In this document: positions 1 through 64,000 of the stretch, piece after piece
Layout of the letters: the number at the start of each line of letters is the position of its first letter
Numbering within the stretch: position 1 is the stretch's first letter
Program-made: the position numbers and the translations under genes
Assembly: GCA_947502765.1 (NCBI GenBank)
Contig: CANNBA010000010.1
Coordinates: forward strand, 1,477 to 65,476
Source: Flavobacteriales bacterium
GTDB lineage: Bacteria > Bacteroidota > Bacteroidia > Flavobacteriales > BACL11
Reading direction: 5' to 3'
Length of the DNA: 64,000 bases
Notes under the pieces: generated by a model
The model's input: only the letters and a program-made list of their open reading frames with translations
Told to the model about the DNA's origin: nothing
The model's database searches: none

Positions 1-823
1 TTGGTCCCATTCCATTAAATGTAACAAAGCTAGCTGGATCCTGTAGAATAAGATAATTACCTAGTACCATAGCCGCTAGCATAGTAGCAACATAGGAGCC
101 AAATAAATCCGCTCCCATTCCAGCTACATCACCAACATTATCACCAACATTATCAGCAATAGTTGCAGGATTTCTTGGATCGTCCTCTGGAATTCCAGCT
201 TCAACTTTTCCTACTAAATCTGCACCAACATCAGCTGCTTTTGTATAAATACCTCCCCCTACTCTGGCAAATAATGCAATGCATTCTGCCCCTAGTGAAA
301 AACCAGCAAGAGTTTCAAGTATTACCATTAAGTCAGCGCCCTTGCCACCATTAATAACAAGAAATAAAAATATTGAGGAAAGTCCAAATACAGCCAATCC
401 AGCAACACCTAATCCCATTACTGTACCGCCTCTAAAAGCGACTTTCATAGCTTGAGGTAAACTCGTTTTTGCTGCCTCTGCTGTTCTAACGTTAGCTTTA
501 GTAGCAATACGCATTCCTATATTTCCTGCTAGAGCAGAAAAAACTGCACCAGTTACAAATGCAGCTACAATATACATTCCTGCTGGTATATAATTCATAG
601 CTGAAAGTATTCCCAGTACTGAACCGGCAATTACTACAAATACAGCTAACATTCTATATTCCGCTTTTAGAAAAGCCATTGCTCCAGCGGCAATATAACC
701 AGATATTTTTTGCATCTTTTCACTTCCTGCAGATTGCTTTTTAACCCATGATGACAAGTAAAGCATATACACTAAGCCTACCAATCCAAATACAGGTAAT
801 ATATAAATCAATTTTTCAGACAT
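1..823 (-). CDS. hppA: membrane-bound H+/Na+-translocating pyrophosphatase, N-terminal ~274 codons (rest of gene lies left of the window)
   Basis: Absent from the ORF track because it runs off the edge. My translation of the reverse complement from the ATG at 823-821 gives MSEKLIYILPVFGLVGLVYM... and includes ARVGGGIYTKAADVGADLVGKVEAGIPEDDPRNPATIADNVGDNVGDVAGMGADLF, the M-PPase signature. Confidence 0.9.
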   Translation of the reverse strand, partial: MSEKLIYILPVFGLVGLVYMLYLSSWVKKQSAGSEKMQKISGYIAAGAMAFLKAEYRMLAVFVVIAGSVLGILSAMNYIPAGMYIVAAFVTGAVFSALAGNIGMRIATKANVRTAEAAKTSLPQAMKVAFRGGTVMGLGVAGLAVFGLSSIFLFLVINGGKGADLMVILETLAGFSLGAECIALFARVGGGIYTKAADVGADLVGKVEAGIPEDDPRNPATIADNVGDNVGDVAGMGADLFGSYVATMLAAMVLGNYLILQDPASFVTFNGMGP

Positions 824-966
824 AATTTGTTATTTTTAGTTATTCCTTTTTTAAAAACGGGCACAAAAATAGTATTTTAAAACAAATCAAGTGATGTCAA
901 GCGATTTTATGTATTTTAAATCGCTATTTATCTTATTAAAAAGGCCTGTATTTAGTCTATTTTATC

Positions 967-974
967 TAAATTTG
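967..974 (+). promoter_or_regulatory. Bacteroidota-type -7 promoter motif (TAnnTTTG) upstream of etfB
   Basis: TAAATTTG lies 28 nt upstream of the ATG at 1003 and matches the TAnnTTTG consensus of Bacteroidota sigma-A promoters. Confidence 0.4.
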
Positions 975-1002
975 CAATCATTAATCTAAAAATACTTGTA
1001 GA

Positions 1003-1749
1003 ATGAATATTGTAGTTTGCATAAGTAGTGTCCCTGATACAACTGCAAAAATTAACTTTACTGATAATGGAAGCAAATTTGATGCTAGTGGAGTACAATT
1101 TGTAATTAATCCTTATGATGAATTTGGACTTACAAAAGCCATGATGCTCAAAGAGGCGATGGGAGGAAAAATAACCGTTATTACAGTAGGAGATGCAGCA
1201 GCAGAACCGGTAATAAGAAAAGCGTTAGCAATTGGAGCTGATGATGCAGTTAGAATTAACATGAATGCTAAAGATAGTTATTCAACAGCTATTGAAATTG
1301 CAAATTATTTAAAAACCAATCCTGCTGATTTAATTATTACTGGAAGAGAGTCAATCGATTATAACGGAGGAGCGGTAGGTGGAATGCTCGCAGAAATGCT
1401 TGACTTACCATTTATTAATGGGTGTAATGGATTGGATATTTCAGGAAATACAGCAAAAATTTCTAGAGAAATTGATGGTGGAAAAGAAAACATTTCAGCA
1501 AACCTCCCTTTTGTAATTGGCGGACAAAAAGGGTTGGTGCAAGAATCTGAACTTAGAATTCCTAATATGAGAGGCATTATGCAAGCAAGAACAAAGCCTT
1601 TACAGGTAATTGAATCATCAAATAATGAGAATTTAACAGCATCAATTAGTTTTATAAAACCTTCTGAAAAAGGAGCTTGCAAATTAGTGGCTTCTGATAA
1701 TGTAGCAGAGTTGGTTTCCTTACTACACAATGAAGCAAAAGTTATATAA
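1003..1749 (+). CDS. etfB: electron transfer flavoprotein beta subunit
   Basis: 248 aa. The N-terminus MNIVVCISSVPDTTAKINF... is typical of ETF-beta, and the gene sits directly upstream of etfA. Confidence 0.9.
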   Translation: MNIVVCISSVPDTTAKINFTDNGSKFDASGVQFVINPYDEFGLTKAMMLKEAMGGKITVITVGDAAAEPVIRKALAIGADDAVRINMNAKDSYSTAIEIANYLKTNPADLIITGRESIDYNGGAVGGMLAEMLDLPFINGCNGLDISGNTAKISREIDGGKENISANLPFVIGGQKGLVQESELRIPNMRGIMQARTKPLQVIESSNNENLTASISFIKPSEKGACKLVASDNVAELVSLLHNEAKVI

Positions 1750-1768
1750 TTAAAAGAATCTATAAAAA

Positions 1769-2713
1769 ATGTCAGTATTAGTATATACAGAAAGTTGGGA
1801 AGGAAATTTTAGAAAAAGTACTTATGAGGCTGTTTCTTACGCAAGTGAGACTGCCAAATTGTTAGGTACAGATGTTGTTGCACTTGCATTTGGAAATGAA
1901 AGTGATGACGAGCTGAAAAAATTAGGCAGCTATGGAGCCAATAAAGTATTAGCTACAAGTGGAATTGAGAAAGGAGATAGTAAAGCCGCAACTCAACTTT
2001 TTACATCTAATTCATCTGATGCAAACATCATCATTTTTGCAAGCACTTACACCTCAAAAATGATTGCGCCTAGATTAGCTGCAAAACTTAAAGCTGGAAT
2101 GGTATCTAATGTAATCAGTGTGCCATCTAGCACTTCTCCAATAAAAATTAAACGAAAAGCATTTTCTAGCAAAGCTGTTGAGAATACCGAAATTACTACA
2201 GAAAAAGCAATTATTATTTTAGCTCCGAATGCTTTTGGATTAGTGGAGTGCGGTGGCAACTGTAAAATAGAAAAAATTGAAGCAGGTAGTGATTCAAGTA
2301 TTACTGTTAATGGGCAAGAAATAGCAAGTGGCAAAGTATCTTTAGCTGAAGCTGAAATTATCGTTTCGGCAGGAAGAGGATTAAAAAGCCCAGAAAATTG
2401 GAAAATGATTGAAGAGCTAGCTGATTTATTGGGAGCTGCAACAGCATGCTCTAAGCCTGTATCCGATATTGGCTGGAGACCTCATAGTGAACATGTTGGT
2501 CAAACTGGGAAAGCAGTTGCTCCTAACCTTTACATTGCAATAGGAATTTCAGGTGCTATACAACATTTAGCAGGAGTTAATTCATCAAAAGTAATGGTTG
2601 CCATTAATACTGATCCTGAGGCTCCATTTTTTAAAGCAGCAGATTATGGTATAGTTGGAGATGCATTTACAGTTGTTCCTAAATTAATAGAAGAAATAAA
2701 AAAAATAAGATAA
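1769..2713 (+). CDS. etfA: electron transfer flavoprotein alpha subunit
   Basis: 314 aa. The C-terminal FAD-binding region reads PNLYIAIGISGAIQHLAGVNSSKVMVAINTDPEAPFFKAADYGIVGD. Confidence 0.9.
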   Translation: MSVLVYTESWEGNFRKSTYEAVSYASETAKLLGTDVVALAFGNESDDELKKLGSYGANKVLATSGIEKGDSKAATQLFTSNSSDANIIIFASTYTSKMIAPRLAAKLKAGMVSNVISVPSSTSPIKIKRKAFSSKAVENTEITTEKAIIILAPNAFGLVECGGNCKIEKIEAGSDSSITVNGQEIASGKVSLAEAEIIVSAGRGLKSPENWKMIEELADLLGAATACSKPVSDIGWRPHSEHVGQTGKAVAPNLYIAIGISGAIQHLAGVNSSKVMVAINTDPEAPFFKAADYGIVGDAFTVVPKLIEEIKKIR

Positions 2714-2714
2714 C

Positions 2715-3326
2715 TTGGATTTTGTTCAATTAGATATAGCCGCAATAAAGCAAAGTGACTCGCAAAACAATGCCTATGTATTACTATTGAATGAAACTGT
2801 TGGAAAAAGACAATTGCCAATTGTAATTGGCTGGTGTGAGGCAAGATCAATTGCTATAGCAATTGACGGAACAGAAGAGCCAGATAGGCCTCTAACTCAT
2901 GATTTATTTAAAACCATGGGAGATAAATTCAATATTACAGTTCAAAAAGTGATAATACACACCTTAATTGAAGGTATTTTTCATTCTTCTTTTCATTGTA
3001 AACACAAGATTACTGGTGAAGAAGTAGCAATTGACGCTCGAACTTCTGATGCCATTGCAATTGCCATAAGATATAGTTGTCCTATTTTTACTTATGAAGA
3101 TATCTTATCAAGAGCGGGCATTATTATTAACAGTGCTCGTGAAGATGATGAAGATGATAAAGATTTGAACCTTGAAGAAGAAGATGATAAAGTGGCAGAG
3201 CCTCAAGCAATGAACACTTTTAGTTTAGCAAAATTAAAAAAGCTTTTAACTAGAGCAATTGAAGATGAAGATTACGAGAAGGCATCTGAAATAAGAGACG
3301 AATTAAAAAAACGAAAAGGAAAATAA
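2715..3326 (+). CDS. bifunctional nuclease family (DUF151) protein with C-terminal UVR-like motif
   Basis: 203 aa. It contains AYVLLLNETVGKRQLPIVIGWCEARSIAIA, an acidic linker and a DYEKASEIRDELKKRKG tail. It needs a TTG start at 2715 because the etfA stop is at 2711-2713. Confidence 0.7.
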   Translation: MDFVQLDIAAIKQSDSQNNAYVLLLNETVGKRQLPIVIGWCEARSIAIAIDGTEEPDRPLTHDLFKTMGDKFNITVQKVIIHTLIEGIFHSSFHCKHKITGEEVAIDARTSDAIAIAIRYSCPIFTYEDILSRAGIIINSAREDDEDDKDLNLEEEDDKVAEPQAMNTFSLAKLKKLLTRAIEDEDYEKASEIRDELKKRKGK

Positions 3327-3329
3327 AAA

Positions 3330-4817
3330 ATGAAAAAAATCTACTTACTCATTGTTTTTTTTGGGCTTGCTTTTTTTTCATTTTCTCAAAATATTAGTGG
3401 CAATAAGGATACGATAAGAAATTATCAGATAAATGCTGATACAATATCTTTAGTTCTAAATGAAAACGAGAGTAATCTTGCTCTTACAAAAGAAGAGATA
3501 ATTCCGAAACCACTTGAAACATCAGGCATTACTATAAATTCTATTTTAAGAGGAATCTTAGGAATCTTTTCACTATTACTTATAGCATTTCTATTTAGCA
3601 GAAATCGAAAAGGAATTGATTGGGTATTAGTTGGAAAAGGATTAGGCATTCAAATACTATTTGCGCTTTTAATTCTTAAAGTTGCTTTTATTTCAACAGG
3701 ATTTGAATTTGTAGGCAAAATATTTACAAAGATAATCTCCTTTACTCAGGATGGAACCATGTTTCTTTTCAAGTCATTTGCATCAGGAGTGATTGAATCT
3801 CCTCTTGCCAACTTTGCCATAATGATTTTACCAACTGTGATATTCTTTTCGGCTCTAACATCACTTTTTTATTACTGGGGAGTTTTGCCTAAAATTGTTT
3901 ATGGATTTGCTTGGATAATGAAAAGAACCATGAAAATATCTGGGCCTGAAAGTGTAGCCGCAGCTGGAAATATATTTTTAGGACAAACAGAAGCTCCACT
4001 ACTAGTAAAACCTTATTTAAATAAAATGACCATGTCGGAAATGCTGTGTTTGATGACTGGGGGAATGGCAACCATTGCTGGAGGAGTTTTAGCAGCATAT
4101 ATCGGATTTTTAGGTGGAGACGATCCAGTACAACAAATAATTTTCGCCAAACATTTATTGGCTGCATCAGTTATGTCGGCACCAGCTGCTATTGTAGCGG
4201 CAAAAATGTTATTACCTGAAAAAGAAGCTTATGAAGAAAAATTAGAAGTAGCAAAAGCTGATATGGGAAGCAACGCATTGGAAGCAATATCTCAAGGGAC
4301 AACAGATGGATTAAGACTTGCAATAAATGTAGGGGCTATGTTATTGGTATTTATTGCCTTAATATCTATGGGAAATTACATATTATTAAAAGTTGGAGAT
4401 TGGACCTCTCTTAATCCTTGGATTGCAAGCAATACTAGATACACTGAACTTTCCTTTAACATGATTTTAGGCTATATTGGAGCCCCTATTGCTTGGCTTA
4501 TGGGTGTTTGTAAGCAGGATATGTTTTTAGTGGGGGAGCTACTTGGCGAAAAAACAGTATTGAACGAATTTGTGGCTTATGTATCTCTTGGTGAAATGAA
4601 AATGGCAGGAGCTTTTGTGGAGCAAAAATCAATAATTATAGCCACTTATATATTGTGTGGCTTTGCTAATTTTGCATCTATTGGGATACAAATTGGAGGT
4701 ATTGGTGCATTGGCCCCAAACAAAAGAGCTGATTTATCTAGATTAGGAATATTAGCTCTAATTGGAGGGACAGTTGCTTCTTTATTTACAGCTGTAATTG
4801 TAGGAATGTTAATTTAA
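3330..4817 (+). CDS. concentrative nucleoside transporter (NupC/CNT family)
   Basis: 495 aa polytopic membrane protein with GQTEAPLLVKPYL and MTGGMATIAGGVLAAYIGFLGG, which are typical of CNT family proteins. Confidence 0.8.
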   Translation: MKKIYLLIVFFGLAFFSFSQNISGNKDTIRNYQINADTISLVLNENESNLALTKEEIIPKPLETSGITINSILRGILGIFSLLLIAFLFSRNRKGIDWVLVGKGLGIQILFALLILKVAFISTGFEFVGKIFTKIISFTQDGTMFLFKSFASGVIESPLANFAIMILPTVIFFSALTSLFYYWGVLPKIVYGFAWIMKRTMKISGPESVAAAGNIFLGQTEAPLLVKPYLNKMTMSEMLCLMTGGMATIAGGVLAAYIGFLGGDDPVQQIIFAKHLLAASVMSAPAAIVAAKMLLPEKEAYEEKLEVAKADMGSNALEAISQGTTDGLRLAINVGAMLLVFIALISMGNYILLKVGDWTSLNPWIASNTRYTELSFNMILGYIGAPIAWLMGVCKQDMFLVGELLGEKTVLNEFVAYVSLGEMKMAGAFVEQKSIIIATYILCGFANFASIGIQIGGIGALAPNKRADLSRLGILALIGGTVASLFTAVIVGMLI

Positions 4818-4820
4818 CAA

Positions 4821-5615
4821 ATGCAGCAATACTTATATTTAATGAAGCGCGTGATGATGGAAGGCACGCTAAAAGCAGACCGAACAGGAACAGGAACTAA
4901 AAGTGTTTTTGGGCATCAAATGCGTTTTGATTTATCAGAGGGGTTTCCTTGTGTTACTACCAAAAAATTACATTTAAAATCCATCATTCACGAACTACTT
5001 TGGTTTTTAAAGGGAGACACCAATATCAAATACCTTAGAGAAAATGGAGTGCGAATTTGGGATGAATGGGCTGATGAAAATGGAGATTTAGGCCATGTTT
5101 ATGGTTATCAATGGAGATCTTGGCCTGCCCCTGATGGCAAACATATCGATCAAATCACTCAAGTGGTGGATACACTTAAAAAAAATCCGGACAGCAGAAG
5201 AATTATTGTGAGTGCTTGGAATGTGGGAGAAATTGAACAGATGGCCTTGCCTCCTTGTCATGCCTTTTTTCAGTTTTATGTTGCGAACGGAAAGCTTTCT
5301 TGCCAGTTATATCAAAGAAGTGCGGACATCTTTTTGGGAGTTCCTTTCAACATTGCTTCTTATGCCTTACTTACCATGATGATGGCTCAAGTTTGTAATT
5401 TGGAAGCTGGAGATTTTATTCATACATTGGGTGATGCCCATATTTACACCAATCATTTTGAGCAAACAGAACTACAACTCAACAGAGATTGTAAAAAATT
5501 ACCCACTATGAAAATCAACCCAAATGTGAAAAGTATTTTTGATTTCACCATTGATGATTTTGAATTAGTTGATTATGAATGTCACCCTCATATTAAAGGA
5601 AAAGTAGCAATCTAA
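4821..5615 (+). CDS. thyA: thymidylate synthase
   Basis: 264 aa with [35 protein letters not shown], and [11 protein letters not shown] containing the catalytic Cys. Confidence 0.95.
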
Positions 5616-6718
5616 TGGCAAATATAATTGTATTAGGAGCAGGATTAGTTGGAGGGGTTATGGCAAAAGATTTAGCCCAAAATCATACAGTTACCTCTAT
5701 TGATATTTCACAAAAGAATTTGGATAAGCTTAATGGTATCAACACCATTTGTGCTGATGTTGCAAATACACACACTTTACAAAACCTTATAAAAGATTGT
5801 GATTTGGTGGTGGGTGCAGTTCCGGGGTTCATGGGTTATAAAATGATGAAAGATGTAATTGAGGCAGGAAAAAATATAGTTGACATTTCTTTCTATCCTG
5901 AAGATCCTTTTGGGCTAGATGAATTAGCAAAAGAAAAAGGAGTGGTTGCTGTAATGGATTGTGGTGTCGCTCCAGGTATGGGAAATATAATTTTTGGCCA
6001 TCATAATTCCCAAATGAAAATTGCCGATTATGAATGTCTGGTTGGAGGCCTGCCTGAAAAAAGAGAATGGCCTTTTGAATATCAAGCCGTTTTTTCACCC
6101 ATTGATGTGATTCAAGAATACATTCGCCCAGCGCGCTATGTTCAAAATTCTAGTTTAATTGTTAAAGAAGCATTATCAGATACTGAGCTTATTGAATTTG
6201 ATGAAATAGGAACTTTAGAAAGTTGGAATTCTGATGGACTAAGAAGCTTGATTAAAACTATGGCACATGTTCCAAACATGATTGAAAAAACCTTGCGTTA
6301 TCCTGGTTGTGTGGAATATTTAAAAGTATTGAGAGCAAGTGGATTCTTCTCTTATGAAAAAGTTGAAGTAAACGGAACTATGATTCGCCCGGTAGATATG
6401 ACGGCCAAATTATTATTTCCAAAATGGGAAATGAAGCCAGGCGACAAAGACTTTACCGTAATGAGAATTATTATAAAAGGAACAGAAAATGGGAAAGAAG
6501 TAAGTTATCAATACAATCTATTAGATAGATATCAAGATGACACTATTTCTATGGCGCGTACTACAGGATTTACTTGCACAGCTGTGGCTAACTTAGTTAT
6601 AAAAGGAATATATGATAGAATAGGAATTTCTCCTCCAGAATACTTAGGTGGACATTTCGAATTTGTAAAAACCTATTTAGAAAAAAGAGGAGTGAAATAT
6701 ATTGTAAAAAAGAGCTGA
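5615..6718 (+). CDS. saccharopine dehydrogenase family NAD(P)-binding protein
   Basis: 367 aa with an N-terminal Rossmann motif IIVLGAGLVGG and DCGVAPGMGNII, as in the Sacchrp_dh family. Its start overlaps the thyA stop (TAATG) and its stop overlaps the folA start (TGATG). Confidence 0.7.
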   Translation: MANIIVLGAGLVGGVMAKDLAQNHTVTSIDISQKNLDKLNGINTICADVANTHTLQNLIKDCDLVVGAVPGFMGYKMMKDVIEAGKNIVDISFYPEDPFGLDELAKEKGVVAVMDCGVAPGMGNIIFGHHNSQMKIADYECLVGGLPEKREWPFEYQAVFSPIDVIQEYIRPARYVQNSSLIVKEALSDTELIEFDEIGTLESWNSDGLRSLIKTMAHVPNMIEKTLRYPGCVEYLKVLRASGFFSYEKVEVNGTMIRPVDMTAKLLFPKWEMKPGDKDFTVMRIIIKGTENGKEVSYQYNLLDRYQDDTISMARTTGFTCTAVANLVIKGIYDRIGISPPEYLGGHFEFVKTYLEKRGVKYIVKKS

Positions 6719-7221
6719 TGAAAGTTTCTCTAATAGTAGCGGTATCCGAAAATGGCGTAATTGGAAAAGATAATGACTTAATTTGGCATTTTCCAAAAGA
6801 TATGAAGTTTTTTAAAGACACTACATTAGGCCATCATGTAATAATGGGGCGAAAAAACTTTGAGTCTATTCCACATAAATACAGTCCATTACCTGGTAGA
6901 ATCAATGTAGTGATTACAAGAAAAGCCGACTATAAAGCAGTAGGATGTAAAGTTGTGAATACTCTAGAGCAAGCATTAGAAATTGCAAGGCAAAATGGAG
7001 ATAAAGAGCCTTTTATAATTGGAGGGGGGCAGATATATAAACTAGCACTTGAAGCAAACTTAGTAGATAAGATATATTTAACTAAAATTCATCATCACTT
7101 TGAAGGAGATACTTTTTTCCCTGAGCTAAATTCTGATTGGAAGGAGCTAACTAAATTAGAAAATAAAGCTGATGAAAAACACAAGTACGATTATGATTTT
7201 ATCACTTTAGAAAGAAATTAG
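6718..7221 (+). CDS. folA: dihydrofolate reductase
   Basis: 167 aa with LIVAVSENGVIGKDNDLIWHFPKDMKFFKDTT..GRKNFESIP..LPGRINVVITR and IIGGGQIY. Confidence 0.9.
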   Translation: MKVSLIVAVSENGVIGKDNDLIWHFPKDMKFFKDTTLGHHVIMGRKNFESIPHKYSPLPGRINVVITRKADYKAVGCKVVNTLEQALEIARQNGDKEPFIIGGGQIYKLALEANLVDKIYLTKIHHHFEGDTFFPELNSDWKELTKLENKADEKHKYDYDFITLERN

Positions 7222-7245
7222 TAGTTTTACAAAAAAATCAACAAA

Positions 7246-8058
7246 ATGAAAAAGACACTTTTAGTACTTAGTATAGTAACCATTGTTCTTTACGCCTGTA
7301 AAGATGAAGATGTTATAAATCCACCAGAACTAACAAGTACACAAGCAAGTCAAGATCATTTAACTGCTGAAAGTATTTTTGATGAGGTGGGTAGAATTGT
7401 AGAAGACGGATTGCAAACTAATGGCCAAGGCAAAGTATGTCCTAGTTATAATTTACTAAATGACAATACATCTGATATTGACACCTTAATTATTGACTTT
7501 GGTAGCACAAATTGTTTGCATAATGGCAAGTTAAGAAGTGGAAAAATAAACATTACCTATACAGGCAACTACCGTGACTCCTTATCGGTAATAACTACTA
7601 CTTTTGATAATTATTATGTAAATAATACCTTAATACAAGGGGAAAGAGTTGTAACCAACCAAGGCAGAAATAACAGTGGAAATATGTGGTTTACAATAGT
7701 TGTAAATAATGCCAGTATAACCACTACTAACGGAACAATCAATTGGGAGTCAAATAGAATAAGAGAATGGGTAAATGGCCAGAATACTTATAATATAGAT
7801 GATGATAGATATAAAATCACAGGATCAGCAAATGGTAATGGAGTGAATGGAAATCCTTTTACAATGACAATATTAGATCCTCTTAATGTTGATTTAGGAT
7901 GCTTATCATCTTCTTCTTGTATAATAAAAAGTGGAACCGCTAAAATCTCACCTTCTGGTTATGCTGATAGAATTATAAACTATGGAGACTCTTTATGTGA
8001 TTGTAATGTAGATGTAATTATTAACGGAACTACTTACCCTCTAGTAATTGGCAACTAA
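7246..8058 (+). CDS. hypothetical lipoprotein
   Basis: 270 aa. It has a signal peptide with a lipobox-like LYAC. No family was recognised. Confidence 0.5.
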   Translation: MKKTLLVLSIVTIVLYACKDEDVINPPELTSTQASQDHLTAESIFDEVGRIVEDGLQTNGQGKVCPSYNLLNDNTSDIDTLIIDFGSTNCLHNGKLRSGKINITYTGNYRDSLSVITTTFDNYYVNNTLIQGERVVTNQGRNNSGNMWFTIVVNNASITTTNGTINWESNRIREWVNGQNTYNIDDDRYKITGSANGNGVNGNPFTMTILDPLNVDLGCLSSSSCIIKSGTAKISPSGYADRIINYGDSLCDCNVDVIINGTTYPLVIGN

Positions 8059-9284
8059 GCTGCTTTTAGCTTAGTGAAAGAAAGCTTTGAAAGCTGAGCT
8101 TTTACATAAGAATCCGTAATATGTAACTCTTTCTTACTTTCGTCAGAAGGAAATTCGAACATAGCATCAAGCATAATAGCCTCACAAATTGATCGCAAGC
8201 CTCTTGCTCCTAATTTAAATTCCATAGCTTTATCTACAATAATATCAATTGCTTTTTTATCAAATGTTAGCCCAATTCCTTCCATATCAAACAACTTTTG
8301 ATACTGTTTAACAAGAGCATTTTTAGGCTCTGTGAGTATTAGCTTTAAAGCCGTTCTATCCAAAGGATTTAAATACGAAACTACTGGCATTCTACCAATA
8401 AGTTCAGGAATGAGTCCAAAGGATTTTAAATCCTGAGGGGAAATATATTGCAATAAATTTTCTTTATCAATTACTCCCTCTTTCTCAGATCTAAATCCGA
8501 TAGCTCTTGTGTTCATTCTTTTGGAGATATGTTGTTCTATACCATCAAATGCTCCACCGCTTATGAATAAAATATCTTTAGTATCCAATGCAATCATCTT
8601 TTGATCAGGGTGTTTTCTGCCTCCTTGAGGAGGGACATTTACAATTGTTCCTTCCAATAATTTAAGCATGGCCTGCTGAACTCCCTCCCCACTTACATCA
8701 CGAGTAATAGAAGGATTGTCGCTTTTGCGTGCAACTTTATCAATCTCATCAATAAAAACGATTCCTTTTTTTGCTTTTTCGACATCATAATCAGCAGCTT
8801 GTAAAAGACGAGTTAAGATACTCTCCACATCCTCTCCTACATAACCTGCCTCAGTAAGAACAGTCGCATCAGCAATACAAAAAGGCACTTTTAACAGCTT
8901 AGCAATAGTACGCGCAATTAAAGTTTTTCCAGTACCAGTACGCCCCACCATAATAATATTTGATTTCTCAATTTCAACATCATCCTCTCTAGTATCAGAT
9001 TGCAAAAGTCTTTTGTAATGATTATAAACCGCAACAGATATCACCTTTTTTACTTCATCCTGCCCAATAACAAAATCATCCAAATGCTCTTTAATTGCTT
9101 TTGGCTTTAGTAGTTTAAAGTCTTGAGAAAGTGAGTTTTGTGATACCGCATCTTCTTTTACAATATCATGAGCTTGCTTTATACAAGCATCACAAATATG
9201 AGCAGAATTACCTGCAATTAAGATATTAGTATCTTGCTTATTTCTACCACAAAAAGAACAAGCAATTTTTCCAGATTCTGACAT
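8055..9284 (-). CDS. clpX: ATP-dependent Clp protease ATP-binding subunit ClpX
   Basis: 409 aa with an N-terminal zinc finger CSFCGRNK...HICDACI and Walker A GRTGTGKT. Confidence 0.95.
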
Positions 9285-9958
9285 TATTTTTTTCTTTCCA
9301 GAACTTCATCAATCATACCATAAGCTTTAGCTTCATCTGCAGTCATCCAATAATCTCTATCTCCATCTGCCCAAACCTGCTTGTAAGTTTGACCGGAATG
9401 ATTGGCAATAATTTCGTAAAGTTCTTTTTTTAATTTTTGAATTTCTTTTGCTGTAATTTCAATATCTGACGCCTGTCCACTTGCACCGCCCATTGGCTGA
9501 TGAATCATAACTCTTGAGTGCTTAAGAGCAGTTCTTTTTCCATTAGCACCAGCACAAAGTAAAACTGCTCCCATTGAAGCTGCCATTCCTGTACAAATAG
9601 TAGAAACATCAGGGTTGATATACTGTATAGTATCATAAATACCAAGCCCTGCATACACGCCACCACCAGGAGAATTTAAATAAATTAATATGTCTTTTTG
9701 AGCATCAACCGATTCCAAAAATAAAAGCTGCGCTTGAATAATATTGGCTACATAATCATTAATAGGGACTCCTAAAAAGATAATTCTATCCATCATCAAA
9801 CGAGAAAAAACGTCCATACTTGCAACATTCATCTGTCTTTCTTCAATAATAGTTGGGGAAATATAATCTGCGTGAATTGAAGTAAATTCATTAAGGTGTA
9901 AACTACTTATTCCTTTATGTTTTATTGCATATTTTTCAAATTCTTTTCCATAATTCAT
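9284..9958 (-). CDS. clpP: ATP-dependent Clp protease proteolytic subunit
   Basis: 224 aa with TICTGMAASMGAVLL (active-site Ser region) and MIHQPMGG. It lies in the tig-clpP-clpX order. Confidence 0.95.
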   Translation of the reverse strand: MNYGKEFEKYAIKHKGISSLHLNEFTSIHADYISPTIIEERQMNVASMDVFSRLMMDRIIFLGVPINDYVANIIQAQLLFLESVDAQKDILIYLNSPGGGVYAGLGIYDTIQYINPDVSTICTGMAASMGAVLLCAGANGKRTALKHSRVMIHQPMGGASGQASDIEITAKEIQKLKKELYEIIANHSGQTYKQVWADGDRDYWMTADEAKAYGMIDEVLERKK

Positions 9959-9973
9959 AATGAGTATTTTTTG

Positions 9974-11326
9974 TTATTTTTCTGATGCTAATTTAACAAA
10001 ATCATCATAAGAAATACTTTTTTCGTTTAATTTGAAATTTTCTTTATAAACAGCTAGAGTTCTTTCGTCAAAAATTCGATCATACAGCTTCTTTCTCTCC
10101 TCTTCATTCTTTAGAATATTAGTGGCAATCTCTGTCAATTGTTTATCATCACCCTCTGGCTGACCGTATTGTTTCATTTGCATTCCAATCAACTTTTTAG
10201 TATGTTCCAAAACATCATCTTGAGTTACTTTAACCTCATAATTTTCCAAAATTTTATTCTCAATAAGTTGCCATTGCAAGCTTTTAGCATACATATCGTA
10301 CTCTTTTTCTAACATCTCTATAGTAATGGGCTTCTCAGAAGTTTGAACCAACCATCTTTTCAAAAAATCATTGGGCATATCCAATTTTAACTTATCAATA
10401 AAGTAAGTTACTACATCATTTTTAAGCATTCTATCGCTTTCTCCGGCAAACTGAGCTTCCGCTTCTACTTTTATTTTAGCTTTAAAATCTTTTTCATTCT
10501 CCACAGATCCAGGTCCGTAAATCTTATCAAACAATTCAATATTTAACTCAGCAGGCTCTAATCTATTGACATTTTTTACCGTAAATTGAAATTCTTCTGA
10601 AGTTAAATTATGAATAGCTGCTTGATCAACATTTAGCATTGCTCCTAAATCAGCATGATTGGAAAAAGCTTTCATTACATTTACACTAATAAAATCGTCT
10701 TTTTTTAATCCTATAAATTGCTTTTTAATTTTTGAATCACTAATATAATCCATTGCAACAGTAGCGTCATTTTTAATCCCATTAGTCATTACTTTTCCAG
10801 TAATATCTAACTGCTCAATAGTACAGAAAATTAAATCTCCCTCAACAGAAACTTCAGGATTGCTCATTTTACCATATCTTTTAGCAATATCATTACAATA
10901 TCCATCCACAAGTTTAGCATCAGCCTGAATTTTGTAGTAGTTGAGTGTATCTTTAGATGTAATCTTTACATCAAATTCAGGAGCCAATCCTACTTCATAT
11001 TCAAAAGAAAAATCTTCAGCAGTTTCCCATTCAATTGGCTTACTATCAAGTGGCATTGGAGAGCCCAAAACTCTTAATTTTGTTTCAGTAATATGTTTGT
11101 ATAGTTCATCCTGAAGTAATTTATTTACTTCCTCCACAACGACTGATGTTCTGAATTTTTTATTAATAATTCCCATTGGTGTTTTCCCTTTTCGGAATCC
11201 AGGAATCTGTGCTGTTTTACGATAGTTCTGAAGCACCTTATCTACTTTCTCAGTATAATCTGCCGCTTTTACCTCAACGGAAATAGTTGCTATTAAATCT
11301 TTTGCTTTGGTTTGTGTAATGTTCAT
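9974..11326 (-). CDS. tig: trigger factor
   Basis: 450 aa with the ribosome-binding motif GFRKGKTPMGII. Its position upstream of clpP-clpX agrees. Confidence 0.9.
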   Translation of the reverse strand: MNITQTKAKDLIATISVEVKAADYTEKVDKVLQNYRKTAQIPGFRKGKTPMGIINKKFRTSVVVEEVNKLLQDELYKHITETKLRVLGSPMPLDSKPIEWETAEDFSFEYEVGLAPEFDVKITSKDTLNYYKIQADAKLVDGYCNDIAKRYGKMSNPEVSVEGDLIFCTIEQLDITGKVMTNGIKNDATVAMDYISDSKIKKQFIGLKKDDFISVNVMKAFSNHADLGAMLNVDQAAIHNLTSEEFQFTVKNVNRLEPAELNIELFDKIYGPGSVENEKDFKAKIKVEAEAQFAGESDRMLKNDVVTYFIDKLKLDMPNDFLKRWLVQTSEKPITIEMLEKEYDMYAKSLQWQLIENKILENYEVKVTQDDVLEHTKKLIGMQMKQYGQPEGDDKQLTEIATNILKNEEERKKLYDRIFDERTLAVYKENFKLNEKSISYDDFVKLASEK

Positions 11327-11392
11327 CTTTTATTTATTTTAAAAAGGGGTGCGAAAATACACTTATTTATCTGATTATAAAACAATGATAAA

Positions 11393-11420
11393 GCAAAAAA
11401 CCTCCACCAAAGTGAAGGTT
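11393..11420 (-). terminator. hairpin plus U-run downstream of tRNA-Leu
   Basis: AACCTCCAC-CAAA-GTGAAGGTT forms 8 of 9 pairs and is flanked by an A-run on the + strand, which is a U-run on the - strand. It lies between the tRNA and the tig promoter region. Confidence 0.45.
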
Positions 11421-11429
11421 TTAAATTTG

Positions 11430-11511
11430 TGCGGGTGAAGGGACTCGAACCCCCACGCCTTACGGCACTAGATCCTAAGTCTAGCACGTCTACCAATTCC
11501 GCCACACCCGC
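11430..11511 (-). tRNA. tRNA-Leu (anticodon UAG), long variable arm
   Basis: The reverse complement is GCGGGTGTGGCGGAATTGGTAGACGTGCTAGACTTAGGATCTAGTGCCGTAAGGCGTGGGGGTTCGAGTCCCTTCACCCGCA. It folds with acceptor GCGGGTG/CACCCGC, anticodon stem CTAGA/TCTAG, loop CTTAGGA and T-loop TTCGAGT. Confidence 0.9.
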
Positions 11512-11591
11512 AAAAAAGGAGGGCAAAGATATTATTTTTTAACATTTATATACAAAACGAACTTTAAACATTCTTGAGAAGAAAATTTATT

Positions 11592-11599
11592 TAAGTTTG
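11592..11599 (+). promoter_or_regulatory. -7 promoter motif TAnnTTTG upstream of the DUF3127 gene
   Basis: TAAGTTTG lies 24 nt upstream of the ATG at 11624. Confidence 0.4.
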
Positions 11600-11623
11600 T
11601 ACACCTAAATAAAATTTTATAAG

Positions 11624-11980
11624 ATGAGTTTATCAGTTAAAGGAAAGTTGAGTCGAAAATTAAGTGTTGAAAGCGGAACCTCAAAAGCAGGAAAAGAATG
11701 GAAAAAGCAATCTTTTATAGTTGATACTGGCGCTCAGTTCAACCCTGAGATTTGTTTTCAATTATTTGGAGAAGACAAAATTGAAATGTTAAATCACCAT
11801 AATGAGGGAGATCAAGTACAAGTTTCATTTAATGTATCTTCAAAAGAATTTAATGGAAGATATTTTCATAATATTGACGCTTGGAGAATAGAGAATTTAG
11901 CGGGTGGTGGGGCAAGTGAGATGGAAGATGCTCCAGAGTTTAATGCTCCTGCAAGCGAAGAAGATGACTTGCCATTTTAA
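11624..11980 (+). CDS. DUF3127 domain protein (OB-fold-like) with acidic tail
   Basis: 118 aa. GTSKAGKEWKKQSFIVDT...ICFQLFGEDKIEML...NGRYFHNIDAWRIE matches the DUF3127 pattern common in Bacteroidota. Confidence 0.65.
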   Translation: MSLSVKGKLSRKLSVESGTSKAGKEWKKQSFIVDTGAQFNPEICFQLFGEDKIEMLNHHNEGDQVQVSFNVSSKEFNGRYFHNIDAWRIENLAGGGASEMEDAPEFNAPASEEDDLPF

Positions 11981-12020
11981 ATCTATAAATCACTAAAAAG
12001 ATTCTGATTTTTTAGGGCTA

Positions 12021-12527
12021 TTACTTTTTTAGCGAAATAGGACTGGTCATATCTGTTGTAATGTAAGCTCTAGGATTTATTTCCTCAATCATTTTTAAAA
12101 CAGATTTTAATTTTCTTCTAGAGATTACACACCAATACATTTTTACAGGACCATCTTTTCCTTGGCCATCAATAACTGTTACCCCATGGCCGCCTTCTCT
12201 TAAAGCTTCCGCCATTGAAGGAGAATCAGCAGGGCAAAAAATACGAACAACAATATCTCCAATGCCTACTAAACGCTCAATATAAGAACCAAGAATTGTT
12301 CCCGCAGAAAATCCTAGAGCATAAGCAGCAATTAAAACTGGGTTATCAATGCTACCGCCATCCATTACTTGAGTGATTGCTATTATCCAAATAGCAGCTT
12401 CAGCCAATCCAATGAGTGCCGCATAAATGGGTTTGTTTTTATTTACCAAAAGAGAGCGCATAGTTCCTAAACTCTGATCTATTACCCTCAATAAAAAAAT
12501 AACTACTGCTGAAATAAATAACTCCAT
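12021..12527 (-). CDS. UPF0316/DUF2179 family membrane protein
   Basis: 168 aa with an N-terminal membrane part FLLRVIDQSLGTMRSLLVNKNK and a C-terminal soluble DUF2179-like part. Confidence 0.65.
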   Translation of the reverse strand: MELFISAVVIFLLRVIDQSLGTMRSLLVNKNKPIYAALIGLAEAAIWIIAITQVMDGGSIDNPVLIAAYALGFSAGTILGSYIERLVGIGDIVVRIFCPADSPSMAEALREGGHGVTVIDGQGKDGPVKMYWCVISRRKLKSVLKMIEEINPRAYITTDMTSPISLKK

Positions 12528-12554
12528 TTTACTGTGTTTTTAAATTATTAAAAA

Positions 12555-13607
12555 TTAATCTTTTACATCAAAAGCATCCCGCAAACCATTACCCAAAAAC
12601 ATAAATGCTAATACCAAACTCATAATTGCCAATCCTGGAATAATTGCTAAATAGGCCTTATCCATTATTATATAAGCATAATGATCTTTTATCATTCCTC
12701 CCCAACTTGGCACAGGTGGTTGAGCCCCAATTCCTAAAAAAGAAAGTCCAGCTTCAATCAAAATAGCTGATGAGAAATTAGCTGCCGAAATTACAATAAC
12801 TGGGCCGATAACATTAGGTAGTATATGTTTAAAAATTATTCTAAATGGTTTATAGGCTAATGCCTTGCCTGCTTCCACATATTCTAATTCTCTGATAGCC
12901 AAAACTTGCCCTCTAACAATACGGGCAACTTCCACCCACATTGTAAGCCCAACCGCAACAAAAACTTGCCAAAAACCTTTTCCTAATGCCAAGGTGATAG
13001 CAATAACCATAAGTAGTGTTGGGACACTCCAAATCACATTCACAAACCACATGATAACATCATCCGTTCTTCCTCTAAAATATCCAGCAATTAAACCAAG
13101 TGTAATTCCAATAATTAAGGAAATAAAAACAGCAATAAAACCAACAGATAAGGAAATACGAATTCCATAAAGCATTCGGCTGAGCAAATCTCTTCCATAC
13201 ATATCGGTTCCAAGCCAAAAAGTTTGTTCTGAAATTTTATACTCACCAATATATTTTTGTTCCATTTCAGAGCCATACGACAAGTATTTTACACCATTTT
13301 CTACTTCTTTAAAACTGTCAATCGGTATTCTTTTAACATTTGAAGGACTGCCGATAAAAACAGATTGCAAAAAGGAAATTTCAATATTTTCATTTTTTGG
13401 GAGTTCCAAAAATAAAATCTTTGTTAAGGGTTTTTGAGTGGCTAACTCAATATGCATTTCATTAGCATTTGAAGAACTATCAGCGCTAATAACTACTGCA
13501 AAAACTCCAATCAATGTCGCTATTCCAATATAGCATAAAGCAAAAAAAGCCAGCTTATTAGACTTTAATTTTTGCCAAGCTAATCTATTTAAGGATACTG
13601 ATTTCAT
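12555..13607 (-). CDS. ABC transporter permease, OppC/DppC-like
   Basis: 350 aa with a long first periplasmic loop and the EAA-like region YVEAGKALAYKPFRIIFKHILPN. Confidence 0.8.
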   Translation of the reverse strand: MKSVSLNRLAWQKLKSNKLAFFALCYIGIATLIGVFAVVISADSSSNANEMHIELATQKPLTKILFLELPKNENIEISFLQSVFIGSPSNVKRIPIDSFKEVENGVKYLSYGSEMEQKYIGEYKISEQTFWLGTDMYGRDLLSRMLYGIRISLSVGFIAVFISLIIGITLGLIAGYFRGRTDDVIMWFVNVIWSVPTLLMVIAITLALGKGFWQVFVAVGLTMWVEVARIVRGQVLAIRELEYVEAGKALAYKPFRIIFKHILPNVIGPVIVISAANFSSAILIEAGLSFLGIGAQPPVPSWGGMIKDHYAYIIMDKAYLAIIPGLAIMSLVLAFMFLGNGLRDAFDVKD

Positions 13608-14720
13608 TTATTTTTTATGTATTCTTCCTTTCCATTCAAACTTTTTAGTGAAAGATAGAATAACAATCAAAATTATGTAAAATGAATACAATAACTCAAA
13701 AGGGAAAATCCATTTTATTAAATCTGTTCGGTTAAAAAATTTAAGTACTGGTATAAGCAAGAATGAATCTACCATAAACTTTATGATATAAAATCCTGCA
13801 AAAAGCGGAAAAAAGCAACTGCTGAAAAAGAGCAACACAAACAAAAAAATAAAAGATAAATTTGTGAAAAAAACCAAATAAGAAGCGTAAATACTGGATA
13901 TATCTTTATAGCCACTACTTTTGGCTGCCCACCTTTTTCTTTGATTGATAAAGTCAGAAAAAGTTTGCGCACTAGCAGTAGTGACTATAGCATTCTCATC
14001 CTTTGCAAAAACAATAGAGGTAGGATATTTCGCTTTTACGCTATGCAATAGAAACACATCATCTCCACTTGCGGCGCTATCCTTTTCAAAGTTATTTACT
14101 GCTAAAAAAACCTCTTTTCGATAAGCCATATTTGCTCCATTACAAAAAATTGGATTTTGAATTCCAATAGCTCCTGCACCACTCCCAATTAAAGAGGCAA
14201 ATTCCAATGCTTGCAAACTTTGAAAAAGGCTCTGTTGCTTATTAAAAGATACCGGGCCAGACACTAATTTTATACAATCATTGGTAAAATAACTAGCCAT
14301 TGTCTGTACCCAATTTGGGTTAAAAATACAATCAGCATCTGAAACTAAAATAAGATCTCCACTTGCTTTAGAAACTGCCATTCTAATTGCATCTTTCTTG
14401 CCAAATTTTCCTTCTGGCATATTTAGAATTTGAAGATTATCCAAATTCAATTTTTCTAATAACCCAAGTGTATTATCAGTAGAATGATCATTCACTAAAA
14501 TAAATTCTAACTTATTGCTAGGGTAAATTTGAGATTGCAAACTTTTATGTAATGAAGCAATCTGATTTTCTTCATTTCGAATTGCAATAACGATACTTAC
14601 TTTTGGGAAAAACCCCTCTTGTGATATCTTTTTTATTTTATTCCAACCAAAAGTGTAGCTAGTAATCAGTAATGCATAAAGCAGTAAGATTACTGAAATT
14701 GTTACAACTACGAACAGCAT
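13608..14720 (-). CDS. family 2 glycosyltransferase (membrane-anchored)
   Basis: 370 aa with VSIVIAIRNEE, VNDHSTDNT, SDADC and QRKRWA motifs of processive GT2 enzymes. Transmembrane segments lie at both ends. Confidence 0.8.
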   Translation of the reverse strand: MLFVVVTISVILLLYALLITSYTFGWNKIKKISQEGFFPKVSIVIAIRNEENQIASLHKSLQSQIYPSNKLEFILVNDHSTDNTLGLLEKLNLDNLQILNMPEGKFGKKDAIRMAVSKASGDLILVSDADCIFNPNWVQTMASYFTNDCIKLVSGPVSFNKQQSLFQSLQALEFASLIGSGAGAIGIQNPIFCNGANMAYRKEVFLAVNNFEKDSAASGDDVFLLHSVKAKYPTSIVFAKDENAIVTTASAQTFSDFINQRKRWAAKSSGYKDISSIYASYLVFFTNLSFIFLFVLLFFSSCFFPLFAGFYIIKFMVDSFLLIPVLKFFNRTDLIKWIFPFELLYSFYIILIVILSFTKKFEWKGRIHKK

Positions 14721-15697
14721 TATTTTCTGAAAAATTTAAGGGTAAAAATAAATACTGTCCCAATCAAAGCAGGAAGTAATAAATTAATACCCCACATCAC
14801 AAAAGTAGCTGATAAAATACCACTTGTATTAGTCGAGACTAAACCAAATAAAAAGAGAGCCACAGGTGCTCTAACCCCAATTTCGGTAATTGCAATAGTA
14901 GGAATAACAGAAATCACAAAGAACATAGCGGTGGATAAAATAAAAGTATCTATGTATGAAACATGAACCTCAAAAACCTGTAAAAGAATAAAAAACTGAG
15001 TAGTAAAAACTATATATCTTGCAACTGAATATAGCAATACTTCCAATAATTCAGAGTAATTATAAAAAGTGAAAACTTCATTATACTTAGCAAACTTTCT
15101 AAGAAATTTAAATTTTGACAATACCACTGAAAATACTGATGCGTTCAAAAACAGTGTTACTAAAAGCACACTTAAAAGTATTATAACGAATAACATTATT
15201 GGGTAAGCAAAAATAATTTCTGATAAAAAAGCGTCAAACACTGGCATTAAATTTGGTAATAACAAAATCCCAATTAAACCAAAGACAATGGTCGTAAGCA
15301 ATTGTGCCATGGAACCAATTATAGTAATCAATACCCCTTGAATTCTATCTGCCTTTTCTAAACAAAAAACCCTTCCCGCATATTCCCCAACTCTATTTGG
15401 TGTGAATGCGGAAACAGTAATCCCAGAAAAAACAGCTCTAATTGAGCGTTTAATAGTTATCTTTTCGATCTTTGAAATTAAAAATCTCCATTTTAAAGAT
15501 TCTAAAAACCAATTCAAGAACATCATGAGAATCACTACTCCAATTACAAAATAGTGTTGCTTTAACTGGAATAAAATATGATCAATGTCAAACTCCTTAA
15601 CATTACTTTTATAAGTAAGTTGTTGGTATAAAAAGAAAAGAGCAAAAGTTACAATGCCAATTTTTATTAGAAAGCCAATCGTTTTTTTGCTTAGCAT
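14720..15697 (-). CDS. UPF0104 / flippase-like (lysyl-PG synthase TM-region-like) membrane protein
   Basis: 325 aa polytopic protein. Its stop overlaps the GT2 start by 1 nt. Confidence 0.55.
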   Translation of the reverse strand: MLSKKTIGFLIKIGIVTFALFFLYQQLTYKSNVKEFDIDHILFQLKQHYFVIGVVILMMFLNWFLESLKWRFLISKIEKITIKRSIRAVFSGITVSAFTPNRVGEYAGRVFCLEKADRIQGVLITIIGSMAQLLTTIVFGLIGILLLPNLMPVFDAFLSEIIFAYPIMLFVIILLSVLLVTLFLNASVFSVVLSKFKFLRKFAKYNEVFTFYNYSELLEVLLYSVARYIVFTTQFFILLQVFEVHVSYIDTFILSTAMFFVISVIPTIAITEIGVRAPVALFLFGLVSTNTSGILSATFVMWGINLLLPALIGTVFIFTLKFFRK

Positions 15698-15727
15698 TGC
15701 TTAGTTTTGTTGATACAAAGATAACAA

Positions 15728-16279
15728 TTGCAAACTGATAAAATCATATTAGGAATTGATCCTGGAACAACTATAATGGGGTATGGAATCATCCATATTA
15801 CAGGAAATAAAATGGAATTGATTCAAATGGGCGTTTTGCATTTATCAAAATTGGAATCGCATGAGTTAAAATTGAAAAGAATCTTTGAAAGAACCTTGCA
15901 ATTAGTAGATGAGTACAAGCCTGATGAGCTAGCTATAGAAGCCCCTTTCTTTGGGAAAAATGTACAATCAATGTTAAAGCTTGGAAGAGCCCAAGGTGTG
16001 GCAATGTCAGCAGCATTATACCGCAATGTCCCAATCTTTGAATATGCTCCAAAAAAGATCAAGTTAGCGATTACAGGAAAAGGTACTGCGAGTAAGGAAC
16101 AAGTTGCAGCAATGCTTAAATCAATACTTAACATTAAAGAAATGCCACAGCACTTAGATGCTAGTGATGGTTTAGCGGCAGCCGTATGTCATCATTTTCA
16201 AAGAAATCCGAGTAGTGGAGGTAAAAGCTATAAAGGATGGGGGGCTTTTCTTAAAGACAATCCTGATAAACTTAAATAG
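15728..16279 (+). CDS. ruvC: crossover junction endodeoxyribonuclease RuvC
   Basis: 183 aa with [18 protein letters not shown] and [12 protein letters not shown]. It apparently uses a TTG start, as no upstream in-frame ATG exists. Confidence 0.9.
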
Positions 16280-16664
16280 TTGCTCTAATTTTGTGAGCTA
16301 TTTCCTGCATTTTCTCATCAGAGAATTTTAATTTAGGTCTTTCAAAATTAATATCTGATACATAATTTAAGGGTACTAAATGAATATGTGCATGAGGAAC
16401 TTCCAATCCAATAACAGCAATCCCAATGCGCTTACACACAATAACTTTATCCATTGCTTTAGCTACTTGTTGTGCAAATCTAAAAAGCTCTAGATATTCA
16501 TCAGAAGCAATATCAAAAATATAATCTTTTTCCTTTTTAGGAATTACTAAAACATGACCGTATGCCAATGGAAAAATATCTAAAATTGCCAAATGATTTT
16601 CATCTTCAGCTACTTTAAACGCTGGGACATCACCACTTATTATTTTAGAAAAAATACTAGCCAT
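16272..16664 (-). CDS. HIT family protein
   Basis: 130 aa with the histidine triad HAHIHLVP. Confidence 0.85.
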
Positions 16665-17137
16665 TACAAAGCTTGAATATCAATAATCTCAAAATGTATA
16701 ATCCCATTTGGTGTATTAATTTCAGCAATTTCACCAATAGCCTTTCCTAAAAGCCCTTTACCAATTGGAGAGGTTACAGAAATCTTTTTAGCAGCCAAAT
16801 CAGCCTCTGATTCCGATACAATTGCATAAGTCATTTCTAGGCCACTAATTGTATTTTTAATTGTAGCTTTTGTAAGCAAATGCACAGTTGATATATCCAT
16901 TTCTGTTTTATCCAATACCCGAGCATTTGCAACATCATTTTCTAATTTTACAATTCTTGCCTCTAACAATCCTTGTGCTTCTTTTGCCGCATCATACTCA
17001 GCATTTTCTGATAAATCACCCTTTTCCCTCGCTTCCGCTATTTGGCTGATTACACTTGGCCGATCAACTGATTTTAAGTGCTGTAATTCAGCTTTTAACT
17101 TATCGTATCCCTCTTGTGATAGATATATTATGCTCAT
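16664..17137 (-). CDS. greA: transcription elongation factor GreA
   Basis: 157 aa with REKGDLSENAEYDAAKEAQ and the C-terminal SPIGKGLLGK. Confidence 0.9.
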   Translation of the reverse strand: MSIIYLSQEGYDKLKAELQHLKSVDRPSVISQIAEAREKGDLSENAEYDAAKEAQGLLEARIVKLENDVANARVLDKTEMDISTVHLLTKATIKNTISGLEMTYAIVSESEADLAAKKISVTSPIGKGLLGKAIGEIAEINTPNGIIHFEIIDIQAL

Positions 17138-17208
17138 AATTGTATAGTTTATAAATGCATAAAAAGGAAGTTACCTCCCTTTTTAAACATTGTATGTTTT
17201 ATTAAATT

Positions 17209-18285
17209 TTATAAATTAATTCTAGCGCCAATGGTATGCGAACCTTGGAACGGATCAGTATGTCTGTAAGAATAATCTAATCCAAATGTAGAGCCACTAT
17301 CTCCCATTGGTAATTCAACAGTAAAACCAGCTGATGGTCCTCTTAATGCAGTTGTTCTCGTACTTGGAGTTCTGATGCCTTCCTCATAAGTATAGCCCAT
17401 ACGAAACATAACCATTTCTCTGTAAGCATATTCCCCCCCAAGTATATATTGATCTTTTTGGAATGAGTTAGAGGTAAAAGTACCAGCACCTGTAATTCTG
17501 TGTCTTTGAACATTTACATCATAGGAAATACCGATATTTAACAAGGCTGGTAATTCTAATTCTGAGGATCTTTGTTCAACAGTCATTTTATAATCATCAC
17601 CAACCTGACCTCTAAATGAAAGACCATCACCAGTAAATGACATTCTTGGCCCAACATTTTTTAAAGAAATACCAAACTTCATATTGTCTTTAGCTCCCGT
17701 TACATATTGTATACCTGCATCTAAAGCAACACCACTAGCGCCCACATTAGATATTTGTTCTGAAATTATTTTTACAGTAGCCCCTCCATAAATACTATTA
17801 GAAAATATCTTGGCGTATGAAACCGACATATTCATAAATTTAGGAGAAAAAAATCCAATACCACCATCAGGCAACTCCACAGTAGTTTTTTCAATATCAC
17901 CAAAATCCATACTCATTACAGCAAAACCAAGCACCCCTGATTCTCCAACTTTTTGAGAAAAACCAAATGAACTAATAATGCATACTGCATCATCAGCACT
18001 AAACATTTTACTACCATATTGCAACCATGATGTTTGAGAAAAAATTAATTCTGTTTTTTGTGTAAAAGCAAGTCCTGCAACATTAGAATAAATACCTTCT
18101 AAGCCTCTAACCCCAGCAATATTTGCTCCTCCCCATCCTGAAGTTCTAGCCCAAGGATTTATCAAAAGTTCAGAAGCTCCTGCTTGTCCTGCCCTTTGAG
18201 GGTTTCCTCCAAAACTTTGATTAAAAGAAATTGCTAAAAGCGCAACAACTGCAGTAGCTTTTATCCAGTTATAATTGTATTTCAT
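17209..18285 (-). CDS. PorV/PorQ-family-like outer-membrane beta-barrel
   Basis: 358 aa. It has a signal peptide, then AGQAGASELLINPWARTSGWGGANIAG...NVAGLAF, resembling the N-terminal signature of PorV/PorQ barrels. The body shows an alternating beta-strand pattern. The subfamily is not resolved. Confidence 0.5.
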   Translation of the reverse strand: MKYNYNWIKATAVVALLAISFNQSFGGNPQRAGQAGASELLINPWARTSGWGGANIAGVRGLEGIYSNVAGLAFTQKTELIFSQTSWLQYGSKMFSADDAVCIISSFGFSQKVGESGVLGFAVMSMDFGDIEKTTVELPDGGIGFFSPKFMNMSVSYAKIFSNSIYGGATVKIISEQISNVGASGVALDAGIQYVTGAKDNMKFGISLKNVGPRMSFTGDGLSFRGQVGDDYKMTVEQRSSELELPALLNIGISYDVNVQRHRITGAGTFTSNSFQKDQYILGGEYAYREMVMFRMGYTYEEGIRTPSTRTTALRGPSAGFTVELPMGDSGSTFGLDYSYRHTDPFQGSHTIGARINL

Positions 18286-18323
18286 ATCTATACTATTTGT
18301 TATCGTCTATAATATTTATTTTA

Positions 18324-21300
18324 TTAGAAAGTATCTAAATCAATTGGCCTTAACGATCCAAACCATTTAATTACTTTATCTTTTTCTACATACTCTTGTG
18401 CAGTAGCATCCCATAAGTTTGCTCGCACATGAATCATATACAATCCTGATGAAATTGGAATTCCAAAGTCATTCTTTAAATCCCAATCAATAGAAGTCAT
18501 GCTATCGTCTTTTTTAAGAGTACGAACTAAAGTTCCTCCAACGGTAAAAATCTTTATTCTAGCTGCACCTGGTAGATTGGTGATTTTAACTCTATTATCT
18601 AATTGGTTAATCTCATAAGAAGAATACCCATAATAAGGATTAGGAACCGCTTTTATTGTTTCCATGGCATCTAAAGCAACATCAACATCTCCTTTTACGG
18701 GAACAATATCATCCGTATTAAAACTATATATAGGATTAAAGCGATTTAAAGCATTTGCCTCTATGACTCTTGCTTTGGCTGAGCCTGTAAAATTAGGAGT
18801 TGCGCTAGCAATAAATGAATCTCCTGGATCATAACTAATGCCATCATAAGTTGCTGTTTGACCACCCCAAGTAGCTGCAGCATTTTGATAAGCAACTACA
18901 TAAGTATTACCTGAAGTTAAATTCATGTTTTTATCAAAGAATTTATCATCAGCCACTGTTTCGTATTGCTTATAGGGTTTTGTCACTCTCAACTTAACAG
19001 TTGCAGAATTTGAAAGATTAAGCGTTCTTCCTGGGGCTAATAAAGGGGCTCCAACCCAAGTTACATTTTTAAATACAGCCCATTTACTAGTTAAATTTGC
19101 TTGAACTAACTGAGCATAAATCCAAGCTGATTCATCATAATTTGGAGGGAAATCACAATTAGCAATATCATTGATATAATCATCAGTTCCTTTTACCCAG
19201 GATTCTCCTTTTACTACATAAATAAAATGCTTGCCTCCTAACAAATAATTACCCCCAGAAAATTGCTGGCCAATAGGTGCTGTAGGATCGTATTGTGGGA
19301 ATTCATCTGTTGTAAGTTTTCCAGTTGGATTCCATAGCATATCATTTCCATTTTCAGAAGTTTGCCATGAATCCTCAGAGAAAATAATATTCAATCTTTC
19401 TCCTGTTTCTATATCAATGGCATATCCAGGAAACCAACCCATACCCACAGTACCACTGCCATCATCATCACCATTTTTATCCACTGAAGGAGATTGTCTT
19501 AATCCCATTTTTACTTGACCCCCCTGCGCAAGTAAAGGATCGTCCTGAGCCTCAACTATACAAACTCTGCTCCACTTTGATTTATCGTCAGTTATCACAA
19601 TATCCACTGAATTTAAGTTTACTAACTTAGCCAGATTGGTAATAGAACTTTGTAAACCTGGACCATCATTAAAGTAAGAGGCAAAACGATAAGGAGCCCA
19701 AGTACCTCCAGACCACTCAAAACCACCAAAGGCAAGATTTGTTTGGACAACTGCCCCTTCAAAAGCGCCATTAGGATCGTCTATTAAACCATAGTCACTC
19801 AAAAGCGCATTGGTCGCATTTTCAAATGATCCAGCTCTAATCCAATTAAGTCCCCACAAACTAAAAAACTCAGAATCATCATCTCTATCGGCAACCCCAC
19901 TTAACCATCTGTCATTTATATTTTCGAATTCAATCGTCCCAGAAATCAAGCCATTATTCTCAATATTATTTGGATCAGTTCCAGGATTTTCAGTTTGCGC
20001 TACTTTTACATTTAATCCTAAGTTTGAAACATATTTCTCAGAGCCAACTGCAATGTCTTCGTTAGCAGATGAAATAATAGAACTATTCTCATTAAGTAGC
20101 TCCCATCTTCCATATGAAGTAATGGCTCCAGATGTAGTTAGAGTTGGATTCATTAACTTAAACATAAAATCTCCTTGGGGTATTTTAACAGGATCAACTA
20201 CGGTAATTGCAATTGGACCTTTGCCTTGCTGGTAAGTTGGATATAAACTTCTATGATCTTGTGAGCCTAAAATCTCATTAATAGTTTCACTAGTTAACTC
20301 AAGAGCTATACCGCCATTTCCTTGTCCTTCTTTTCTTGTAAGTTTTACTCCATCACCATATGAAGCATTTAAAGTCATTCCTCCATTTTCTGACTCTGTA
20401 AAGTGAGGAATAGCAGAATAAACTTGAATGTTTCTTCTGCCTGAAATATAAGGTCGATTTCTACCATCATAATCAACAGCAGATACATCATAAGGAGATG
20501 CATTTTCTTCTGCTCTGTTATAGCCATAAGATAAAGACATAAAATAGTAAGTCTTATGATTTACTAGAGATGTATTTCCTAAAGCAAATTTGTCATCAGC
20601 TATTCGAAAAGAAAACTCAACCCCCTCATCAACTGTACCAATAACACCCTCACTTAATACTGATTGCACCTCCTCTATTGGTGTATAAACTCCTAAAATT
20701 GGATCCAAATATTGATTTACAATACCAGTTACATCATCTTTTATATCACTTCTGTAAATTAATCTTGCTCTATCAGGATCAGCTAAATCAGTAGCAGAAA
20801 CTGTAGCGTCCTTTAATTGATAAACTACATAACCTTGAAATTCATAGTTTGGAGAATTTAAAAGATTATCAGGCTTAGTTATATAAGGATCTTTCTCAGA
20901 GTAAGATTCGTTAATATTATTTGAAGTCCCTCCATTTGACAAGGTAAATATTAATTCTTTATTTAATTCTCTAACGGTTACATCTGGAGCATCAGGTCCA
21001 TTTAAGATATTGAAATTGTTATCAAATAATGCTTGCGCTTCTCTATCATAAATCTTTAACAATTGTATAGATGCTGTTTGACCTCCAGATTTTGCTCTTG
21101 CCCAAACAACTCCAGTAGTAATTGTATTTACCGCTCCTGGTTCAAGAGTAAAGGGCCCTGCTGATTGTAAAAATCTTCTGTCAGCAGGAACGTTACCAGC
21201 AGTTACTTCTGTCCATTCTTGGCCAGGAAAACTAGCATCTGATGTTCCTGGAAACATAAAATTGCATAAATCAGTAGTAGTACCACTTCCTCCACCATGT

Positions 21301-22511
21301 CCGTCACCACCATAAGTCATAGGAACATTGTCCTTCCAAATTCCTCTTAAGTAGTTATAAATATCTGTGCCCCCTTCTGGGTTTCCAGTAACTGTAAAAT
21401 CATTATTATAATATACAAATTTTGACATAATAATTTGCTCTCCCGTTTCATCAACAACTCCATCTCTATCATTATCAATCCCATCTCCAGCATCTGCAAT
21501 TGGTCCTTGAAAGAAATCTACTCCAATAGCAGGTGGATTAAATCCATAACCTGCAGCACCTTCATCTTCAGCATCACCATTATAACAGTAACCTAAACCT
21601 AAACCAACATCACATCCTACATAATCGTCCAGATAATAGCCCAAATCAGCATCAACCCACTGTCCAAAATAAGTTTGATTCAATGGCAAGGTTGATCTGT
21701 TGATTATTTTATAATTATAAAAAGTCATGTCATTAACTTCATTATCAGCAGCAAAACCAAATGCTTGAGCATGAATCTCTAATCCTAATGGTTCGGCTTC
21801 ACTTTCAGTATGAATATTTCCTTTATCATTAAAAATCCAAAATAAAGTTTGATCTCCAAAAAGTTTAGCAGCATCATTTGTACCTGTAATATTGTAATCA
21901 GGATAATCGCCATCATAAGGCTCGTATAAACCATTACCATTTACATCAAAGAAAGGAGCTAAGAATTCATCTTGTCCTTGTGCAGGATCGCCATGAGCTG
22001 GCCATTCTAGAATGGAAGCAGGAATTACATAAGTAGGATCTGTAGCAAAACGAGCAACATACTCCTCAACATCCGAACGCTCTAATTTAAAATGCTTGTC
22101 CCATTTATTACACTCCTCTGAAGAAATTGTTGCATTAGAAATATTTAAAGGTCCTGGCCAAAAATCATTTCCAGATTGACGATAAGTCATAGCAGCAACT
22201 TTTAATTGTCCACCATCATCAACACCCCCAATCCAGAGTGCCCCTGCAAACATAGAGTGCTTGTTGCCTCCTTTAGGAATTTCATATTGAGCATCAGCTA
22301 AGTTCCACCACATATCACCCCCTCCAAGTATTAGAGCTCTTACATTATTTACATCTAGGTCTGTTTTTGATTGAGAAGGATTACATCCAGCAGCAACCTT
22401 ATAATTAACTACTGATGTAGCATTAGGATTTACAACATTCTCCTTAGCAATCACTGCAAACGAGAAGAAAGCTAATGATACTGTTACTATTTGTTTTACT
22501 TTATTATTCAT
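18324..22511 (-). CDS. very large secreted/surface protein with T9SS type-A-like C-terminal sorting domain
   Basis: 1395 aa with a signal peptide and a DNDRDGVVDE Ca-binding-like motif. The C-terminal ~110 aa read VPNPYYG...VKITNLPGAARIKIFTVGGTLVRTL...WDLKNDFGIPISSGLYMIHV...KVIKWFG, which follows the Por_Secre_tail / FlgD-Ig-like pattern. Confidence 0.6.
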   Translation of the reverse strand: MNNKVKQIVTVSLAFFSFAVIAKENVVNPNATSVVNYKVAAGCNPSQSKTDLDVNNVRALILGGGDMWWNLADAQYEIPKGGNKHSMFAGALWIGGVDDGGQLKVAAMTYRQSGNDFWPGPLNISNATISSEECNKWDKHFKLERSDVEEYVARFATDPTYVIPASILEWPAHGDPAQGQDEFLAPFFDVNGNGLYEPYDGDYPDYNITGTNDAAKLFGDQTLFWIFNDKGNIHTESEAEPLGLEIHAQAFGFAADNEVNDMTFYNYKIINRSTLPLNQTYFGQWVDADLGYYLDDYVGCDVGLGLGYCYNGDAEDEGAAGYGFNPPAIGVDFFQGPIADAGDGIDNDRDGVVDETGEQIIMSKFVYYNNDFTVTGNPEGGTDIYNYLRGIWKDNVPMTYGGDGHGGGSGTTTDLCNFMFPGTSDASFPGQEWTEVTAGNVPADRRFLQSAGPFTLEPGAVNTITTGVVWARAKSGGQTASIQLLKIYDREAQALFDNNFNILNGPDAPDVTVRELNKELIFTLSNGGTSNNINESYSEKDPYITKPDNLLNSPNYEFQGYVVYQLKDATVSATDLADPDRARLIYRSDIKDDVTGIVNQYLDPILGVYTPIEEVQSVLSEGVIGTVDEGVEFSFRIADDKFALGNTSLVNHKTYYFMSLSYGYNRAEENASPYDVSAVDYDGRNRPYISGRRNIQVYSAIPHFTESENGGMTLNASYGDGVKLTRKEGQGNGGIALELTSETINEILGSQDHRSLYPTYQQGKGPIAITVVDPVKIPQGDFMFKLMNPTLTTSGAITSYGRWELLNENSSIISSANEDIAVGSEKYVSNLGLNVKVAQTENPGTDPNNIENNGLISGTIEFENINDRWLSGVADRDDDSEFFSLWGLNWIRAGSFENATNALLSDYGLIDDPNGAFEGAVVQTNLAFGGFEWSGGTWAPYRFASYFNDGPGLQSSITNLAKLVNLNSVDIVITDDKSKWSRVCIVEAQDDPLLAQGGQVKMGLRQSPSVDKNGDDDGSGTVGMGWFPGYAIDIETGERLNIIFSEDSWQTSENGNDMLWNPTGKLTTDEFPQYDPTAPIGQQFSGGNYLLGGKHFIYVVKGESWVKGTDDYINDIANCDFPPNYDESAWIYAQLVQANLTSKWAVFKNVTWVGAPLLAPGRTLNLSNSATVKLRVTKPYKQYETVADDKFFDKNMNLTSGNTYVVAYQNAAATWGGQTATYDGISYDPGDSFIASATPNFTGSAKARVIEANALNRFNPIYSFNTDDIVPVKGDVDVALDAMETIKAVPNPYYGYSSYEINQLDNRVKITNLPGAARIKIFTVGGTLVRTLKKDDSMTSIDWDLKNDFGIPISSGLYMIHVRANLWDATAQEYVEKDKVIKWFGSLRPIDLDTF

Positions 22512-22539
22512 AAAAAAACTATTTTTTTTCTATTCTTTA

Positions 22540-25500
22540 TTAAAATTCCAAGCTAACGCCTGCTCTAAACATTCTAGGCAAGCTATAATTATCAGTATTG
22601 TTTACTGCTAATGAGTAAAGATATCTGAAGGCATCAGGGTCATTTTTAGCATCAATTGCATTTTGTGCTGCTGCTGATGCTAAATAACCATCATCCTCAG
22701 GATTACCCGTTGCTCTATATACAGCGATAATATTTTGAGCATCCAATAAGTTTTGTATCTGCACATATACATTAAAGAGTGAGCTCTTTTTGTCATTCCA
22801 TTTAATTTCAAATTCCTTATTCACTTTCATGTTAATACGAAATTGCCATGGCAAACGAGAACCATTTAAGCTCCCCTCAAGAGTGGATCGATCATTAATT
22901 CCATCTGCTGCTTCCTGGGTAATGTTTGATTGTCTTGAATAAGGAGTTCCCGAGCCAGCTGCTAGAGTAAAATTAACTCCTGCATTTTGAAATACTTTTG
23001 AACCAAACCAAACTGGGCCATTATAATCTTTACCATCTCCATAATGATAATCAACTGCTGCTGAAATGGAGTGTCTCTGATCATATGAAAGTGGAATAGT
23101 GGTTCTTAAGTTAGGCTGGCCAGTATTAACTAAACTTGCACCTGATTCTGAATTTGAACCCGTACCATCAGCAAACTGCAAAGTATAATTAGCAGTCATT
23201 TGAACATTATTAGTTCTTCTTAAATCGTAATTAATCGACATTCCTTTTACCGTACCAAAGTCAATATTTCCATATGTATAATACTGGGCAGGATAAGCCG
23301 ATAATACATTAGTAACCTGAATCATATCTCTTAATTCTTTATAAAATGCAGAAATCTTCAAAGCAGATTTTAAGGATAAGGTTTTAGCAAAACCTAACTC
23401 ATAATCAACTGTTTTTTCTGGTTTTAAGTTAGGGTTGTTTAATGTTGCCCCTACCCTATCGGCCATAAACAAATAATCAACTGGCTCAATTCTATTAAAT
23501 GATGGCGGTCTTTGAGTAAGTACATCATAGTGAGCAAAGAACTGTGCTTCATCAGAAATAGGAAATGAGAATGCTATCCTTGGCATAAACACAACTTCAG
23601 GAGTATAATCTTCAAATGCCTCATCAACATTTACAATTCCTTTTAGTGCGTCTGTAGGATTTTTTAAGTAAGGAGCAATTTTACCTCCTGCAGCTTCAGC
23701 CAATAAACTAGGGTCAGAGATCTCTAAACCATCAGCATTATACCAAGTATCATCAGTATTGTCACGATATCCTACAATTGCAGAAGGATTTTCAATATCA
23801 TCAACATAAACCACATAATCATCACCTATAGTTGAAGGGATACCGGTTGAATTTATTAAATTCGTATTTGCATCTTTGGTATAGGCGCTATATAATAAGT
23901 GTTGATCCTTTAAAACTTGTTGGTTAGCATCATAACGATCTACCCTTAATCCAATATTAAAAATCAAATCCTCAACTGCAAATTTATCTTGTATATATCC
24001 TGCGGTATAAATAGGATTAAATGGAGCTATTAATCTATCGCTACCCTCCTCAAAGAATTTTGCAAGTGTAGGTGTTGCTGTTGGTTTATTACCATAAATA
24101 TCATACCCATAATAGTATACTAATGACGAGCCATTATTTAATAGCTCATCAGCACTAAATAAGTCCAAGGAATAAGTAGAAGGATCGTAAGAATCAATAT
24201 CAATAAAATCTACCCCATTTGGATTTAATCCTAAAACTCCTCTTAAGTTTCTGTCAAAATCTGATTGTTCTTCATCAATAAATAACCTGTCATAGTTAAC
24301 AGTATCTTGATAAATTCCGTTAGCATCAAACACAGGATAAGGATTGGATAAATCACGCTCTAAAATATGCTTGTTAGAAAGCTGACGCATTAAACCCCAT
24401 AAGCCCATTGGGCTTGTACCCCAATAATAATCTTTTCGTTGTTCAAATTCAAAACCAAAAGAAAATTCATGTGATTTGATGTCAGCAGAACCTGATGCCT
24501 TAAAACTTGTTTGAGTATCTTCTTGTTTTGCCGATCCGTTATACATTGTGCCATGATTACCATATAATGAATAAACACTTACAGGCAATTCTCCATTTCT
24601 CAATCCTTGCCCTTTTAAGTCAGCAGCTGTTCTAATAACTCCATCATTAGAGGCGTCTACACCAAAAAAATTTGACATTGTAGCTCCCTGAAAAGAATTC
24701 AAGCCATACTGAGAGAACATATCATAATATGCGGAAGTATAATTTACTAACCCAGGATTAATACCACTTGCTTCAAAAGTATACAAAGTATCCGCCCATC
24801 CATTTAATATCCTGCCATTATAAATAGTTCCAGTCAAAGAATCAATAGCTTGTCCATTCTGATAAATTGGTGCTTTATAAGTATTAAATTTCCCAACATA
24901 ACCATAATTAAAAAGATCATCTCCATGATTAGCATCATCAAAAGTGTATTTATTACTTGTATAGTCTCCTTGAATGGTGAAAAATGCATTTTTAATTGTT
25001 GATGCGCTTTCATCAGCATTTGAATCTTCAGAACCAAACTTTTGAGTTAATTTACCAAACAAACGATATGTTGTTTGTGAAGAAGTTCTATTATTATCCC
25101 AAGAAAACATAGACCTCCATGCTGAAAAATCATGATTTTTATTTGCATAAAAAGAACCTCCTAATGATAGAAAGGTATTTTTAGAAGGTTGAAAATCAAG
25201 CTTTGCCTGAACATTAATTCTCTTTTGGTTTGCGTTTAGTTTAGCATCTATTAGCTCAAAGTCAGATTCTTTTAAAAAATCAGAAGAACTTAAAAACCCA
25301 GCTGTGGAATTTGGAGCTACTATAAAAGGCTTATCTCTTAATCCTTCCAACACATCATCTTTTACTTTCCATTTACCAATTGCTGAAGGATCATTGTCAT
25401 CAACACTAAGCAACTCTCCTGCTAAAAAATAACCTATTATTGAATTCCCTTTTGTTCCATCAGTATTTCTCTTTTTTAAGATAGGTCCAGAAAGACCAAA

Positions 25501-26247
25501 TCCTAAAAGGTTATAATTATAAGTATCAAATAATGAAGAAGTTTCATATTCTAATCCTCCAGCAAACTTGCTAGAAGGACCTTTAGTTGTTACAGAAATA
25601 ATACCACCAGTTGCATCACCATATTTTGCTGGAACTCCACCTGTAATTACCGTAATCTGCTCTATACCAGAAGTAGGAACTCCCATAGCTCCCCTTACTT
25701 TTATTCCATCAATATAATATTCAGAAGCATCATCCCTAGATCCTCTTATATTTAGAATATCACCTTCATCTCTTTGGTAAATACCTGCAGTAGTAGCAGC
25801 TACAGAATTTATACTTCTTGTTGGTAAGGCAACAATTTCTTCTGCTGTTTTTGTTTCGCCAGAAAGATTATCTTTATCTAATAAAGGTTTTTTAAATTCA
25901 ATAATTTTAACCTCTCCTATCGCAATACCTTCTTGGAGCTTTACATTTTGATTGGTTATTTTGTTGGCAGAAATAACAACGCCTGTAATTTCAACCGTAC
26001 CATATCCGACAAAAGTTGCTTTAAGAGTATAGCTGCCTGGTTCTAGTGGTTTAATTGTATAATTTCCGTCAAAATCAGTAGTGGTTCCTCCAATCTGATT
26101 TCCATTTCTTTCTGCAACAATATTTGCAAAAGGAATAGGCTCTCCGCTCATTGCATCAGTAATTACGCCTTTTAAGCTTCCTGTTTGTGCAAATGCAAAA
26201 GTTGTAATTAATGCAAATGCTGCTATCAAATAAATTTTTTTCAACAT
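22540..26247 (-). CDS. TonB-dependent-receptor-like outer-membrane barrel with N-terminal carboxypeptidase-regulatory-like domain
   Basis: 1235 aa. After the signal peptide comes GSLKGVITDAMSGEPIPFANI...FDGNYTIKPLEPGSYTLKATFVGY (CarboxypepD_reg). A plug follows (NIRGSRDDASEYYIDGIKVRG, ITGGVPAKYGDATGGIISVTTKG), and the C-terminus is GVSLEF. Confidence 0.75.
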   Translation of the reverse strand: MLKKIYLIAAFALITTFAFAQTGSLKGVITDAMSGEPIPFANIVAERNGNQIGGTTTDFDGNYTIKPLEPGSYTLKATFVGYGTVEITGVVISANKITNQNVKLQEGIAIGEVKIIEFKKPLLDKDNLSGETKTAEEIVALPTRSINSVAATTAGIYQRDEGDILNIRGSRDDASEYYIDGIKVRGAMGVPTSGIEQITVITGGVPAKYGDATGGIISVTTKGPSSKFAGGLEYETSSLFDTYNYNLLGFGLSGPILKKRNTDGTKGNSIIGYFLAGELLSVDDNDPSAIGKWKVKDDVLEGLRDKPFIVAPNSTAGFLSSSDFLKESDFELIDAKLNANQKRINVQAKLDFQPSKNTFLSLGGSFYANKNHDFSAWRSMFSWDNNRTSSQTTYRLFGKLTQKFGSEDSNADESASTIKNAFFTIQGDYTSNKYTFDDANHGDDLFNYGYVGKFNTYKAPIYQNGQAIDSLTGTIYNGRILNGWADTLYTFEASGINPGLVNYTSAYYDMFSQYGLNSFQGATMSNFFGVDASNDGVIRTAADLKGQGLRNGELPVSVYSLYGNHGTMYNGSAKQEDTQTSFKASGSADIKSHEFSFGFEFEQRKDYYWGTSPMGLWGLMRQLSNKHILERDLSNPYPVFDANGIYQDTVNYDRLFIDEEQSDFDRNLRGVLGLNPNGVDFIDIDSYDPSTYSLDLFSADELLNNGSSLVYYYGYDIYGNKPTATPTLAKFFEEGSDRLIAPFNPIYTAGYIQDKFAVEDLIFNIGLRVDRYDANQQVLKDQHLLYSAYTKDANTNLINSTGIPSTIGDDYVVYVDDIENPSAIVGYRDNTDDTWYNADGLEISDPSLLAEAAGGKIAPYLKNPTDALKGIVNVDEAFEDYTPEVVFMPRIAFSFPISDEAQFFAHYDVLTQRPPSFNRIEPVDYLFMADRVGATLNNPNLKPEKTVDYELGFAKTLSLKSALKISAFYKELRDMIQVTNVLSAYPAQYYTYGNIDFGTVKGMSINYDLRRTNNVQMTANYTLQFADGTGSNSESGASLVNTGQPNLRTTIPLSYDQRHSISAAVDYHYGDGKDYNGPVWFGSKVFQNAGVNFTLAAGSGTPYSRQSNITQEAADGINDRSTLEGSLNGSRLPWQFRINMKVNKEFEIKWNDKKSSLFNVYVQIQNLLDAQNIIAVYRATGNPEDDGYLASAAAQNAIDAKNDPDAFRYLYSLAVNNTDNYSLPRMFRAGVSLEF

Positions 26248-26347
26248 AATACTGTTTCGTTTAAATAATTTTAAAGTTTGTAAAGATATAATTTTTTTAA
26301 CATTGCGTTAAATAAAAATAACGTTTATTTTGCCTAAAATTGCAGCC

Positions 26348-26761
26348 GTGAAAAAATTTGCTTACTTACTACTAATCAGCATATTGATAACCAACTGTGA
26401 TGATACAAATTGTTACATAGAAGATGTTTATGTAAATGAGTATATCGATTTGAGCTTGCCAATTTACAGCGAAATTGTAACTACAGGAAACTCAATATTT
26501 GTGGAGGGTGGTGTAGAAGGAATTATTATATATCATGGAGTTGGAAATGACTACAAAATATACGACAGAAACTGTAGCTATGAGCCATGCTTATCTTGCT
26601 CACAGATTGATACCGTAGATTCAGGGATTGCTTATTGTGGCTGTTGCACATCTGCATTTTTAATTAGTAATAACGGGGAATCAATAAATGCTCCAGCACT
26701 ATTAGAATTAAAACAGTATAATTGGAGTTTAAATAATAATATTCTAAGAATATTTAATTAG
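26348..26761 (+). CDS. small Cys-rich lipoprotein with degenerate Rieske-like boxes
   Basis: The track ORF starts at TTG 26330. A GTG at 26348 gives VKKFAYLLLISILITNC, which looks like a lipoprotein signal. The motifs CSYEPC (x16) CGCCTS parallel the Rieske boxes CxHxGC...CxCHxS. Confidence 0.5.
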   Translation: MKKFAYLLLISILITNCDDTNCYIEDVYVNEYIDLSLPIYSEIVTTGNSIFVEGGVEGIIIYHGVGNDYKIYDRNCSYEPCLSCSQIDTVDSGIAYCGCCTSAFLISNNGESINAPALLELKQYNWSLNNNILRIFN

Positions 26762-26800
26762 CTGCCGGCCTTAATAATCTTCTTTCTAATTGTATCTATT

Positions 26801-28108
26801 TTAGTATCTATAGTATTCTGGCTTATAAGGTCCCTCAACTTTTACTCCAATATATTCTGCTTGATCTGATCTTAAAGTTTCCAATTCTACACCAATTTTA
26901 GCCAAATGTAATCGAGCTACTTTTTCATCTAAATGTTTTGGCAACATGTACACTTTATTTTCATAACTTCCGGAATTATTCCAAAGCTCTAATTGGGCTA
27001 ACACTTGATTTGTAAAAGAATTAGACATAACAAATGAAGGATGGCCTGTAGCACAACCCAAATTAACCAATCTGCCCTCAGCGAGTAAAATAATATCTTT
27101 TCCGTCAATAGTATAAATATTTACTTGAGGTTTTACTGTATTTTTTGTATGGCCCCAGTTTTTGTTTAGCCAAGCTACATCAATTTCATTATCAAAATGA
27201 CCAATATTACAAACAATAGTTTTGTCCTTCATACTCTTAAAATGACGCTCCTGAATAATATCTCTATTTCCTGTTGTTGTCACTATAATATCTGCATTTT
27301 TACATACCTCATCCATTCTTTTAACCGCAAAACCATCCATAGCAGCTTGCAAAGCACAAATAGGATCAATTTCCGTAACTATTACTCGTGCTCCAGCGCC
27401 TTTAAGTGAAGCGGCAGATCCTTTCCCAACATCCCCATATCCAGCAACAACAGCCACTTTGCCAGCCATCATTACATCAGTTGCTCTTCTAATAGAATCT
27501 ACTAAAGATTCTTTACAGCCGTATTTATTGTCAAATTTTGATTTAGTAACAGAATCATTAATGTTTATAGCAGGAAGTGATAGAGTTCCTTTTTCCATTC
27601 TTTCATACAATCTATGAACACCTGTTGTGGTTTCTTCTGAAAGTCCTTTAATTCCTGCAATCATCTGAGGAAATCTATCAAAGACCATATTGGTTAAATC
27701 GCCACCATCATCTAAAATCATGTTTAATGATTTCCCCCCTTCAAAAGCAGTGAGTGTTTGCAAAATACACCAATCAAATTCTTCTTCATTCATTCCTTTC
27801 CAAGCAAAAACAGGAACTCCTACGGCTGCAATTGCAGCTGCTGCTTGATCTTGAGTAGAGAATATATTGCAAGAAGACCATGAAACCTCAGCCCCTAAAT
27901 GAACTAATGTTTCTATTAAAACTGCCGTTTGAATAGTCATGTGTAAACATCCAGCAATTCTTGCTCCATCTAATGGCTTACTTGTTCCAAACTCTTCACG
28001 AATAGCCATTAATCCTGGCATTTCTGCCTCTGCTAATGTCATTTCTTTTCTGCCCCATTCTGCTAATGAGATGTCTTTTACTTTATAATTCATAGTTTCT
28101 AATTCCAT
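26801..28108 (-). CDS. ahcY: adenosylhomocysteinase
   Basis: 435 aa with [17 protein letters not shown] and HFDNEID motifs. Confidence 0.95.
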
Positions 28109-28125
28109 ATTTATTTTTTAGGCTG

Positions 28126-28133
28126 CAAATCTA
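28126..28133 (-). promoter_or_regulatory. -7 promoter motif TAnnTTTG upstream of ahcY
   Basis: The reverse complement of CAAATCTA is TAGATTTG. It lies 17 nt upstream of the ahcY start. Confidence 0.35.
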
Positions 28134-28170
28134 CGCATAATTATTAATTTAGCACTTGATATTTTAATGT

Positions 28171-28752
28171 ATGCCACTGCTCCAAAAAATTGAAGAAAAT
28201 GATTGCCAAATTGCTATATGGGATATGAGCGAATCATTAGATGCACTTATTGAATCATCTAGTAGCTTAGAACTCTCAAAGTTCAAAACTGAAAAGCGAA
28301 AAAAAGAGTTTTTAGCAAGTAGATTATTGCTTAATGAACTTTTGCCAAACGCTTCAATTTCTTACAACAAATATGGAGCTCCTGAAATTGGAAATAACCA
28401 TTTTATTTCTATTTCACATTCGAAAAATCTTGCAGCAATTATTATTAGTAAAAATAAAGTTGGATTAGATATCGAAATTATATCTGAAAAACCTTTAAGG
28501 TTAACCTCAAAATTTATTTCTAATGATAGTCACAATCCTCTATCGGAAGAAAAGGCAACATTAATTTGGTGCTGTAAGGAAGCTGTTTTTAAATGGCATC
28601 AAAAAGGTAATGTTGATTTTATTACTGACATAAAAATAAAACCATTTATTATTAAAGAAAAAGGACAATTAATTGCTGTATTTAAAAAGCAAAAATTGAG
28701 CTTATACTACAAAAAAATAGAAATGCATTTTTTAGCGTATGTTTGCAAATGA
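28171..28752 (+). CDS. 4'-phosphopantetheinyl transferase superfamily protein
   Basis: 193 aa with YGAPE, ISISHS, GLDIE and CCKEAVFK motifs. Confidence 0.75.
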   Translation: MPLLQKIEENDCQIAIWDMSESLDALIESSSSLELSKFKTEKRKKEFLASRLLLNELLPNASISYNKYGAPEIGNNHFISISHSKNLAAIIISKNKVGLDIEIISEKPLRLTSKFISNDSHNPLSEEKATLIWCCKEAVFKWHQKGNVDFITDIKIKPFIIKEKGQLIAVFKKQKLSLYYKKIEMHFLAYVCK

Positions 28753-28762
28753 AAATAGTAGC

Positions 28763-29500
28763 ATGAATATTTACAATAAAATAATAGCCGATAAAAAGTC
28801 AAATAAAAAATCCTTTGCTCTTTTAATCGATCCTGACAAACAAGATAAAAAGCAACTTTTAGCTATTATTGAAAAAGCAAAAAATGCAAAAACAGATTAC
28901 TTTTTTGTAGGAGGGAGCCTACTTACAAACGACAGTTTGGATCTTTGTTTAAAGACTCTTAAAGAAAATACAACTATTCCTGTTGTGCTTTTTCCTGGAA
29001 ACGCTATGCAAGTGAATAACAAAGCAGATGGCATCCTTTTCCTGTCTTTAATTTCTGGCAGAAATGCCGATATGCTTATAGGAAAGCAAGTTATTACTGC
29101 TCCTATTTTAAAGCAATCTTCTTTAGAAGTTTTACCAACTGGCTACATGCTTATTGATAGTGGAAAGCCAACCACAGTTTCCTATATGAGTAATACCAAC
29201 CCTATACCTGCTGATAAAGAAACAGTAGCTGCTTGCACTGCAATGGCTGGAGAAATGCTAGGCCTAAAATTGATATTTATGGATGGAGGAAGTGGGGCTA
29301 AAAACCCAATTTCTGAGGCAATGATTAAGGCAGTTAGAAAATCTGTTGATGTACCCTTAATAATTGGTGGAGGCATTAGTAGTGGCGAAAAAGCCATTGC
29401 AAATTGCAGAGCGGGTGCTGATATTATTGTAGTTGGCAATGCTATTGAAAAAGACGAAAATTTAATTGGAGAAATTGCTGATGCAATACATAATTACTAA
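28763..29500 (+). CDS. geranylgeranylglyceryl phosphate synthase family (PcrB-like) protein
   Basis: The ATG at 28763 (MNIYNKI) is preferred over the track start 28739, which overlaps the PPTase gene. It contains FFVGGS, FMDGGSGA and PLIIGGGI TIM-barrel phosphate-binding motifs. Confidence 0.8.
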   Translation: MNIYNKIIADKKSNKKSFALLIDPDKQDKKQLLAIIEKAKNAKTDYFFVGGSLLTNDSLDLCLKTLKENTTIPVVLFPGNAMQVNNKADGILFLSLISGRNADMLIGKQVITAPILKQSSLEVLPTGYMLIDSGKPTTVSYMSNTNPIPADKETVAACTAMAGEMLGLKLIFMDGGSGAKNPISEAMIKAVRKSVDVPLIIGGGISSGEKAIANCRAGADIIVVGNAIEKDENLIGEIADAIHNY

Positions 29501-29637
29501 TTAATATAAAATAAATTACATGCAAAAAGAGATAAAATATTTGTAAATAGCTCTTTTTTAAAGATTTCCTGACTTTTATTATAATAATTATATATTTTTG
29601 TTAAATAAGCCGACTTAAACCAATAAACTTAGTTACA

Positions 29638-30098
29638 ATGAAAACACTAGAAACACCTTTAACCTGGATCCTGACACTACTTTTTTTAGTATTTATACCT
29701 TATGCTAAAATCTCTGCAGATAAATTGCAAGCAGCAGAATTAGCAGAAAAAATTAGAGCAGAAGCGAGAGCATTATTAATTGCTGAAAGAACAATTACTG
29801 TAGAAGTCTCTCATGATTCCAATCCAGCTACAAATACATATTCTGTAATACTCTCGGCAGCTAATTCTTTTGACGCAGAAGGAGATTCAATATATTTTGC
29901 ATGGGATCAATCTAATGGAGCCATGGTAATTTAGGTGAAACAGGAAATAATTCAGTAGCTAAATTTGATGCACAGGCAGGTGAATACGAATTTGTTTTAT
30001 CTATTTCAGATTCTTATGGAGCAACTTGTGTTGATACAGTAATTGTTAGCGTACAACCTGAACCAAATAGTTGCCCAAATCCTATTATCCAAAAATAG
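29638..30098 (+). pseudogene. small membrane-anchored PKD-domain protein, interrupted by a frameshift near 29927-29934
   Basis: Frame 1 reads ...DAEGDSIYFAWDQSNGAMVI-stop. Frame 3 continues NLGETGNNSVAKFDAQAGEYEFVLSISDSYGATCVDTVIVSVQPEPNSCPNPIIQK-stop at 30096-30098. Joined, the two parts make one PKD-like domain. Confidence 0.6.
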
Positions 30099-30275
30099 TA
30101 TTCTTTCTAAAATAAATTCTGATAACCAAAAGTTATAGAATAGTTGAAGAATAAAGCATTTTACAAAAGAGTAATGAGTGTTATAAATTCAAATGTGTAA
30201 AAACTTTTTAAAATGAAAAATCTATTTTTTTTACTCTAAAAATTATCAGTTCTAATTTGAAGAAAAACCTGCTTT

Positions 30276-31136
30276 TTAATGGGTCTTACACATATCCTTA
30301 TCAACCACAATAAAGAAATCTGCATTTCCTAAAAGCTTATTATCAAACTTTGAAATATCAGCTTGCTCTACCACTTCAATGGTGCTAATTTTTAAATCAG
30401 GATTCAACCTCAATAAATACCACATTATTGACTCATGGAATTTGGAATGATACGATCCATTATAATGTAAGAATCTCGTGTCTTCCTTCATATTTTTATG
30501 AATAAAAAAGGCCATAGTAGCATCTTTTATTGCTTGGGATTTTGGTAAATTTTCCCCTCCATGCCCATCTGCCATTACAAAAATCTCTTTATAACAATGC
30601 AAAGAAGTATCATATAGCATTGGCAGAGGAGCAATAAACTTTTTAGACGCTTCTGGTAAAAAAACTAAAGTATCCAAGCCAAATCTATACACCATATTCG
30701 CAAAACGCCTTGGAATATTAGTGGCTACAAAATGAAGATTATTATCTTTTGCAAATCGAACAAGAGGACGGTAATCCGTTTTATGATTTGGCCATATTTT
30801 CGCTTCCTTTTCAAAATCTTCTTCTCTACTAAAACCTAAAAGATACTCATCAAGTATAACTTGATTATCAGCCTCTAACATTTCGGCCCCAAGCATTAAA
30901 TTTTTGCCATGTTTTTCGTGCAAACTTTTTGTAAGTTCCAATTGCAACCAATGAGAAATAGGATCATTATGATTTTCACCAAACAGCACTACATCCGCCT
31001 TTTCAGTTTCAAAAGCCATTGTTGTGTAGGAAATTTTATTTCCATCTTTATTGTAAATCTGATATGCTTGTTCTTGGCCCAATAATAGTGCAAGAAACAA
31101 ACAATTAAGCAATGTAAAAATTAGTAACTTTTTCAT
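30276..31136 (-). CDS. ChaN-like (DUF399, haem/iron-associated) lipoprotein
   Basis: 286 aa with a signal peptide and VVLFGENHNDPISHWLQLELTKSL, typical of ChaN family proteins. Confidence 0.6.
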   Translation of the reverse strand: MKKLLIFTLLNCLFLALLLGQEQAYQIYNKDGNKISYTTMAFETEKADVVLFGENHNDPISHWLQLELTKSLHEKHGKNLMLGAEMLEADNQVILDEYLLGFSREEDFEKEAKIWPNHKTDYRPLVRFAKDNNLHFVATNIPRRFANMVYRFGLDTLVFLPEASKKFIAPLPMLYDTSLHCYKEIFVMADGHGGENLPKSQAIKDATMAFFIHKNMKEDTRFLHYNGSYHSKFHESIMWYLLRLNPDLKISTIEVVEQADISKFDNKLLGNADFFIVVDKDMCKTH

Positions 31137-31212
31137 CTTTATTATGATTTTTCTGTCTAATAGTTATTTTTTCTCTGCAAACTTATACATTTTCGTATTT
31201 TTGGCTCAACTT

Positions 31213-31809
31213 ATGTCCGAAATTACTCATTTTTTAAGTCAGTTAAATTTTAATTGGAGTATTATTGAAAGTGCGGCAGTACTTTTTTCAATTTTATATG
31301 TGATATTGGCTGCAAGGCAAAATATTTGGTGTTGGTTTTTTGCTCCAATTAGTGCGCTACTTTATAGTTACATTTTTTTTAAGACTCAACTCTTTTCACA
31401 GACAGGACTCCAAATTTTCTATTTTTTTATGGCCGCTTATGGTTATTACAATTGGCGCAAATCAGATGGAAAATTAGCTATTAGCCAATGGAGTGTTAGC
31501 AAACACTTACTTGTTATTTTATTAGGTGCTATTTTTACCTTTTTGATTGGTTTTTATTTTAAAACTTACACCCAAGCTAAAATGCCAATTGTTGATTCAT
31601 TCATAACAGTATTTGCAGTATTTGCAACTTATATGGTTACCAAAAAAATAGTAGAGAATTGGCTCTATTGGATTGTTATTGATTCAGTATCGGTTTACCT
31701 TTATTTTAGTAGAGATTTACACCTTACCTCTTTACTTTTTTTAGCATATACCCTTATTGCAATTTTCGGTTATTTTTCTTGGCTTAACAAAGCAAAGCAA
31801 GATGGCTAA
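31213..31809 (+). CDS. pnuC: PnuC-family transporter (nicotinamide riboside or related vitamin)
   Basis: Start taken at the internal ATG 31213 (MSEITHF...). It contains ILAARQNIWCW, YGYYNW and NWLYWIVIDSVSVYLYF, which are PnuC hallmarks. Confidence 0.8.
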   Translation: MSEITHFLSQLNFNWSIIESAAVLFSILYVILAARQNIWCWFFAPISALLYSYIFFKTQLFSQTGLQIFYFFMAAYGYYNWRKSDGKLAISQWSVSKHLLVILLGAIFTFLIGFYFKTYTQAKMPIVDSFITVFAVFATYMVTKKIVENWLYWIVIDSVSVYLYFSRDLHLTSLLFLAYTLIAIFGYFSWLNKAKQDG

Positions 31810-32299
31810 AATTATTGTAACCGGCCCTGAAAGTTGTGGTAAAACTACTTTATCCCAAGCACTTTCTAATCATTTTAAAATTCCATTTTCAAAAGAATAT
31901 GCTCGTGAATATCTTCAAGAATTGGGTAGAGATTATTCCCAAGAAGATTTAATTACCATTGCAAAAAAGCAATTAGAATTCGAGCAAGATATACAACTAT
32001 TAGACACTGATTTAATTACTATTAAAATCTGGAGCAATTACAAATATAGCAGTTGCGATAAGTGGATAGTAGAGCGAATTGAAAAACAAAAATCTGAAAA
32101 CAGATTCTATCTGTTATGTAAGCCTGACATTGCTTGGGAGGCAGATCCATTAAGAGAAAATCCTACAAATAGAATGGAACTTTTTGAACTTTACAAAAAA
32201 GAACTTGAAAATCTAAATCATAGTTACTATATAGTAGAAGGAGAAAAAAGAGATTTGGCTGTCATTTTAAAAATAGTAGCTAAAAAATTCTTTATTTAA
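31802..32299 (+). CDS. NadR-type ribosylnicotinamide-kinase-like P-loop ATPase
   Basis: Start at ATG 31802 (MAKIIVTGPESCGKTTL, Walker A), overlapping the pnuC stop by 8 nt. The product is about 165 aa, like the C-terminal RNK domain of NadR. Confidence 0.7.
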   Translation: MAKIIVTGPESCGKTTLSQALSNHFKIPFSKEYAREYLQELGRDYSQEDLITIAKKQLEFEQDIQLLDTDLITIKIWSNYKYSSCDKWIVERIEKQKSENRFYLLCKPDIAWEADPLRENPTNRMELFELYKKELENLNHSYYIVEGEKRDLAVILKIVAKKFFI

Positions 32300-32321
32300 A
32301 ATCTAATTGTATTTTTGTCCT

Positions 32322-32400
32322 ATCTTAAAAGGGGTGCCCAAAAGGCTGAGATTACACCCATTGAACCTGATCTGGTAATTCAGAATAGGGAAATGAGTCG
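32322..32400 (+). promoter_or_regulatory. TPP (THI-box) riboswitch aptamer
   Basis: AAAAGGGGTGCCCAAAAGGCTGAGATTACACCCATTGAACCTGATCTGGTAATTCAGAATAGGGAA contains the conserved GGGGUGC, GCUGAGA, ACCC, ACCUGAUCUGG..AAU..CAG and UAGGGAA blocks, in the same order as E. coli thiM. Confidence 0.85.
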
Positions 32401-32461
32401 ACATTAAATAAAACAAGCAGTAACCCCATTCTACTTGTTAATGTTAACTGAAAAATTAAAA

Positions 32462-34663
32462 ATGTTTAGCAAAAAAGTAAGTTTTATTCTATTATTAGGA
32501 TTCCCATTTATCAGCTTTTCCCAACAGCCAATTGATTCCGTGCAAATCACAAAAATTTTGAATGAAGTAAATGTGAATGCCTTAAGAGCAGTAGAAAAAA
32601 CACCAGTTGCTTTTACAAATATAAGCAAACCCGAAATTGAAAAAGGAAATTTAGGGCAAGATTTGCCTTACATTATTTCACTCACCCCATCAGTTGTTAC
32701 AACTTCTGATGCAGGAGCAGGAATTGGCTACACAGGTTTTCGTGTAAGAGGTTCTGATCCGACAAGAATTAATGTTACAGTTAACGGAATTCCTTTAAAT
32801 GATTCGGAAAGCCTAGGAGTTTGGTGGGTAAATATCCCTGATTTCACCTCATCAGTTGAGAATATTCAAATACAAAGAGGTGTAGGAACTTCAACAAATG
32901 GAGCAAGTGCTTTTGGAGCTTCTGTAAATCTACAAACAGATGGGGTAAGCAAAAAACCATACTTTTTGACAAACAATACTTTTGGAAGTTATTTTACACT
33001 TAAAAACAATATCGAATTTGGGACAGGACTTCTTGATAATAAATTTAATTTTGATGGGCGTTTATCAAAAATAAGATCTGATGGATATATCGATCGAGCA
33101 ACTTCAAACTTACAATCAATGTATTTGCAAGGAACTTATTTTGGAGAAAGTGCTGTGATAAAAACCCTTATGTTTACTGGATACGAGCGCACTTACCAAG
33201 CTTGGAATGGCGTTCCTTTAAATTATTTAGACACTAATAGAACTTTTAACTCTTACACCTATCAAAATGAAGTAGATGATTACAAACAGTCGCACTATCA
33301 GCTCCATTACAGCAAGCAAATGAGTACTACTACTCATTTTAATATTGCACTTCATTACACTAATGGCGAAGGATATTATGAACAAGAAAAATTGGAAGAA
33401 AAATTTGCAGATTACGGCTTGGAAAACATCATCATAGCAAATGATACAATTTCTACAACTGATTTAATAAGAAGAAAATGGCTTAACAATGATTTTGGCG
33501 GTTTTACTTACTCATTACATCATAAAATGGGTGCTATTGATTTGATTTTAGGTGGTGCAAACAACAGTTATTCTGGTCAACATTACGGAAATATAATTTG
33601 GGCCGAATATGCTTCAAATGCTGATTTTAATCATCAATACTATTGGAACAAAGCTGAAAAATGGGATCATAATTTTTATGCAAAAGCAAACTATAAATAC
33701 TCAGAGGCTACTAACTTCTATCTTGATTTACAAAGAAGAAGAATGGACTATATTTTTGAAGGTTTAGACGAAAACGGAAACTCAGCACTCCAAAAAGTTT
33801 CTTTGGCTTTTTTCAATCCTAAATTTGGTTTATTTCATGATTTGAACGAAACTCAATCTGTGTATGCCTCATTTGGAGTGGCCAATAAAGAACCAAATAG
33901 AAATGATTATGTAGAAAGTACTCCAAACTCACGACCTGAGCACGAAACACTTTATGACACAGAAATTGGATACAAGCAAAAAGGTAAGAAATTAAATTTA
34001 GGAGTGAATATATATCACATGAATTATAAAAACCAATTGGCACTAACAGGCCAAATAAATGATGTTGGGGCTTATACCCATACTAATATTGATCAGTCGT
34101 ACAGAAAAGGAATTGAACTGGAAGCCACTTACAAGTTAACTAATAAAATAACTTGGGAAGGAAACATGACCCTTAGCCAAAATAAAATTATTAGTCATAC
34201 AGCTTACATTGACAATTGGGATACTTGGGGGCAAGAAACTGTTGATTATGAAAATACAGATTTGGCTTTTTCTCCTAATATAATCTGGGCTTCAATGCTC
34301 AATTATAAATTCACAAAAACTACTTCTATTGATTTTATCAGCAAGTATGTTGGAGAGCAGTTTATTGACAACACTTCATCAAAAGACAGAATGCTTGATG
34401 ATTATTTAGTAAATAATTTGCGCGTAACTTATCTGTGGAATAGCAAGATTTTCAAAACTGCTAAGCTAACTTTACAAGTAAATAATTTACTGAATAATGA
34501 ATATGTAGCCAATGCTTGGGTATATCGTTTTATAGCTGATGGTTGGGATCCAAGAGAAAGTGATCCTTATGTAAATGCTGATAGCGAAAGAGGATACAAT
34601 ATGGCTGGATATTTTCCTCAGGCCACTCGCAACTATTTATTAGGAATTACATTAGGATTTTAA
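32462..34663 (+). CDS. TonB-dependent receptor, probably for thiamine or a thiamine precursor
   Basis: Start at ATG 32462 gives the signal peptide MFSKKVSFILLLGFPFISFSQQ. It has a plug domain (FRVRGSDPTRINVTVNGIPLND) and a C-terminal LGITLGF. It lies immediately downstream of the TPP riboswitch. Confidence 0.85.
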   Translation: MFSKKVSFILLLGFPFISFSQQPIDSVQITKILNEVNVNALRAVEKTPVAFTNISKPEIEKGNLGQDLPYIISLTPSVVTTSDAGAGIGYTGFRVRGSDPTRINVTVNGIPLNDSESLGVWWVNIPDFTSSVENIQIQRGVGTSTNGASAFGASVNLQTDGVSKKPYFLTNNTFGSYFTLKNNIEFGTGLLDNKFNFDGRLSKIRSDGYIDRATSNLQSMYLQGTYFGESAVIKTLMFTGYERTYQAWNGVPLNYLDTNRTFNSYTYQNEVDDYKQSHYQLHYSKQMSTTTHFNIALHYTNGEGYYEQEKLEEKFADYGLENIIIANDTISTTDLIRRKWLNNDFGGFTYSLHHKMGAIDLILGGANNSYSGQHYGNIIWAEYASNADFNHQYYWNKAEKWDHNFYAKANYKYSEATNFYLDLQRRRMDYIFEGLDENGNSALQKVSLAFFNPKFGLFHDLNETQSVYASFGVANKEPNRNDYVESTPNSRPEHETLYDTEIGYKQKGKKLNLGVNIYHMNYKNQLALTGQINDVGAYTHTNIDQSYRKGIELEATYKLTNKITWEGNMTLSQNKIISHTAYIDNWDTWGQETVDYENTDLAFSPNIIWASMLNYKFTKTTSIDFISKYVGEQFIDNTSSKDRMLDDYLVNNLRVTYLWNSKIFKTAKLTLQVNNLLNNEYVANAWVYRFIADGWDPRESDPYVNADSERGYNMAGYFPQATRNYLLGITLGF

Positions 34664-34722
34664 ACTGCTTGCTAAAAATTCAATATTCAGTTAATATCCG
34701 TTAATTGAACCTACTTTTTTAT

Positions 34723-34730
34723 TACTTTTG
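34723..34730 (+). promoter_or_regulatory. -7 promoter motif TAnnTTTG upstream of DUF4290-murA
   Basis: TACTTTTG lies 17 nt upstream of the ATG at 34748. Confidence 0.4.
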
Positions 34731-34747
34731 TAAACAAATAAATTTTC

Positions 34748-35371
34748 ATGCAATACAATACAGCAAAAGAGCATCTTACTATGCCAGAATATGGCAGAAA
34801 TGTACAAACCATGATTAATCATGCTATTAGTCTTTCGGACAAAAAGAAACAACAAGAATGTGTAGATGCAATTATTGCTTTTATGGGGCAAATGAATCCA
34901 CATTTGCGTGATGTAAAAGAGTTCACTCATAAACTTTGGGCTCATTTACATATCATGTCGAATTTTAAACTAAATGTAGAATCTCCTTATCCTAAACCTG
35001 AAGTAGAAAAGTTAGCTGAGAAGCCAGATCCAATGAAATATCCAGGAAACAACATCAAATTCTCATATTACGGAAGTACAATTCCAACTATGATTGAAAC
35101 TGCCCTAACTCTTAAAGGAATGGAGAAAGAAATTATAACAGGTATGATAGCTAATCAAATGAAAAAATCTTATATCCTATTTAATGAAAGTTCAGTAGAT
35201 AATAATATTATTCGATTACATCTAAATCAGTTATCAAATGGGAGTTTAGAACTTGCTTCTGATTTTGAGTTCATTCGTTCAGCATCTGTAAGATCAGAAG
35301 GGGCTAATAATAGTAAAAAAAATAATGGCAAAAAGAAACCTTTTAAGAAAAACAATAAAAAGCCAAATTAG
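34748..35371 (+). CDS. DUF4290 domain protein
   Basis: 207 aa with MPEYGRNVQTMINHA and a Lys-rich tail. The position directly upstream of murA matches the Bacteroidota arrangement I recall for this family. Confidence 0.7.
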   Translation: MQYNTAKEHLTMPEYGRNVQTMINHAISLSDKKKQQECVDAIIAFMGQMNPHLRDVKEFTHKLWAHLHIMSNFKLNVESPYPKPEVEKLAEKPDPMKYPGNNIKFSYYGSTIPTMIETALTLKGMEKEIITGMIANQMKKSYILFNESSVDNNIIRLHLNQLSNGSLELASDFEFIRSASVRSEGANNSKKNNGKKKPFKKNNKKPN

Positions 35372-36679
35372 ATGACAACATTTAAAGTAAAAGGAGGAGT
35401 TAAGCTAAAAGGAGATCTGCATCCACAAGGAGCAAAAAATGAAGCGTTACAAGTATTGTGCGCAGTACTACTAACGCCTGAGGAAGTAATAATGCAAAAT
35501 GTACCTAACATCAGTGATGTAAACATCCTCATTGACCTTTTGCGTGATTTGAATGTTCGTGTAAAAAAATTGGATGAAACTTCTTACAGTTTTACAGCTA
35601 TCAAAGTAGATATTGATTATTTATCCTCTGATGCTTACAAAACAAAAAGTAGCCGCATTAGAGGATCAATTATGATGGTAGGACCACTTTTAGCCCGTTA
35701 TGGGAAAGGTTATATTCCAAGACCTGGAGGAGATAAAATTGGAAGAAGAAGATTAGATACTCACTTCATAGGATTTGAAAATTTAGGAGCTAAATTTGTT
35801 TATGATAGTAAAGAAGAATTTTACCGTGTAACTGCCAAAAACTTAAAAGGGGCGTATATGTTGCTTGATGAAGCCTCAGTAACTGGTACTGCTAACATCA
35901 TTATGACGGCAGTTATGGCAAAAGGCAAAACAACTATTTACAATGCTGCTTGCGAGCCTTATTTGCAACAATTGTGCAAAATGCTTAACTCCATGGGAGC
36001 AAAAATAACTGGTGTTGGATCAAACTTAATTACTATTGAGGGGGTTAAATATTTAGGAGGATGTACTCATAGAATTTTACCTGATATGATTGAAATTGGT
36101 TCCTTTATAGGGCTTGCGGCAATCACAAAATCAGAAATTACTATTAAGAATGTCGCTTATGATGAACTGGGTGTTATTCCTTCTGTTTTTGCTAAATTAG
36201 GAATCAAGATGGAACGAAAAGGAGATGATATTTTCATTCCATCACAAGATAGTTATGAAATACAATCTTTTATTGATGGCTCTATATTAACAATCTCTGA
36301 CGCCCCATGGCCAGGATTTACCCCTGATTTATTGAGTATTATTTTGGTAGTAGCTTCACAGGCAAAAGGGAGTGTCCTTATTCATCAAAAAATGTTTGAA
36401 TCTCGCCTTTTCTTTGTGGACAAATTAATTGATATGGGAGCTCAAATTATTTTATGTGACCCACACAGAGCAACTGTAATTGGATTGAATCATCAATTTA
36501 AGTTTAAGCCTACAAAAATGAGCTCTCCTGATATTAGAGCGGGGGTTTCTTTGCTTTTAGCTGCCCTGGCTGCTGATGGAGAAAGCACCATTGATAATGT
36601 AGAGCAAATTGATAGAGGATATCAAAATATTGACACTAGATTAAATGCTATTGGTGCTCAAATTACTAGAATCGATTAA
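35372..36679 (+). CDS. murA: UDP-N-acetylglucosamine 1-carboxyvinyltransferase
   Basis: 435 aa with GAKNEALQVLCAVLL and PGGDKIGRRRLDTH. Length and domain order fit MurA. Confidence 0.95.
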   Translation: MTTFKVKGGVKLKGDLHPQGAKNEALQVLCAVLLTPEEVIMQNVPNISDVNILIDLLRDLNVRVKKLDETSYSFTAIKVDIDYLSSDAYKTKSSRIRGSIMMVGPLLARYGKGYIPRPGGDKIGRRRLDTHFIGFENLGAKFVYDSKEEFYRVTAKNLKGAYMLLDEASVTGTANIIMTAVMAKGKTTIYNAACEPYLQQLCKMLNSMGAKITGVGSNLITIEGVKYLGGCTHRILPDMIEIGSFIGLAAITKSEITIKNVAYDELGVIPSVFAKLGIKMERKGDDIFIPSQDSYEIQSFIDGSILTISDAPWPGFTPDLLSIILVVASQAKGSVLIHQKMFESRLFFVDKLIDMGAQIILCDPHRATVIGLNHQFKFKPTKMSSPDIRAGVSLLLAALAADGESTIDNVEQIDRGYQNIDTRLNAIGAQITRID

Positions 36680-36709
36680 TTAATCTTAACAACCATAATT
36701 TACTAAACC

Positions 36710-37222
36710 ATGAAAAAACTACTAGCTTTTATAGCAATCAATTGCTTAATTATTAACTTATCCTTTGGACAAGAAGTAGGCCTAAAGATAGGTGACATTG
36801 CGCCTGAATTAGCATACAATAATCCTAAAGGAGTAAAAATGAAACTCTCTAGCTTAAAAGGAAAATTAGTGCTTATTGATTTTTGGGCAAGTTGGTGTGG
36901 GCCGTGCAGAAGAGAAAATCCAAATATTGTAGATGCCTACAAAAAATATACTAAAACAACATTCAAAAATGGGAAAGGATTTGAAGTTTTTTCTTTATCC
37001 TTAGACAGCAAGCAAGACGCCTGGGTAAAAGCGATTAATGACGATCAATTATTTTGGCAGTACCATGTTTCTGATTTAGGAGGATGGCAGTCAGAAGGAT
37101 CTAATAGATACGGAATTCGTTCCATACCAAGTAATGTATTGATTGATGGCAAGGGGATTATTATTGCTCGCGACCTAAAAGGTCAGGATTTACACCAATT
37201 TCTAGAAAGATCTAAAAAATAA
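36710..37222 (+). CDS. TlpA-like thiol:disulfide oxidoreductase (thioredoxin fold)
   Basis: 170 aa with a signal peptide and the active site FWASWCGPCRRENP. Confidence 0.8.
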   Translation: MKKLLAFIAINCLIINLSFGQEVGLKIGDIAPELAYNNPKGVKMKLSSLKGKLVLIDFWASWCGPCRRENPNIVDAYKKYTKTTFKNGKGFEVFSLSLDSKQDAWVKAINDDQLFWQYHVSDLGGWQSEGSNRYGIRSIPSNVLIDGKGIIIARDLKGQDLHQFLERSKK

Positions 37223-37293
37223 ACTGCCAAATTGTCTTTTTATCCCTTTTGGCAAAATATTTGCACTAGCATATTGGTGTAAAAAAATATACA

Positions 37294-37851
37294 ATGAACA
37301 AGAAAAAAAATAAAGCCCAAAAAATTACTGACGAAACAATTAATACTGAAGTAGAAAAAACTGAAGAAAAAGTTAGTAATGATGAAGATATAAATGAAGA
37401 AGAAATAAAAATTCCTATAACAACTGAAGAGCTTTTAGCTATAGAGAAAGATAAAAACTTGCGACTATTTGCTGAGTTTGAAAATTTTAGAAAAAGGACT
37501 GCCAGAGAAAGAATGGAACTTTTCAGCACTGCCAATAAGGACATAATGACTATTTTACTGCCAATTCTTGATAATTTTGAGCGCTCCATAAAAGCCAATA
37601 ATTATGCTGATGATGATGGTTCTGTTTTAATCTACAAACAACTAAAATCAGAACTTACAAAAAAAGGACTTACCCAAATGGAGGATCCAATTGGAAAAAC
37701 ACTTGACACTGATTTTCATGAGGCAATAACCAATATTCCTGCGCTAACAGATGCTGATAAAGGAAAAATAATGGATGTTATTGAAAAAGGATATTTACTA
37801 GGGGATAAGGTATTGCGTTACGCCAAAGTAGTAGTAGCAAATAAAGAATAA
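37294..37851 (+). CDS. grpE: nucleotide exchange factor GrpE
   Basis: 185 aa with LRLFAEFENFRKRTARE. It sits upstream of dnaJ. Confidence 0.9.
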   Translation: MNKKKNKAQKITDETINTEVEKTEEKVSNDEDINEEEIKIPITTEELLAIEKDKNLRLFAEFENFRKRTARERMELFSTANKDIMTILLPILDNFERSIKANNYADDDGSVLIYKQLKSELTKKGLTQMEDPIGKTLDTDFHEAITNIPALTDADKGKIMDVIEKGYLLGDKVLRYAKVVVANKE

Positions 37852-37854
37852 ACC

Positions 37855-38973
37855 ATGTCAAAAAAAGATTATTACGAAACCTTAGGAGTAAGTAGAAATG
37901 CTGATGCAAAAGAAGTAAAGAAAGCATACAGACAACTAGCCATACAATACCACCCAGATAAAAACCCAAATAACAAAGCAGCTGAAGAAAAATTTAAAGA
38001 GGCGGCTGAGGCTTATGATGTATTAAGCAATCCTCAAAAGAAACAAAAATACGATCAGTTCGGGCACGCAGGGATGGGTGGCGCAGCAGGAGGAGGCTTT
38101 GGTGGAGGAGGCATGAATATGGATGATATTTTTAGTCAATTTGGCGACATATTTGGAGGTGGCGGTTTTGGAGGTTTTGGTGGAGGAGGAAGTAGAGGCA
38201 GGCGAGTGGTAAAAGGAACAAACCTCAGGATTCAATTATCATTAAATTTACAAGAAGTAGCTGAAGGAGTTGAAAAGAAAATAAAAGTTAGCCGATTGGT
38301 AAATGCTGAAGGAGTTACATATACTACTTGTAATACTTGCCATGGCAGTGGACAAATTACTAGAATTAGCAATACCATTTTAGGGCAAATGCAAACCCAA
38401 AGTACCTGCCCACATTGTAATGGGAATGGTAAAATCATTAATAAGCGACCATCTGGAACAGATGCCAATGGGATGCTCAAAGAAAGCGAAACTGTAAAAA
38501 TTACCATTCCTGCCGGAGTTGAAGATGGTATGCAGCTAAAAGTAAGTGGGAAAGGAAATGCAGCTCCATTTGAGGGGGTCAATGGGGATTTAATTGTGCT
38601 TATTGCTATTGAAGAGCATGACAAATTAATTCGTGACGGTCAAAATTTACATTATGATCATTATATCAGCTTTTCTGATGCTGCCCTTGGTACTTCCTCT
38701 GAAATTCCAACAGTAACAGGAAAAGTTAAAATCAAACTTGAAGAAGGGATTCAAAGTGGCAAGATTTTAAGATTAAAAGGAAAAGGATTGCCTTCGGTAA
38801 ATAGTTATGGAAATGGAGATTTACTCATACATATTAATGTCTGGACTCCTCAAAACTTATCCAAAAAAGAAAAGAACTTTTTTGAAGAAAGTAAAAAATC
38901 AGATACCTTTACTCCAAATCCTACACTAAAGGATAAATCCTTTTTTGATCGGGTAAAAGAAATGTTTGGCTAA
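37855..38973 (+). CDS. dnaJ: molecular chaperone DnaJ (only two CxxCxGxG repeats)
   Basis: 372 aa with a J domain (YHPDKN) and a G/F region. Its Cys-rich region has only CNTCHGSG and CPHCNGNG. Confidence 0.95.
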   Translation: MSKKDYYETLGVSRNADAKEVKKAYRQLAIQYHPDKNPNNKAAEEKFKEAAEAYDVLSNPQKKQKYDQFGHAGMGGAAGGGFGGGGMNMDDIFSQFGDIFGGGGFGGFGGGGSRGRRVVKGTNLRIQLSLNLQEVAEGVEKKIKVSRLVNAEGVTYTTCNTCHGSGQITRISNTILGQMQTQSTCPHCNGNGKIINKRPSGTDANGMLKESETVKITIPAGVEDGMQLKVSGKGNAAPFEGVNGDLIVLIAIEEHDKLIRDGQNLHYDHYISFSDAALGTSSEIPTVTGKVKIKLEEGIQSGKILRLKGKGLPSVNSYGNGDLLIHINVWTPQNLSKKEKNFFEESKKSDTFTPNPTLKDKSFFDRVKEMFG

Positions 38974-38977
38974 AATT

Positions 38978-39874
38978 ATGAAAGAAAATCTCCTTATAGT
39001 AAAAGATGTTGTTAAACAATATGGAAATTATACAGCCCTGACTAATGTCAATATTACAGTTCCTAAAGGAAGTGTTTATGGATTGCTAGGTCCTAATGGG
39101 GCTGGCAAAACCACCTTGATGCGTATCATTAATCAAATTACTGCCCCAGATAGTGGAGAAGTGATTTTTGATGGGGAAAAATTACAACAACATCATATTG
39201 CTGATATTGGCTACATGCCAGAGGAAAGAGGGCTCTACAAAAAGATGAAAGTTGGGGAGCAAGCGCTTTACTTAGCCCAACTTAAAGGAATGAGCTACAA
39301 TGAAGCCCTTGAAAAACTTAAATGCTGGTTTGAAAAGTTAGATATCCTTACTTGGTGGGATAAAAAAGTAGAGGAACTCAGTAAGGGTATGGCTCAAAAA
39401 ATTCAGTTTGTAGTAACAGTAATACACGAACCCAAGCTTTTGATTTTTGACGAGCCATTTTCAGGCTTTGATCCAATAAATGCGGCAATAATTAGAAAAG
39501 AAATTGTAAATCTAAGTCAAAAAGGAACAACTATTATCTTCTCCACTCACAGAATGGAATCAGTAGAGGAAATTTGCGATCATATTGCGCTTATTAATAA
39601 ATCTAAAACAATATTAGAAGGTACAATTGAAAGCATAAAAGAACAATTTACAACTAATAATTATGAAGTAATACTTAAAAATGGGGAATTACAAAATACT
39701 GATTTATATGATTTAATCTCTAGTAAAAAAGATACATTCCGTATTTTATTAAAAGAGGCAGTGAGCGGAAAAGAGGCTTTGCATTATATCAATACAAATT
39801 ATGATGTAATGTCTTTTAAAAAAGAAAGCCCAACTATGGAAGAAATTTTTATTAAAGCTGTGAACAATGCATAA
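38978..39874 (+). CDS. ABC transporter ATP-binding protein
   Basis: The ATG at 38978 is preferred over the TTG at 38966. It has Walker A GPNGAGKTT, signature LSKGMAQK and Walker B LLIFDEP. Confidence 0.85.
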   Translation: MKENLLIVKDVVKQYGNYTALTNVNITVPKGSVYGLLGPNGAGKTTLMRIINQITAPDSGEVIFDGEKLQQHHIADIGYMPEERGLYKKMKVGEQALYLAQLKGMSYNEALEKLKCWFEKLDILTWWDKKVEELSKGMAQKIQFVVTVIHEPKLLIFDEPFSGFDPINAAIIRKEIVNLSQKGTTIIFSTHRMESVEEICDHIALINKSKTILEGTIESIKEQFTTNNYEVILKNGELQNTDLYDLISSKKDTFRILLKEAVSGKEALHYINTNYDVMSFKKESPTMEEIFIKAVNNA

Positions 39875-41117
39875 AATTTGGCTAATACTAAAAAGAGAAT
39901 ATCTAGTAAGGGTAAGAAAGAAATCCTTTATTGTGATGACCATTTTAGGCCCATTACTTATGGCTGCTCTTATTATTGCTCCTGTTTATTTAGCCATGGA
40001 AAGCCAAGAAGAGCGTATAATAGCTGTTAATCAACAAGAAAGATTTTTACTAAAAGATACTGAATTTTTGCATTTTACAACAATACCTGATTTTGAAGCA
40101 ACTAATCTTAGTAAGGATTTTAGTCAAAGCCCTTATTATGCGCTACTGTATATAGAAGGAGAAAAGTTTACCCTTTACTCGAGTCAGCAAATTAGTTTAA
40201 ACGTAAGTGGTGATATTCAAAAACAACTGGAGCAAATTATTGAAATAGAAAATCTAAAAAAGGCAGGGATTGATCCCCAAATCATTGAAAATGCTAAACC
40301 AGAGATTGAGATAACAACCAAACTAATTGGTGAAGATGGGAGTAGTACTAACTCACATTCTGAAGCCAGTATGGGTATTGGCTTTATCTCAGGCATACTT
40401 ATATATATATTTATCTTTATGTACGGGAGCATGGTGATGAGGGGTGTTATTGAAGAAAAAACAAGCCGAATAGTTGAAGTAATTATTTCTTCTGTAAAAC
40501 CATTTCAACTTATGATGGGTAAAATACTAGGGGTAGCACTTGTAGGGCTTACCCAATTTATACTTTGGATACTACTTACAATTATGATATCTACCGTTGC
40601 AGAATTGACTTTTTTAGATACTAGTAGCATGGCAAATGGAATGAGTACTAACGAGCAGTCGATCATTTTAGCTCAAGTGACAAGCGCAACTGGAGGGATT
40701 AATCTAACTCAGATTTTCTTATCCTTTATCTTTTACTTTTTAGCAGGCTATTTAATGTACAGTTCTTTATTTGCCGCAGTTGGTTCTGCAGTAGATGCAG
40801 AGGCCGATACCCAGCAGTTTATGCTGCCTATAACAATTCCTCTTATATTCTCTTTTATACTTATACAGCCCATAATGGATAACCCTGATGGCACCTTAGC
40901 ATTCTGGATGAGCATTATTCCCTTTACTTCACCTGTTATAATGATGGTAAGACTTCCTTTTGGGGTTGATAGTTGGGAATTGTTACTTTCTATGGGGATA
41001 TTAGTGGGGACATTTATTACTACTACATGGCTAGCAGGGCGTATTTACCGCACGGGAATATTGATGTATGGAAAGAAAGCAAGCTACAAAGAGCTGTGGA
41101 AATGGCTTAGATATTAG
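39867..41117 (+). CDS. ABC-2 type transporter permease (NatB-like)
   Basis: 416 aa with an N-terminal TM segment, a large extracytoplasmic loop and 5 C-terminal TM segments. It overlaps the ATPase gene by 8 nt. Confidence 0.75.
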   Translation: MHKIWLILKREYLVRVRKKSFIVMTILGPLLMAALIIAPVYLAMESQEERIIAVNQQERFLLKDTEFLHFTTIPDFEATNLSKDFSQSPYYALLYIEGEKFTLYSSQQISLNVSGDIQKQLEQIIEIENLKKAGIDPQIIENAKPEIEITTKLIGEDGSSTNSHSEASMGIGFISGILIYIFIFMYGSMVMRGVIEEKTSRIVEVIISSVKPFQLMMGKILGVALVGLTQFILWILLTIMISTVAELTFLDTSSMANGMSTNEQSIILAQVTSATGGINLTQIFLSFIFYFLAGYLMYSSLFAAVGSAVDAEADTQQFMLPITIPLIFSFILIQPIMDNPDGTLAFWMSIIPFTSPVIMMVRLPFGVDSWELLLSMGILVGTFITTTWLAGRIYRTGILMYGKKASYKELWKWLRY

Positions 41118-41300
41118 CTTGTATATTCACTTTTTTTTACCTTTTGGCTGTTTTTATGTGCAAATTTTGACTTTTTTGATTACAATTTTATTAAAAAATT
41201 ACACCATTTAAACTATTGTCTATTAAGTACTTAAGCACAATACAAACATTTTAATGTTAAAAAGAGTGTGTTTTTTTTGAACTCAATTGTTAAAGAGGTT

Positions 41301-41308
41301 TATCTTTG
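41301..41308 (+). promoter_or_regulatory. -7 promoter motif TAnnTTTG upstream of the porin-like gene
   Basis: TATCTTTG lies 30 nt upstream of the ATG at 41339. Confidence 0.4.
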
Positions 41309-41338
41309 CACCAGTATTAACCAAATTTTAATTAAATA

Positions 41339-42367
41339 ATGAAAAAGAATTTACGAAACATATTAGCCCTTTCTTTAGGTCTAATGACAACTGTCGCTTT
41401 CGCTCAAGATTGGAATGTTGATTCTAGAACAAGAATAGACATGAGTGGAGATAACAGTAAAATGAGTACTGACCAAAGAGTTACTGTAGGTACTACTTGG
41501 GGAGGTGATGCTTGGGGTATCCATGTTTCATCTGATGTTAACTATACATTAGCAGGAACAAATGGAGCAGGAGCTTCAATGAATATCTATGAGGCTTATG
41601 CTTCTACTGACCTAATGGGTTACGCTAGCTTAACTGCCGGCCGTCAAGCTCTAAATTATGGTTCAGGAGCTTTAATGTCTTCTAACGATTGGGCTGCTTC
41701 AAGAACTACTTGGGATGGTATGAAGTTCGGCTTAAACCTTGACATGGCTGACATTACTGTTGGTTACCATTCACAAAATGGTGGTGATGCAGATGAAGAA
41801 TCTACAGGTAACATGTGGGTAAATGCTGGTGGTGAATTTTCTGGATGGAAAGTAAATGTATTATACATGACTGAGCAAGCTAACGGAGAGTCTGGAGATG
41901 CTGCAACTGGAATTGATATCTCTGGTGAATTAATGGGAGCTGGAATTTCTGCTTCTATGAACACAGATTATGCTGGTGGAGAGATGAATATGTTAGGTGT
42001 TTCTTACGCTGTAAATGATGACATGAATGTTGTTGCTGGTTATACAACATATGGTGAAACTGGATTTACAATGGCAGGAACTAACATGTATGGATCATGG
42101 ATGGAAACTGGAGGTGTTGGTTACTTAGGAGCTAATGATGAAAACTTATCTATTGGAGGAACTTATGGAATGGGAGCATTTAATTTAGGAGCTACTATGC
42201 ACATGATTACAGATTCAGAAGATGATACTTATGAGAGAGATGTAATGGAACTTTCATTAGGTTACTCATTAAACGATAATGCTGGTGTATCACTTAAGTA
42301 TGCTACTGACGCAACAGGTGATGATGAAGCAAAATATATGTGGGTAACTTTAAATGTAGGTTTATAA
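41339..42367 (+). CDS. acidic Gly/Met-rich outer-membrane beta-barrel (porin-like) protein
   Basis: 342 aa with signal peptide ...TTVAFAQ and alternating amphipathic strands. It has its own promoter motif and a strong terminator. Confidence 0.55.
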   Translation: MKKNLRNILALSLGLMTTVAFAQDWNVDSRTRIDMSGDNSKMSTDQRVTVGTTWGGDAWGIHVSSDVNYTLAGTNGAGASMNIYEAYASTDLMGYASLTAGRQALNYGSGALMSSNDWAASRTTWDGMKFGLNLDMADITVGYHSQNGGDADEESTGNMWVNAGGEFSGWKVNVLYMTEQANGESGDAATGIDISGELMGAGISASMNTDYAGGEMNMLGVSYAVNDDMNVVAGYTTYGETGFTMAGTNMYGSWMETGGVGYLGANDENLSIGGTYGMGAFNLGATMHMITDSEDDTYERDVMELSLGYSLNDNAGVSLKYATDATGDDEAKYMWVTLNVGL

Positions 42368-42393
42368 GAATACCATATAAAAGATATATTAAA

Positions 42394-42421
42394 GGGCTGC
42401 ATTTTGCAGCCCTTTTTTTTT
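42394..42421 (+). terminator. Rho-independent terminator
   Basis: GGGCTGCA-TTT-TGCAGCCC is followed by a run of 9 T. Confidence 0.85.
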
Positions 42422-42539
42422 ATTTCTATATCTAGCAACTAACAAGATATTGTTAAGAAGTGCTTCAAATAAACAGAAATGGCCAGTGCTAACTTTACTA
42501 TCTTGCGCCCATTATTAACTATTTAAATATTTAAAAAAA

Positions 42540-42968
42540 ATGAAAAAACTATTTTTAACCGCAGTTGTTGCATTCTCAACATTAGTTGCATCTGCACAGT
42601 TCATGGTTGTTACTACTTATGATGGCGACCAAGAAGAAAATGCAGATAAAATTACTGCAAATCTAGGTGTTGGGTACATGATAAATGATGCATTAGTAGT
42701 TGGGTTAGCAATGAATCCAGAAGTAGCAGGTGAAGACAGAACTTATGATGTATGGGCTCGTTACAATATTGCTCAAGTAGAAGGTGCTTATGCAGCTTTA
42801 CAAATGCCAACAGAAGATGGATCTGAAAACATGGAAATTGGTTTAGGATTTTCTTTTAATGTATGGAATGGCTTATATATTGAGCCTAACTATATGATGC
42901 CAACAAAAGAAGATGACAATGGAGATAGAGAAGGATCGTTCAATCTTGGTATAGGATACCGATTCTAA
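42540..42968 (+). CDS. small acidic outer-membrane beta-barrel protein
   Basis: 142 aa with signal peptide ...LVASAQ and the C-terminal OMP signature LGIGYRF. Confidence 0.55.
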   Translation: MKKLFLTAVVAFSTLVASAQFMVVTTYDGDQEENADKITANLGVGYMINDALVVGLAMNPEVAGEDRTYDVWARYNIAQVEGAYAALQMPTEDGSENMEIGLGFSFNVWNGLYIEPNYMMPTKEDDNGDREGSFNLGIGYRF

Positions 42969-42990
42969 GAATTTAATTTCTTAAATTATA

Positions 42991-43017
42991 AAAAAGCCAG
43001 CTTAGCTGGCTTTTTTT
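42991..43017. terminator. bidirectional Rho-independent terminator between convergent genes
   Basis: AAAAA-GCCAGC-TTA-GCTGGC-TTTTTTT. It can serve the + strand OMP gene and the - strand alaS, whose stop is at 43016-43018. Confidence 0.8.
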
Positions 43018-45613
43018 ATAATCCTATGATCTCTTTGGCTTTATTTAAAGCATTATTAATACCACTAGCATTAGTTCCGCCAGCAGTAGCAAAAAATGGC
43101 TGGCCTCCTCCTCCTCCATTAATCTCTTTGGCTATTTGCCTAATTATTGCTACAGCATCCATTCCTTTAGCAAGTAAATCATCAGTAAGCATAACTGATA
43201 ATAAGGCCTTCTCTCCTATCTTAGAGGCCAATACCATGGCTAAATTTTTTTCTTTTCTAAGCTGAAAAGATACATTCTTCATTTCCTCAGCTTCCATTGC
43301 TACTTCTTTAGCAATCAATTTAATCCCATTTAGCTCAACTGCTGATTTTAAAAGTTCCTCTTTTACATTTCCTGCGCTTGCTTTCTTTAAATCTACTAAT
43401 TGTTTTTCGAGCTGCTTATTAGAAGCCACTAATTGTTGAGCTCCAGCCTTTAAATCTTTATTCTTAATTATACCTCCAAGCTCATTTAATAAAATTTCTT
43501 TTTCATTTAAGTAATTTAGAGCGTTTTCAGCTGTTGTCGCTTCTATTCTTCTTATTCCAGATGAAGTAGACCCTTCTGATAAAATTTTAAACAGCCCTAT
43601 TTCGCCAGTGGCCTTAACATGTGTTCCTCCGCACAATTCTTTGGATGTATCAAACTGTATCATACGCACAAGATCTTCATATTTTTCACCAAAAAGCATT
43701 ATTGCTCCTAATTCCTGGGCTTTACTTAAAGACAAATTATTGTGTTCATTTAATAAAATATTTGCTAAAATTTTTGCATTTACAGAAGCTTCAATTTTTT
43801 GTAAATCTGATTTTTCAATTTTTGAAAAATGGGTAAAATCAAAACGCAAATAAGAAGGATTAACTAACGATCCTTTTTGTGCTACATGCTCTCCTAAAAT
43901 AGTTCTTAAACTCTCGTGTAACAAATGAGTTGCGGTATGGTTTCTTGCAGATGCTTTTCTATCAGCAGCATTTACTTTTGCAGCAAAATTAGCGCTTACA
44001 TCATTTGGCAAAGCATCTGTAAAATGTACAATTAATTTGTTTTCCTTTTTAACATCAACTATAGCAATACTTTCATTAGAGTTTTCAATAATTCCAGTAT
44101 CTCCTACTTGACCTCCACCTTCTGGGTAAAATGGTGTTATATTAAACACCAACTGATACTGCACTCCATCTTGTGATTTAACCTCTCTATACCTAGTAAT
44201 TTTCACTTCTGTTTCTAAATCATTATATCCTACAAATACTACTGTCTCATTTTCAATCAAAACAATCCAATCTCCTTTTTTTATCACTCCAGCTTGTTTT
44301 GACCTGTCTTTCTGCTCTTTCATAGCAATCTCGAACTCTGCTTTATTAAAACTTAAATCCTGCTCGCTTAAAATAAGTGCTGTTAAATCTGATGGAAAAC
44401 CATAAGTGTCATAAAGTTCAAAAACTTGTTTTCCTGAAATTTCCCCAGTAGCTTTTTGAGTGATTTGCTCTATTTTTTTAAGTCCATCAGCCAGAGTTTT
44501 CAAAAAAGAATCTTCTTCTTCTTTTATTACTTTCTGAATTAACTCTTTTTGAGATTTTAACTCAGGGAAGTGCTCTCCCATATGATTTGCAAGCACTTCC
44601 ACTAGTTCGTGCATAAATGGATCTTTCAAATTTAAAAAAGTATAGGCGTACCTAACAGCTCTTCTTAAAATTCTTCTGATAACATAACCCGCTTTTACAT
44701 TTGAAGGCAACTGACCGTCAGCTATAGAGAATGCTATTGCCCTGATGTGATCAGCAACAACACGCATTGCAATATCTTGCTTTTCATTATCTCCATAATT
44801 CATCTTAGCTTTTGTAGCTATTGCTTGTATAATTGGCTGGAAAATATCGGTATCATAGCTAGATTTAACTCCTTGCATAATCATTGCAAGACGCTCAAAT
44901 CCCATTCCAGTATCAACATGATTATTTGGTAATGATCTCAGGTTTCCATCTGAAAATCGATTGTATTGCATAAAAACCAAATTCCAAATTTCAATTACTT
45001 GGGGATGATCTTTATTTACTAACGATTGCCCACTGATTTTTAATCTTTCTGAATCTGTTCTATTATCAAAATGGATTTCAGAACAAGGGCCGCAAGGTCC
45101 TGTATCCCCCATTTCCCAGAAATTATCTTTCTTATTGCCATTTAAAATTCTATCCTCAGATAAATATTTTTTCCAGAAATTAAAGGATTCATTATCTTTT
45201 TCTAAGTTTTCTTCACTAGATCCTTCAAAAACTGTAACATATAATCTATCTTTATCTAGTTGACAAACATCAACCAAAAATTCCCAAGCCATATTAATAG
45301 CATCTTCTTTAAAATAATCCCCAAAACTCCAAGATCCTAACATTTCGAACATGGTATGGTGGTAAGTATCATGCCCAACTTCTTCTAGATCGTTATGTTT
45401 ACCAGAAACACGCAAGCATTTTTGTGAATTTGCAACACGCAACTCTTTTGGCTCAGAATCACCCAAAAAAATATCTTTAAACTGATTCATACCTGCATTT
45501 GTAAACATCAAAGTAGGGTCATTTTTGACTACCATTGGTGCTGATGCGGCAATTTTATGCTGCTGTGATTTAAAGAAATCTAAGTATAACTTTCTGAGTG
45601 TATTGGCTTGCAT
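43016..45613 (-). CDS. alaS: alanine--tRNA ligase
   Basis: 865 aa with FTNAGMNQFKD, the editing-domain motif HTATHLLH and a C-terminal GGGGQPFFATAGG. Confidence 0.95.
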   Translation of the reverse strand: MQANTLRKLYLDFFKSQQHKIAASAPMVVKNDPTLMFTNAGMNQFKDIFLGDSEPKELRVANSQKCLRVSGKHNDLEEVGHDTYHHTMFEMLGSWSFGDYFKEDAINMAWEFLVDVCQLDKDRLYVTVFEGSSEENLEKDNESFNFWKKYLSEDRILNGNKKDNFWEMGDTGPCGPCSEIHFDNRTDSERLKISGQSLVNKDHPQVIEIWNLVFMQYNRFSDGNLRSLPNNHVDTGMGFERLAMIMQGVKSSYDTDIFQPIIQAIATKAKMNYGDNEKQDIAMRVVADHIRAIAFSIADGQLPSNVKAGYVIRRILRRAVRYAYTFLNLKDPFMHELVEVLANHMGEHFPELKSQKELIQKVIKEEEDSFLKTLADGLKKIEQITQKATGEISGKQVFELYDTYGFPSDLTALILSEQDLSFNKAEFEIAMKEQKDRSKQAGVIKKGDWIVLIENETVVFVGYNDLETEVKITRYREVKSQDGVQYQLVFNITPFYPEGGGQVGDTGIIENSNESIAIVDVKKENKLIVHFTDALPNDVSANFAAKVNAADRKASARNHTATHLLHESLRTILGEHVAQKGSLVNPSYLRFDFTHFSKIEKSDLQKIEASVNAKILANILLNEHNNLSLSKAQELGAIMLFGEKYEDLVRMIQFDTSKELCGGTHVKATGEIGLFKILSEGSTSSGIRRIEATTAENALNYLNEKEILLNELGGIIKNKDLKAGAQQLVASNKQLEKQLVDLKKASAGNVKEELLKSAVELNGIKLIAKEVAMEAEEMKNVSFQLRKEKNLAMVLASKIGEKALLSVMLTDDLLAKGMDAVAIIRQIAKEINGGGGGQPFFATAGGTNASGINNALNKAKEIIGL

Positions 45614-45714
45614 TATCTATCTTTTTCTTTTAAATTTATAATAAGTAGCTAGAAATCAATAATTTTTAACCCTTATCTAATGCAAAATAAGTAAATTCGC
45701 ACACTTATTTTAAC

Positions 45715-46686
45715 ATGGCTAAAGTAAAATATTATTACGATACTAAAACACTAAGCTACAAGCGAATTGAACTTAGTAGGGCAAAAAAGATAAAAACCTT
45801 TTTTTATTTTTTTATTGGAAGTGCTTTTACAGGATTGTTAATGGCAGTTATCTTCTTTCAATTTTTTGATAGCCCAAAAGAAAAAATTCTAAATCGAGAA
45901 ATAAGACAACTTAGCTCTCAATATAAGCTTGTGCAAGATAAATTACAACAAGTAGAGTTAGTACTTGATGAAATTCAACAAAGAGATGACAATATCTATA
46001 GAGTCATTTTTGAAGCTGATCCTATTCCAACGTCTATACGAAAAGCAGGATATGGCGGGGTGAACAGATATAAAGATTTAGAAGGCTATAACAATTCTGA
46101 ACTTATTATTGCTACTACTAAAAAAATTGATCAAATTACAAAACAGCTTTACATCCAATCAAAGTCCTTTGATGATGTCATTGAGCTGGCCAAAAATAAA
46201 GCAGTTATGCTCGCTTCAATTCCTGCAATACAGCCTGTTTCAAATAAAAATTTAAAACAAATGGCAAGTGGATTTGGCATAAGAATTCATCCGATTTATA
46301 AAACCCAACAATTTCATGATGGCATGGATTTTACAGCAAAAATAGGTACTCCAATTTATGCTACAGGTGATGGCAAAATAGCAAAAGTAGAAAGAAACGC
46401 AAGAGGTTATGGAAATCATTTAATAATTGATCATGGTTTTGGATACAAAACATTGTATGCCCACATGTCAAAATTCAAAGTAACAATAGGCCAAAAAGTT
46501 AACAGAGGAGATGTTATTGGCTATGTTGGGAACACAGGATTATCAAGTGGCCCTCATTTGCATTATGAGGTACATAAAAATGGGGAAAAAATTAATCCAG
46601 TTAATTTTTATTTTAATGACCTTACTCCTGAGCAATATGAAAAGATGCTAGAGATTTCTTCTCAAAACAATCAATCATTTGACTAA
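45715..46686 (+). CDS. M23 family metallopeptidase
   Basis: 323 aa with an N-terminal TM segment, a coiled coil, and HDGMDF...GNTGLSSGPHLHYEV. Confidence 0.85.
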   Translation: MAKVKYYYDTKTLSYKRIELSRAKKIKTFFYFFIGSAFTGLLMAVIFFQFFDSPKEKILNREIRQLSSQYKLVQDKLQQVELVLDEIQQRDDNIYRVIFEADPIPTSIRKAGYGGVNRYKDLEGYNNSELIIATTKKIDQITKQLYIQSKSFDDVIELAKNKAVMLASIPAIQPVSNKNLKQMASGFGIRIHPIYKTQQFHDGMDFTAKIGTPIYATGDGKIAKVERNARGYGNHLIIDHGFGYKTLYAHMSKFKVTIGQKVNRGDVIGYVGNTGLSSGPHLHYEVHKNGEKINPVNFYFNDLTPEQYEKMLEISSQNNQSFD

Positions 46687-47021
46687 TGACTTTGAATAAA
46701 AAGCCAACGGAAAAACTCTTTTATAAAATTAGTGAAGTAGCAGAAATGTTTAATGTTAATATCTCAGCAGTTCGTTTTTGGGAAAAAGAATTTGACATCT
46801 TAAATCCACATAAAAACAAAAAAGGAAATCGACTTTTTACACCAAAGGATATTAAAAATATTCAAATTATTTATCATTTACTAAAAGAAAGAGGATTTAC
46901 TGTTGAAGGAGCTAAAAAGAAATTGAAGGAAAATAAAACAGATACAATTGACAATATTGAAATTGTAACTCACTTAAAAGAGATAAGAAGTTTTTTGGTA
47001 AATCTAAGAGAAGAACTCTAA
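46686..47021 (+). CDS. MerR family transcriptional regulator
   Basis: 111 aa with the HTH FYKISEVAEMFNVNISAVRFWEKEF...R.FTPKDI. Its start overlaps the M23 stop. Confidence 0.8.
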   Translation: MTLNKKPTEKLFYKISEVAEMFNVNISAVRFWEKEFDILNPHKNKKGNRLFTPKDIKNIQIIYHLLKERGFTVEGAKKKLKENKTDTIDNIEIVTHLKEIRSFLVNLREEL

Positions 47022-47974
47022 AGGCATTTCTCATTTAGCAAATAATTTTGTATATAATCCTTTACCCCGCTCTCAACAGTAGTAAAGGGTTTTTTATATC
47101 CATTATTTTGTAATTTAGACATTTGCCTGAATAAAATATTGGTATTTATCACGAATATCAATTGGAGTATCAATGTATGAAATATTACTTTTAAGATCCA
47201 TTGCATGAAAAGTTGCAGCTACCAAATCATTAAAAGTACGTGCTTTTCCACTACCAAGATTATAAAGTCCAGTTTGTGATTTTTTAGCCATCATAAAAAT
47301 AATAACATCAACTACATCTTTTACATATACAAAATCACGCAATTGCTCTCCATCTTTAAACTTAGGATTATGAGATTTAAAAAGTTTCATATCTCCTGTT
47401 TTCTTAATCTGATTTACAGCATGAAAAATAACTGACGCCATTCTTCCTTTATGAAATTCATTAGGTCCTTAAAAAACTTGAATCCGGCCCAAAAAGGAGG
47501 TTGGCTATCTTGCTTTAATACCCATTTATCAAAATCATTTTTAGAAGTCGCATAAGGCTTAAGAGGTTTTAATTTTTCGACTAAATGATGATCGTCTTCA
47601 AAGCCAAATTCACCCAAACCATAAGTTGCTACTGATGAGGCGTAAACAAAAGGAATATCATTCCCAGCGCATATTTTCCATAAACTTTTTGAATAATTCA
47701 GATTTAACTTGTCGAAAATAGCAACATCAAATTCAGTAGTATCTGTTCTTGCTCCAATATGATATACTTCTGTTATTTCGTGTGTATTTTGTTGAAACCA
47801 TGATATGAATTTAGCTCTATTAATTTTGCTTTTAAAGAATTTTCCTTTCAAATTTTTGTTTTTTTCAGCATTTGAAAAATCATCCACCAAAATTAAATTC
47901 GTTTTATTCAAACTATTTAGTTTGGCCACCAAACATGAGCCAATAAAGCCTGCTGCACCTGTAACAATTATCAT
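47018..47974 (-). pseudogene. ADP-L-glycero-D-manno-heptose-6-epimerase-like extended SDR, broken into three frames
   Basis: Track ORFs 47414-48004, 47115-47441 and 47018-47206 together spell one epimerase. The N-terminal piece is MIIVTGAAGFIGS...PYATSK...FWAGFKFF, the middle piece is GPNEFHKGRMASVIFHAVNQ...IRDKYQYF.QAN, and the last is MSKLQNNGYKKPF.... Frame breaks lie near 47466 and 47122. Confidence 0.75.
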
Positions 47975-48092
47975 ATTACAAAAGTACATTAAAAAATTAT
48001 ACATTTGCTTTAATGAATGAGGCGCATTTCAAGAGTAGTTAGAGAGTGAAATTAACCACATTCTTTAAAAAAATAAACAACTACTCTTAAGT

Positions 48093-48131
48093 TATGCAAA
48101 CCTATTGCTATGCAAAATAAAATTATGCAAA
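48093..48131 (+). repeat. three direct copies of TATGCAAA at 15-16 nt spacing across the methyltransferase start
   Basis: TATGCAAA occurs at 48093-48100, 48109-48116 and 48124-48131. The second and third supply in-frame ATGs at 48110 and 48125. Confidence 0.6.
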
Positions 48132-48910
48132 CACTCTTATTTATAGCAAGATACATCAATTATTTTTTTACTGCAAAAAGCAAGCATAGCGCACAAGCTC
48201 CCTTCTTATATGAATTTATCACCAGAGTGTTAAATGATAAGTCTGAAGGACCGGATTGCAAAAAAATTGAACAATTAAGAAAAGAGTTATGTAAATCAAA
48301 GCAAACTATAACAATTACTGATTTTGGAGCCGGAAGCCATGTAAATAATTCTAAAAACAGAAAAATAAAAGATGTGGCAAAAAATTCTGCTAAAAATTCA
48401 AAATTTGGCAAACTTCTTTACAGAATAATCCAATTCTACAAGCCTAAAAACATCATAGAATTGGGGACATCATTAGCTATAAGCACGCTATATTTAGCAA
48501 AAGCAGACAAAACCTCAAAAGTATACACCTTTGAAGGATGCCCAGAAACAGCCAAAATTGCCCAACAGAATTTTAATAAAATGGATGCTGTAAATATCGA
48601 TATTACATTAGGTAATTTTCAAAATACTCTTCAAGAAAAACTAAAGGAAATCACAACTATTGATTTAGCTTTTATTGATGGGAATCATCAACAGAAGCCT
48701 ACAATTGCATATTTTGAAGAATGCTTAAAATATGCCAACAACAATACTATTTTTATTTTTGATGACATCCACTGGTCAAAAGGAATGGAAAATGCCTGGA
48801 GTTACATAAAATCACATCAAAAAACCACATTAACTGTTGATTTGTTTTATATTGGCATTGTTTTTATAAAATCAGAACTCAGCAAAGAAAATTACACAAT
48901 ACGATTTTAA
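48110..48910 (+). CDS. class I SAM-dependent (O-)methyltransferase
   Basis: 266 aa with IIELGTSLAISTLYLA, FIDGNH and IFDDIHWS, as in the Methyltransf_24 / O-MT family 3. Confidence 0.7.
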   Translation: MQNKIMQTLLFIARYINYFFTAKSKHSAQAPFLYEFITRVLNDKSEGPDCKKIEQLRKELCKSKQTITITDFGAGSHVNNSKNRKIKDVAKNSAKNSKFGKLLYRIIQFYKPKNIIELGTSLAISTLYLAKADKTSKVYTFEGCPETAKIAQQNFNKMDAVNIDITLGNFQNTLQEKLKEITTIDLAFIDGNHQQKPTIAYFEECLKYANNNTIFIFDDIHWSKGMENAWSYIKSHQKTTLTVDLFYIGIVFIKSELSKENYTIRF

Positions 48911-48912
48911 CT

Positions 48913-49458
48913 ATGAAGATTTACACAAAAAAAGGGGATGAAGGGAATACTCAGTTATTAGGTGGAAGTATGGTTAAAAAAAACCATATTAAACTAGAAT
49001 GCTACGGAACTATTGATGAATTAAATGCCTTTATTGGTAATATTTACGATCAAAAAATTAGTGAGTTCCAAAAAGAAATACTGCTAAAAATTCAAAACCA
49101 ACTTTTTAATTTAGGTTCTTGTATCGCATTTGACGGCAAAAAAGAGAATATTAAATTACCAAATGTAACAGAACAAAACATTGAAATGCTAGAAAAAGCA
49201 ATTGATAAAATGGACGCATCTTTACCTATTCTAAAGAATTTTATTCTTCCTTCTGGACTTTCTACAGTATCAAAATGTCATATTGCACGTACAATTTGTA
49301 GGAGAGCTGAACGCAATTTAGTTGCTCTAGGGGAAGAAGAAAAAATTAATCCTTTGCACCTAAAATATCTCAATAGATTATCCGATTATTTATTTGTTTT
49401 AGCCCGATTCATTTTAATGGAAAACGATATCTCTGCTACTGAGTGGGAAAAAGATTAA
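48913..49458 (+). CDS. PduO-type ATP:cob(I)alamin adenosyltransferase
   Basis: 181 aa with MKIYTKKGDEGNTQLLGG...YGTIDELNAFIG and RTICRRAER. Confidence 0.85.
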   Translation: MKIYTKKGDEGNTQLLGGSMVKKNHIKLECYGTIDELNAFIGNIYDQKISEFQKEILLKIQNQLFNLGSCIAFDGKKENIKLPNVTEQNIEMLEKAIDKMDASLPILKNFILPSGLSTVSKCHIARTICRRAERNLVALGEEEKINPLHLKYLNRLSDYLFVLARFILMENDISATEWEKD

Positions 49459-49487
49459 CAAATTCGCCTCTAATTCAATAAAAAATA

Positions 49488-49495
49488 TACTTTTG
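49488..49495 (+). promoter_or_regulatory. -7 promoter motif TAnnTTTG upstream of the DUF2795 gene
   Basis: TACTTTTG lies 24 nt upstream of the ATG at 49520. Confidence 0.4.
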
Positions 49496-49519
49496 CAAAA
49501 TACTTAAATAGATATTACA

Positions 49520-49747
49520 ATGTATTGGACTTTAGAATTAGCATCAAAATTAGAAGATGCTCCTTGGCCAGCAACAAAAGATGAATTAATTGATTTTGCA
49601 ATCCGCTCAGGAGCTCCAATGGAAGTAGTTGAGAACTTGGAAGAGCTAGTGGAAGAAGAGCCTGGAATTCAATGGGAGACTATTGAAGATGTCTGGCCGG
49701 ACTATCCTACAAAAGATGATTTTTTCTTTAATGAAGAAGAATATTAA
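49520..49747 (+). CDS. DUF2795-like small acidic protein
   Basis: 75 aa with APWPATKDELIDFAIRSGAPMEVVENLEEL. Confidence 0.6.
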   Translation: MYWTLELASKLEDAPWPATKDELIDFAIRSGAPMEVVENLEELVEEEPGIQWETIEDVWPDYPTKDDFFFNEEEY

Positions 49748-49748
49748 T

Positions 49749-49774
49749 AAAAAGGTCGAATTCGACCTTTTTTA
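49749..49774 (+). terminator. Rho-independent terminator
   Basis: AAAA-GGTCGAATTCGACC-TTTTTT, a perfect 14-nt palindrome followed by a T-run. Confidence 0.75.
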
Positions 49775-49829
49775 TTTTGCGTGCTCTTGTAAAACAGTAC
49801 CTTTACTCCCTTAAAATTGAAACAAAAAT

Positions 49830-52800
49830 ATGGCAGGTTTTTTAAATATCTTAGGCAAGCTATTTGGTAACAAATATGATAAAGATGTTAAGGAAATAAC
49901 TCCTGTTGTTGAAGAAATAAATAAACAATGCGAGAATTTAACCTCTTTAACAAATGATGAGCTAAGAAACAAAACCTTAGATTTAAAAAAACAAATTAAT
50001 GATTTTGTTTCAGGAGAAAGAAAAGAAATTGAGGTATTAAAAGAAAAAGCCAACTCCAAAGATATCCCTGCTGAGCAAAAGGAAGCCTTATACAAAGAAA
50101 TAGATGGTCTTGAAAAAACCATTCTTGAAAAAATTGAAGAAATACTTAACACTATCTTGCCAACTGCATTTGCAGTTGTAAAAGAAACTTCAAGAAGATT
50201 TGCTAAAAATGAATCAATAGAAGTAACTGCATCAGATAATGACAAAGAACTAGCCACAAAAAAAGATTTTGTGAGTGTAACTGGCGAAAAAGCAATCTAT
50301 CAAACAACTTGGGATGCTGCTGGTACTAAAATTAAATGGGACATGGTTCATTATGATGTTCAATTAATTGGAGGTATTGTTTTACATCAGGGGAAAATTG
50401 CTGAGATGCAAACTGGGGAAGGGAAAACTTTATCGGCTACACTTCCTATCTACTTAAATGCACTTACAGGGCTTGGAGTTCATTTGGTAACTGTGAATGA
50501 CTATCTTGCCAAAAGGGATGCTCAGTGGATGGGTCCTTTATTTCAATTTCATGGATTGAGTATTGATTGTATTGACAATCATCAACCAAATTCTGATGCA
50601 AGAAGAGATGCCTATCTAGCAGATATCACTTATGGTACAAATAACGAATTTGGATTTGATTACCTTAGAGATAATATGGCTAAACGCCCTGAGGATTTAG
50701 TCCAAAGAAAATTGCATTACACTATTGTTGATGAGGTAGATTCTGTACTTATTGATGACGCTCGTACGCCTCTTATTATTTCAGGTCCTACTCCACAAGG
50801 AGATAAGCATGAATACAATGAATACAAACATAAAGTAGACCAGTTAATAAATGCTCAAAGAACATTTGTTACTACTGTAATTGCTGATGCAAAAAAACTT
50901 TTAACTGAAGGTGATACTGAAAAAGGAGGACTGAATCTTTTAAGAGCTTTTAGAGGATTACCAAAAAATAAAGCGCTTATTAAATTCTTATCAGAAGAAG
51001 GGATAAGAGCTCAATTACAAAAAACGGAAAACTTTTATATGCAAGATCAAAATAAGGAAATGCACAAGGTAGATGCAGAACTTTATTTTGTAATTGATGA
51101 AAAATCAAACGCTATCGAGTTGACTGAAAAAGGGCTAGAGCTCATAACAAGTTCAACCGAAAATAAAGATTTCTTTGTGTTGCCTGATGTTGGAGGAAGT
51201 ATTGCTGAAATTGATAAATCTGACAAAACAGACATCCAAAAAGCACAAGCTAAAGATGAAACTCTAAGAGACTTTGCGGTAAAAAGTGAGAGAGTACATA
51301 CCATCAACCAATTGCTAAAAGCATATACTCTATTTGAAAAAGATGTAGAATATGTAATCATGGACAACAAAGTGAAAATTGTTGACGAGCAAACTGGTCG
51401 TATTATGGAAGGAAGGAGATACTCTGATGGACTGCATCAAGCAATTGAAGCTAAAGAAAATGTAAAAGTAGAAGCTGCAACACAAACTTATGCAACAATT
51501 ACTTTACAAAATTACTTTAGAATGTATGATAAAATTTCTGGGATGACTGGTACGGCTGAAACTGAAGCTGGAGAATTCTGGGAAATTTATAAATTAGATG
51601 TGGTGGCTATCCCTACAAACAAACCAATTGTTAGGGCTGATAAAGAGGATTTGGTTTACAAAACAAATCGCGAAAAATACAATGCTGTAATTGAAGATAT
51701 TGCAACCCTTACTGAGCAAGGAAGACCTGTATTAGTAGGGACGACATCTGTGGAAATATCAGAGTTACTAAGTACTATTCTCAGAAAAAGAGGAATTAAG
51801 CACAATGTACTAAATGCAAAAATGCACCAAAGAGAAGCCGATATTGTGGCTGAAGCTGGTAAAGACAGTGCAGTTACTATTGCAACAAATATGGCTGGTA
51901 GAGGTACGGACATTAAATTATCAGATCAGGTTAAAACTGCTGGAGGCTTGGCTATAATTGGAACTGAACGACATGATTCCAGAAGAGTTGATAGGCAGCT
52001 AAGAGGTAGATCAGGAAGACAAGGAGATCCTGGTTCTTCTCAATTTTATATTTCTCTTGAAGATAAATTGATGCGATTATTCGGATCAGAAAGAATCGCA
52101 AAACTTATGGATAGAATGGGGCTTGAAGAAGGGGAAGTAATCCAGCATTCTATGGTGAGCAAATCCATTGAAAGAGCTCAGAAAAAAGTAGAGGAAAACA
52201 ATTTTGGGACAAGAAAAAGACTGTTGGAATATGATGATGTAATGAACCAACAAAGAGAAGTTATTTATAAAAAAAGACGACATGCTTTACATGGAGAAAG
52301 AATGTCTCTTGATGTCTTAAACATGATTTACGATACTTGTGAAAATATAGTTGATGAACTCCACCAAGCAAAAGATTATGATGCTTTTAAACTTGATTTA
52401 ATCAGACTATTAGCAACCGAAAGCCCAGTATCTGAAGATGAATTTAAAGATCTATCTACTGATGCAATCACTGAAAAAGTATTTGCCAGTTGTTATAAAT
52501 CATATCAAAATAAATCAGAAACAATTGCTAAGCAAGCATTTCCTGTTATTAAAGATGTTTATGAAAATCAGTCCGCTACTTATGAAAATATAGTAATCCC
52601 TTTTACGGATGGATTAAAAACTTTACAAGTAGTAACCAACCTCAAAGAAGCACACGATACTGAAGGTAGTAATATCTCAGAGGCAATTGAAAAAAGTGTT
52701 ACCCTTGCAATAATAGATGATATATGGAAGGAGCACTTAAGAGAGATGGATGACTTGAAGCAGTCAGTACAAAATGCGGTCTACGAACAGAAAGATCCTC

Positions 52801-53108
52801 TATTAATTTACAAATTTGAATCCTTTAATTTATTTAAATCTCTTATTGGAAAAGTAAATAAAGACATTGTTTCTTTCTTGCTAAAATCGGGCTTACCATC
52901 ACAGGTAAATGCCAGACAAGAACAAAATCCAAAACTACAAAATACAAACCTTCAAATGAGCAGGCCTGAATCTGTTGTACAAAACCCAAACAATCCTCAC
53001 CAGCAAAAACCAAAAGCACAACCAATAAGAGCTGAGGAAAAGATAAATAGAAATGCTGAGTGTCCTTGCGGAAGTGGTAAGAAATATAAAAAATGTCACG
53101 GCAGCTAG
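49830..53108 (+). CDS. secA: preprotein translocase subunit SecA
   Basis: 1092 aa with [38 protein letters not shown] and the C-terminal zinc motif [14 protein letters not shown]. Confidence 0.95.
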
Positions 53109-54157
53109 AAAAAACAAGTAGCACAAAATTCATCAAATATATATTTTATCTCTTTGTACTACTAAATGTACAATCCTGTAAAACCTATAAACTTACTGCT
53201 AACAAGGAAGATATTCCAAAACAGGATTTTGACATAAATTTAGTAAGCGAATCTCCTAACTATTCCGAAATAAAATATTGGGTAGAGCATCCCCAAAAAG
53301 AAATGCATTACGCAAGCATGCCAAAGAACTACACCGACAGCTTATATAAATTTAATCCTTCAATAGATGTTTTTTTTGTTCACCCAACTCTTTATTTTAA
53401 AGGCAATAGATGGAATGGAGATATTCATGATCAGAAGCTAAATGAAAATATTGGAAATTCTGCTATCAAATATCAAGCCAGCGTCTTTTTAGGAATTGCA
53501 AATATTTATGCCCCACATTATAGGCAAATGCACATTCATTCTTACTCCGATTTAAAAAATGGATATCAAGCTTATGATGTTGCTTATTTGGATGTGAAAA
53601 ATGCGTTTCTGTACTATTGGAAAAATTACAATAAATCCAAGAAATTTATTCTTGCTGGACACAGTCAAGGAACAAACCATTCTGAAAGATTATTGAAAGA
53701 AATAATTCTACAAAATGACACCATGAAAAATTTACTACTTATTAGCTATCTTGCAGGAATGCCAATAAAACAATCTCATGAGGATTTTCCTGCCTGCACT
53801 TCCTCTAATCAATTGAACTGTTTTCTTTCATGGCGTACATTAGCTGAAGGATACTTTCCAAGCGATTGGACTATTAATGATAGTATTTCTTGCGTAAATC
53901 CTATTTCTTGGCAAACAGATAACTTGGTATCTAAAAAAGAAAACCATCAAGGAATCCTATTTCGGAATCATAAAATACATTATCCAAATTCGATAGAAGC
54001 ATATATTCAAAATAGTGTGGTTTGGATAAAACCTATTAAAATTCCTTTTGCAAGTTTTTACCGAATGAATAATTACCACCCAGCAGATTATAATTTATTC
54101 TGGCTCAATATTAGAAATAACTTAAGGTATCGATTAAAAGAAAATGGATACAATTAA
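53093..54157 (+). CDS. DUF3089-like alpha/beta hydrolase lipoprotein
   Basis: 354 aa with the lipobox-like LLNVQSC and the nucleophile elbow AGHSQG. It overlaps the secA end by 16 nt. Confidence 0.6.
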
Positions 54158-54169
54158 CAACTATATAAG

Positions 54170-54203
54170 GCAATAGATGGCAAACGATCATACCATTGAT
54201 TGC
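54170..54203 (+). terminator. hairpin between convergent genes
   Basis: GCAATAGATGG-(12 nt)-CCATTGATTGC forms 10 of 11 pairs and is followed by TTTAAAT. Confidence 0.35.
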
Positions 54204-54220
54204 TTTAAATACAAAGCGGT

Positions 54221-55147
54221 TTAAGCTTTATTTTTCTTGTTTTTTAATTCTTCTACAGCAATCAAACTACTTTGAATTTGCAATTGTAAATCAGCTACAT
54301 TGTTAGGAGAGTAAGGCATAAAAATAGTGCTCGAATTATGTTCTCCAAGTTTTGCAATCGTTTCATAATGCTGAGTCAGAAATAGCATATTCATTACTTC
54401 TTTGCTTGTTACATCCGATTCCATTGCTTGCTTAACTTCCTGAACTGATTCTTTTAACCCATTTGCTATTGCAATTCTTTGCATAGCTATCCCTTCTCCG
54501 GATAATCGTTTACTTTCTGCATCAGCCTCAGCAGCTGCTACAACTCTAATTTTAGCTGCTGCCGCTTCTTCTTTTGCTGCTTCTTTCATTCTTTTTGCAG
54601 CATTAATTTCATTCATAGAATGCTTTACTTTTGCGTCAGGATCAATATCGGTAACAAGGGCTTTTATAAAATCAAAACCGAACCGTTTCATAGTTTCTGA
54701 AAGTTCATTCTTAATTGCAATAGCAATCTTTTCTTTCTGAGCAAATACATCATCTAATTCCATTAAAGGTACTTCTGAACGAATAGAATCAAAGACATAA
54801 GATTGAATTTGTTGCTCGGGATTATTTAACTCATAAAAAGAAGATTTTATTCCATCTTCAGAAGCAATTACAAAGAATTGGACAGAAACTACTATTCTTA
54901 CAAATACATCATCTTTTGTTTTTGTTTCTACTTCAACAGGAAGCTCTCTTACTCTCAAGTTTAAATTACCTGAAATACTATCAATTAAAGGAATTTTTAA
55001 GTGCAAACCTGCTTTGGACACTTTATGAAACTTTCCTAGTCTTTCAATAATAACCGCCTGAGTCTGAGTTACCATATAAAAAGTACCTCTTAGTACAATG
55101 AATAGGGCTATAAAATAAAACACATTCCAAATATCAAAATTTTCCAT
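54221..55147 (-). CDS. SPFH/band-7 (stomatin-like) protein
   Basis: 308 aa with an N-terminal TM segment, an SPFH core (AVIIERLGKFHKV...) and an Ala/Glu-rich coiled coil. Confidence 0.85.
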   Translation of the reverse strand: MENFDIWNVFYFIALFIVLRGTFYMVTQTQAVIIERLGKFHKVSKAGLHLKIPLIDSISGNLNLRVRELPVEVETKTKDDVFVRIVVSVQFFVIASEDGIKSSFYELNNPEQQIQSYVFDSIRSEVPLMELDDVFAQKEKIAIAIKNELSETMKRFGFDFIKALVTDIDPDAKVKHSMNEINAAKRMKEAAKEEAAAAKIRVVAAAEADAESKRLSGEGIAMQRIAIANGLKESVQEVKQAMESDVTSKEVMNMLFLTQHYETIAKLGEHNSSTIFMPYSPNNVADLQLQIQSSLIAVEELKNKKNKA

Positions 55148-55171
55148 AATAATTATTTTTTAAATTGGTTG

Positions 55172-55179
55172 CAAATATA
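55172..55179 (-). promoter_or_regulatory. -7 promoter motif TAnnTTTG upstream of the SPFH gene
   Basis: The reverse complement of CAAATATA is TATATTTG. It lies 24 nt upstream of the start at 55147. Confidence 0.4.
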
Positions 55180-55205
55180 CAAGGTATAGACGCAACTAAT
55201 CAGTT

Positions 55206-56294
55206 TTATTTCAAATATCTGAAATCGTGATTATTTTTAATTTTTTGTAAAGATTCGTAAATTAAACGAATTACATTTTCTACATCCTCTTTACTTGCCA
55301 TCTCAACTGTAGTATGCATATATCTAAGCGGCAAAGAAATTAAAGAGGATGCTACTCCTCCTGTTGCATAAGCAAAAGCATCTGTATCAGTGCCTGTGGA
55401 TCTAGAGGCTGCAGCTCTTTGAAAAGGAATCTTTTTCTTTTCGGCAGCTTTAATAATAAGCTCTAAAAGATTGTTTTGTACAGCAGGACCATAAGTCAAA
55501 ACAGGTCCATCACCACATTTGATGTCGCCTTGCTTAATTTTATCAAGCATTGGAGTTCCAGTATCATGACAAACATCAGTAACAATTGCCACATTTGGCT
55601 TTATTTGCTCTACAATCATCTGAGCTCCTCTAAGCCCAACTTCTTCCTGTACTGAATTAGTAATGTATAAGCCAAACGGTAGTTTGATTTTATTTTCATG
55701 CAATAAACGAGCTACCTCAGCAATCATAAAACCTCCAATACGATTATCTAATGCTCGACCAACATAATATTTATGGTTAAGCACCATGAATTGATCTTCA
55801 TAAGTAACAACACAACCCACATGAATTCCTAATTGCTCAACTTCTTCTTTATCCTTAGCTCCGCAGTCCAAAAAGATATTGTCCAATTTTGGCGCTTTTT
55901 CATTTGCTTCAGTTCTTGTATGGATTGCTGGCCAACCAAAAACTGCTTTTACCATTCCTTTTTTAGTATGGATATTTACTCTTTTTGATGGAGCAATTTG
56001 ATGATCAGAACCCCCATTTCTTCTAAGGTAAATAAACCCTTCTTTGGTAATATAGTGGACAAACCAGGATATTTCATCAGCATGAGCTTCAATAACGACT
56101 TTGTATTTTGCCTTAGGATTTATAACCCCAACTACTGTACCGTAAGTATCTACAAAGTGCGTATCAATGTAAGGATTGATATAGCTTAACCACATTTTTT
56201 GTCCTTCACTTTCAAAGCCTGTTGGTGATGGATTGTTCAAATAATCTTCTAAAAATTTTTCTGATTTTTTAGTTATAAGACTCTTTTTTGCCAT
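55206..56294 (-). CDS. M42 family metallopeptidase (FrvX-like aminopeptidase)
   Basis: 362 aa with VIEAHADEI, GRALDNRIG and SVQEEVGLRGA. Confidence 0.85.
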   Translation of the reverse strand: MAKKSLITKKSEKFLEDYLNNPSPTGFESEGQKMWLSYINPYIDTHFVDTYGTVVGVINPKAKYKVVIEAHADEISWFVHYITKEGFIYLRRNGGSDHQIAPSKRVNIHTKKGMVKAVFGWPAIHTRTEANEKAPKLDNIFLDCGAKDKEEVEQLGIHVGCVVTYEDQFMVLNHKYYVGRALDNRIGGFMIAEVARLLHENKIKLPFGLYITNSVQEEVGLRGAQMIVEQIKPNVAIVTDVCHDTGTPMLDKIKQGDIKCGDGPVLTYGPAVQNNLLELIIKAAEKKKIPFQRAAASRSTGTDTDAFAYATGGVASSLISLPLRYMHTTVEMASKEDVENVIRLIYESLQKIKNNHDFRYLK

Positions 56295-56334
56295 AATATT
56301 TTTTAAAATTTAAGCTGCGAATATAAGTAATTTA

Positions 56335-56826
56335 TCATGCCCAGCCCTCTCTATCTAACGACCTATATTGAATGGCTTCTGCCAGGTGTTCAGTAGTTAT
56401 TTTTTCTGATTTTTCTAAGTCGGCAATAGTTCGTGAAACTTTTAATATTCTATCATATGCTCTTGCTGATAAATTGAGTTTATCCATTGCTATTTTTAGC
56501 ATTCTTTGACTTTTTTCATCTAATCCGCAAAACTCTTGCAACTGCTTAGTACTCATTTGAGCGTTAGCATGTACTCCTTTAATTTTTTGATACCTCTCTT
56601 CCTGTATAATCCTAGCGCTAATTACTCTTTCTCTAATAGCTGCGCTACACTCTCCTTTTTTCTTGGCTGCCAATTCATCAAAACTCACGGGAGTAACCTC
56701 AACATGCAAATCAATCCTGTCCAAAAGGGGTCCAGATTTTTTATTCAAGTATTTTTGCACCATTCCAGGAGGGCATAAGCAGTCTTTATCAGGATGGTTG
56801 TAATAACCACAGGGACAAGTAACTAT
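56335..56826 (-). pseudogene. comM: C-terminal ~160-codon fragment of comM/yifB (Mg-chelatase-like AAA+ competence protein)
   Basis: CPCGYYNHPDKDCLCPPGMVQKYLNKKSGPLLDRIDLHVEV...ARAYDRILKVSRTIADLEKSEKITTEHLAEAIQYRSLD is the conserved ComM/YifB C-terminal module. In the family as I recall it, this module starts after roughly residue 340 of a protein of about 500 aa. The upstream 30 codons of the track ORF (MYLIIFIRLNKRL...) look unrelated, and no AAA+ ATPase part follows. Confidence 0.75.
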
Positions 56827-56872
56827 CTTTATAAATACCTCTAAATTAATTAGTTGATAAATAATTAAATAT

Positions 56873-56893
56873 TTTAGTCGTTTGTTTAGTCGT
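56873..56893 (+). repeat. two direct copies of TTTAGTCGT, 12-nt period, next to the comM breakpoint
   Basis: TTTAGTCGT occurs at 56873-56881 and 56885-56893. An inverted partial copy (GACTAAAA, reverse complement TTTTAGTC) lies at 57076-57083. Confidence 0.5.
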
Positions 56894-57120
56894 ATGAATA
56901 TGATTAAATACATCTTATCATGAAACTACAAAATCAAAATAGACTTAAAAAATGTAAAAGAGATAAGTTATTATTCTTTTTCAAGAATTGTATTAAAAGT
57001 ACTCCGTTGTATATACTCCCATAAAAAATCCACCTTCACAAAAAACAAATTTGAAAATAAATATATAAGAGTATGGACTAAAACATTTCGTTCCAGTTCA
57101 ATAAAAAAACTTACTCTAAT

Positions 57121-57408
57121 ATGAATAAGAAAAAACACATTCAAACAAACTTTTTCAGGTTTCTACTTGAAAAGTATTCAAATGACCACAACACTCAAAC
57201 TGACATTGAATTTGATGATGAGGTAGAAAACCCTGACGAGGAGACCAATGATGAATTACCAAAACGACTTAAACGAATGGTAGAAATTGAAGATGAGGAC
57301 CCTGAAAGAACCGAAGATGATGATGTCATAGACGAACTTGTCAAAGAATACAAAAAAATAAAAAAACAATATGAAAATCGTAGGATACCTGTCAGAAGAA
57401 AACGATAA
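57121..57408 (+). CDS. hypothetical highly charged small protein
   Basis: 95 aa with an acidic core (DDEVENPDEETNDE, EDEDPERTEDDD) and a basic tail. No family was recognised. Confidence 0.3.
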   Translation: MNKKKHIQTNFFRFLLEKYSNDHNTQTDIEFDDEVENPDEETNDELPKRLKRMVEIEDEDPERTEDDDVIDELVKEYKKIKKQYENRRIPVRRKR

Positions 57409-57628
57409 ACTTTATGATTTTGATACCCTAAGAAGACTTATAGGGTCCTCAAAATCAAAGTTACATCGTGACCTTCACAAACTTCAAAATCGTGAATTTG
57501 TGAAGTATAAAAACCAATTTCTTTATACAGAAAGAACAATGTTTGAGATAATGGAGAAAGTTCTGTTTGAGAGATTGGATAAAATTCAACATGAACATTA
57601 TGAACTTTCAAATGATAAGAAACATTGA
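57371..57628 (+). CDS. hypothetical small protein, possible winged-helix/HTH DNA-binding
   Basis: 85 aa. LYDFDTLRRLIGSSKSKLHRDLHKLQNREFVKYKNQFLY has the spacing of an HTH followed by a wing. It overlaps the upstream ORF by 38 nt in the +1 frame. Confidence 0.3.
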   Translation: MKIVGYLSEENDKLYDFDTLRRLIGSSKSKLHRDLHKLQNREFVKYKNQFLYTERTMFEIMEKVLFERLDKIQHEHYELSNDKKH

Positions 57629-57749
57629 AGACAGAATTTCCAAGAATAGAAAGAAATTAAATGAAGAAACGGATAATAAAAAGAAACAAATATTGAGGTT
57701 GAAAATACAGATTGATGAGATTAAAGTAAAACTTGAAAGATTGAAGTAA
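57567..57749 (+). CDS. hypothetical coiled-coil peptide
   Basis: 60 aa, or about 45 aa from the ATG at 57612. It has a heptad-like KKQILRLKIQIDEIKVKLERLK and again lies in the next +1 frame. Confidence 0.2.
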   Translation: MRDWIKFNMNIMNFQMIRNIEDRISKNRKKLNEETDNKKKQILRLKIQIDEIKVKLERLK

Positions 57750-57870
57750 TAAATTGAGAGTTCAAGTCTCTCCAAATAAAACTTGATATGAAAAACCCTT
57801 ACCAATATTGATAATCTGTAATCCTTAAATAATAAGGGTTAGTTGTTACTATATATAAAATCCAGTTAAT

Positions 57871-58452
57871 ATGACCATTAAAGAAACCTACCTAAGAAAG
57901 GTAAATAACCTCATCAAAGAACCTTACATTTATATATGTATCAAACCAATAAGAGGAATGAAATCACTGAACCAATTCAGGTTTTTAATTAAGAAAATGT
58001 TCAGAGAGGTTTCTAAACTCTATGGTGTGTATGAACCTCACTTACACCTAAAATATATTTCAGTAATTGAAATCAACAAATCCATTATTCTGGGAGATAA
58101 CTTATTTATGGGTAAGTTTTCTAAAACATCTAAATCTATTAATAGAAATGGTAGTGTTTCCACCAACTATTTCGATGTTACAGATAACATTGATGAATTA
58201 GGTTTTCACACACACATATTTCTACAAAAGAGATTTCATAACAATGAAATTTCTCATACTTTATTGAAACAATATATCTCCAATTGTTTTGACAAAGTGG
58301 GTATTGAAATAAATTATTATGAAAAGACAGATGAGGTTTATTCAATGAATAATTTTATCCATTATCATACAAAACAACTTCACTATCTGAATTCAGACTT
58401 TGTAATTTACAACACAACAAAATCGTTAATCCCCATAAACATTGAACAATAG
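57871..58452 (+). CDS. hypothetical protein with HUH-like motif (possible Rep/relaxase-type endonuclease)
   Basis: 193 aa. GFHTHIFLQ fits His-hydrophobic-His, and FIHYHTKQLHY about 55 aa downstream supplies candidate catalytic Tyr residues. This is motif-level evidence only. Confidence 0.4.
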   Translation: MTIKETYLRKVNNLIKEPYIYICIKPIRGMKSLNQFRFLIKKMFREVSKLYGVYEPHLHLKYISVIEINKSIILGDNLFMGKFSKTSKSINRNGSVSTNYFDVTDNIDELGFHTHIFLQKRFHNNEISHTLLKQYISNCFDKVGIEINYYEKTDEVYSMNNFIHYHTKQLHYLNSDFVIYNTTKSLIPINIEQ

Positions 58453-58486
58453 TCACATCAAGGATTTGATTGTTTAAATGTCGTTT

Positions 58487-58494
58487 TATTTTTG
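58487..58494 (+). promoter_or_regulatory. -7 promoter motif TAnnTTTG upstream of hsdM
   Basis: TATTTTTG lies 32 nt upstream of the ATG at 58527. TTG triplets at 58466-58472 could serve as the -33 element. Confidence 0.4.
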
Positions 58495-58526
58495 TATTTT
58501 TCCACCGAATATTAATTTACAAAAAG

Positions 58527-60242
58527 ATGTCTAAACACCAAGAACTTTCAAATTTTATATGGGGTATATGTGATGATGTATTGAGAGGACTTTTCAAACC
58601 TCACGAATACGGAGATGTAATACTTCCCTTTGTAGTATTAAGAAGATTAGATTGTGTTTTGGAACCACAAAAAGACAAAGTCTTAGAATTATATAACCAG
58701 TATAAAGACAAAGTCAATGACCCCACTCCAATTATATTGGATAAAATAGGAACTACTTTTTTTAATACTTCAAAGTATGACCTAAGAAGATTGAAACAAG
58801 ACCCACAAAATATTTACCTCAACTTTAATAATTACCTCAATGGATATGATGAGAATGTTAGAGAAATCATTGAGAATTTTCAATTAGAGAAACCCATTGA
58901 AAAATTAAACAAGAATAATCGTTTGTTTCTTTTGGTGGATCGGATGACTGAGGTTGATTTACACCCTGATAAAATAGATAATCGTTTAATGGGTCAAATC
59001 TATGAAGAGTTACTTCGTAGATTTTCTGAGATGTCTAATGAAACCAGTGGTGACCATTATACTCCGAGAGATGTTGTGAGACTTTTAGTTTCTCTATTGT
59101 TTTCGGGAGAAGAAGAAAACTTAAAAGGAAAAGGTGTTATTAGAAGTTTGTTTGACCCTTGTAGTGGAACTGGGGGACTTCTAACAATGGGTAAGGAATG
59201 GGTAAGAGAAAACATAAACCCTGATGTTGAATTTCTTCTATTTGGTCAAGAATTAAATCCTCAAACATATTCAATCTGTAAATCAGATATGATGTTGTTA
59301 GGTGAAAACTCAAACAACATCAAGGGACCAAGTTCGTCTCTATCTGATGATAGATTTCAAGGAATGAAGTTTGATTATTCTATAACAAATCCCCCATTTG
59401 GGGTGAGTTGGAAGTCTGAACAAGAATTCGTTGAAAACGAAAGTCAAAATCCTCATGGTAGATTTTTTGTCGGAACACCAAGGGTTTCCGATGGTTCATT
59501 ATTGTTCTTACAACACCTCATCTCAAAAATGGAAGATAAGGGAAGTAGAATAGGAATTGTGTTTAACGGGTCCCCATTATTTAGTGGTGATAGTGGTTCG
59601 GGAGAAAGTGAAATTAGAAAATGGATTATTGAAAACGATTGGTTGGAGTGTGTAGTTTCTTTACCTGACCAACTTTTCTTCAACACTGGTATTTCTACAT
59701 ATTTATGGATTGTAACTAACAAAAAGAAAAAGAATAGAAAAGGAAAGGTTCAATTAATAGATGGTAGTAGTTTTTATGTTCCTATGAAAAAGAGTTTAGG
59801 TTCAAAGAGAAAAATGATTTCAGAAAGTCAATTAACAGAACTGACCAATTCTTATAGTAAGTTTATAGAAAACAAACATTCAAAGATTTTTCCAAATCAG
59901 TATTTCGGATATACAAAAGTAACAATTGAACAACCTACAAAAGATGAAAAAGGAAAGGTTCTTAAAGATAAATCAGGAAATATAAAACCAAATAATTCTC
60001 TAAGAGATTACGAAAGAGTTCCATTGTTAGAGAATGTAGATGAGTATTTTGAAAGAGAAGTAAAACCTCATATTCCTGATAGTTGGATGGATAGAGATAA
60101 AGACAAGGTAGGATATGAAATCAATTTTTCGAAGTATTTCTATCAATATAAATCGTTGAGGTCTTTGAAAGAAATTACCCAAGAATTGATTAAAATAGAA
60201 AAAGAAAGTGAAGGTTTATTCAATCAAATTATTAATGAATAA
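58527..60242 (+). CDS. hsdM: type I restriction-modification system methyltransferase subunit
   Basis: Start at ATG 58527 (MSKHQELSNFIWGICDDVLRG, the HsdM N-terminal pattern). It has SAM motif I FDPCSGTGGLL and catalytic motif IV ITNPPFG. Confidence 0.9.
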   Translation: MSKHQELSNFIWGICDDVLRGLFKPHEYGDVILPFVVLRRLDCVLEPQKDKVLELYNQYKDKVNDPTPIILDKIGTTFFNTSKYDLRRLKQDPQNIYLNFNNYLNGYDENVREIIENFQLEKPIEKLNKNNRLFLLVDRMTEVDLHPDKIDNRLMGQIYEELLRRFSEMSNETSGDHYTPRDVVRLLVSLLFSGEEENLKGKGVIRSLFDPCSGTGGLLTMGKEWVRENINPDVEFLLFGQELNPQTYSICKSDMMLLGENSNNIKGPSSSLSDDRFQGMKFDYSITNPPFGVSWKSEQEFVENESQNPHGRFFVGTPRVSDGSLLFLQHLISKMEDKGSRIGIVFNGSPLFSGDSGSGESEIRKWIIENDWLECVVSLPDQLFFNTGISTYLWIVTNKKKKNRKGKVQLIDGSSFYVPMKKSLGSKRKMISESQLTELTNSYSKFIENKHSKIFPNQYFGYTKVTIEQPTKDEKGKVLKDKSGNIKPNNSLRDYERVPLLENVDEYFEREVKPHIPDSWMDRDKDKVGYEINFSKYFYQYKSLRSLKEITQELIKIEKESEGLFNQIINE

Positions 60243-60244
60243 TA

Positions 60245-61174
60245 ATGAAATTATACAACATAAAAGATAAAAAGTTACTTCCTGTTTTTTCTGATAATTT
60301 TAAGTTGGAAAAAGAAATTCAAGAATTAGTTGAAAACAATTTGAAAGAGTTGTTCAACCTTGAATTGGTAAAAACCGAATTCACTATTCGAAATTTCAGA
60401 ATAGACACATTGTGTTTTAATAAAGAAAACAAATCTTTTGAAATAATAGAATATAAAAGAGAAAGAAACTTTTCGGTAATAGACCAAGGTTACACATATC
60501 TTTCATTAATGTTAAATAATAAATCTGATTTCATTTTAGAGTATAATGAAAACAATAATGAGACATTGAAAAGAGATGATATTGATTGGACCCAGTCAAG
60601 AGTTAGGTTTATTTCACCTCACTTTACTGAATATCAAAAGAACTCAATTAATTTCAAAGATGTTCCTTTTGAACTATGGGAGATAAAAAAATACGATAAT
60701 AGTATGATTGGTTTAATTCAACATAAGACCTCATCAGAAGAAAGTATTTCAACAATTCAAACTGATACGGAGAATTTAGTTAGTTCGGTTACACGAGAAA
60801 TTAAAGTTTATTCCGAAGAATATCACTTCACTAAAAACAAGAAAAGAGATGAAAGGGTAATAGAACTATATAAATCAATAAAAGAACGAATAACAAATTT
60901 AGGTGACGATATTGATATTATTCCAAGAAAGGAATACGTTGGATTTAGAAGAAAAAGACCTTTCACTGATATAGTGTTTTATACTGAACATCTCCGAATT
61001 TTGATTAATATGAAGAAAGGTGAATTAGATGACCCTAAACATATTTGTAAAGATATGAGTGTTCAGGGACACTGGGGAAATGGAGATTATGAAATAAGAT
61101 TAACTCCCCAAGATGACCTTGAATATACAATGTTTCTCATTCACCAATCTTATAAAAAACAAGATAAAGTATGA
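60245..61174 (+). CDS. hypothetical protein: N-terminal PD-(D/E)XK-like nuclease motif plus C-terminal DUF5655-like region
   Basis: 309 aa. The order E24 ... RID54TL ... E69-Y-K71 (FEIIEYK) fits the D...(D/E)xK arrangement. The C-terminus YVGFRRKRPFTDIVFYTEHLRILI...GHWGNGDYEIRL...FLIHQSY resembles DUF5655. It lies 2 nt after the hsdM stop, and its own stop overlaps the hsdS start (ATGA). Confidence 0.6.
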   Translation: MKLYNIKDKKLLPVFSDNFKLEKEIQELVENNLKELFNLELVKTEFTIRNFRIDTLCFNKENKSFEIIEYKRERNFSVIDQGYTYLSLMLNNKSDFILEYNENNNETLKRDDIDWTQSRVRFISPHFTEYQKNSINFKDVPFELWEIKKYDNSMIGLIQHKTSSEESISTIQTDTENLVSSVTREIKVYSEEYHFTKNKKRDERVIELYKSIKERITNLGDDIDIIPRKEYVGFRRKRPFTDIVFYTEHLRILINMKKGELDDPKHICKDMSVQGHWGNGDYEIRLTPQDDLEYTMFLIHQSYKKQDKV

Positions 61175-62463
61175 GAAAGACCTATTCGAAATATAAGTCT
61201 TCGGGAGTTGAATGGATTGGTGAGATACCTGAAAATTGGGATTTTATTCGATTAAAACACGAATATAAAATCCAAAAAGGAAAAATACCTAAAATTATCT
61301 TTGAAGAACACAAAGAAGACCATGTTCCCTATCTATCAATGGATGTAATCAGAGGTTCTCAAACAATTGGTTATGTTCATAATGAAGATGGGGTTTATGT
61401 TTATAAAGGACAGGTCTTGATTTTATGGGACGGTTCTAATTCGGGAGAAATATTTAAGGTTGAAAAGGAAGGAATACTCTCTTCAACAATGGGTGTTTTA
61501 AACAAAATAGGAAACCAATTAAATGAAGATTTTTCATTTTATCAGTTAAAATCATTTGAACCTGAAATTAGAAATAACACCAATGGTATGGGAATTCCTC
61601 ATGTCGATGGTTCCTATGTTCGTAGTTTACCTCTATTTGTCCCCCCCCTTACCGAACAAGAACAGATTGTAAAATATTTAGACGAGAAGACTACACAGAT
61701 TGACAACCTAATATCTATAACAGAAGACAAAATAGACCTCTTAAAACAAAAGAGAACCTCACAGATTAATCAAGTTATAACAAAGGGTTTGAATAAAGAA
61801 GTTAAACTAAAAGATAGTGGGGTTGAATGGATTGGAAAAATACCTAATCATTGGGATAGAGTTTGTGTAAAAAGACTTGTATCAACAAAATTGTGTGATG
61901 GACCACATATTACCCCAAACTTTATTGACACTGGTGTTCCATTTATTTCTGTCGAAAGTATCAAAGATGATAAAATTGATTTTGATTTTTTAAGAGGATA
62001 TATTAGTAAGGAGGATGACATTGAATTTTCAAAAAAAACAAAACCTGAAAAAGATGATATTTTACTTGTTAAATCGGGTTCTACAACTGGTAAGGTTACA
62101 ATAGTTGAAACTGATATTGATTTTAATATATGGTCCCCTCTTTGTCTGATAAGAACAAAAAAAGAAAAAGTTTTACCAAGATTTGTTTTTTTATCTATGA
62201 AAAGTGATTTCTTTCAAATCACTATTCAACAATCTTGGAGTTTTGGAACTCAACCTAATATTGGAATGGGTGTTATTGAGAATTTATTCTTAGTAATTCC
62301 ACCAATTAAGGAACAGAAGGATATAATTAGTTTTATAGATAAAGAAAACAAAAAAATAGATAATTTGATTTCAATAGAAAAACGAAGAGTTGAAACATTA
62401 AAAGAATACAGACAAAGTTTGATTTCAGAAGTTATTACAGGTAAAATAAAAGTTATTGATTAA
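61171..62463 (+). CDS. hsdS: type I restriction-modification system specificity subunit (two TRDs)
   Basis: 430 aa with an internal duplication. SGVEWIGEIPENWD pairs with SGVEWIGKIPNHWD, and LTEQEQIVKYLDEKTTQIDNLIS pairs with IKEQKDIISFIDKENKKIDNLIS. Each half is a TRD followed by a conserved helix. Confidence 0.9.
   Translation: MRKTYSKYKSSGVEWIGEIPENWDFIRLKHEYKIQKGKIPKIIFEEHKEDHVPYLSMDVIRGSQTIGYVHNEDGVYVYKGQVLILWDGSNSGEIFKVEKEGILSSTMGVLNKIGNQLNEDFSFYQLKSFEPEIRNNTNGMGIPHVDGSYVRSLPLFVPPLTEQEQIVKYLDEKTTQIDNLISITEDKIDLLKQKRTSQINQVITKGLNKEVKLKDSGVEWIGKIPNHWDRVCVKRLVSTKLCDGPHITPNFIDTGVPFISVESIKDDKIDFDFLRGYISKEDDIEFSKKTKPEKDDILLVKSGSTTGKVTIVETDIDFNIWSPLCLIRTKKEKVLPRFVFLSMKSDFFQITIQQSWSFGTQPNIGMGVIENLFLVIPPIKEQKDIISFIDKENKKIDNLISIEKRRVETLKEYRQSLISEVITGKIKVID
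61641..61648 (+). repeat. C8 homopolymer inside hsdS, at the end of TRD1
   Basis: gtc ccc ccc ctt encodes V-P-P-L. This is the longest C/G run I noticed in this AT-rich window. Confidence 0.9.
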
Positions 62464-62466
62464 ATT

Positions 62467-63105
62467 ATGAATATTGATAAAGACTTATTGGAAAAGATGT
62501 TTCCAAATTCATCAAGTAAAAAAAACACCTCGTTAAAACTTCAAAAATATGAAGATTTGGTTGATTTTATTCACGACTATCATTCTGATAGAGTGAATTG
62601 GAAACTTCCTATTTCAATTATGGGATTGAACCTTGAACATATTCAAAAAAGAAATTGTTACATAACATTGATTTTTAATCCAACCAAAGAACAAGAACCA
62701 ATAATAGAGAAGATGAAAGATTTGTCTGAACACCAGGGTGGTCATTGGTTTGGTGTAAGAATTTTTACTTTCGAAATAGTAAAACAAATATTAAATGGTT
62801 TTGATAAAAATAAATGGGAAAAACTACCTATATCAATCCCAGTTATCAAATTGAGTGAATTGGAAAAGAAAGAGATTGAAACACTATTGGGAAAAGAGGG
62901 TGGTCCTCATTCAACGATAGAGTTTTTAATTAAAAATATTAATGAAGACAATAAAAATCTTATTGTATCTCAGATATATCACATTTTAGAAGTAAGAATG
63001 ACAAGTGTTAATAGTATTCATGAACTCTTATATTATAAGAATATCCGTATTGACTATGAATTAGTAAATAACAAAGAACATTATGACGATGAAAAGTCAA
63101 ATTAA
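62467..63105 (+). CDS. hypothetical protein (no recognisable motif) between hsdS and hsdR
   Basis: 212 aa. It starts 3 nt after the hsdS stop and ends 12 nt before the hsdR start. I saw no TM segment, P-loop or nuclease motif. Confidence 0.55.
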   Translation: MNIDKDLLEKMFPNSSSKKNTSLKLQKYEDLVDFIHDYHSDRVNWKLPISIMGLNLEHIQKRNCYITLIFNPTKEQEPIIEKMKDLSEHQGGHWFGVRIFTFEIVKQILNGFDKNKWEKLPISIPVIKLSELEKKEIETLLGKEGGPHSTIEFLIKNINEDNKNLIVSQIYHILEVRMTSVNSIHELLYYKNIRIDYELVNNKEHYDDEKSN

Positions 63106-63117
63106 ATAAATGAGAAA

Positions 63118-64000
63118 ATGAATTACACTGAAAAAAACTTAGAAGACCATATTGAAACAAACCTACATAAAGTTGGTTTCAAGTCTTTGTTATATACTGA
63201 GTATGACAGAGTGAATTGTGTAGTTTCCTCAGACCTAATTCAATTTATAAAAGAAACACAAATTGATGTTTATGAAAGATTATTTGAACAATATGGTTCA
63301 GATACTGACACCAAACTCATTTTAAGACTTAATAACGAGATTTCAAGTCGTGGGGTTATAGATGTTATCAGAAAAGGAATTAAAGACCGAGGTTGTCACT
63401 TTTCACTTGTTTATTTTGAACCAAAGAGTGGTCTTAATCCTGAACATCAAGAACTTTATCTAAAAAATAGAGTTACCCTAATTCGACAAGTTCATTATTC
63501 TTCTAAGAACCAAAACTCATTGGATATGGTTTTGTTCATCAATGGTCTTCCAATAATTACAATGGAATTGAAGAACCAACTGACTGGACAAACAATTTTA
63601 GATAGTGAAAAACAATACAGATACGATAGAGATCCAAATGAACCATTATTTCAATTCAAAAGGGTATTAGTTCATTTTTGTTGTGATAATGATAGAGTAT
63701 CTATGACAACAAGATTGATGGGTGGAAAAACAAAGTTTTTACCTTACAATAAAGGAATAGAAAATCCTATAAACCCAAGTGGTTTGAAGACATCTTATTT
63801 GTGGGAAGAGATACTTACAAAAGAAAGTTTATTAGATATACTTGAAAACTTTGTTCATGTTTCAGTTGAAACCGACAAAGACTTTGACCCTAAAATTGGT
63901 AAGGTAGTAGAAAAGAAAAAAGAACTCTTAGTTTTTCCAAGATACCACCAACTTGATGTAATCAGGAAATTAAGAATTGATGTTAAAACAAAAGGTGTTG
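63118..64000 (+). CDS. hsdR: type I restriction endonuclease subunit R, N-terminal ~294 codons (continues beyond window)
   Basis: Not in the track because it is open at the edge. Translation from ATG 63118 gives MNYTEKNLEDHIETNL...SLDMVLFINGLPIITMELKNQLTGQTI...FPRYHQLDVIRKL. This is the HsdR N-terminal PD-(D/E)XK nuclease region (D..ELK) leading into helicase motif Q. Confidence 0.85.
   Translation, partial: MNYTEKNLEDHIETNLHKVGFKSLLYTEYDRVNCVVSSDLIQFIKETQIDVYERLFEQYGSDTDTKLILRLNNEISSRGVIDVIRKGIKDRGCHFSLVYFEPKSGLNPEHQELYLKNRVTLIRQVHYSSKNQNSLDMVLFINGLPIITMELKNQLTGQTILDSEKQYRYDRDPNEPLFQFKRVLVHFCCDNDRVSMTTRLMGGKTKFLPYNKGIENPINPSGLKTSYLWEEILTKESLLDILENFVHVSVETDKDFDPKIGKVVEKKKELLVFPRYHQLDVIRKLRIDVKTKGV

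Follow-up and report, generated by a model that had tools for sequence, protein, structure and literature searches.

In this Flavobacteriales bacterium, whose genome is small, the comM gene very probably holds two precise landing sites for mobile elements, both of them occupied here by three site-specific elements, and a deletion has been added to the insertions. The gene, which encodes a DNA-uptake helicase that drives branch migration in natural transformation, lies in two pieces that are separated by 17,219 bp of foreign DNA, and ~70 of its codons have been lost. We have analyzed a window of 64,000 nucleotides, which corresponds to positions 1477-65476 of contig C10 in a 1.63-Mb assembly of 23 contigs with about 32.6% G+C, and followed the locus beyond the window end as L006 (C10 57501-77500). 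Coordinates convert as L006 = window - 56024 and C10 = window + 1476.

RESULTS

comM survives as two pieces without its middle

The part of comM that lies in the window is the following:

56335-56818, minus strand: comM 3' fragment, last 160 codons from CPCG to the stop, equal to residues 352-512 of intact ComM

The reference for the comM alignment was the 512-aa intact ComM of a genome of the same family (G012), the closest intact one fetched. Against it, homology extended from C-P-C-G (residue 352) to the stop, over 160 codons with 78% identity. The fragment is contained in a 192-aa ORF (window 56335-56913, minus strand) whose first 32 residues are unrelated to ComM, the break being at window 56818/56819. 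An earlier note on this DNA had reported that only the C-terminal ~160 codons are present in the window and that homology starts abruptly at CPCG, at about 56816-56826; the number agrees with ours and the break falls within that range. The 192-aa ORF matched the whole Pfam Mg_chelatase_C profile (PF13335, positions 1-94 of 94, E 1.8e-35), and the AAA+ Mg_chelatase profile was matched in its last quarter only (153-205 of 207, E 7.1e-13).

The note had also predicted an insertion, with the missing ~350 N-terminal codons lying to the right. The location was correct: an N-terminal piece was found 17.2 kb to the right, beyond the window end, on the same contig and strand as the C-terminal piece (C10 75516-76352, minus strand) and with integrases in between, which supported an insertion and not a simple deletion. 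The number was not, since this piece has 279 codons and codons about 280-350 are absent from the assembly. Its ORF of 291 aa (C10 75477-76352) matches ComM up to residue 279 (...RPFRSPHHTIS) and then diverges. In a whole-assembly Pfam search, the piece was recovered with ChlI (PF13541, E 1.7e-47) and with Mg_chelatase (PF01078) positions 1-90 of 207 (E 7.9e-37), so that ChlI and the first 90 positions of the AAA+ profile are located at C10 75501-76295. What the whole assembly lacks is the stretch between the two pieces (profile positions about 91-152, G012 residues 280-351), and a tblastn search of the whole assembly with this comM middle, which includes the Walker B stretch VLFLDE, gave no match at E values up to 100. 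A continuous comM with a complete AAA+ core (Walker B and sensor region) was thus not found. The gene is a split pseudogene and, because the Walker B region is gone, it is irreversibly inactivated.

A tyrosine-integrase element at the CPCG codons

The comM-C break is one end of A1, a 13.0-kb integrative element of the tyrosine-integrase type with a type I restriction-modification (R-M) cargo; this is the junction that the earlier note had seen. A1 contains a 674-aa integrase, a small second tyrosine recombinase, the type I R-M operon and four conserved small genes. Its features within the window are listed below.

56807-56818: att core copy 1 (A1 attR), CCACAGGGACAA, the reverse complement of TTGTCCCTGTGG, spanning comM codons C-P-C-G
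56819-64000: left 7.2 kb of A1, which runs on to C10 71328, 5,852 bp past the window end
56873-56892: TTTAGTCGT present twice, candidate arm-type sites for binding of the A1 integrase
57121-57408, plus strand: o95, acidic 95-aa A1 backbone protein, 95% identical to y95 of L023 and 42% to z93 of L026
57371-57628, plus strand: o85, small winged-helix protein, weak match to Pfam HTH_34 (E 7.6e-4)
57567-57749, plus strand: o60, small backbone ORF, 90% identical to y52 of L023 and 58% to z41 of L026
57871-58452, plus strand: o193, conserved backbone protein with invariant G-x-H-x-H and Y-H-x-K-Q (alignment A5)
58470-60242, plus strand: hsdM, type I R-M methylase, A1 cargo (Pfam N6_Mtase E 4.6e-58, HsdM_N E 6.4e-26)
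60245-61174, plus strand: DUF5655/nuclease-like passenger gene in the R-M operon (Pfam DUF5655 E 1.2e-15)
61171-62463, plus strand: hsdS, specificity subunit (Pfam Methylase_S E 2.8e-28, two stretches)
62467-63105, plus strand: 212-aa ORF between hsdS and hsdR, no Pfam match
63118-64000, plus strand: 5' part of hsdR (Pfam HSDR_N, ResIII, SWI2_SNF2 and T1R_D3-like); the whole gene encodes 985 aa and ends at C10 67551

This order bears out the earlier description, in which AT-rich DNA upstream of the break leads into orphan ORFs and an R-M operon; the ORFs are small and the operon is of type I. The suggestion that the break is an element boundary with a matching repeat elsewhere was also supported. 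The 12-bp core TTGTCC[C/G]TGTGG occurs exactly twice in the 1.63-Mb genome, at window 56807-56818 (C10 58283) and at C10 71329-71340, and the two copies form direct repeats at both element ends, 13,046 bp apart. Together with its reverse complement, TTTAGTCG has 19 copies genome-wide, three of which lie within 130 bp of the two cores, on both arms; similar CGACTAAA-type motifs were present on both arms in relatives such as L026 and L044.

By blastn and tblastn, A1 was collinear with the relatives L023, L024, L026 and L044, with the backbone kept and the cargo swapped. Homology to all relatives begins exactly at the core (L006 13843), continues through the integrase and the 205-aa second tyrosine recombinase, and resumes in the four small backbone genes adjoining comM-C, the cargo in between being different. 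The o95 relatives y95 and z93 likewise adjoin the comM-C junction. Conserved in A-type elements down to about 45% identity, o85 was also found in the large-serine-recombinase (LSR) element C described below, and we regard it as a candidate excisionase or regulator. For o193, the AF2 model had a pLDDT of 79 and the fold search returned just generic alpha/beta matches; the protein may be HUH-like, as judged by motif only.

The A1 integrase matched PF00589 (E 6.4e-13) and PF13102, and its catalytic set (R320, K344/K348, H613, R616, H641 and Y650) was invariant in 22 sequences. With the integrase intact and both cores present, A1 could still excise; no circular A-type contig was found among the loci fetched. 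The 205-aa recombinase (L006 10960-11577, C10 68460-69077) consists of the catalytic domain only and is 98% identical in L023 and L044. Since the cargo of these two is a type II R-M system, the protein is part of the A1 backbone and not an hsdS-shuffling recombinase.

A search of a large protein collection gave 71 homologues of the A1 integrase. The family is visible mainly in metagenome contigs, and an order-wide search of 301 genomes returned 2 distant relatives only. We have compared the contexts of L023-L028 and L042-L048 (integrase identity 38-88%), which comprise metagenome contigs and named genomes, among them Bizionia sediminis KCTC 42587 and Flavobacterium, Chryseobacterium and Bacteroidetes MAGs. 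Wherever a fetched locus had sufficient flank (about a dozen loci), the integrase came right after comM residues about 355-359, and the other end, where on the contig, abutted comM at residues about 343-349. All fetched loci with flanks have their junctions at comM residues about 345-359. This landing site, which we have named site 2, consists of the codons M-N-P-C-P-C-G around codon 350. The same core was read directly at both junctions of relatives, as direct repeats; in L026, a simple 7-kb element, the two comM pieces sum to the whole gene and each end carries a copy of ATGAATCCTTG[C/T]CCTTGCGG. Scanning metagenome contigs with a degenerate core pattern returned 2 loci, both of them canonical attL. 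The cargo of the family is type I R-M here, SacI-like R-M in L023 and L044, and DpnII R-M in L026.

An LSR element at HHTIS-GA

The earlier note had assumed one element, with its other end at the far junction. This assumption failed: the far junction is the att site of a different element, B, which belongs to the LSR type, and a fragment of a third element lies between the two. B lands at site 1, the GA within the Asp codon (codon 280) that directly follows H-H-T-I-S.

The last island gene, o202 (L006 17377-17985, C10 74877-75485), had 38 homologues, most of them on contigs of about 5.6-5.9 kb. Those contigs are circular permutations of one gene set, and element B normally measures about 5.7 kb. 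The set encodes a 590-aa LSR, a small ORF, a resolvase (small serine recombinase) of 198 aa, an MvaI/BcnI endonuclease, a C protein, an N4/N6 methylase and o202. The B relatives L031 and L035 assemble as circles, as given by their exact terminal overlaps of 69 and 127 bp, and both carry an intact attP. The attP palindrome, CTTCCACTTTAACAC-N15-GTGTTAAAGTGGAAG, was read from L031, L032 and L035. In L033 and L034, B is integrated in comM with the junction CACCATCTCA-GA-TGTTATT..., the attB being ...CACCATCTCA-GA-CATCGGG... and the attP ...CTATGAAG-GA-TGTTATTG.... The junction of B with comM-N in our genome, ...ACCATTTCG-GA-AATCGTTATGTTAATGTGGAAG (GA-AATCGTT...), has the register of L033; as read at L006 17992-18023 it is CTTCCACATTAACATAACGATT-TC-CGAAATGG.

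The B copy studied here is a remnant. It is collinear with its relatives from L006 14747 to the junction only, where it is joined canonically to the comM N-piece. The LSR (Resolvase, Recombinase and Zn_ribbon_recom domains) and the small ORF are missing and one att site has been lost; the 590-aa LSR is present in the relatives L031-L035, whose DNA is 80-88% identical. The MvaI/BcnI-type endonuclease gene (L006 15460-16204, C10 72960-73704) is a pseudogene: one frameshift interrupts it at about codon 31, and the rest keeps 94-97% identity to an intact relative. The C protein and the N4/N6 methylase are intact, which leaves an orphan methylase.

Two sub-lineages of B differ in the sense in which the central attP GA stands with respect to their genes (L032 vs. 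L035), and they sit in comM in opposite orientations (L030 3703-3740 vs. L033 6587-6620). The opposite orientation of L030 would be expected if the central dinucleotide sets the polarity.

Site 1 is used by other elements as well. A second LSR family, C (L038-L041, with a 7.3-kb unit), has a crossover identical to that of B, and its member L039 repeats with a 7,294-bp period, indicating a circular form. In L023, the DNA to the left of a comM middle fragment (positions 1-5440) encodes an NgoFVII-type R-M system, a 206-aa resolvase and three ORFs without assignment; its end is at the same GA crossover but has another arm sequence, and its integrase would lie past the contig end. Judging from this end, the L023 element is probably a third lineage at site 1. 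Neither relatives of the LSR nor relatives of the tyrosine integrase were found in the viral contig collection, and a virion-packaged satellite was thus considered unsupported.

The o202 protein has an N-terminal HTH-like region and an invariant GGGKGKGG loop, and H129-I-H131 and the distal Y177 were invariant in 24 sequences. Its AF2 model (pLDDT 84) gave as top Foldseek matches the nuclease domains of AAV Rep, pMV158 RepB and circovirus Rep, with weak scores (E about 1e-2, TM about 0.36). This weak structural support, together with the invariant motifs, suggests that o202 may be HUH-Rep-like. We also considered whether o193 and o202 could mark two copies of one element; the two proteins have no significant similarity and belong to different families.

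A fragment of a third element between A1 and B

Between A1 and B, directly beyond the A1 integrase-side core, lies a piece of 0.9 kb (L006 13826-14756) that we have named A2. It contains a 206/216-aa serine recombinase ("Ser216"), a terminator hairpin, an arm with the ATGACTAT palindrome, and a core. The exact pattern of the arm palindrome had 0 matches in metagenome contigs. The whole piece was 91.4% identical to four contigs (L060-L063), in which the same arm and core run into the comM-C of two hosts (...TTTCC-TTGTCCGTGTGG-CTACCATAACC...). Just downstream of the Ser216 gene is a 10-bp tandem repeat, (CGATTACAAC)x5, at L006 13956-14015 (C10 71456-71515). These same closest relatives have only about three copies, of the variant unit GAAACCGATT, and the copy number of the repeat therefore varies. 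A 21-nt direct repeat (L006 13930 and 17225) was examined as a pair of nested att sites and discarded: its copies belong to a methylase 3' end and a terminator hairpin, and the real boundaries are elsewhere.

At the joint of A2 with A1 (C10 71340/71341), the A2 arm is followed by CCTTGTCCGTGTGG and then by the integrase arm of A1; L060 has the same left half, and the right half is the canonical attL of L043. Since the A2 end lies directly beyond the A1 integrase-side core, A2 and A1 would be integrated in tandem at one core, a point that we hold to be highly probable as part of the overall explanation. The integrase of A2 is itself absent here, and A2 is assigned to the tyrosine-integrase type from its relatives, to which it would belong. 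L045 and L048 have the same cargo module as L060, with a Ser216-like gene at the comM-C end. This shared block comprises an EcoRI-like methylase, a GmrSD/HNH nuclease, a small ORF and a 206-aa resolvase, with 72-80% nucleotide identity (L038 7184-10621, L045 13611-16482, L048 9564-12827 and L060 1-3339). It is present in the LSR element C at site 1 as well as in tyrosine-integrase elements at site 2, those of Bizionia sediminis (L045) and of a Flavobacterium MAG (L048).

On the other side of A2, the B homology sets in at L006 14747 and the A2 homology extends as far as 14756, which puts the joint of B with A2 at about C10 72246-72256. The joint lies in a roughly 20-bp motif, T(T/A)TACT(T/C)TAAAT(C/A)(G/T)GTGA, that is common upstream of both resolvase genes. 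The motif is found about 75-105 bp upstream of these genes, as TTTACTTAAATCGTGTGAAG in B and as TATACTCTAAATATGTGA in A2-type elements, and in the same orientation on the chromosome. The two outermost joints are at C10 75513-75516 (B with comM-N) and C10 58294/58295 (A1 with comM-C).

The continuity of the foreign DNA would also agree with a single 17-kb composite island, inserted once at CPCG, with a later, unrelated deletion trimming ~70 codons from the N-terminal part of comM. The block between the comM pieces is indeed unbroken, and its left junction is a genuine att site. Nevertheless, we consider a single island very unlikely. Its right junction has, base for base, the register in which independent B elements are attached to comM by their LSR (attP arm, GA, comM), and B relatives are known both as separate circles of ~5.7 kb and as separate insertions. 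Moreover, the second core copy is located inside the block, exactly where close relatives show comM-N sequence, and the 0.9-kb piece matches the comM-C-side end of other elements.

The three unusual joints (A2 with A1, B with A2, and B with comM-N) rest on one assembly, which raises the possibility of a chimera, in which strains with different comM elements would have been stitched into an artificial array. The assembly consists of 23 contigs and could stem from metagenome binning, and many related elements co-occur in freshwater metagenomes. Still, such an artefact appears improbable to us. The sequence in common at the joints is only 10-14 bp, which we judged to be probably too short for an assembler mis-join; the flanks, with an M42 peptidase on one side and DsbD on the other, are syntenic with those of relatives; and the relative L023 has a comparable two-element array on one contig.

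Proposed history of the locus

The reading that we favor, two landing sites with three elements and a deletion, would have the following steps. A-type elements would have entered site 2, at the CPCG codons, leaving A2 and A1 in tandem, and B would have entered site 1, HHTIS-GA, by crossover at the GA. A deletion would then have occurred between the similar roughly 20-bp motifs, one upstream of each small serine-recombinase gene, in direct orientation. It would have removed the LSR end of B, comM codons about 280-350 and most of A2, with B and A2 stranded as the outcome. We infer this deletion because recombination between the motifs would excise exactly what is missing, and it was probably one between resolvase-associated motifs, as the position of the joint suggests. 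The insertion order and the deletion mechanism, either resolvase-catalysed or by short homology, are deduced from the end-points only. L023 has a layout of the undeleted type, in which an HHTIS-GA element and an A-type element (88% identical to A1) flank a comM middle piece of 95 aa.

Insertion into comM could in principle serve as a reversible switch, with excision rebuilding the gene when competence is needed, as for the skin element in sigK or the comK prophage of Listeria. LSR elements have circular forms, and in the simple insertions L026, L033 and L038, which represent both families, the comM pieces sum to the whole gene and the cores are intact, so that precise excision would restore comM. 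For the locus studied here, we find a switch hardly credible. The assembly lacks the ~70 codons with Walker B, and element B is without an integrase, so that comM cannot be restored; no link of excision to any signal was seen; and other species of the genus are without comM altogether, which argues for its dispensability here.

comM in related genomes

ComEC and DprA are intact in this genome. The genus has three other species (L057, G001:C32; L058, G002:C63; L059, G003:C12), in which we have examined the interval from DsbD to the M42 peptidase, and none of them has a functional comM. The losses took three forms, namely a 210-bp remnant with residues 1-56 fused to 492-509, a clean deletion, and a 258-aa ORF in place of the gene. 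Close relatives sharing the same truncated arrangement, the finding that according to the earlier note would speak against an insertion, were thus looked for, and comM had been lost in three different ways instead.

Other comM alterations were seen elsewhere in the order. In G287:C4 (159034-196104), comM is interrupted near residue 196-202 by 35.5 kb, and an integrase with 31% identity to that of A1 lies next to the insertion. In G036:C33 (73871-89776), comM pieces 1-128 and 283-510 lie 14.8 kb apart. G298:C57 (10263-16204) has an intact comM and an extra copy of residues 364-512 about 4 kb downstream.

DISCUSSION

In freshwater and marine Flavobacteriales, two unrelated recombinase classes each have a base-precise landing site in comM, 70 codons apart. 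The locus shows how comM elements accumulate in one gene, trade R-M and other defence genes, and degenerate side by side. The split comM found here fits the comM loss in the sister species. The attP/attB pairs defined for several new LSRs and for the long tyrosine integrase are candidate tools.

A further, tentative proposal, which we regard as possible but rather doubtful, is that recombinases of the Res198 and Ser216 types and the roughly 20-bp motif constitute a module-exchange system that operates across comM elements with unrelated integrases. The motif may then be the recombination site of the small serine recombinases. Module exchange of this kind would explain both the cargo block shared by LSR and tyrosine-integrase elements and the fusion of B with A2 exactly at the motif. 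If true, co-residence in one gene would be a route for shuffling defence cargo between element families.

Comparison with known systems

Arrays formed by tandem accretion at a shared att site are represented by the ICE/CIME arrays of Streptococcus thermophilus and by tandem islands at tRNA or tmRNA genes. A2 and A1 would likewise stand head to tail at one core, with an internal junction that joins the A2 arm to the integrase-side arm of A1. The differences are that the shared site is inside a protein-coding gene here, and that a second site, at a distance of 70 codons, has been taken by a third element unrelated to these two, with a probable deletion fusing two of the three.

AbaR islands belong to the Tn7-like transposons: they encode transposition genes and are flanked by a short duplication of the target site. 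The earlier note had drawn an analogy with them, which held for the target gene and not for the mechanism. No transposase or transposition-ATPase Pfam match was obtained among the island ORFs scanned, and a Tn7-like reading was rejected; the ends at our locus are recombination cores or att half-sites, and ~70 target codons were lost at comM instead of a target-site duplication being formed. The resistance islands of this type in comM of Acinetobacter baumannii (PMC11441513) have in common with the present locus the target gene and the consequence, loss of ComM function.

In Gammaproteobacteria, integrase-bearing MGEs disrupt comM in Aggregatibacter, Mannheimia, Francisella, Pseudomonas and Acinetobacter, and such comM elements have been interpreted as defending themselves against curing by transformation (Croucher et al. 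2016, PMC4774983). The elements described here are also site-specific at an orthologous, conserved comM position across genera. They differ in the host phylum, in carrying R-M or other defence cargo, and in their integrase, an unusually long (about 660-aa) tyrosine recombinase of the Bacteroidota type with a SAM_5 domain.

Mg-chelatase-like/ComM (YifB) genes are the targets of 12.4% of the predicted site-specific LSRs, and the targets of LSRs show an enrichment of competence genes (Durrant et al. 2022, PMC10083194). Like the LSR elements of that study, B and C are small and LSR-driven, with a palindromic attP and a 2-bp crossover inside comM, and the left-hand element of L023 is probably of this kind as well; the copy of B studied here differs in having lost its LSR and one att site. 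We have found no description of the GA-after-HHTIS site or of these Flavobacteriales lineages in the literature, a search that the data tables of Durrant et al. lay outside. The elements at this locus hence belong to an already known phenomenon, comM as a target of mobile elements, and leave the established picture unchanged. Less ordinary is that elements with recombinases of unrelated classes have occupied two precise sites side by side, and so are the putative tandem array and the probable fusion at a resolvase-associated motif.

Follow-up and report, generated by a model that had tools for sequence, protein, structure and literature searches.

Five co-directional open reading frames (ORFs) are packed end to end on the plus strand of the DNA analysed here, a 64,000-nucleotide stretch from a Flavobacteriales bacterium (the window). 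Their order is hsdM, a 309-aa ORF, hsdS, a 212-aa ORF and hsdR. The two additional ORFs are referred to below as passenger 1 and passenger 2. Window coordinates are those of the public assembly of the same contig (L001) plus 52466. The features are as follows.

56335..56913, minus strand: comM/yifB 3' fragment (Mg-chelatase-like), with Pfam Mg_chelatase and Mg_chelatase_C matches on the 192-aa product
56779..58452, plus strand: backbone of a predicted integrative element, with ORFs of 95, 85, 45 and 193 aa
57121-57408, plus strand: 95-aa backbone ORF
57371-57628, plus strand: 85-aa backbone ORF, weak winged-helix match
57871-58452, plus strand: 193-aa backbone ORF, HxH and YHTKQ motifs
58465..58494, plus strand: predicted Bacteroidetes-type promoter motif TTTG-N18-TATTTTTG, consensus match
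58527..60242, plus strand: hsdM, type I methyltransferase subunit, 571 aa from the ATG (Pfam, PADLOC)
60245..61174, plus strand: passenger 1, PADLOC family PDC-S18, 309 aa (PADLOC, Pfam, Foldseek)
61171..62463, plus strand: hsdS, specificity subunit, 430 aa (Pfam, PADLOC)
62467..63105, plus strand: passenger 2, rare uncharacterised family, 212 aa (AF2 model, few homologues)
63118..64000, plus strand: hsdR, 5' part, 294 codons before the window ends (Pfam HSDR_N)

Read directly from the sequence, the junctions in operon order are +2, -4, +3 and +12 nt. The stop codon of hsdM is followed by passenger 1 as TAA-ta-ATG, passenger 1 overlaps hsdS in an ATGA, hsdS and passenger 2 are joined as TAA-att-ATG, and 12 nt separate the TAA of passenger 2 from the ATG of hsdR. 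Both passenger ORFs have protein-level homologues and confident AF2 models, showing that they are real genes. The promoter consensus TTTG-N18-TAnnTTTG has a single full match on the plus strand of the 14.5-kb L001 locus, situated at 58465-58494, 33 nt upstream of the hsdM ATG. A lone TAnnTTTG occurs inside the operon at 61296. The scan for sigma-70 sites was uninformative, with 51 sites where chance alone predicts 56. The operon from 58465 onward may be a single-promoter unit, the promoter being predicted from its consensus and internal promoters being possible. The original prediction had described this gene order with the same coordinates for hsdM and the same junctions, which were confirmed when the ORFs and junctions were re-read; its sole promoter-like motif upstream of hsdM agrees with the single consensus match.

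Type I genes and the comM element

HsdM matches Pfam HsdM_N (6.7e-26) and N6_Mtase (4.2e-58) as well as PADLOC MTase_I (5e-237), and has the catalytic motif NPPF288 and the AdoMet-binding motif DPCSGTG210. HsdS has Pfam Methylase_S in two stretches, which correspond to two target-recognition domains, and matches PADLOC Specificity_I (1.6e-98) over residues 3-429. The part of HsdR within the window matches Pfam HSDR_N (7.4e-14) and includes the PD-(D/E)XK residues D136...E150xK152. The full protein, 985 aa long in L001, continues with GSGKS305, DEVH411 and the ResIII, SWI2_SNF2 and T1R_D3 domains of an SF2 translocase. The domains and motifs of type I restriction-modification (R-M) are thus found at HsdM, HsdS and HsdR alike. 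The system is complete and appears intact, its activity being predicted from the genes.

The operon is probably the cargo of a small integrative element that has split comM, the DNA beyond about 56779 belonging to the element. When the window is compared with L020, a complete sister element having the 3' and 5' fragments of comM on either side, DNA identity is 68% in comM and climbs to 90% at 56779 and beyond. The left end of the element lies at about 56779 and the right end falls outside the window and outside the public contig; a search for att repeats marking the ends found none. Identity of the backbone ORFs is 88-100% to the sister elements L014 and L020. L009 and L013 show 29-66% for those ORFs that could be matched, the 193-aa ORF having no significant match in either of them. 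The cargo diverges among elements downstream of the 193-aa gene. In L020, whose backbone is 88-95% identical to that of the window, the cargo slot holds a DpnII-type type II R-M system, and in L008 and a JGI contig it holds an SF2 helicase and methyltransferases.

Passenger 1, a member of PDC-S18

Passenger 1 matches PADLOC PDLC04945 (PDC-S18) with an E value of 2.5e-123 over residues 1-303, covering profile positions 1-301 of 302, and a second PADLOC model, PDLC04946, with 6.6e-57. Its N-terminal part is a NucS/RecB-like PD-(D/E)XK nuclease domain and its C-terminal part matches Pfam DUF5655 (1.2e-15). The N-terminal domain has the D, ExK and QxxxY residues and the fold of the RecB-like PD-(D/E)XK superfamily; D54, E69xK71 and Q81xxxY85 do not vary across 27-28 sequences sharing 45-77% identity with passenger 1. 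The AF2 model (pLDDT 83.8) is matched in Foldseek by NucS (2vld, 6e-5) and EndoMS (5gke, 7.5e-5), both with probability 1.0, and by SduA (8ps5) with probability 0.99, and the C-terminal domain by YjbR and DUF1801. The fold and the D...ExK and QxxxY motifs are shared with NucS/EndoMS and with SduA of Shedu. However, passenger 1 lacks the N-terminal (DNA-binding) domain of NucS and has DUF5655 at its C-terminus instead. Assignment as a NucS equivalog was rejected: with NCBIfam NF002876 it reaches 17.8 bits, the cut-off being 252 bits, and over residues 21-91 only, and the likeness is confined to the nuclease-domain fold. The PADLOC models gave no Shedu match. DUF5655 is elsewhere fused to DUF262/DUF1524 (GmrSD-type restriction) proteins, and in passenger 1 it may be the part that senses a nucleic acid or a ligand.

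More than 7,000 homologues of passenger 1 exist. In L003 and L006 the homologue follows hsdR, and in L005 it comes after hsdS and a further two genes. Others lie between the S and R genes of A. baumannii pDETAB1 or beside the type II R-M systems AlwI and EcoRV, and one stands by itself on a Staphylococcus plasmid. Passenger 1 is best described as a catalogued candidate defence nuclease and a portable single-gene module. R-M genes adjoin the homologue in seven of the eight contexts examined outside the window, making a defence role of passenger 1 plausible.

Payne et al. (2024, bioRxiv 10.1101/2024.01.29.577857) derived 145 candidates, PDC-S18 among them, from genes lying within type I R-M, BREX and DISARM loci. 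This "guilt-by-embedding" covers type I R-M, BREX, DISARM and Hma loci, and 96.7% of the embedded genes are co-oriented with the host locus. The same authors note more generally that candidate defence genes are embedded in type I loci, and hunting for defence genes in such loci is thus an already published approach. Passenger 1 resembles their embedded genes in its full-length PDC-S18 match and in its co-orientation with the neighbouring hsd genes. A literature search found no paper that mentions PDC-S18 by name. It stays a candidate defence family, whose function is not advanced by the present locus.

Passenger 2

The family of passenger 2 is very rare, with ten matches among 1.84 billion cluster representatives. 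It matches nothing in Pfam, PADLOC, NCBIfam or PHROGs; Foldseek searches of PDB and BFVD with its structure found no match, and neither did its profile among PDB sequences. As it corresponds to no PADLOC model, it would add another family, and a rarer one, to the embedded genes of Payne et al. The AF2 model has a pLDDT of 82.3 from a 12-sequence alignment, reaching 88-96 across most of the C-terminal domain. An N-terminal alpha/beta domain (residues ~26-118) precedes a C-terminal four-helix domain (~131-189) with a GGPxSTIExL motif. The conserved unit of the family is the helical C-terminal domain of about 85 aa. The reading frame stays open and the motif GGPxSTIExL ... IISxIYYI is shared in at least six diverged alleles that have no similarity at the DNA level, and no catalytic motif is present. 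An identity as an ArdA/Ocr DNA mimic was rejected, the pI being 6.15 (4.5-9.8 in the family) and Pfam and Foldseek giving no match. As for helix-turn-helix regulators such as R-M controller (C) proteins, a FUR match below threshold (E 0.085) in one of 12 family members is the only hit, and Foldseek found no winged-helix or helix-turn-helix structure; the C-terminal domain, a four-helix unit, might be an atypical helix-turn-helix.

Passenger 2 occupies the interval between hsdS and hsdR in four operons (the window, L011, L013 and L014), always directly upstream of hsdR with a gap of 0-22 nt; these operons are related and were found with passenger 2 as the query, so that the sample is biased. 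The alleles are 32-48% identical to that of the window, whereas HsdR of the same operons is 80-97% identical. L013 and L014 have lost the N-terminal domain. Full-length passenger 2 also occurs without type I genes, directly after a 175-aa backbone gene, in L008-L010 and the JGI contig; in L008 and the JGI contig it is convergent with the helicase gene and not upstream of it. A 71-aa homologue of the C-terminal domain is found outside the element family, in a context without an R-M system.

Exchange of the interval between hsdM and hsdR

Exchange of hsdS alleles is established in type I systems, and extra ORFs (rlo/mlo) occur in the hsd loci of Campylobacter jejuni. In the present elements a conserved hsdM and hsdR likewise enclose a middle segment that is different throughout in elements otherwise nearly identical, but the segment exchanged comprises hsdS together with up to two passenger genes. 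L014 resembles the window closely at the protein level (backbone 96-100%, HsdM 92% and HsdR 97% identical). At the DNA level, an identity of 93% stops at 60249 and one of 95.8% restarts at 63116. Between these points L014 has a 234-aa hsdS and a 91-aa remnant of passenger 2, consisting of the C-terminal domain, and lacks passenger 1, showing that the interval from hsdM to hsdR is an exchangeable cassette. The whole interval has been replaced between near-identical sister elements, hsdM being the conserved left arm and hsdR the conserved right arm, and both passengers are optional occupants of the junctions on either side of hsdS. HsdS is only 33-40% identical in sister operons having HsdR 80-97% identical.

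A scan directed by HsdR covered 22 loci, including 14 close relatives. Three of these loci carry passenger 1, one has an unrelated 312-aa ORF and another a GmrSD-like gene; none of the 22 has passenger 2. Among the close relatives hsdS abuts hsdR in 12, and unrelated small ORFs lie at that junction in the other two.

The explanation that we favour, and consider probable as a whole, is that of an operon carried as cargo by the comM element, with an exchangeable hsdM-hsdR interval and two optional passengers. The interval would be swapped by homologous recombination between the flanking conserved hsdM and hsdR, and the junctions on either side of hsdS would accept unrelated passenger genes. For passenger 1 we infer a defence activity: it would be a second, nuclease-based defence, independent of R-M, that uses the shared hsd promoter and is inherited and transferred along with the operon. 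Any function of passenger 2 is more conjectural. It might modulate the ATP-dependent HsdR encoded downstream, as a binding or regulatory protein with no enzymatic activity, for example by tempering restriction as the element enters an unmethylated host; this link to HsdR is suggested by the position of the gene in the four related operons.

The embedding, co-orientation and tight packing of the passenger genes, and the nuclease active site of passenger 1, intact in motifs and fold, might instead indicate a guarded module. One or both passengers would then be toxic and held inactive by the type I complex, until phage anti-restriction released them and caused abortive infection. PrrC in EcoprrI is a precedent (Payne et al., bioRxiv 10.1101/2024.01.29.577857), and PrrC and RloC share with the present locus an extra gene inside the hsd operon and the idea of a back-up when restriction is inhibited. 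However, an effector that needs Hsd proteins to be inactive should not tolerate type II neighbours or a solitary position, as passenger 1 homologues do, and PrrC is almost exclusively embedded in type I systems (Payne et al.), whereas passenger 1 also occurs outside hsd loci. Its position varies among those loci, and it is missing from L014 despite the nearly identical HsdR. Passenger 2, lacking a catalytic motif, is absent from every HsdR-selected locus and occurs without hsd genes. Neither passenger matches PrrC or RloC, or has an ABC ATPase or anticodon-nuclease domain, in PADLOC, Pfam or NCBIfam. We regard a guarded module as very unlikely. The original prediction was right that a complete type I system encloses two extra, tightly packed and co-oriented genes and that neither resembles PrrC or RloC. 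The absence of enrichment beside defence genes, which it had named as evidence against itself, is not observed for passenger 1. Its description of the module as undescribed does not hold for passenger 1, a full-length member of PDC-S18, and its proposal that the R-M complex guards the passengers or works together with them finds no support in the comparisons, neither for passenger 1, given the variable contexts and L014, nor for passenger 2, given the HsdR-directed scan and the contexts without hsd or other R-M genes.

Two further readings concern passenger 2. The gene might serve the mobile element itself (in regulation, excision or establishment) and merely be surrounded by hsd genes, in keeping with its place after the 175-aa backbone gene in elements without type I genes and with the fact that every informative context lies within this element family. 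Yet the complete element L020 has no passenger 2 homologue (tblastn E > 0.1) although its backbone is closely similar, passenger 2 has been replaced with hsdS rather than kept with the backbone in L014, and the C-terminal domain homologue occurs outside the family; a role in the biology of the element is highly improbable. Passenger 2 might also be a fast-decaying hitch-hiker with no selected function, eroding in an insertion hot spot. Its family is extremely rare, it diverges far faster than its neighbours, its N-terminal domain has gone from two of the four operons, and the same junction is empty or holds unrelated small ORFs in relatives. We consider this, too, unlikely. The confident model obtained from so small an alignment argues against it, as do the truncations, which are clean, end 0-22 nt from hsdR and leave no frameshifted remnants. 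The open frame and motif kept by the diverged alleles without similarity at the DNA level imply purifying selection on the passenger 2 protein.

The operon and its carrier element

The type I restriction-modification (R-M) locus consists of five ORFs, all found at the positions originally predicted:

58527-60242, plus strand: hsdM, with HsdM_N and N6_Mtase domains (PADLOC MTase_I, 5e-237) and motifs NPPF288 and DPCSGTG210
60245-61174, plus strand: passenger 1, 309 aa
61171-62463, plus strand: hsdS, with two target-recognition domains
62467-63105, plus strand: passenger 2, 212 aa
from 63118, plus strand: hsdR, 294 codons inside the window before it runs off the end

The junctions, read directly from the sequence, are TAA-ta-ATG between hsdM and passenger 1, an ATGA overlap between passenger 1 and hsdS, TAA-att-ATG between hsdS and passenger 2, and TAA, a 12-nt spacer and ATG between passenger 2 and hsdR. 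The full-length HsdR, taken from the public assembly of the same contig (L001; window position = L001 + 52466), has 985 aa, the motifs D136...E150xK152, GSGKS305 and DEVH411, and the domains HSDR_N, ResIII, SWI2_SNF2 and T1R_D3. With this gene complete, the operon spans 58465 to ~66075 on the window scale. Judged by sequence, all three Hsd proteins look intact. Scanning for sigma-70 promoters and terminators gave a result no better than that for shuffled sequence (51 sites against 56 expected), and a search for the Bacteroidetes-type motif TTTG-N18-TAnnTTTG was used instead. On the plus strand of the 14.5-kb locus this motif occurs once, at 58465-58494. It is a plausible promoter candidate for the operon, by consensus match only, in agreement with the single promoter predicted upstream of hsdM.

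The left flank of the operon has a comM 3' fragment (minus strand, 56335-56913), followed by small ORFs, four in number, with lengths of 95, 85, 45 and 193 aa. A complete sister element is present on a 3.55-Mb contig (L020:8429-16921), with the following layout:

Left part: comM 3' fragment, then genes of 95, 85, 49 and 185 aa (88-95% identical)
Cargo: two methyltransferases and a DpnII-type endonuclease
Right part: genes of 167 and 78 aa, a 196-aa tyrosine recombinase, small ORFs, an HNH gene and the comM 5' fragment

The DNA identity between the window and L020 rises from 68% in comM to 90% at 56779, marking the left end of the element. A search for att direct repeats bordering the L020 element gave no convincing pair. 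These elements are a family of small integrative elements with insertions in comM, a Mg-chelatase-like gene, and have in common a conserved backbone (95-85-45-193 aa) and a tyrosine recombinase of only 196 aa. Their cargo slot is interchangeable, being occupied by type I R-M in the window, L013 and L014, by a DpnII-type type II R-M in L020, and by an SF2 helicase and two methyltransferases in L008, a sister element lacking hsd genes. The hsd operon is cargo of a comM-inserted element. Identity of the element across hosts is 90%, against only 64-68% for their comM genes, and this implies that it was transferred horizontally in recent times.

The 193-aa backbone ORF (57871-58452, plus strand) has no match in Pfam, PADLOC or PHROG. 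It and its 175-aa counterpart in L008 have in common an HxH-hydrophobic motif (HTHIFL and HFHLFI) and a YHTKQ motif, by which, and by motif only, the ORF resembles HUH replication or relaxase proteins. Downstream of hsdR, outside the window at 66090-67002 (L001:13641-14362), are two ORFs of 130 and 98 aa without a family match. The same place in L014 is occupied by different ORFs, of 171 and 106 aa, showing that the segment after hsdR is also variable cargo. The public contig stops just short of the expected recombinase gene.

The interval between hsdM and hsdR

In L014, a near-identical sister element with a type I operon, the backbone ORFs are 96-100%, HsdM 92% and HsdR 97% identical to those of the window. 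The DNA identity is 93% from 56773 to 60249, ending seven bases past the hsdM stop codon, and 95.8% from 63116, two bases before the hsdR start. Between these points L014 encodes an HsdS of half the usual size (234 aa) and, of passenger 2, a C-terminal domain of 91 aa; passenger 1 is missing, and the residual similarity to the window is limited to the conserved 3' end of hsdS (72%). The simplest reading of this alignment, and what makes the locus instructive, is that the whole hsdM-hsdR interval was replaced as a unit, passengers included. The exchange could have come about through recombination in the flanking hsdM and hsdR sequences, which are conserved. At the sequence level, both passengers are shown to be optional in the operon.

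The HsdS protein of L014 (L014:3467-4171, 234 aa) has one target-recognition domain. As is general for half-size HsdS proteins, it would be expected to form a dimer with a symmetric recognition site.

The operon is not new as a class, type I R-M loci with embedded passengers being an established hunting ground for defence candidates. The extra rlo/mlo ORFs in the hsd loci of Campylobacter jejuni are a further precedent. The present locus is a real example of this known kind, in which one passenger is a candidate already catalogued and the other represents a new, rare family. Its nearest known counterparts are the embedded-gene candidates of Payne et al. and PrrC/RloC. The likeness of the passengers to PrrC and RloC is limited to their place inside an hsd locus; there is no domain in common, and passenger 1 is not confined to hsd loci.

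Passenger 1

The match of passenger 1 to the PADLOC family PDC-S18 covers the entire protein (PDLC04945, E = 2.5e-123), which is therefore already catalogued. It is one of the embedded-gene candidates of Payne et al. (bioRxiv 10.1101/2024.01.29.577857). The description of the module as undescribed thus fails for this gene, and inferring defence from embedding is itself a published method. Homologues are common, numbering more than 7,000 among 8,000 candidates scored. In the literature no paper naming PDC-S18 was found, and DUF5655, which forms the C-terminal half of the protein (1.2e-15), is named in just one paper, an unrelated one.

In the N-terminal half, D54, E69-x-K71 and Q81-x-x-x-Y85 are invariant among 27-28 sequences 45-77% identical to passenger 1, which is the PD-(D/E)XK signature of the RecB/NucS type. 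The AF2 model (pLDDT 83.8) matches NucS (2vld, E = 6e-5) and EndoMS (5gke, E = 7.5e-5) with a probability of 1.0 each, and the Shedu nuclease SduA (8ps5) with a probability of 0.99. The C-terminal domain gives fold matches to YjbR and DUF1801. Passenger 1 has only the fold of the nuclease domain in common with NucS and the Shedu nucleases, and its identification as a NucS orthologue was rejected (17.8 bits against a cut-off of 252 bits).

The DUF5655 domain (residues ~200-306) also ends proteins whose annotation is DUF262, with or without DUF1524 (restriction enzymes of the GmrSD type). These fusions are found on cyanobacterial and alphaproteobacterial plasmids (Planktothrix, Nostoc, Picosynechococcus, Aminobacter and Sulfitobacter). 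Because the same domain alone is fused to DUF262/DUF1524 proteins, it looks like a module that recombines with different defence nucleases, and it may serve such enzymes as an accessory or sensor domain that is shuffled among them.

Restriction genes are near most of the homologues of passenger 1 compared, in no fixed position:

Window, L013, L033, L034, L036: between hsdM and hsdS
Acinetobacter baumannii plasmid pDETAB1: between hsdS and hsdR
L006: after hsdR
L003: after hsdR and a YgjP peptidase, with GmrSD upstream of hsdR
L005: after hsdM, hsdS, a KAP NTPase gene and one unassigned ORF
L004: adjoining an AlwI-type type IIS system
L007: adjoining EcoRV, a methyltransferase, DruA and NurA
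Staphylococcus equorum plasmid: alone

These varied neighbourhoods suit an autonomous single-gene module. They are unlike those of a subunit or ward of a type I complex, contrary to the original prediction that the passengers work with, or are guarded by, the R-M system. The near-identical operons with and without PDC-S18 provide a clean natural comparison, which likewise argues that passenger 1 acts alone, outside the R-M complex. The protein would then be a self-contained nuclease defence, its embedding giving co-expression and co-transfer, benefits discussed in general terms by Payne et al. (bioRxiv 10.1101/2024.01.29.577857).

Passenger 2

Passenger 2 belongs to a very rare fold-orphan family missing from current defence catalogues. 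It has no match in Pfam, PADLOC, NCBIfam or PHROGs, and a Pfam scan of every family member gave scattered single-member matches only. A word-index homology search recovered only passenger 2 itself, and tblastn against phage and plasmid collections gave no match. When 1.84 billion cluster representatives were searched exhaustively with HMMER, ten proteins emerged, of which three are full length (32-48% identity), and a profile search added one further member. The AF2 model is confident (pLDDT 82.3); its N-terminal domain is of the alpha/beta type and its C-terminal domain consists of four helices. It has no match by Foldseek (best E = 0.08 in the PDB, with TM below 0.25, and 0.04 in BFVD), nor has the profile among PDB sequences. 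The conserved unit is the helical C-terminal domain of ~85 aa, with the motif GGPxSTIExL ... IISxIYYI, which also occurs as stand-alone proteins of 71-94 aa. The family has no conserved catalytic motif, and its pI ranges from 4.5 to 9.8, not uniformly acidic, which argues against a DNA mimic of the Ocr/ArdA type. Passenger 2 would be a non-enzymatic helical protein.

Four diverged alleles are situated between hsdS and hsdR in closely related operons, 0-22 nt from hsdR:

Window: 212 aa, reference for identities
L011: 213 aa, passenger 2 40% and HsdR 80% identical to the window
L013: 94 aa, passenger 2 32% and HsdR 86% identical
L014: 91 aa, passenger 2 48% identical over 54 aa, HsdR 97% identical

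The alleles in L011, L013 and L014 suggested that the gene is constant in this HsdR lineage. These contexts came from searching with passenger 2, and a metagenome scan with the HsdR N-terminus was run as an unbiased test. It yielded 22 loci (29-86% identity), none of which has a homologue of passenger 2, and constancy was rejected. Fourteen of the loci have an HsdR with 63% identity or more, and in 12 of these hsdS directly adjoins hsdR. In the other two the junction contains an unrelated small ORF, 113 aa long in L025 and 99 aa in L031, rejected as a relative of passenger 2 by hmmsearch with its profile (E > 2). L025 has this different passenger despite HsdS and HsdR being 77% and 86% identical to those of the window. 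Synteny suggested a backbone gene of the element, as full-length passenger 2 (~47%) is also found in sister elements without any hsd gene, directly after the 175-aa backbone gene, convergent with the SF2 helicase gene and near type II-like methyltransferases. This was rejected because L020 lacks it. The absence from the HsdR-selected loci and the alternative junction ORFs indicate that passenger 2 is one among several genes that can fill a junction prone to insertion, and that it is no component of this R-M lineage.

The recurrent place directly upstream of hsdR, and a divergence several times that of HsdR, hint that the protein may be a modulator or act at a conflict interface. The C-terminal domain could define a new small family that works together with the ATP-dependent restriction subunits of mobile elements. 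It might help in establishment or in alleviating restriction, or else be a rapidly evolving sensor of, or decoy for, the anti-restriction proteins of phages. Both the placement and the faster evolution would be explained in either case, but we consider the proposal unlikely. Any functional link with HsdR is similarly improbable, since passenger 2 is found in other settings too and most relatives lack it. If passenger 2 did modulate HsdR, this would have a bearing, speculatively, on the way a mobile element installs its type I system where the host DNA is unmethylated.

A 71-aa homologue of the C-terminal domain (1e-14 to the L014 allele) adjoins DHFR and NusA, with no R-M system there. It was seen on 10 contigs (among them L017:8001-8216, L018 and L019), following unannotated genes of 568, 84 and 198 aa and convergent with the DHFR gene, with no restriction genes near by.

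In related type I operons both junctions are also occupied by other, unrelated ORFs. The hsdS-hsdR passengers of L025 (926-1267, acidic) and L031 (5665-5964) are two of them. Between hsdM and hsdS, L035 has a 312-aa ORF without assigned function (3746-4684), and L040 a 611-aa ORF with a GmrSD-type DGQQR motif together with a 230-aa ORF (931-3419).

What the first reader, a model, noticed from the sequence alone, without database searches (positions are those of the whole stretch)
62467..63105. 212-aa orphan ORF in the PrrC-like slot between hsdS and hsdR
The ORF is tightly flanked (3 nt and 12 nt gaps), so it is expressed with the R-M genes. I found no P-loop, HEPN Rx4-6H motif, PD-(D/E)XK motif, HTH or TM segment by eye. 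In the E. coli prr locus, this same slot (after hsdS, before hsdR) holds PrrC, a latent toxin kept silent by the R-M complex and released when phage inhibits it. A novel protein in that slot is a reasonable candidate for a similar guard or retaliation function.
Basis: inference. Interest (0 to 1): 0.7.

Follow-up and report, generated by a model that had tools for sequence, protein, structure and literature searches.

The report
Phage-shared small protein inside restriction operon
A real but very rare 212-residue gene sits between the specificity and nuclease genes of a mobile restriction-modification operon; its conserved 70-residue helical core also occurs as a stand-alone protein in huge phages, so it looks more like a small binding or modulating protein than a hidden PrrC-type toxin.

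Summary
There is an ATG ORF at 62467-63105 (+), 212 aa, 3 nt after hsdS and 12 nt before hsdR. It has no P-loop, HEPN, PD-(D/E)XK, metal or TM motif. It is not a lone orphan. An exhaustive HMMER scan finds four other full-length clusters. A C-domain profile finds about 20 more clusters of 70-94 aa proteins. The protein has two domains: an alpha/beta N-domain (aa ~20-120) and a helical C-domain (aa ~128-205, invariant GGP turn). Four lineages carry a member exactly between hsdS and hsdR, two with the C-domain alone. Six of seven closely related operons (hsdR 65-85% identical) have no gene there; one has an unrelated ORF. A near-identical element (hsdR 97%) has swapped the hsdS-plus-slot block. 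Full-length members also occur without type I genes. The 70-aa forms lie in huge-phage-like contigs of Bacteroidota. No sequence or fold match exists to any known family. A PrrC-like latent nuclease is not supported. My best, low-to-moderate-confidence reading is a non-enzymatic modulator of the R-M complex, restriction-alleviation or anti-restriction-like. A hitchhiking phage or mobile-element gene is the main rival.

The parts
62467..63105 (+). ORF212, the finding: a two-domain accessory protein in the slot between hsdS and hsdR
62467..62841 (+). N-domain (aa 1-125): alpha/beta with alpha-beta-beta-beta-alpha-beta order. Invariant residues are Q26, Y28, F34, D37, Y38, K84 and others. It is present only in the five full-length clusters and the decayed remnants.
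   Evidence: Only weak, non-significant Foldseek hits to PD-(D/E)XK folds. No conserved catalytic motif.
62842..63105 (+). C-domain (aa 126-212): four-helix module, pLDDT around 90. This is the conserved core of the family, shared with 91-94 aa slot proteins and 70-75 aa phage proteins.
62896..62922 (+). Signature E144-G-G-P-H-S-T-I-E152. G145, G146, P147 and I151 are invariant in the 9-sequence C-domain alignment A4, which includes phage-type members. It forms the turn between helices 1 and 2 of the C-domain.
   Evidence: sequence read
61171..62463 (+). hsdS (430 aa, two target-recognition domains). Together with ORF212 it forms the block swapped between near-identical elements.
63118..64000 (+). 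hsdR 5' part, which runs off the window. The full gene is 985 aa on L001.
60245..61174 (+). ORF309, a second embedded gene: DUF5655 with a weak N-terminal NucS/HSDR_N_2-like match. It matches PADLOC candidate PDC-S18 (2.5e-123).
58527..60242 (+). hsdM (571 aa from the ATG at 58527; the mechanical ORF listing starts at TTG 58470)
58465..58494 (+). Bacteroidota-type promoter-like motif (TTTG...TAttTTTG) about 33 nt before the hsdM ATG. It is the only such + strand match in the operon. Suggestive only.
   Evidence: 11 matches in the window against 7.2 expected; no + strand terminator inside the operon
57121..58452 (+). Backbone genes of the integrative element (95, 85, ~52 and 193 aa). They are 96-100% identical in L012 and recognisable in L003, L009 and L016.
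   Evidence: the 85-aa protein has a weak winged-helix match
56335..56913 (-). Truncated Mg-chelatase/ComM-like gene (192-aa C-terminal fragment) abutting the element, the probable insertion site
   Evidence: L012 shares the same junction at 93% DNA identity

Best explanation
Shown: ORF212 is a genuine, rare, optional accessory gene. It lies in the recombinationally swappable hsdS-side block of a type I R-M operon. That operon is carried by a small integrative element inserted in a comM-like gene of a low-GC Bacteroidota genome. The protein has two domains. Its conserved core is a ~70-aa four-helix module with an invariant GGP turn. Inferred: the operon looks like a single hsdM-to-hsdR transcript, so the protein would be made just before HsdR. 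Inferred: the module is a non-enzymatic protein-binding unit that docks on the type I complex (HsdR or the M2S methylase) and tunes restriction against modification. On the element, this would delay or soften restriction while a newly invaded host chromosome becomes methylated. In the huge phages that carry stand-alone copies, and in elements that carry it without R-M genes, the same module would act as an anti-restriction or restriction-alleviation factor. The functional analogy is to lambda Ral and to ArdB/KlcA; there is no homology to them. The optional N-domain would add a partner-binding or oligomerising function, not catalysis.
For: - **Real, constrained gene:** family alignment, dN/dS 0.23-0.38, AF2 pLDDT 82 with the C-domain around 90.
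- **Positional fidelity:** four divergent lineages sit exactly between hsdS and hsdR, never at the equally variable hsdM-hsdS junction. Gaps are 0-22 nt, which fits translational coupling with hsdR.
- **Optional:** hsdS abuts hsdR in 6 of 7 operons with 65-85% identical hsdR, so it is not a core subunit.
- **The C-domain alone suffices in the slot:** L003 (94 aa) and L012/P0013 (91 aa).
- **No enzymatic hallmarks:** no motifs, TM segments or metal sites. No family or fold match. The only hint is a weak armadillo-repeat-like helical pattern.
- **Stand-alone phage homologues:** 70-75 aa proteins occur in two different phage-like contexts. One has a baseplate wedge protein 60% identical to 635-642 kb phages. 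The other has an exonuclease, endonuclease VII and methyltransferases.
- **Full-length copies as first cargo gene** of sister elements that lack type I genes.
- **Precedent:** small phage or mobile-element proteins that modulate type I enzymes without catalysis include Ral (67 aa, acts through the HsdM N-domain), ArdB/KlcA and Stp. Entry of type I systems into naive hosts also needs restriction control (PMC12707154, read).
Against: - No direct evidence of binding to any Hsd subunit. No multimer modelling or experiment was possible.
- The phage copies sit in conserved synteny and are well conserved (mean column identity 77%). That looks more like a stable phage gene than a fast-evolving anti-defence gene.
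- A constitutively co-expressed restriction damper would weaken the defence it travels with.
- Members outside R-M operons (P0002/P0012, P0004) show the protein can work, or at least persist, without type I genes.
- The slot also accepts an unrelated 131-aa ORF in L016. Position alone may therefore reflect a permissive insertion point.
- Domain charge is inconsistent across members (C-domain pI 4.3-8.2). This gives no support for DNA mimicry.
Confidence: 0.33

Rival explanations
1. Hitchhiker. The gene is a phage- or mobile-element-derived 'moron' whose function has nothing to do with R-M, for example a small adaptor or regulator of some host or element process. It persists at the hsdS-hsdR junction because that junction tolerates insertions and guarantees expression.
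For: Both operon junctions are variable and filled with assorted orphan ORFs in relatives. Examples are the 131-aa ORF in L016, the 138-141-aa ORFs in L016 and L020, and the 95- and 197-aa ORFs in L015. Family members occur without type I genes and in phage genomes next to baseplate or replication genes. ORF212 GC (27.2%) is nearer the phage loci (26%) than the host part of the window (33.5%).
Against: Four lineages that differ by 55-77% in sequence all keep precisely the same junction and never use the other variable junction. Purifying selection is maintained. The non-R-M copies still lie in defence-type cargo, next to a ResIII/DEAD helicase and DNA methyltransferases.
Confidence: 0.3
2. ORF212 is a PrrC-like guard, a latent effector held silent by the R-M complex and released when a phage inhibits restriction. 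The N-domain would be the effector and the C-domain the tether to the complex.
For: It occupies the same slot as prrC (between hsdS and hsdR) (PrrC embedding in PMC12707154). Embedding in type I systems is an experimentally validated predictor of defence genes (bioRxiv 10.1101/2024.01.29.577857). The two-domain layout would allow a tether plus an effector. The N-domain topology and some weak Foldseek hits recall nuclease folds.
Against: There is no P-loop, HEPN or conserved acidic catalytic set; only D37 is invariant. There is no PADLOC, Pfam or PDB similarity. The supposed effector N-domain is absent from two slot lineages. The exhaustive scan and the collection scans found it in no other protein family. 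The conserved part is the 70-aa helical module that phages themselves encode.
Confidence: 0.15
3. ORF212 is a controller-like regulator. The C-domain would be a small DNA- or RNA-binding protein that sets hsdR expression, analogous to C proteins encoded just upstream of type II endonuclease genes.
For: It lies immediately upstream of, and is tightly coupled to, the R gene. It is a small helical domain. One member has a marginal FUR winged-helix match at E 0.085. C proteins and RptR set the precedent (PMC12255303).
Against: No HTH family is hit consistently across the 12 members scanned. There is no intergenic region, promoter-like motif or operator-like palindrome ahead of ORF212 or hsdR. Few basic residues are conserved and the pI ranges from 4.3 to 8.2. 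The helix 2 to helix 3 loop of about 6 residues is not a canonical HTH turn.
Confidence: 0.1
4. The ORF is non-functional: a decaying fragment or a chance ORF.
For: Truncated N-domain remnants of a relative do exist elsewhere (L005, L006).
Against: The window copy is full length and aligns end to end with homologues. dN/dS is below 0.4. The AF2 model is confident. There is no similarity to the flanking hsd genes.
Confidence: 0.03

Closest known systems
PrrC / RloC anticodon nucleases (R-M 'guardian' genes embedded in type I loci)
   Same: The genomic position is the same: inside a type I operon, between hsdS and hsdR. Both are optional accessories carried with the R-M genes.
   Different: PrrC is a protein of about 400 aa with an ABC-type NTPase domain and a C-terminal nuclease. 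ORF212 is 212 aa with no NTPase or nuclease motif and no homology. Its conserved core is a 70-aa helical module that can fill the slot alone.
'Guilt-by-embedding' phage-defence candidates (PADLOC PDC sets; Payne et al. 2024 preprint)
   Same: It is an uncharacterised gene nested in a type I R-M system. The same operon also holds a catalogued candidate, PDC-S18 (ORF309).
   Different: ORF212 matches no PDC or other PADLOC model. Unlike most validated embedded systems, it has no recognisable effector domain.
Small non-catalytic modulators of type I enzymes: lambda Ral (67 aa), Lar, ArdB/KlcA, T4 Stp
   Same: The size of the core module is similar. It is carried by phages and mobile elements, has no enzymatic motifs, and is not a strongly acidic DNA mimic. 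It plausibly acts by protein binding.
   Different: There is no sequence or fold similarity. None of those proteins is known to be encoded inside the R-M operon it modulates. Activity here is untested.
Controller (C) proteins of type II R-M systems and RptR of type I islands
   Same: They are small helical proteins encoded with R-M genes. C proteins also lie directly upstream of the endonuclease gene.
   Different: Those are HTH DNA binders with operators in their own promoters. ORF212 has no HTH signature, no promoter region of its own and no operator-like repeat.
DNA-mimic anti-restriction proteins (Ocr, ArdA)
   Same: They are carried by phages and mobile elements and target type I systems.
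   Different: Those are strongly acidic along their whole length. The pI of this family's domains ranges from 4.3 to 9.8 with no consistent charge, and there is no homology.

Membership tests
PrrC/RloC anticodon nuclease | Gene embedded in a type I R-M locus between hsdS and hsdR | tested here: met
PrrC/RloC anticodon nuclease | N-terminal ABC-type NTPase domain with Walker A/B motifs | tested here: not met
   No [AG]x4GK[ST] in any full-length member. No ATPase hit in Pfam, NCBIfam or PADLOC.
PrrC/RloC anticodon nuclease | C-terminal nuclease domain with conserved Arg/Glu/His catalytic residues (HEPN-like) | tested here: not met
   Rx4-6H occurs in only one member and is not conserved. The C-domain is a 4-helix module of about 70 aa.
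PrrC/RloC anticodon nuclease | Latent toxicity unmasked by inhibition of the R-M enzyme | not testable with these tools
   Needs expression and phage-challenge experiments.
PADLOC embedded phage-defence candidates (PDC) | Match to a PDC profile | tested here: not met
   0 PADLOC families for ORF212 at E<=1. The neighbour ORF309 matches PDC-S18 at 2.5e-123.
PADLOC embedded phage-defence candidates (PDC) | Recurrent embedding in known defence systems | tested here: met
   Four lineages lie in the slot between hsdS and hsdR.
PD-(D/E)XK nuclease | alpha-beta-beta-beta-alpha-beta core fold | tested here: inconclusive
   The secondary-structure order of the N-domain fits. Foldseek hits to TnsA, FAAP24 and the bunyavirus L endonuclease have E 0.16-0.9 and TM <= 0.24.
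PD-(D/E)XK nuclease | Conserved D...(D/E)xK catalytic residues on strands 2 and 3 | tested here: not met
   The only invariant acidic residue in the N-domain is D37, in helix 1. There is no aligned (D/E)xK.
Controller (C) protein / HTH regulator | HTH DNA-binding fold recognisable by profile | tested here: not met
   No HTH family is shared among the 12 members. There is a single FUR match at E 0.085.
Controller (C) protein / HTH regulator | Own promoter with palindromic operator (C-box) upstream | tested here: not met
   The gap to hsdS is 3 nt. There is no promoter-like motif or close palindrome.
Known anti-restriction / restriction-alleviation proteins (Ral, Lar, ArdA, ArdB/KlcA, Ocr) | Sequence or fold homology to one of these families | tested here: not met
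   No Pfam or PHROG hit at E<=1-5 for any member. There are no significant PDB or BFVD matches.
Known anti-restriction / restriction-alleviation proteins (Ral, Lar, ArdA, ArdB/KlcA, Ocr) | Strong uniform negative charge (DNA mimicry; applies to Ocr and ArdA only) | tested here: not met
   C-domain pI is 4.3-8.2 and N-domain pI is 4.7-9.8 across members.
Known anti-restriction / restriction-alleviation proteins (Ral, Lar, ArdA, ArdB/KlcA, Ocr) | Alleviates restriction or enhances modification by a type I enzyme | not testable with these tools
   Needs EOP, transformation and methylation assays.

The most novel reading that the evidence does not exclude
The ~70-aa GGP helical module is a previously unrecognised class of type I R-M modulator, used on both sides of the conflict. 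Huge Bacteroidota phages and some integrative elements would use it as a stand-alone anti-restriction or restriction-alleviation factor. Mobile type I R-M operons would have built it in between hsdS and hsdR, sometimes with an extra N-domain. There it would control their own nuclease during establishment in a new host, or act as a decoy or sensor for the phage version.
Probability: 0.25. Interest if true: 0.75.

Novelty: new variant of a known kind. Interest (0 to 1): 0.5.

Why it matters
Genes nested in type I R-M operons have been a productive source of new defence functions. How mobile type I systems avoid killing a naive host is understood for only a few model enzymes: ClpXP proteolysis for types IA and IB, and assembly control for type IC. 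If a small operon-encoded module shared with phages modulates the enzyme, it would be a new, self-carried solution to that establishment problem. It would also be a new anti-restriction family in huge phages of Bacteroidota, whose defence biology is little explored. If the gene is only a hitchhiker, the locus still documents something useful. The hsdM-hsdS and hsdS-hsdR junctions of this operon family act as cassette sites that exchange orphan genes along with the specificity subunit.

Tried and rejected
- **Homologue and family searches that found nothing.**
  - The k-mer homologue search returned only the query itself.
  - Pfam, NCBIfam, PADLOC and PHROGs on the query and on every family member gave no consistent family.
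  - Profile searches of PDB sequences, for the whole protein and for each domain, gave nothing. The C-domain showed only insignificant armadillo-repeat resemblance.
  - GTDB species genomes, IMG/VR, PLSDB plasmids and INPHARED phages contain no relative.
  - The syntenic stretch of the 642-kb phage LR756502.1 has no copy.
- **Structure.**
  - The single-sequence AF2 model was useless (pLDDT 40).
  - Foldseek of the good model found no match at E<=0.001 in PDB or BFVD.
  - Domain-level fold searches were not possible because the structure jobs were exhausted.
- **Ideas tested and rejected.**
  - Degenerate fragment of hsdR, hsdS, hsdM or DUF5655: rejected.
  - The phage-side 84- and 198-aa neighbours being homologues of the element's 85- and 193-aa backbone genes: rejected.
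  - The 91-aa slot form being clearly closer to the phage forms: not supported by identity (36-42% to everything). It does share a 6-residue insertion with them.
  - DNA mimicry: rejected on charge.
  - Internal promoter, terminator or operator near ORF212: none found.
- **Minor.**

Full report
**1. The observation**

The window contains an ATG ORF at 62467-63105 (+) of 212 aa. It starts 3 nt after the stop of a 430-aa hsdS (61171-62463; Pfam Methylase_S 2.8e-28). It ends 12 nt before the ATG of hsdR (63118 onward; HSDR_N 7e-14). hsdR runs off the window but is an intact 985-aa gene on the longer metagenomic contig L001.

The operon order is hsdM (58527-60242), ORF309 (60245-61174), hsdS, ORF212, hsdR. 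ORF309 is a second embedded gene. It carries DUF5655 (1e-15) and matches the PADLOC candidate PDC-S18 at 2.5e-123.

- no Walker A motif;
- no conserved HEPN Rx4-6H;
- no conserved D...(D/E)xK;
- no Cys/His cluster;
- no hydrophobic segment (maximum KD 0.82).

Pfam, NCBIfam and PADLOC give no hit for ORF212. The only entry is a FUR match at E 0.085.

**2. It is a real gene and belongs to a small family**

A k-mer-indexed search of 5.8 billion proteins returned only the query itself. An exhaustive phmmer scan of 1.84 billion cluster representatives found ten relatives. Three are full length: P0002 (48% identity), P0003 (40%) and P0004 (32%). A profile search added P0012.

The full-length proteins align end to end with 41 invariant columns. 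dN/dS is 0.23-0.38 for the pairs with DNA available, against 0.07 for hsdR.

AlphaFold2 with the 12-sequence alignment gives mean pLDDT 82. The model shows two domains:
- **N-domain (aa ~20-120):** alpha/beta, with the order alpha-beta-beta-beta-alpha-beta.
- **C-domain (aa 131-189):** four helices, pLDDT around 90.

The signature of the C-domain is E144-G-G-P-x-S-x-I-E152, the turn between its first two helices.

A family HMM run against every six-frame ORF of all loci hits only family members at E<=10. ORF212 is therefore not a decayed piece of hsdR, hsdS, hsdM or ORF309.

**3. Where the family lives**

*Type I slot.* Four divergent lineages lie exactly between hsdS and hsdR:
- ORF212 itself (window, L001, L002);
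- P0003, full length, in L007, whose flanks are an hsdS 3' end and hsdR;
- P0006, 94 aa, C-domain only, in L003;
- P0008 and P0013, 91 aa, C-domain only, in L012-L014 and a JGI contig.

Gaps to the neighbouring genes are 0-22 nt.

*Same element family, no type I genes.* P0002 and P0012 (206 aa; P0012 is called as 223 aa from an upstream start) follow the element's 175-aa backbone gene directly. Downstream, on the opposite strand, lie a ResIII/DEAD helicase and DNA methyltransferases. P0004 is not flanked by hsd genes. L005 and L006 hold truncated N-domain relics.

*Phage.* A C-domain-only profile (A4) retrieves about 20 clusters, mostly stand-alone proteins of 70-75 aa. One set (P0011, P0015) lies in conserved synteny after a baseplate-wedge gene. 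That gene matches phrog_219 at 1e-13 and is 60% identical over its full length to 635-642 kb 'uncultured phage' genomes, with weaker matches to the Lak megaphages. On the other side lie convergent DHFR, glycosyltransferase and MazG-like genes. Another set (P0026) precedes a conserved 115-aa gene and a 3'-5' exonuclease (phrog_25228, 1e-31), near endonuclease VII and Eco57I-type methyltransferases.

There are no copies in INPHARED, IMG/VR, PLSDB or the GTDB species representatives.

**4. The slot is optional and part of a swappable block**

Seven genomes with hsdR 65-85% identical were recovered. All but one are titled as Bacteroidota MAGs, including Chitinophagaceae, Hydrotalea and Draconibacterium. 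None encodes a family member. In six of them hsdS abuts hsdR, and in L016 an unrelated 131-aa orphan fills the slot. The hsdM-hsdS junction is equally variable. It holds DUF5655, or a 138-141-aa ORF, or a 95-aa plus a 197-aa ORF.

L012 is nearly the same element as the window's. Backbone proteins are 96-100% identical, hsdM is 92% and hsdR is 97%, and it shares the same comM-like junction. Its central block is different, however. It has no DUF5655, a half-size hsdS at 33% identity, and a 91-aa slot protein.

DNA identity is 93% up to the hsdM stop. It resumes at 96% two nucleotides before the hsdR ATG. In between, only the conserved hsdS 3' end aligns. ORF212 therefore travels with hsdS in a recombination cassette bounded by the conserved hsdM and hsdR genes.

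One Bacteroidota-type promoter-like motif precedes hsdM. No other + strand promoter motif or terminator lies inside the operon, and nothing operator-like lies in front of ORF212. This fits a single transcript. The promoter count is not significant window-wide, so this point is only suggestive.

**5. What it is not**

- **Not a PrrC/RloC-type nuclease.** It shares the position, but every molecular hallmark tested is absent. The putative effector N-domain is missing from two slot lineages.
- **Not a demonstrable PD-(D/E)XK nuclease.** The N-domain topology and a scatter of weak Foldseek hits (TnsA, FAAP24, bunyavirus L endonuclease; E 0.16-0.9, TM <= 0.24) recall that fold. The only invariant acidic residue is D37, in helix 1.
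- **Not a recognisable HTH or C protein**.
- **Not a DNA mimic.** Domain pI ranges from 4.3 to 9.8 with no consistent sign.
- **Not matched to any known structure.** No PDB or BFVD structure matches at E<=0.001. Profile searches of PDB sequences give only an insignificant armadillo-repeat-like pattern for the C-domain.

**6. Most likely mechanism (inference)**

The part of the protein that is always present is a small helical module with no catalytic features. It keeps one precise position next to hsdR in four old lineages. It is dispensable for the enzyme. It also circulates as a stand-alone gene in phages and at the head of the cargo region of sister elements.

The most economical reading is a protein-binding modulator of the type I complex. 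There are precedents for small non-catalytic modulators (PMC12707154):
- lambda Ral (67 aa) speeds de novo methylation through the HsdM N-domain;
- ArdB/KlcA are anti-restriction proteins that are not DNA mimics;
- T4 Stp is a 26-residue inhibitor.

The same review stresses that type I systems entering a naive host need restriction to be held back. Types IA and IB use ClpXP proteolysis, and type IC uses assembly control. A mobile operon that encodes its own damper just upstream of hsdR would solve that problem. A phage would use the same module offensively.

I put this at about one in three. Several points count against it. No binding evidence exists. The phage copies are well conserved and syntenic, which is unlike typical anti-defence genes. 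A constitutive damper would cost defence.

The rivals are:
- an unrelated hitchhiker exploiting a permissive junction (about 0.3);
- a C-protein-like regulator (about 0.1);
- a non-functional ORF (about 0.03).

**7. Novelty and verdict**

The logic of 'a gene embedded in a type I operon may be a defence or accessory function' is established. It rests on PrrC and on the guilt-by-embedding study, which produced the PDC sets (bioRxiv 10.1101/2024.01.29.577857). This family is in none of the libraries searched and has no detectable fold relative. It differs from the validated embedded systems in lacking any effector domain and in having phage-encoded homologues. I class it as a new variant of a known kind.

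The PrrC-like interpretation is only partly supported: position and R-M linkage yes, latent toxin no. Interest is moderate (0.5). It is a concrete, cheaply testable candidate for a new type I R-M modulator shared between huge phages and mobile R-M operons, but its function remains inferred.

Noticed in passing
window 60245-61174 (+): A second gene is embedded in the same operon, between hsdM and hsdS. It encodes a 309-aa DUF5655 protein with weak N-terminal NucS/HSDR_N_2 (PD-(D/E)XK-like) matches and hits PADLOC candidate PDC-S18 at 2.5e-123. It is present in most related operons (57-67% identity) but absent from the near-identical element L012.
   Followed up: partly
window 56335-56913 (-) and 56914-58452: A 192-aa C-terminal fragment of a Mg-chelatase/ComM-like gene abuts the element's small backbone genes (95, 85, ~52 and 193 aa). 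The whole R-M island therefore appears to be an integrative element inserted in a comM-like gene. L012 shares the same junction at 93% DNA identity. The other end and the integrase lie beyond the window. In L012 the far end holds a 196-aa and a 674-aa tyrosine recombinase.
   Followed up: partly
L016 9602-9997 (+); L016 7797-8213 and L020 7322-7747; L015 7739-8625: Related operons carry other orphan ORFs at the two junctions. L016 has an unrelated 131-aa ORF in the slot between hsdS and hsdR. L016 and L020 have a 138-141-aa ORF with weak HNH/zinc-finger hits next to DUF5655. L015 has a 95-aa plus a 197-aa ORF before hsdS. None has a family or PADLOC assignment.
   Followed up: partly
L015 5880-7270: In this MAG the hsdM gene is split (397 aa plus 153 aa) by about 1.4 kb that carries two reverse-strand ORFs. 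This is probably an insertion sequence that inactivates the methylase gene.
   Followed up: no
L012 3467-4171; JGI contig of P0013: The elements with the 91-aa slot protein have a half-size hsdS (234 aa, one target-recognition domain) instead of the usual two-domain S subunit of about 430 aa.
   Followed up: no
L023 and L029 (phage-like contigs, 26-82 kb): The huge-phage-like contigs that carry the 71-aa homologue also encode unusual cargo for a phage. Precomputed Pfam calls list a NusA-like protein (in L023), DHFR, FolD (in L029), guanylate kinase, CorA (in L023), an OmpH-like protein and a MazG-like pyrophosphatase. GC is about 26%.
   Followed up: no
L005 2229-2612; L006 314-532: Truncated relics of the N-domain (127 aa and 72 aa, ending at the domain boundary) lie next to a large secreted repeat protein in two freshwater contigs. 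These are apparently the remains of a deleted element.
   Followed up: partly
window 58470 vs 58527: The mechanical ORF list starts hsdM at TTG 58470. Gene calls on the source contigs, and the conserved N-terminus (MSKHQELSNF...), place the start at ATG 58527. The promoter-like motif at 58465-58494 would lie inside the longer ORF.
   Followed up: yes
window 11429-11511 (-): A tRNA-Leu gene is the only Rfam or ARAGORN RNA gene in the 64-kb window. It is unrelated to the island.
   Followed up: no
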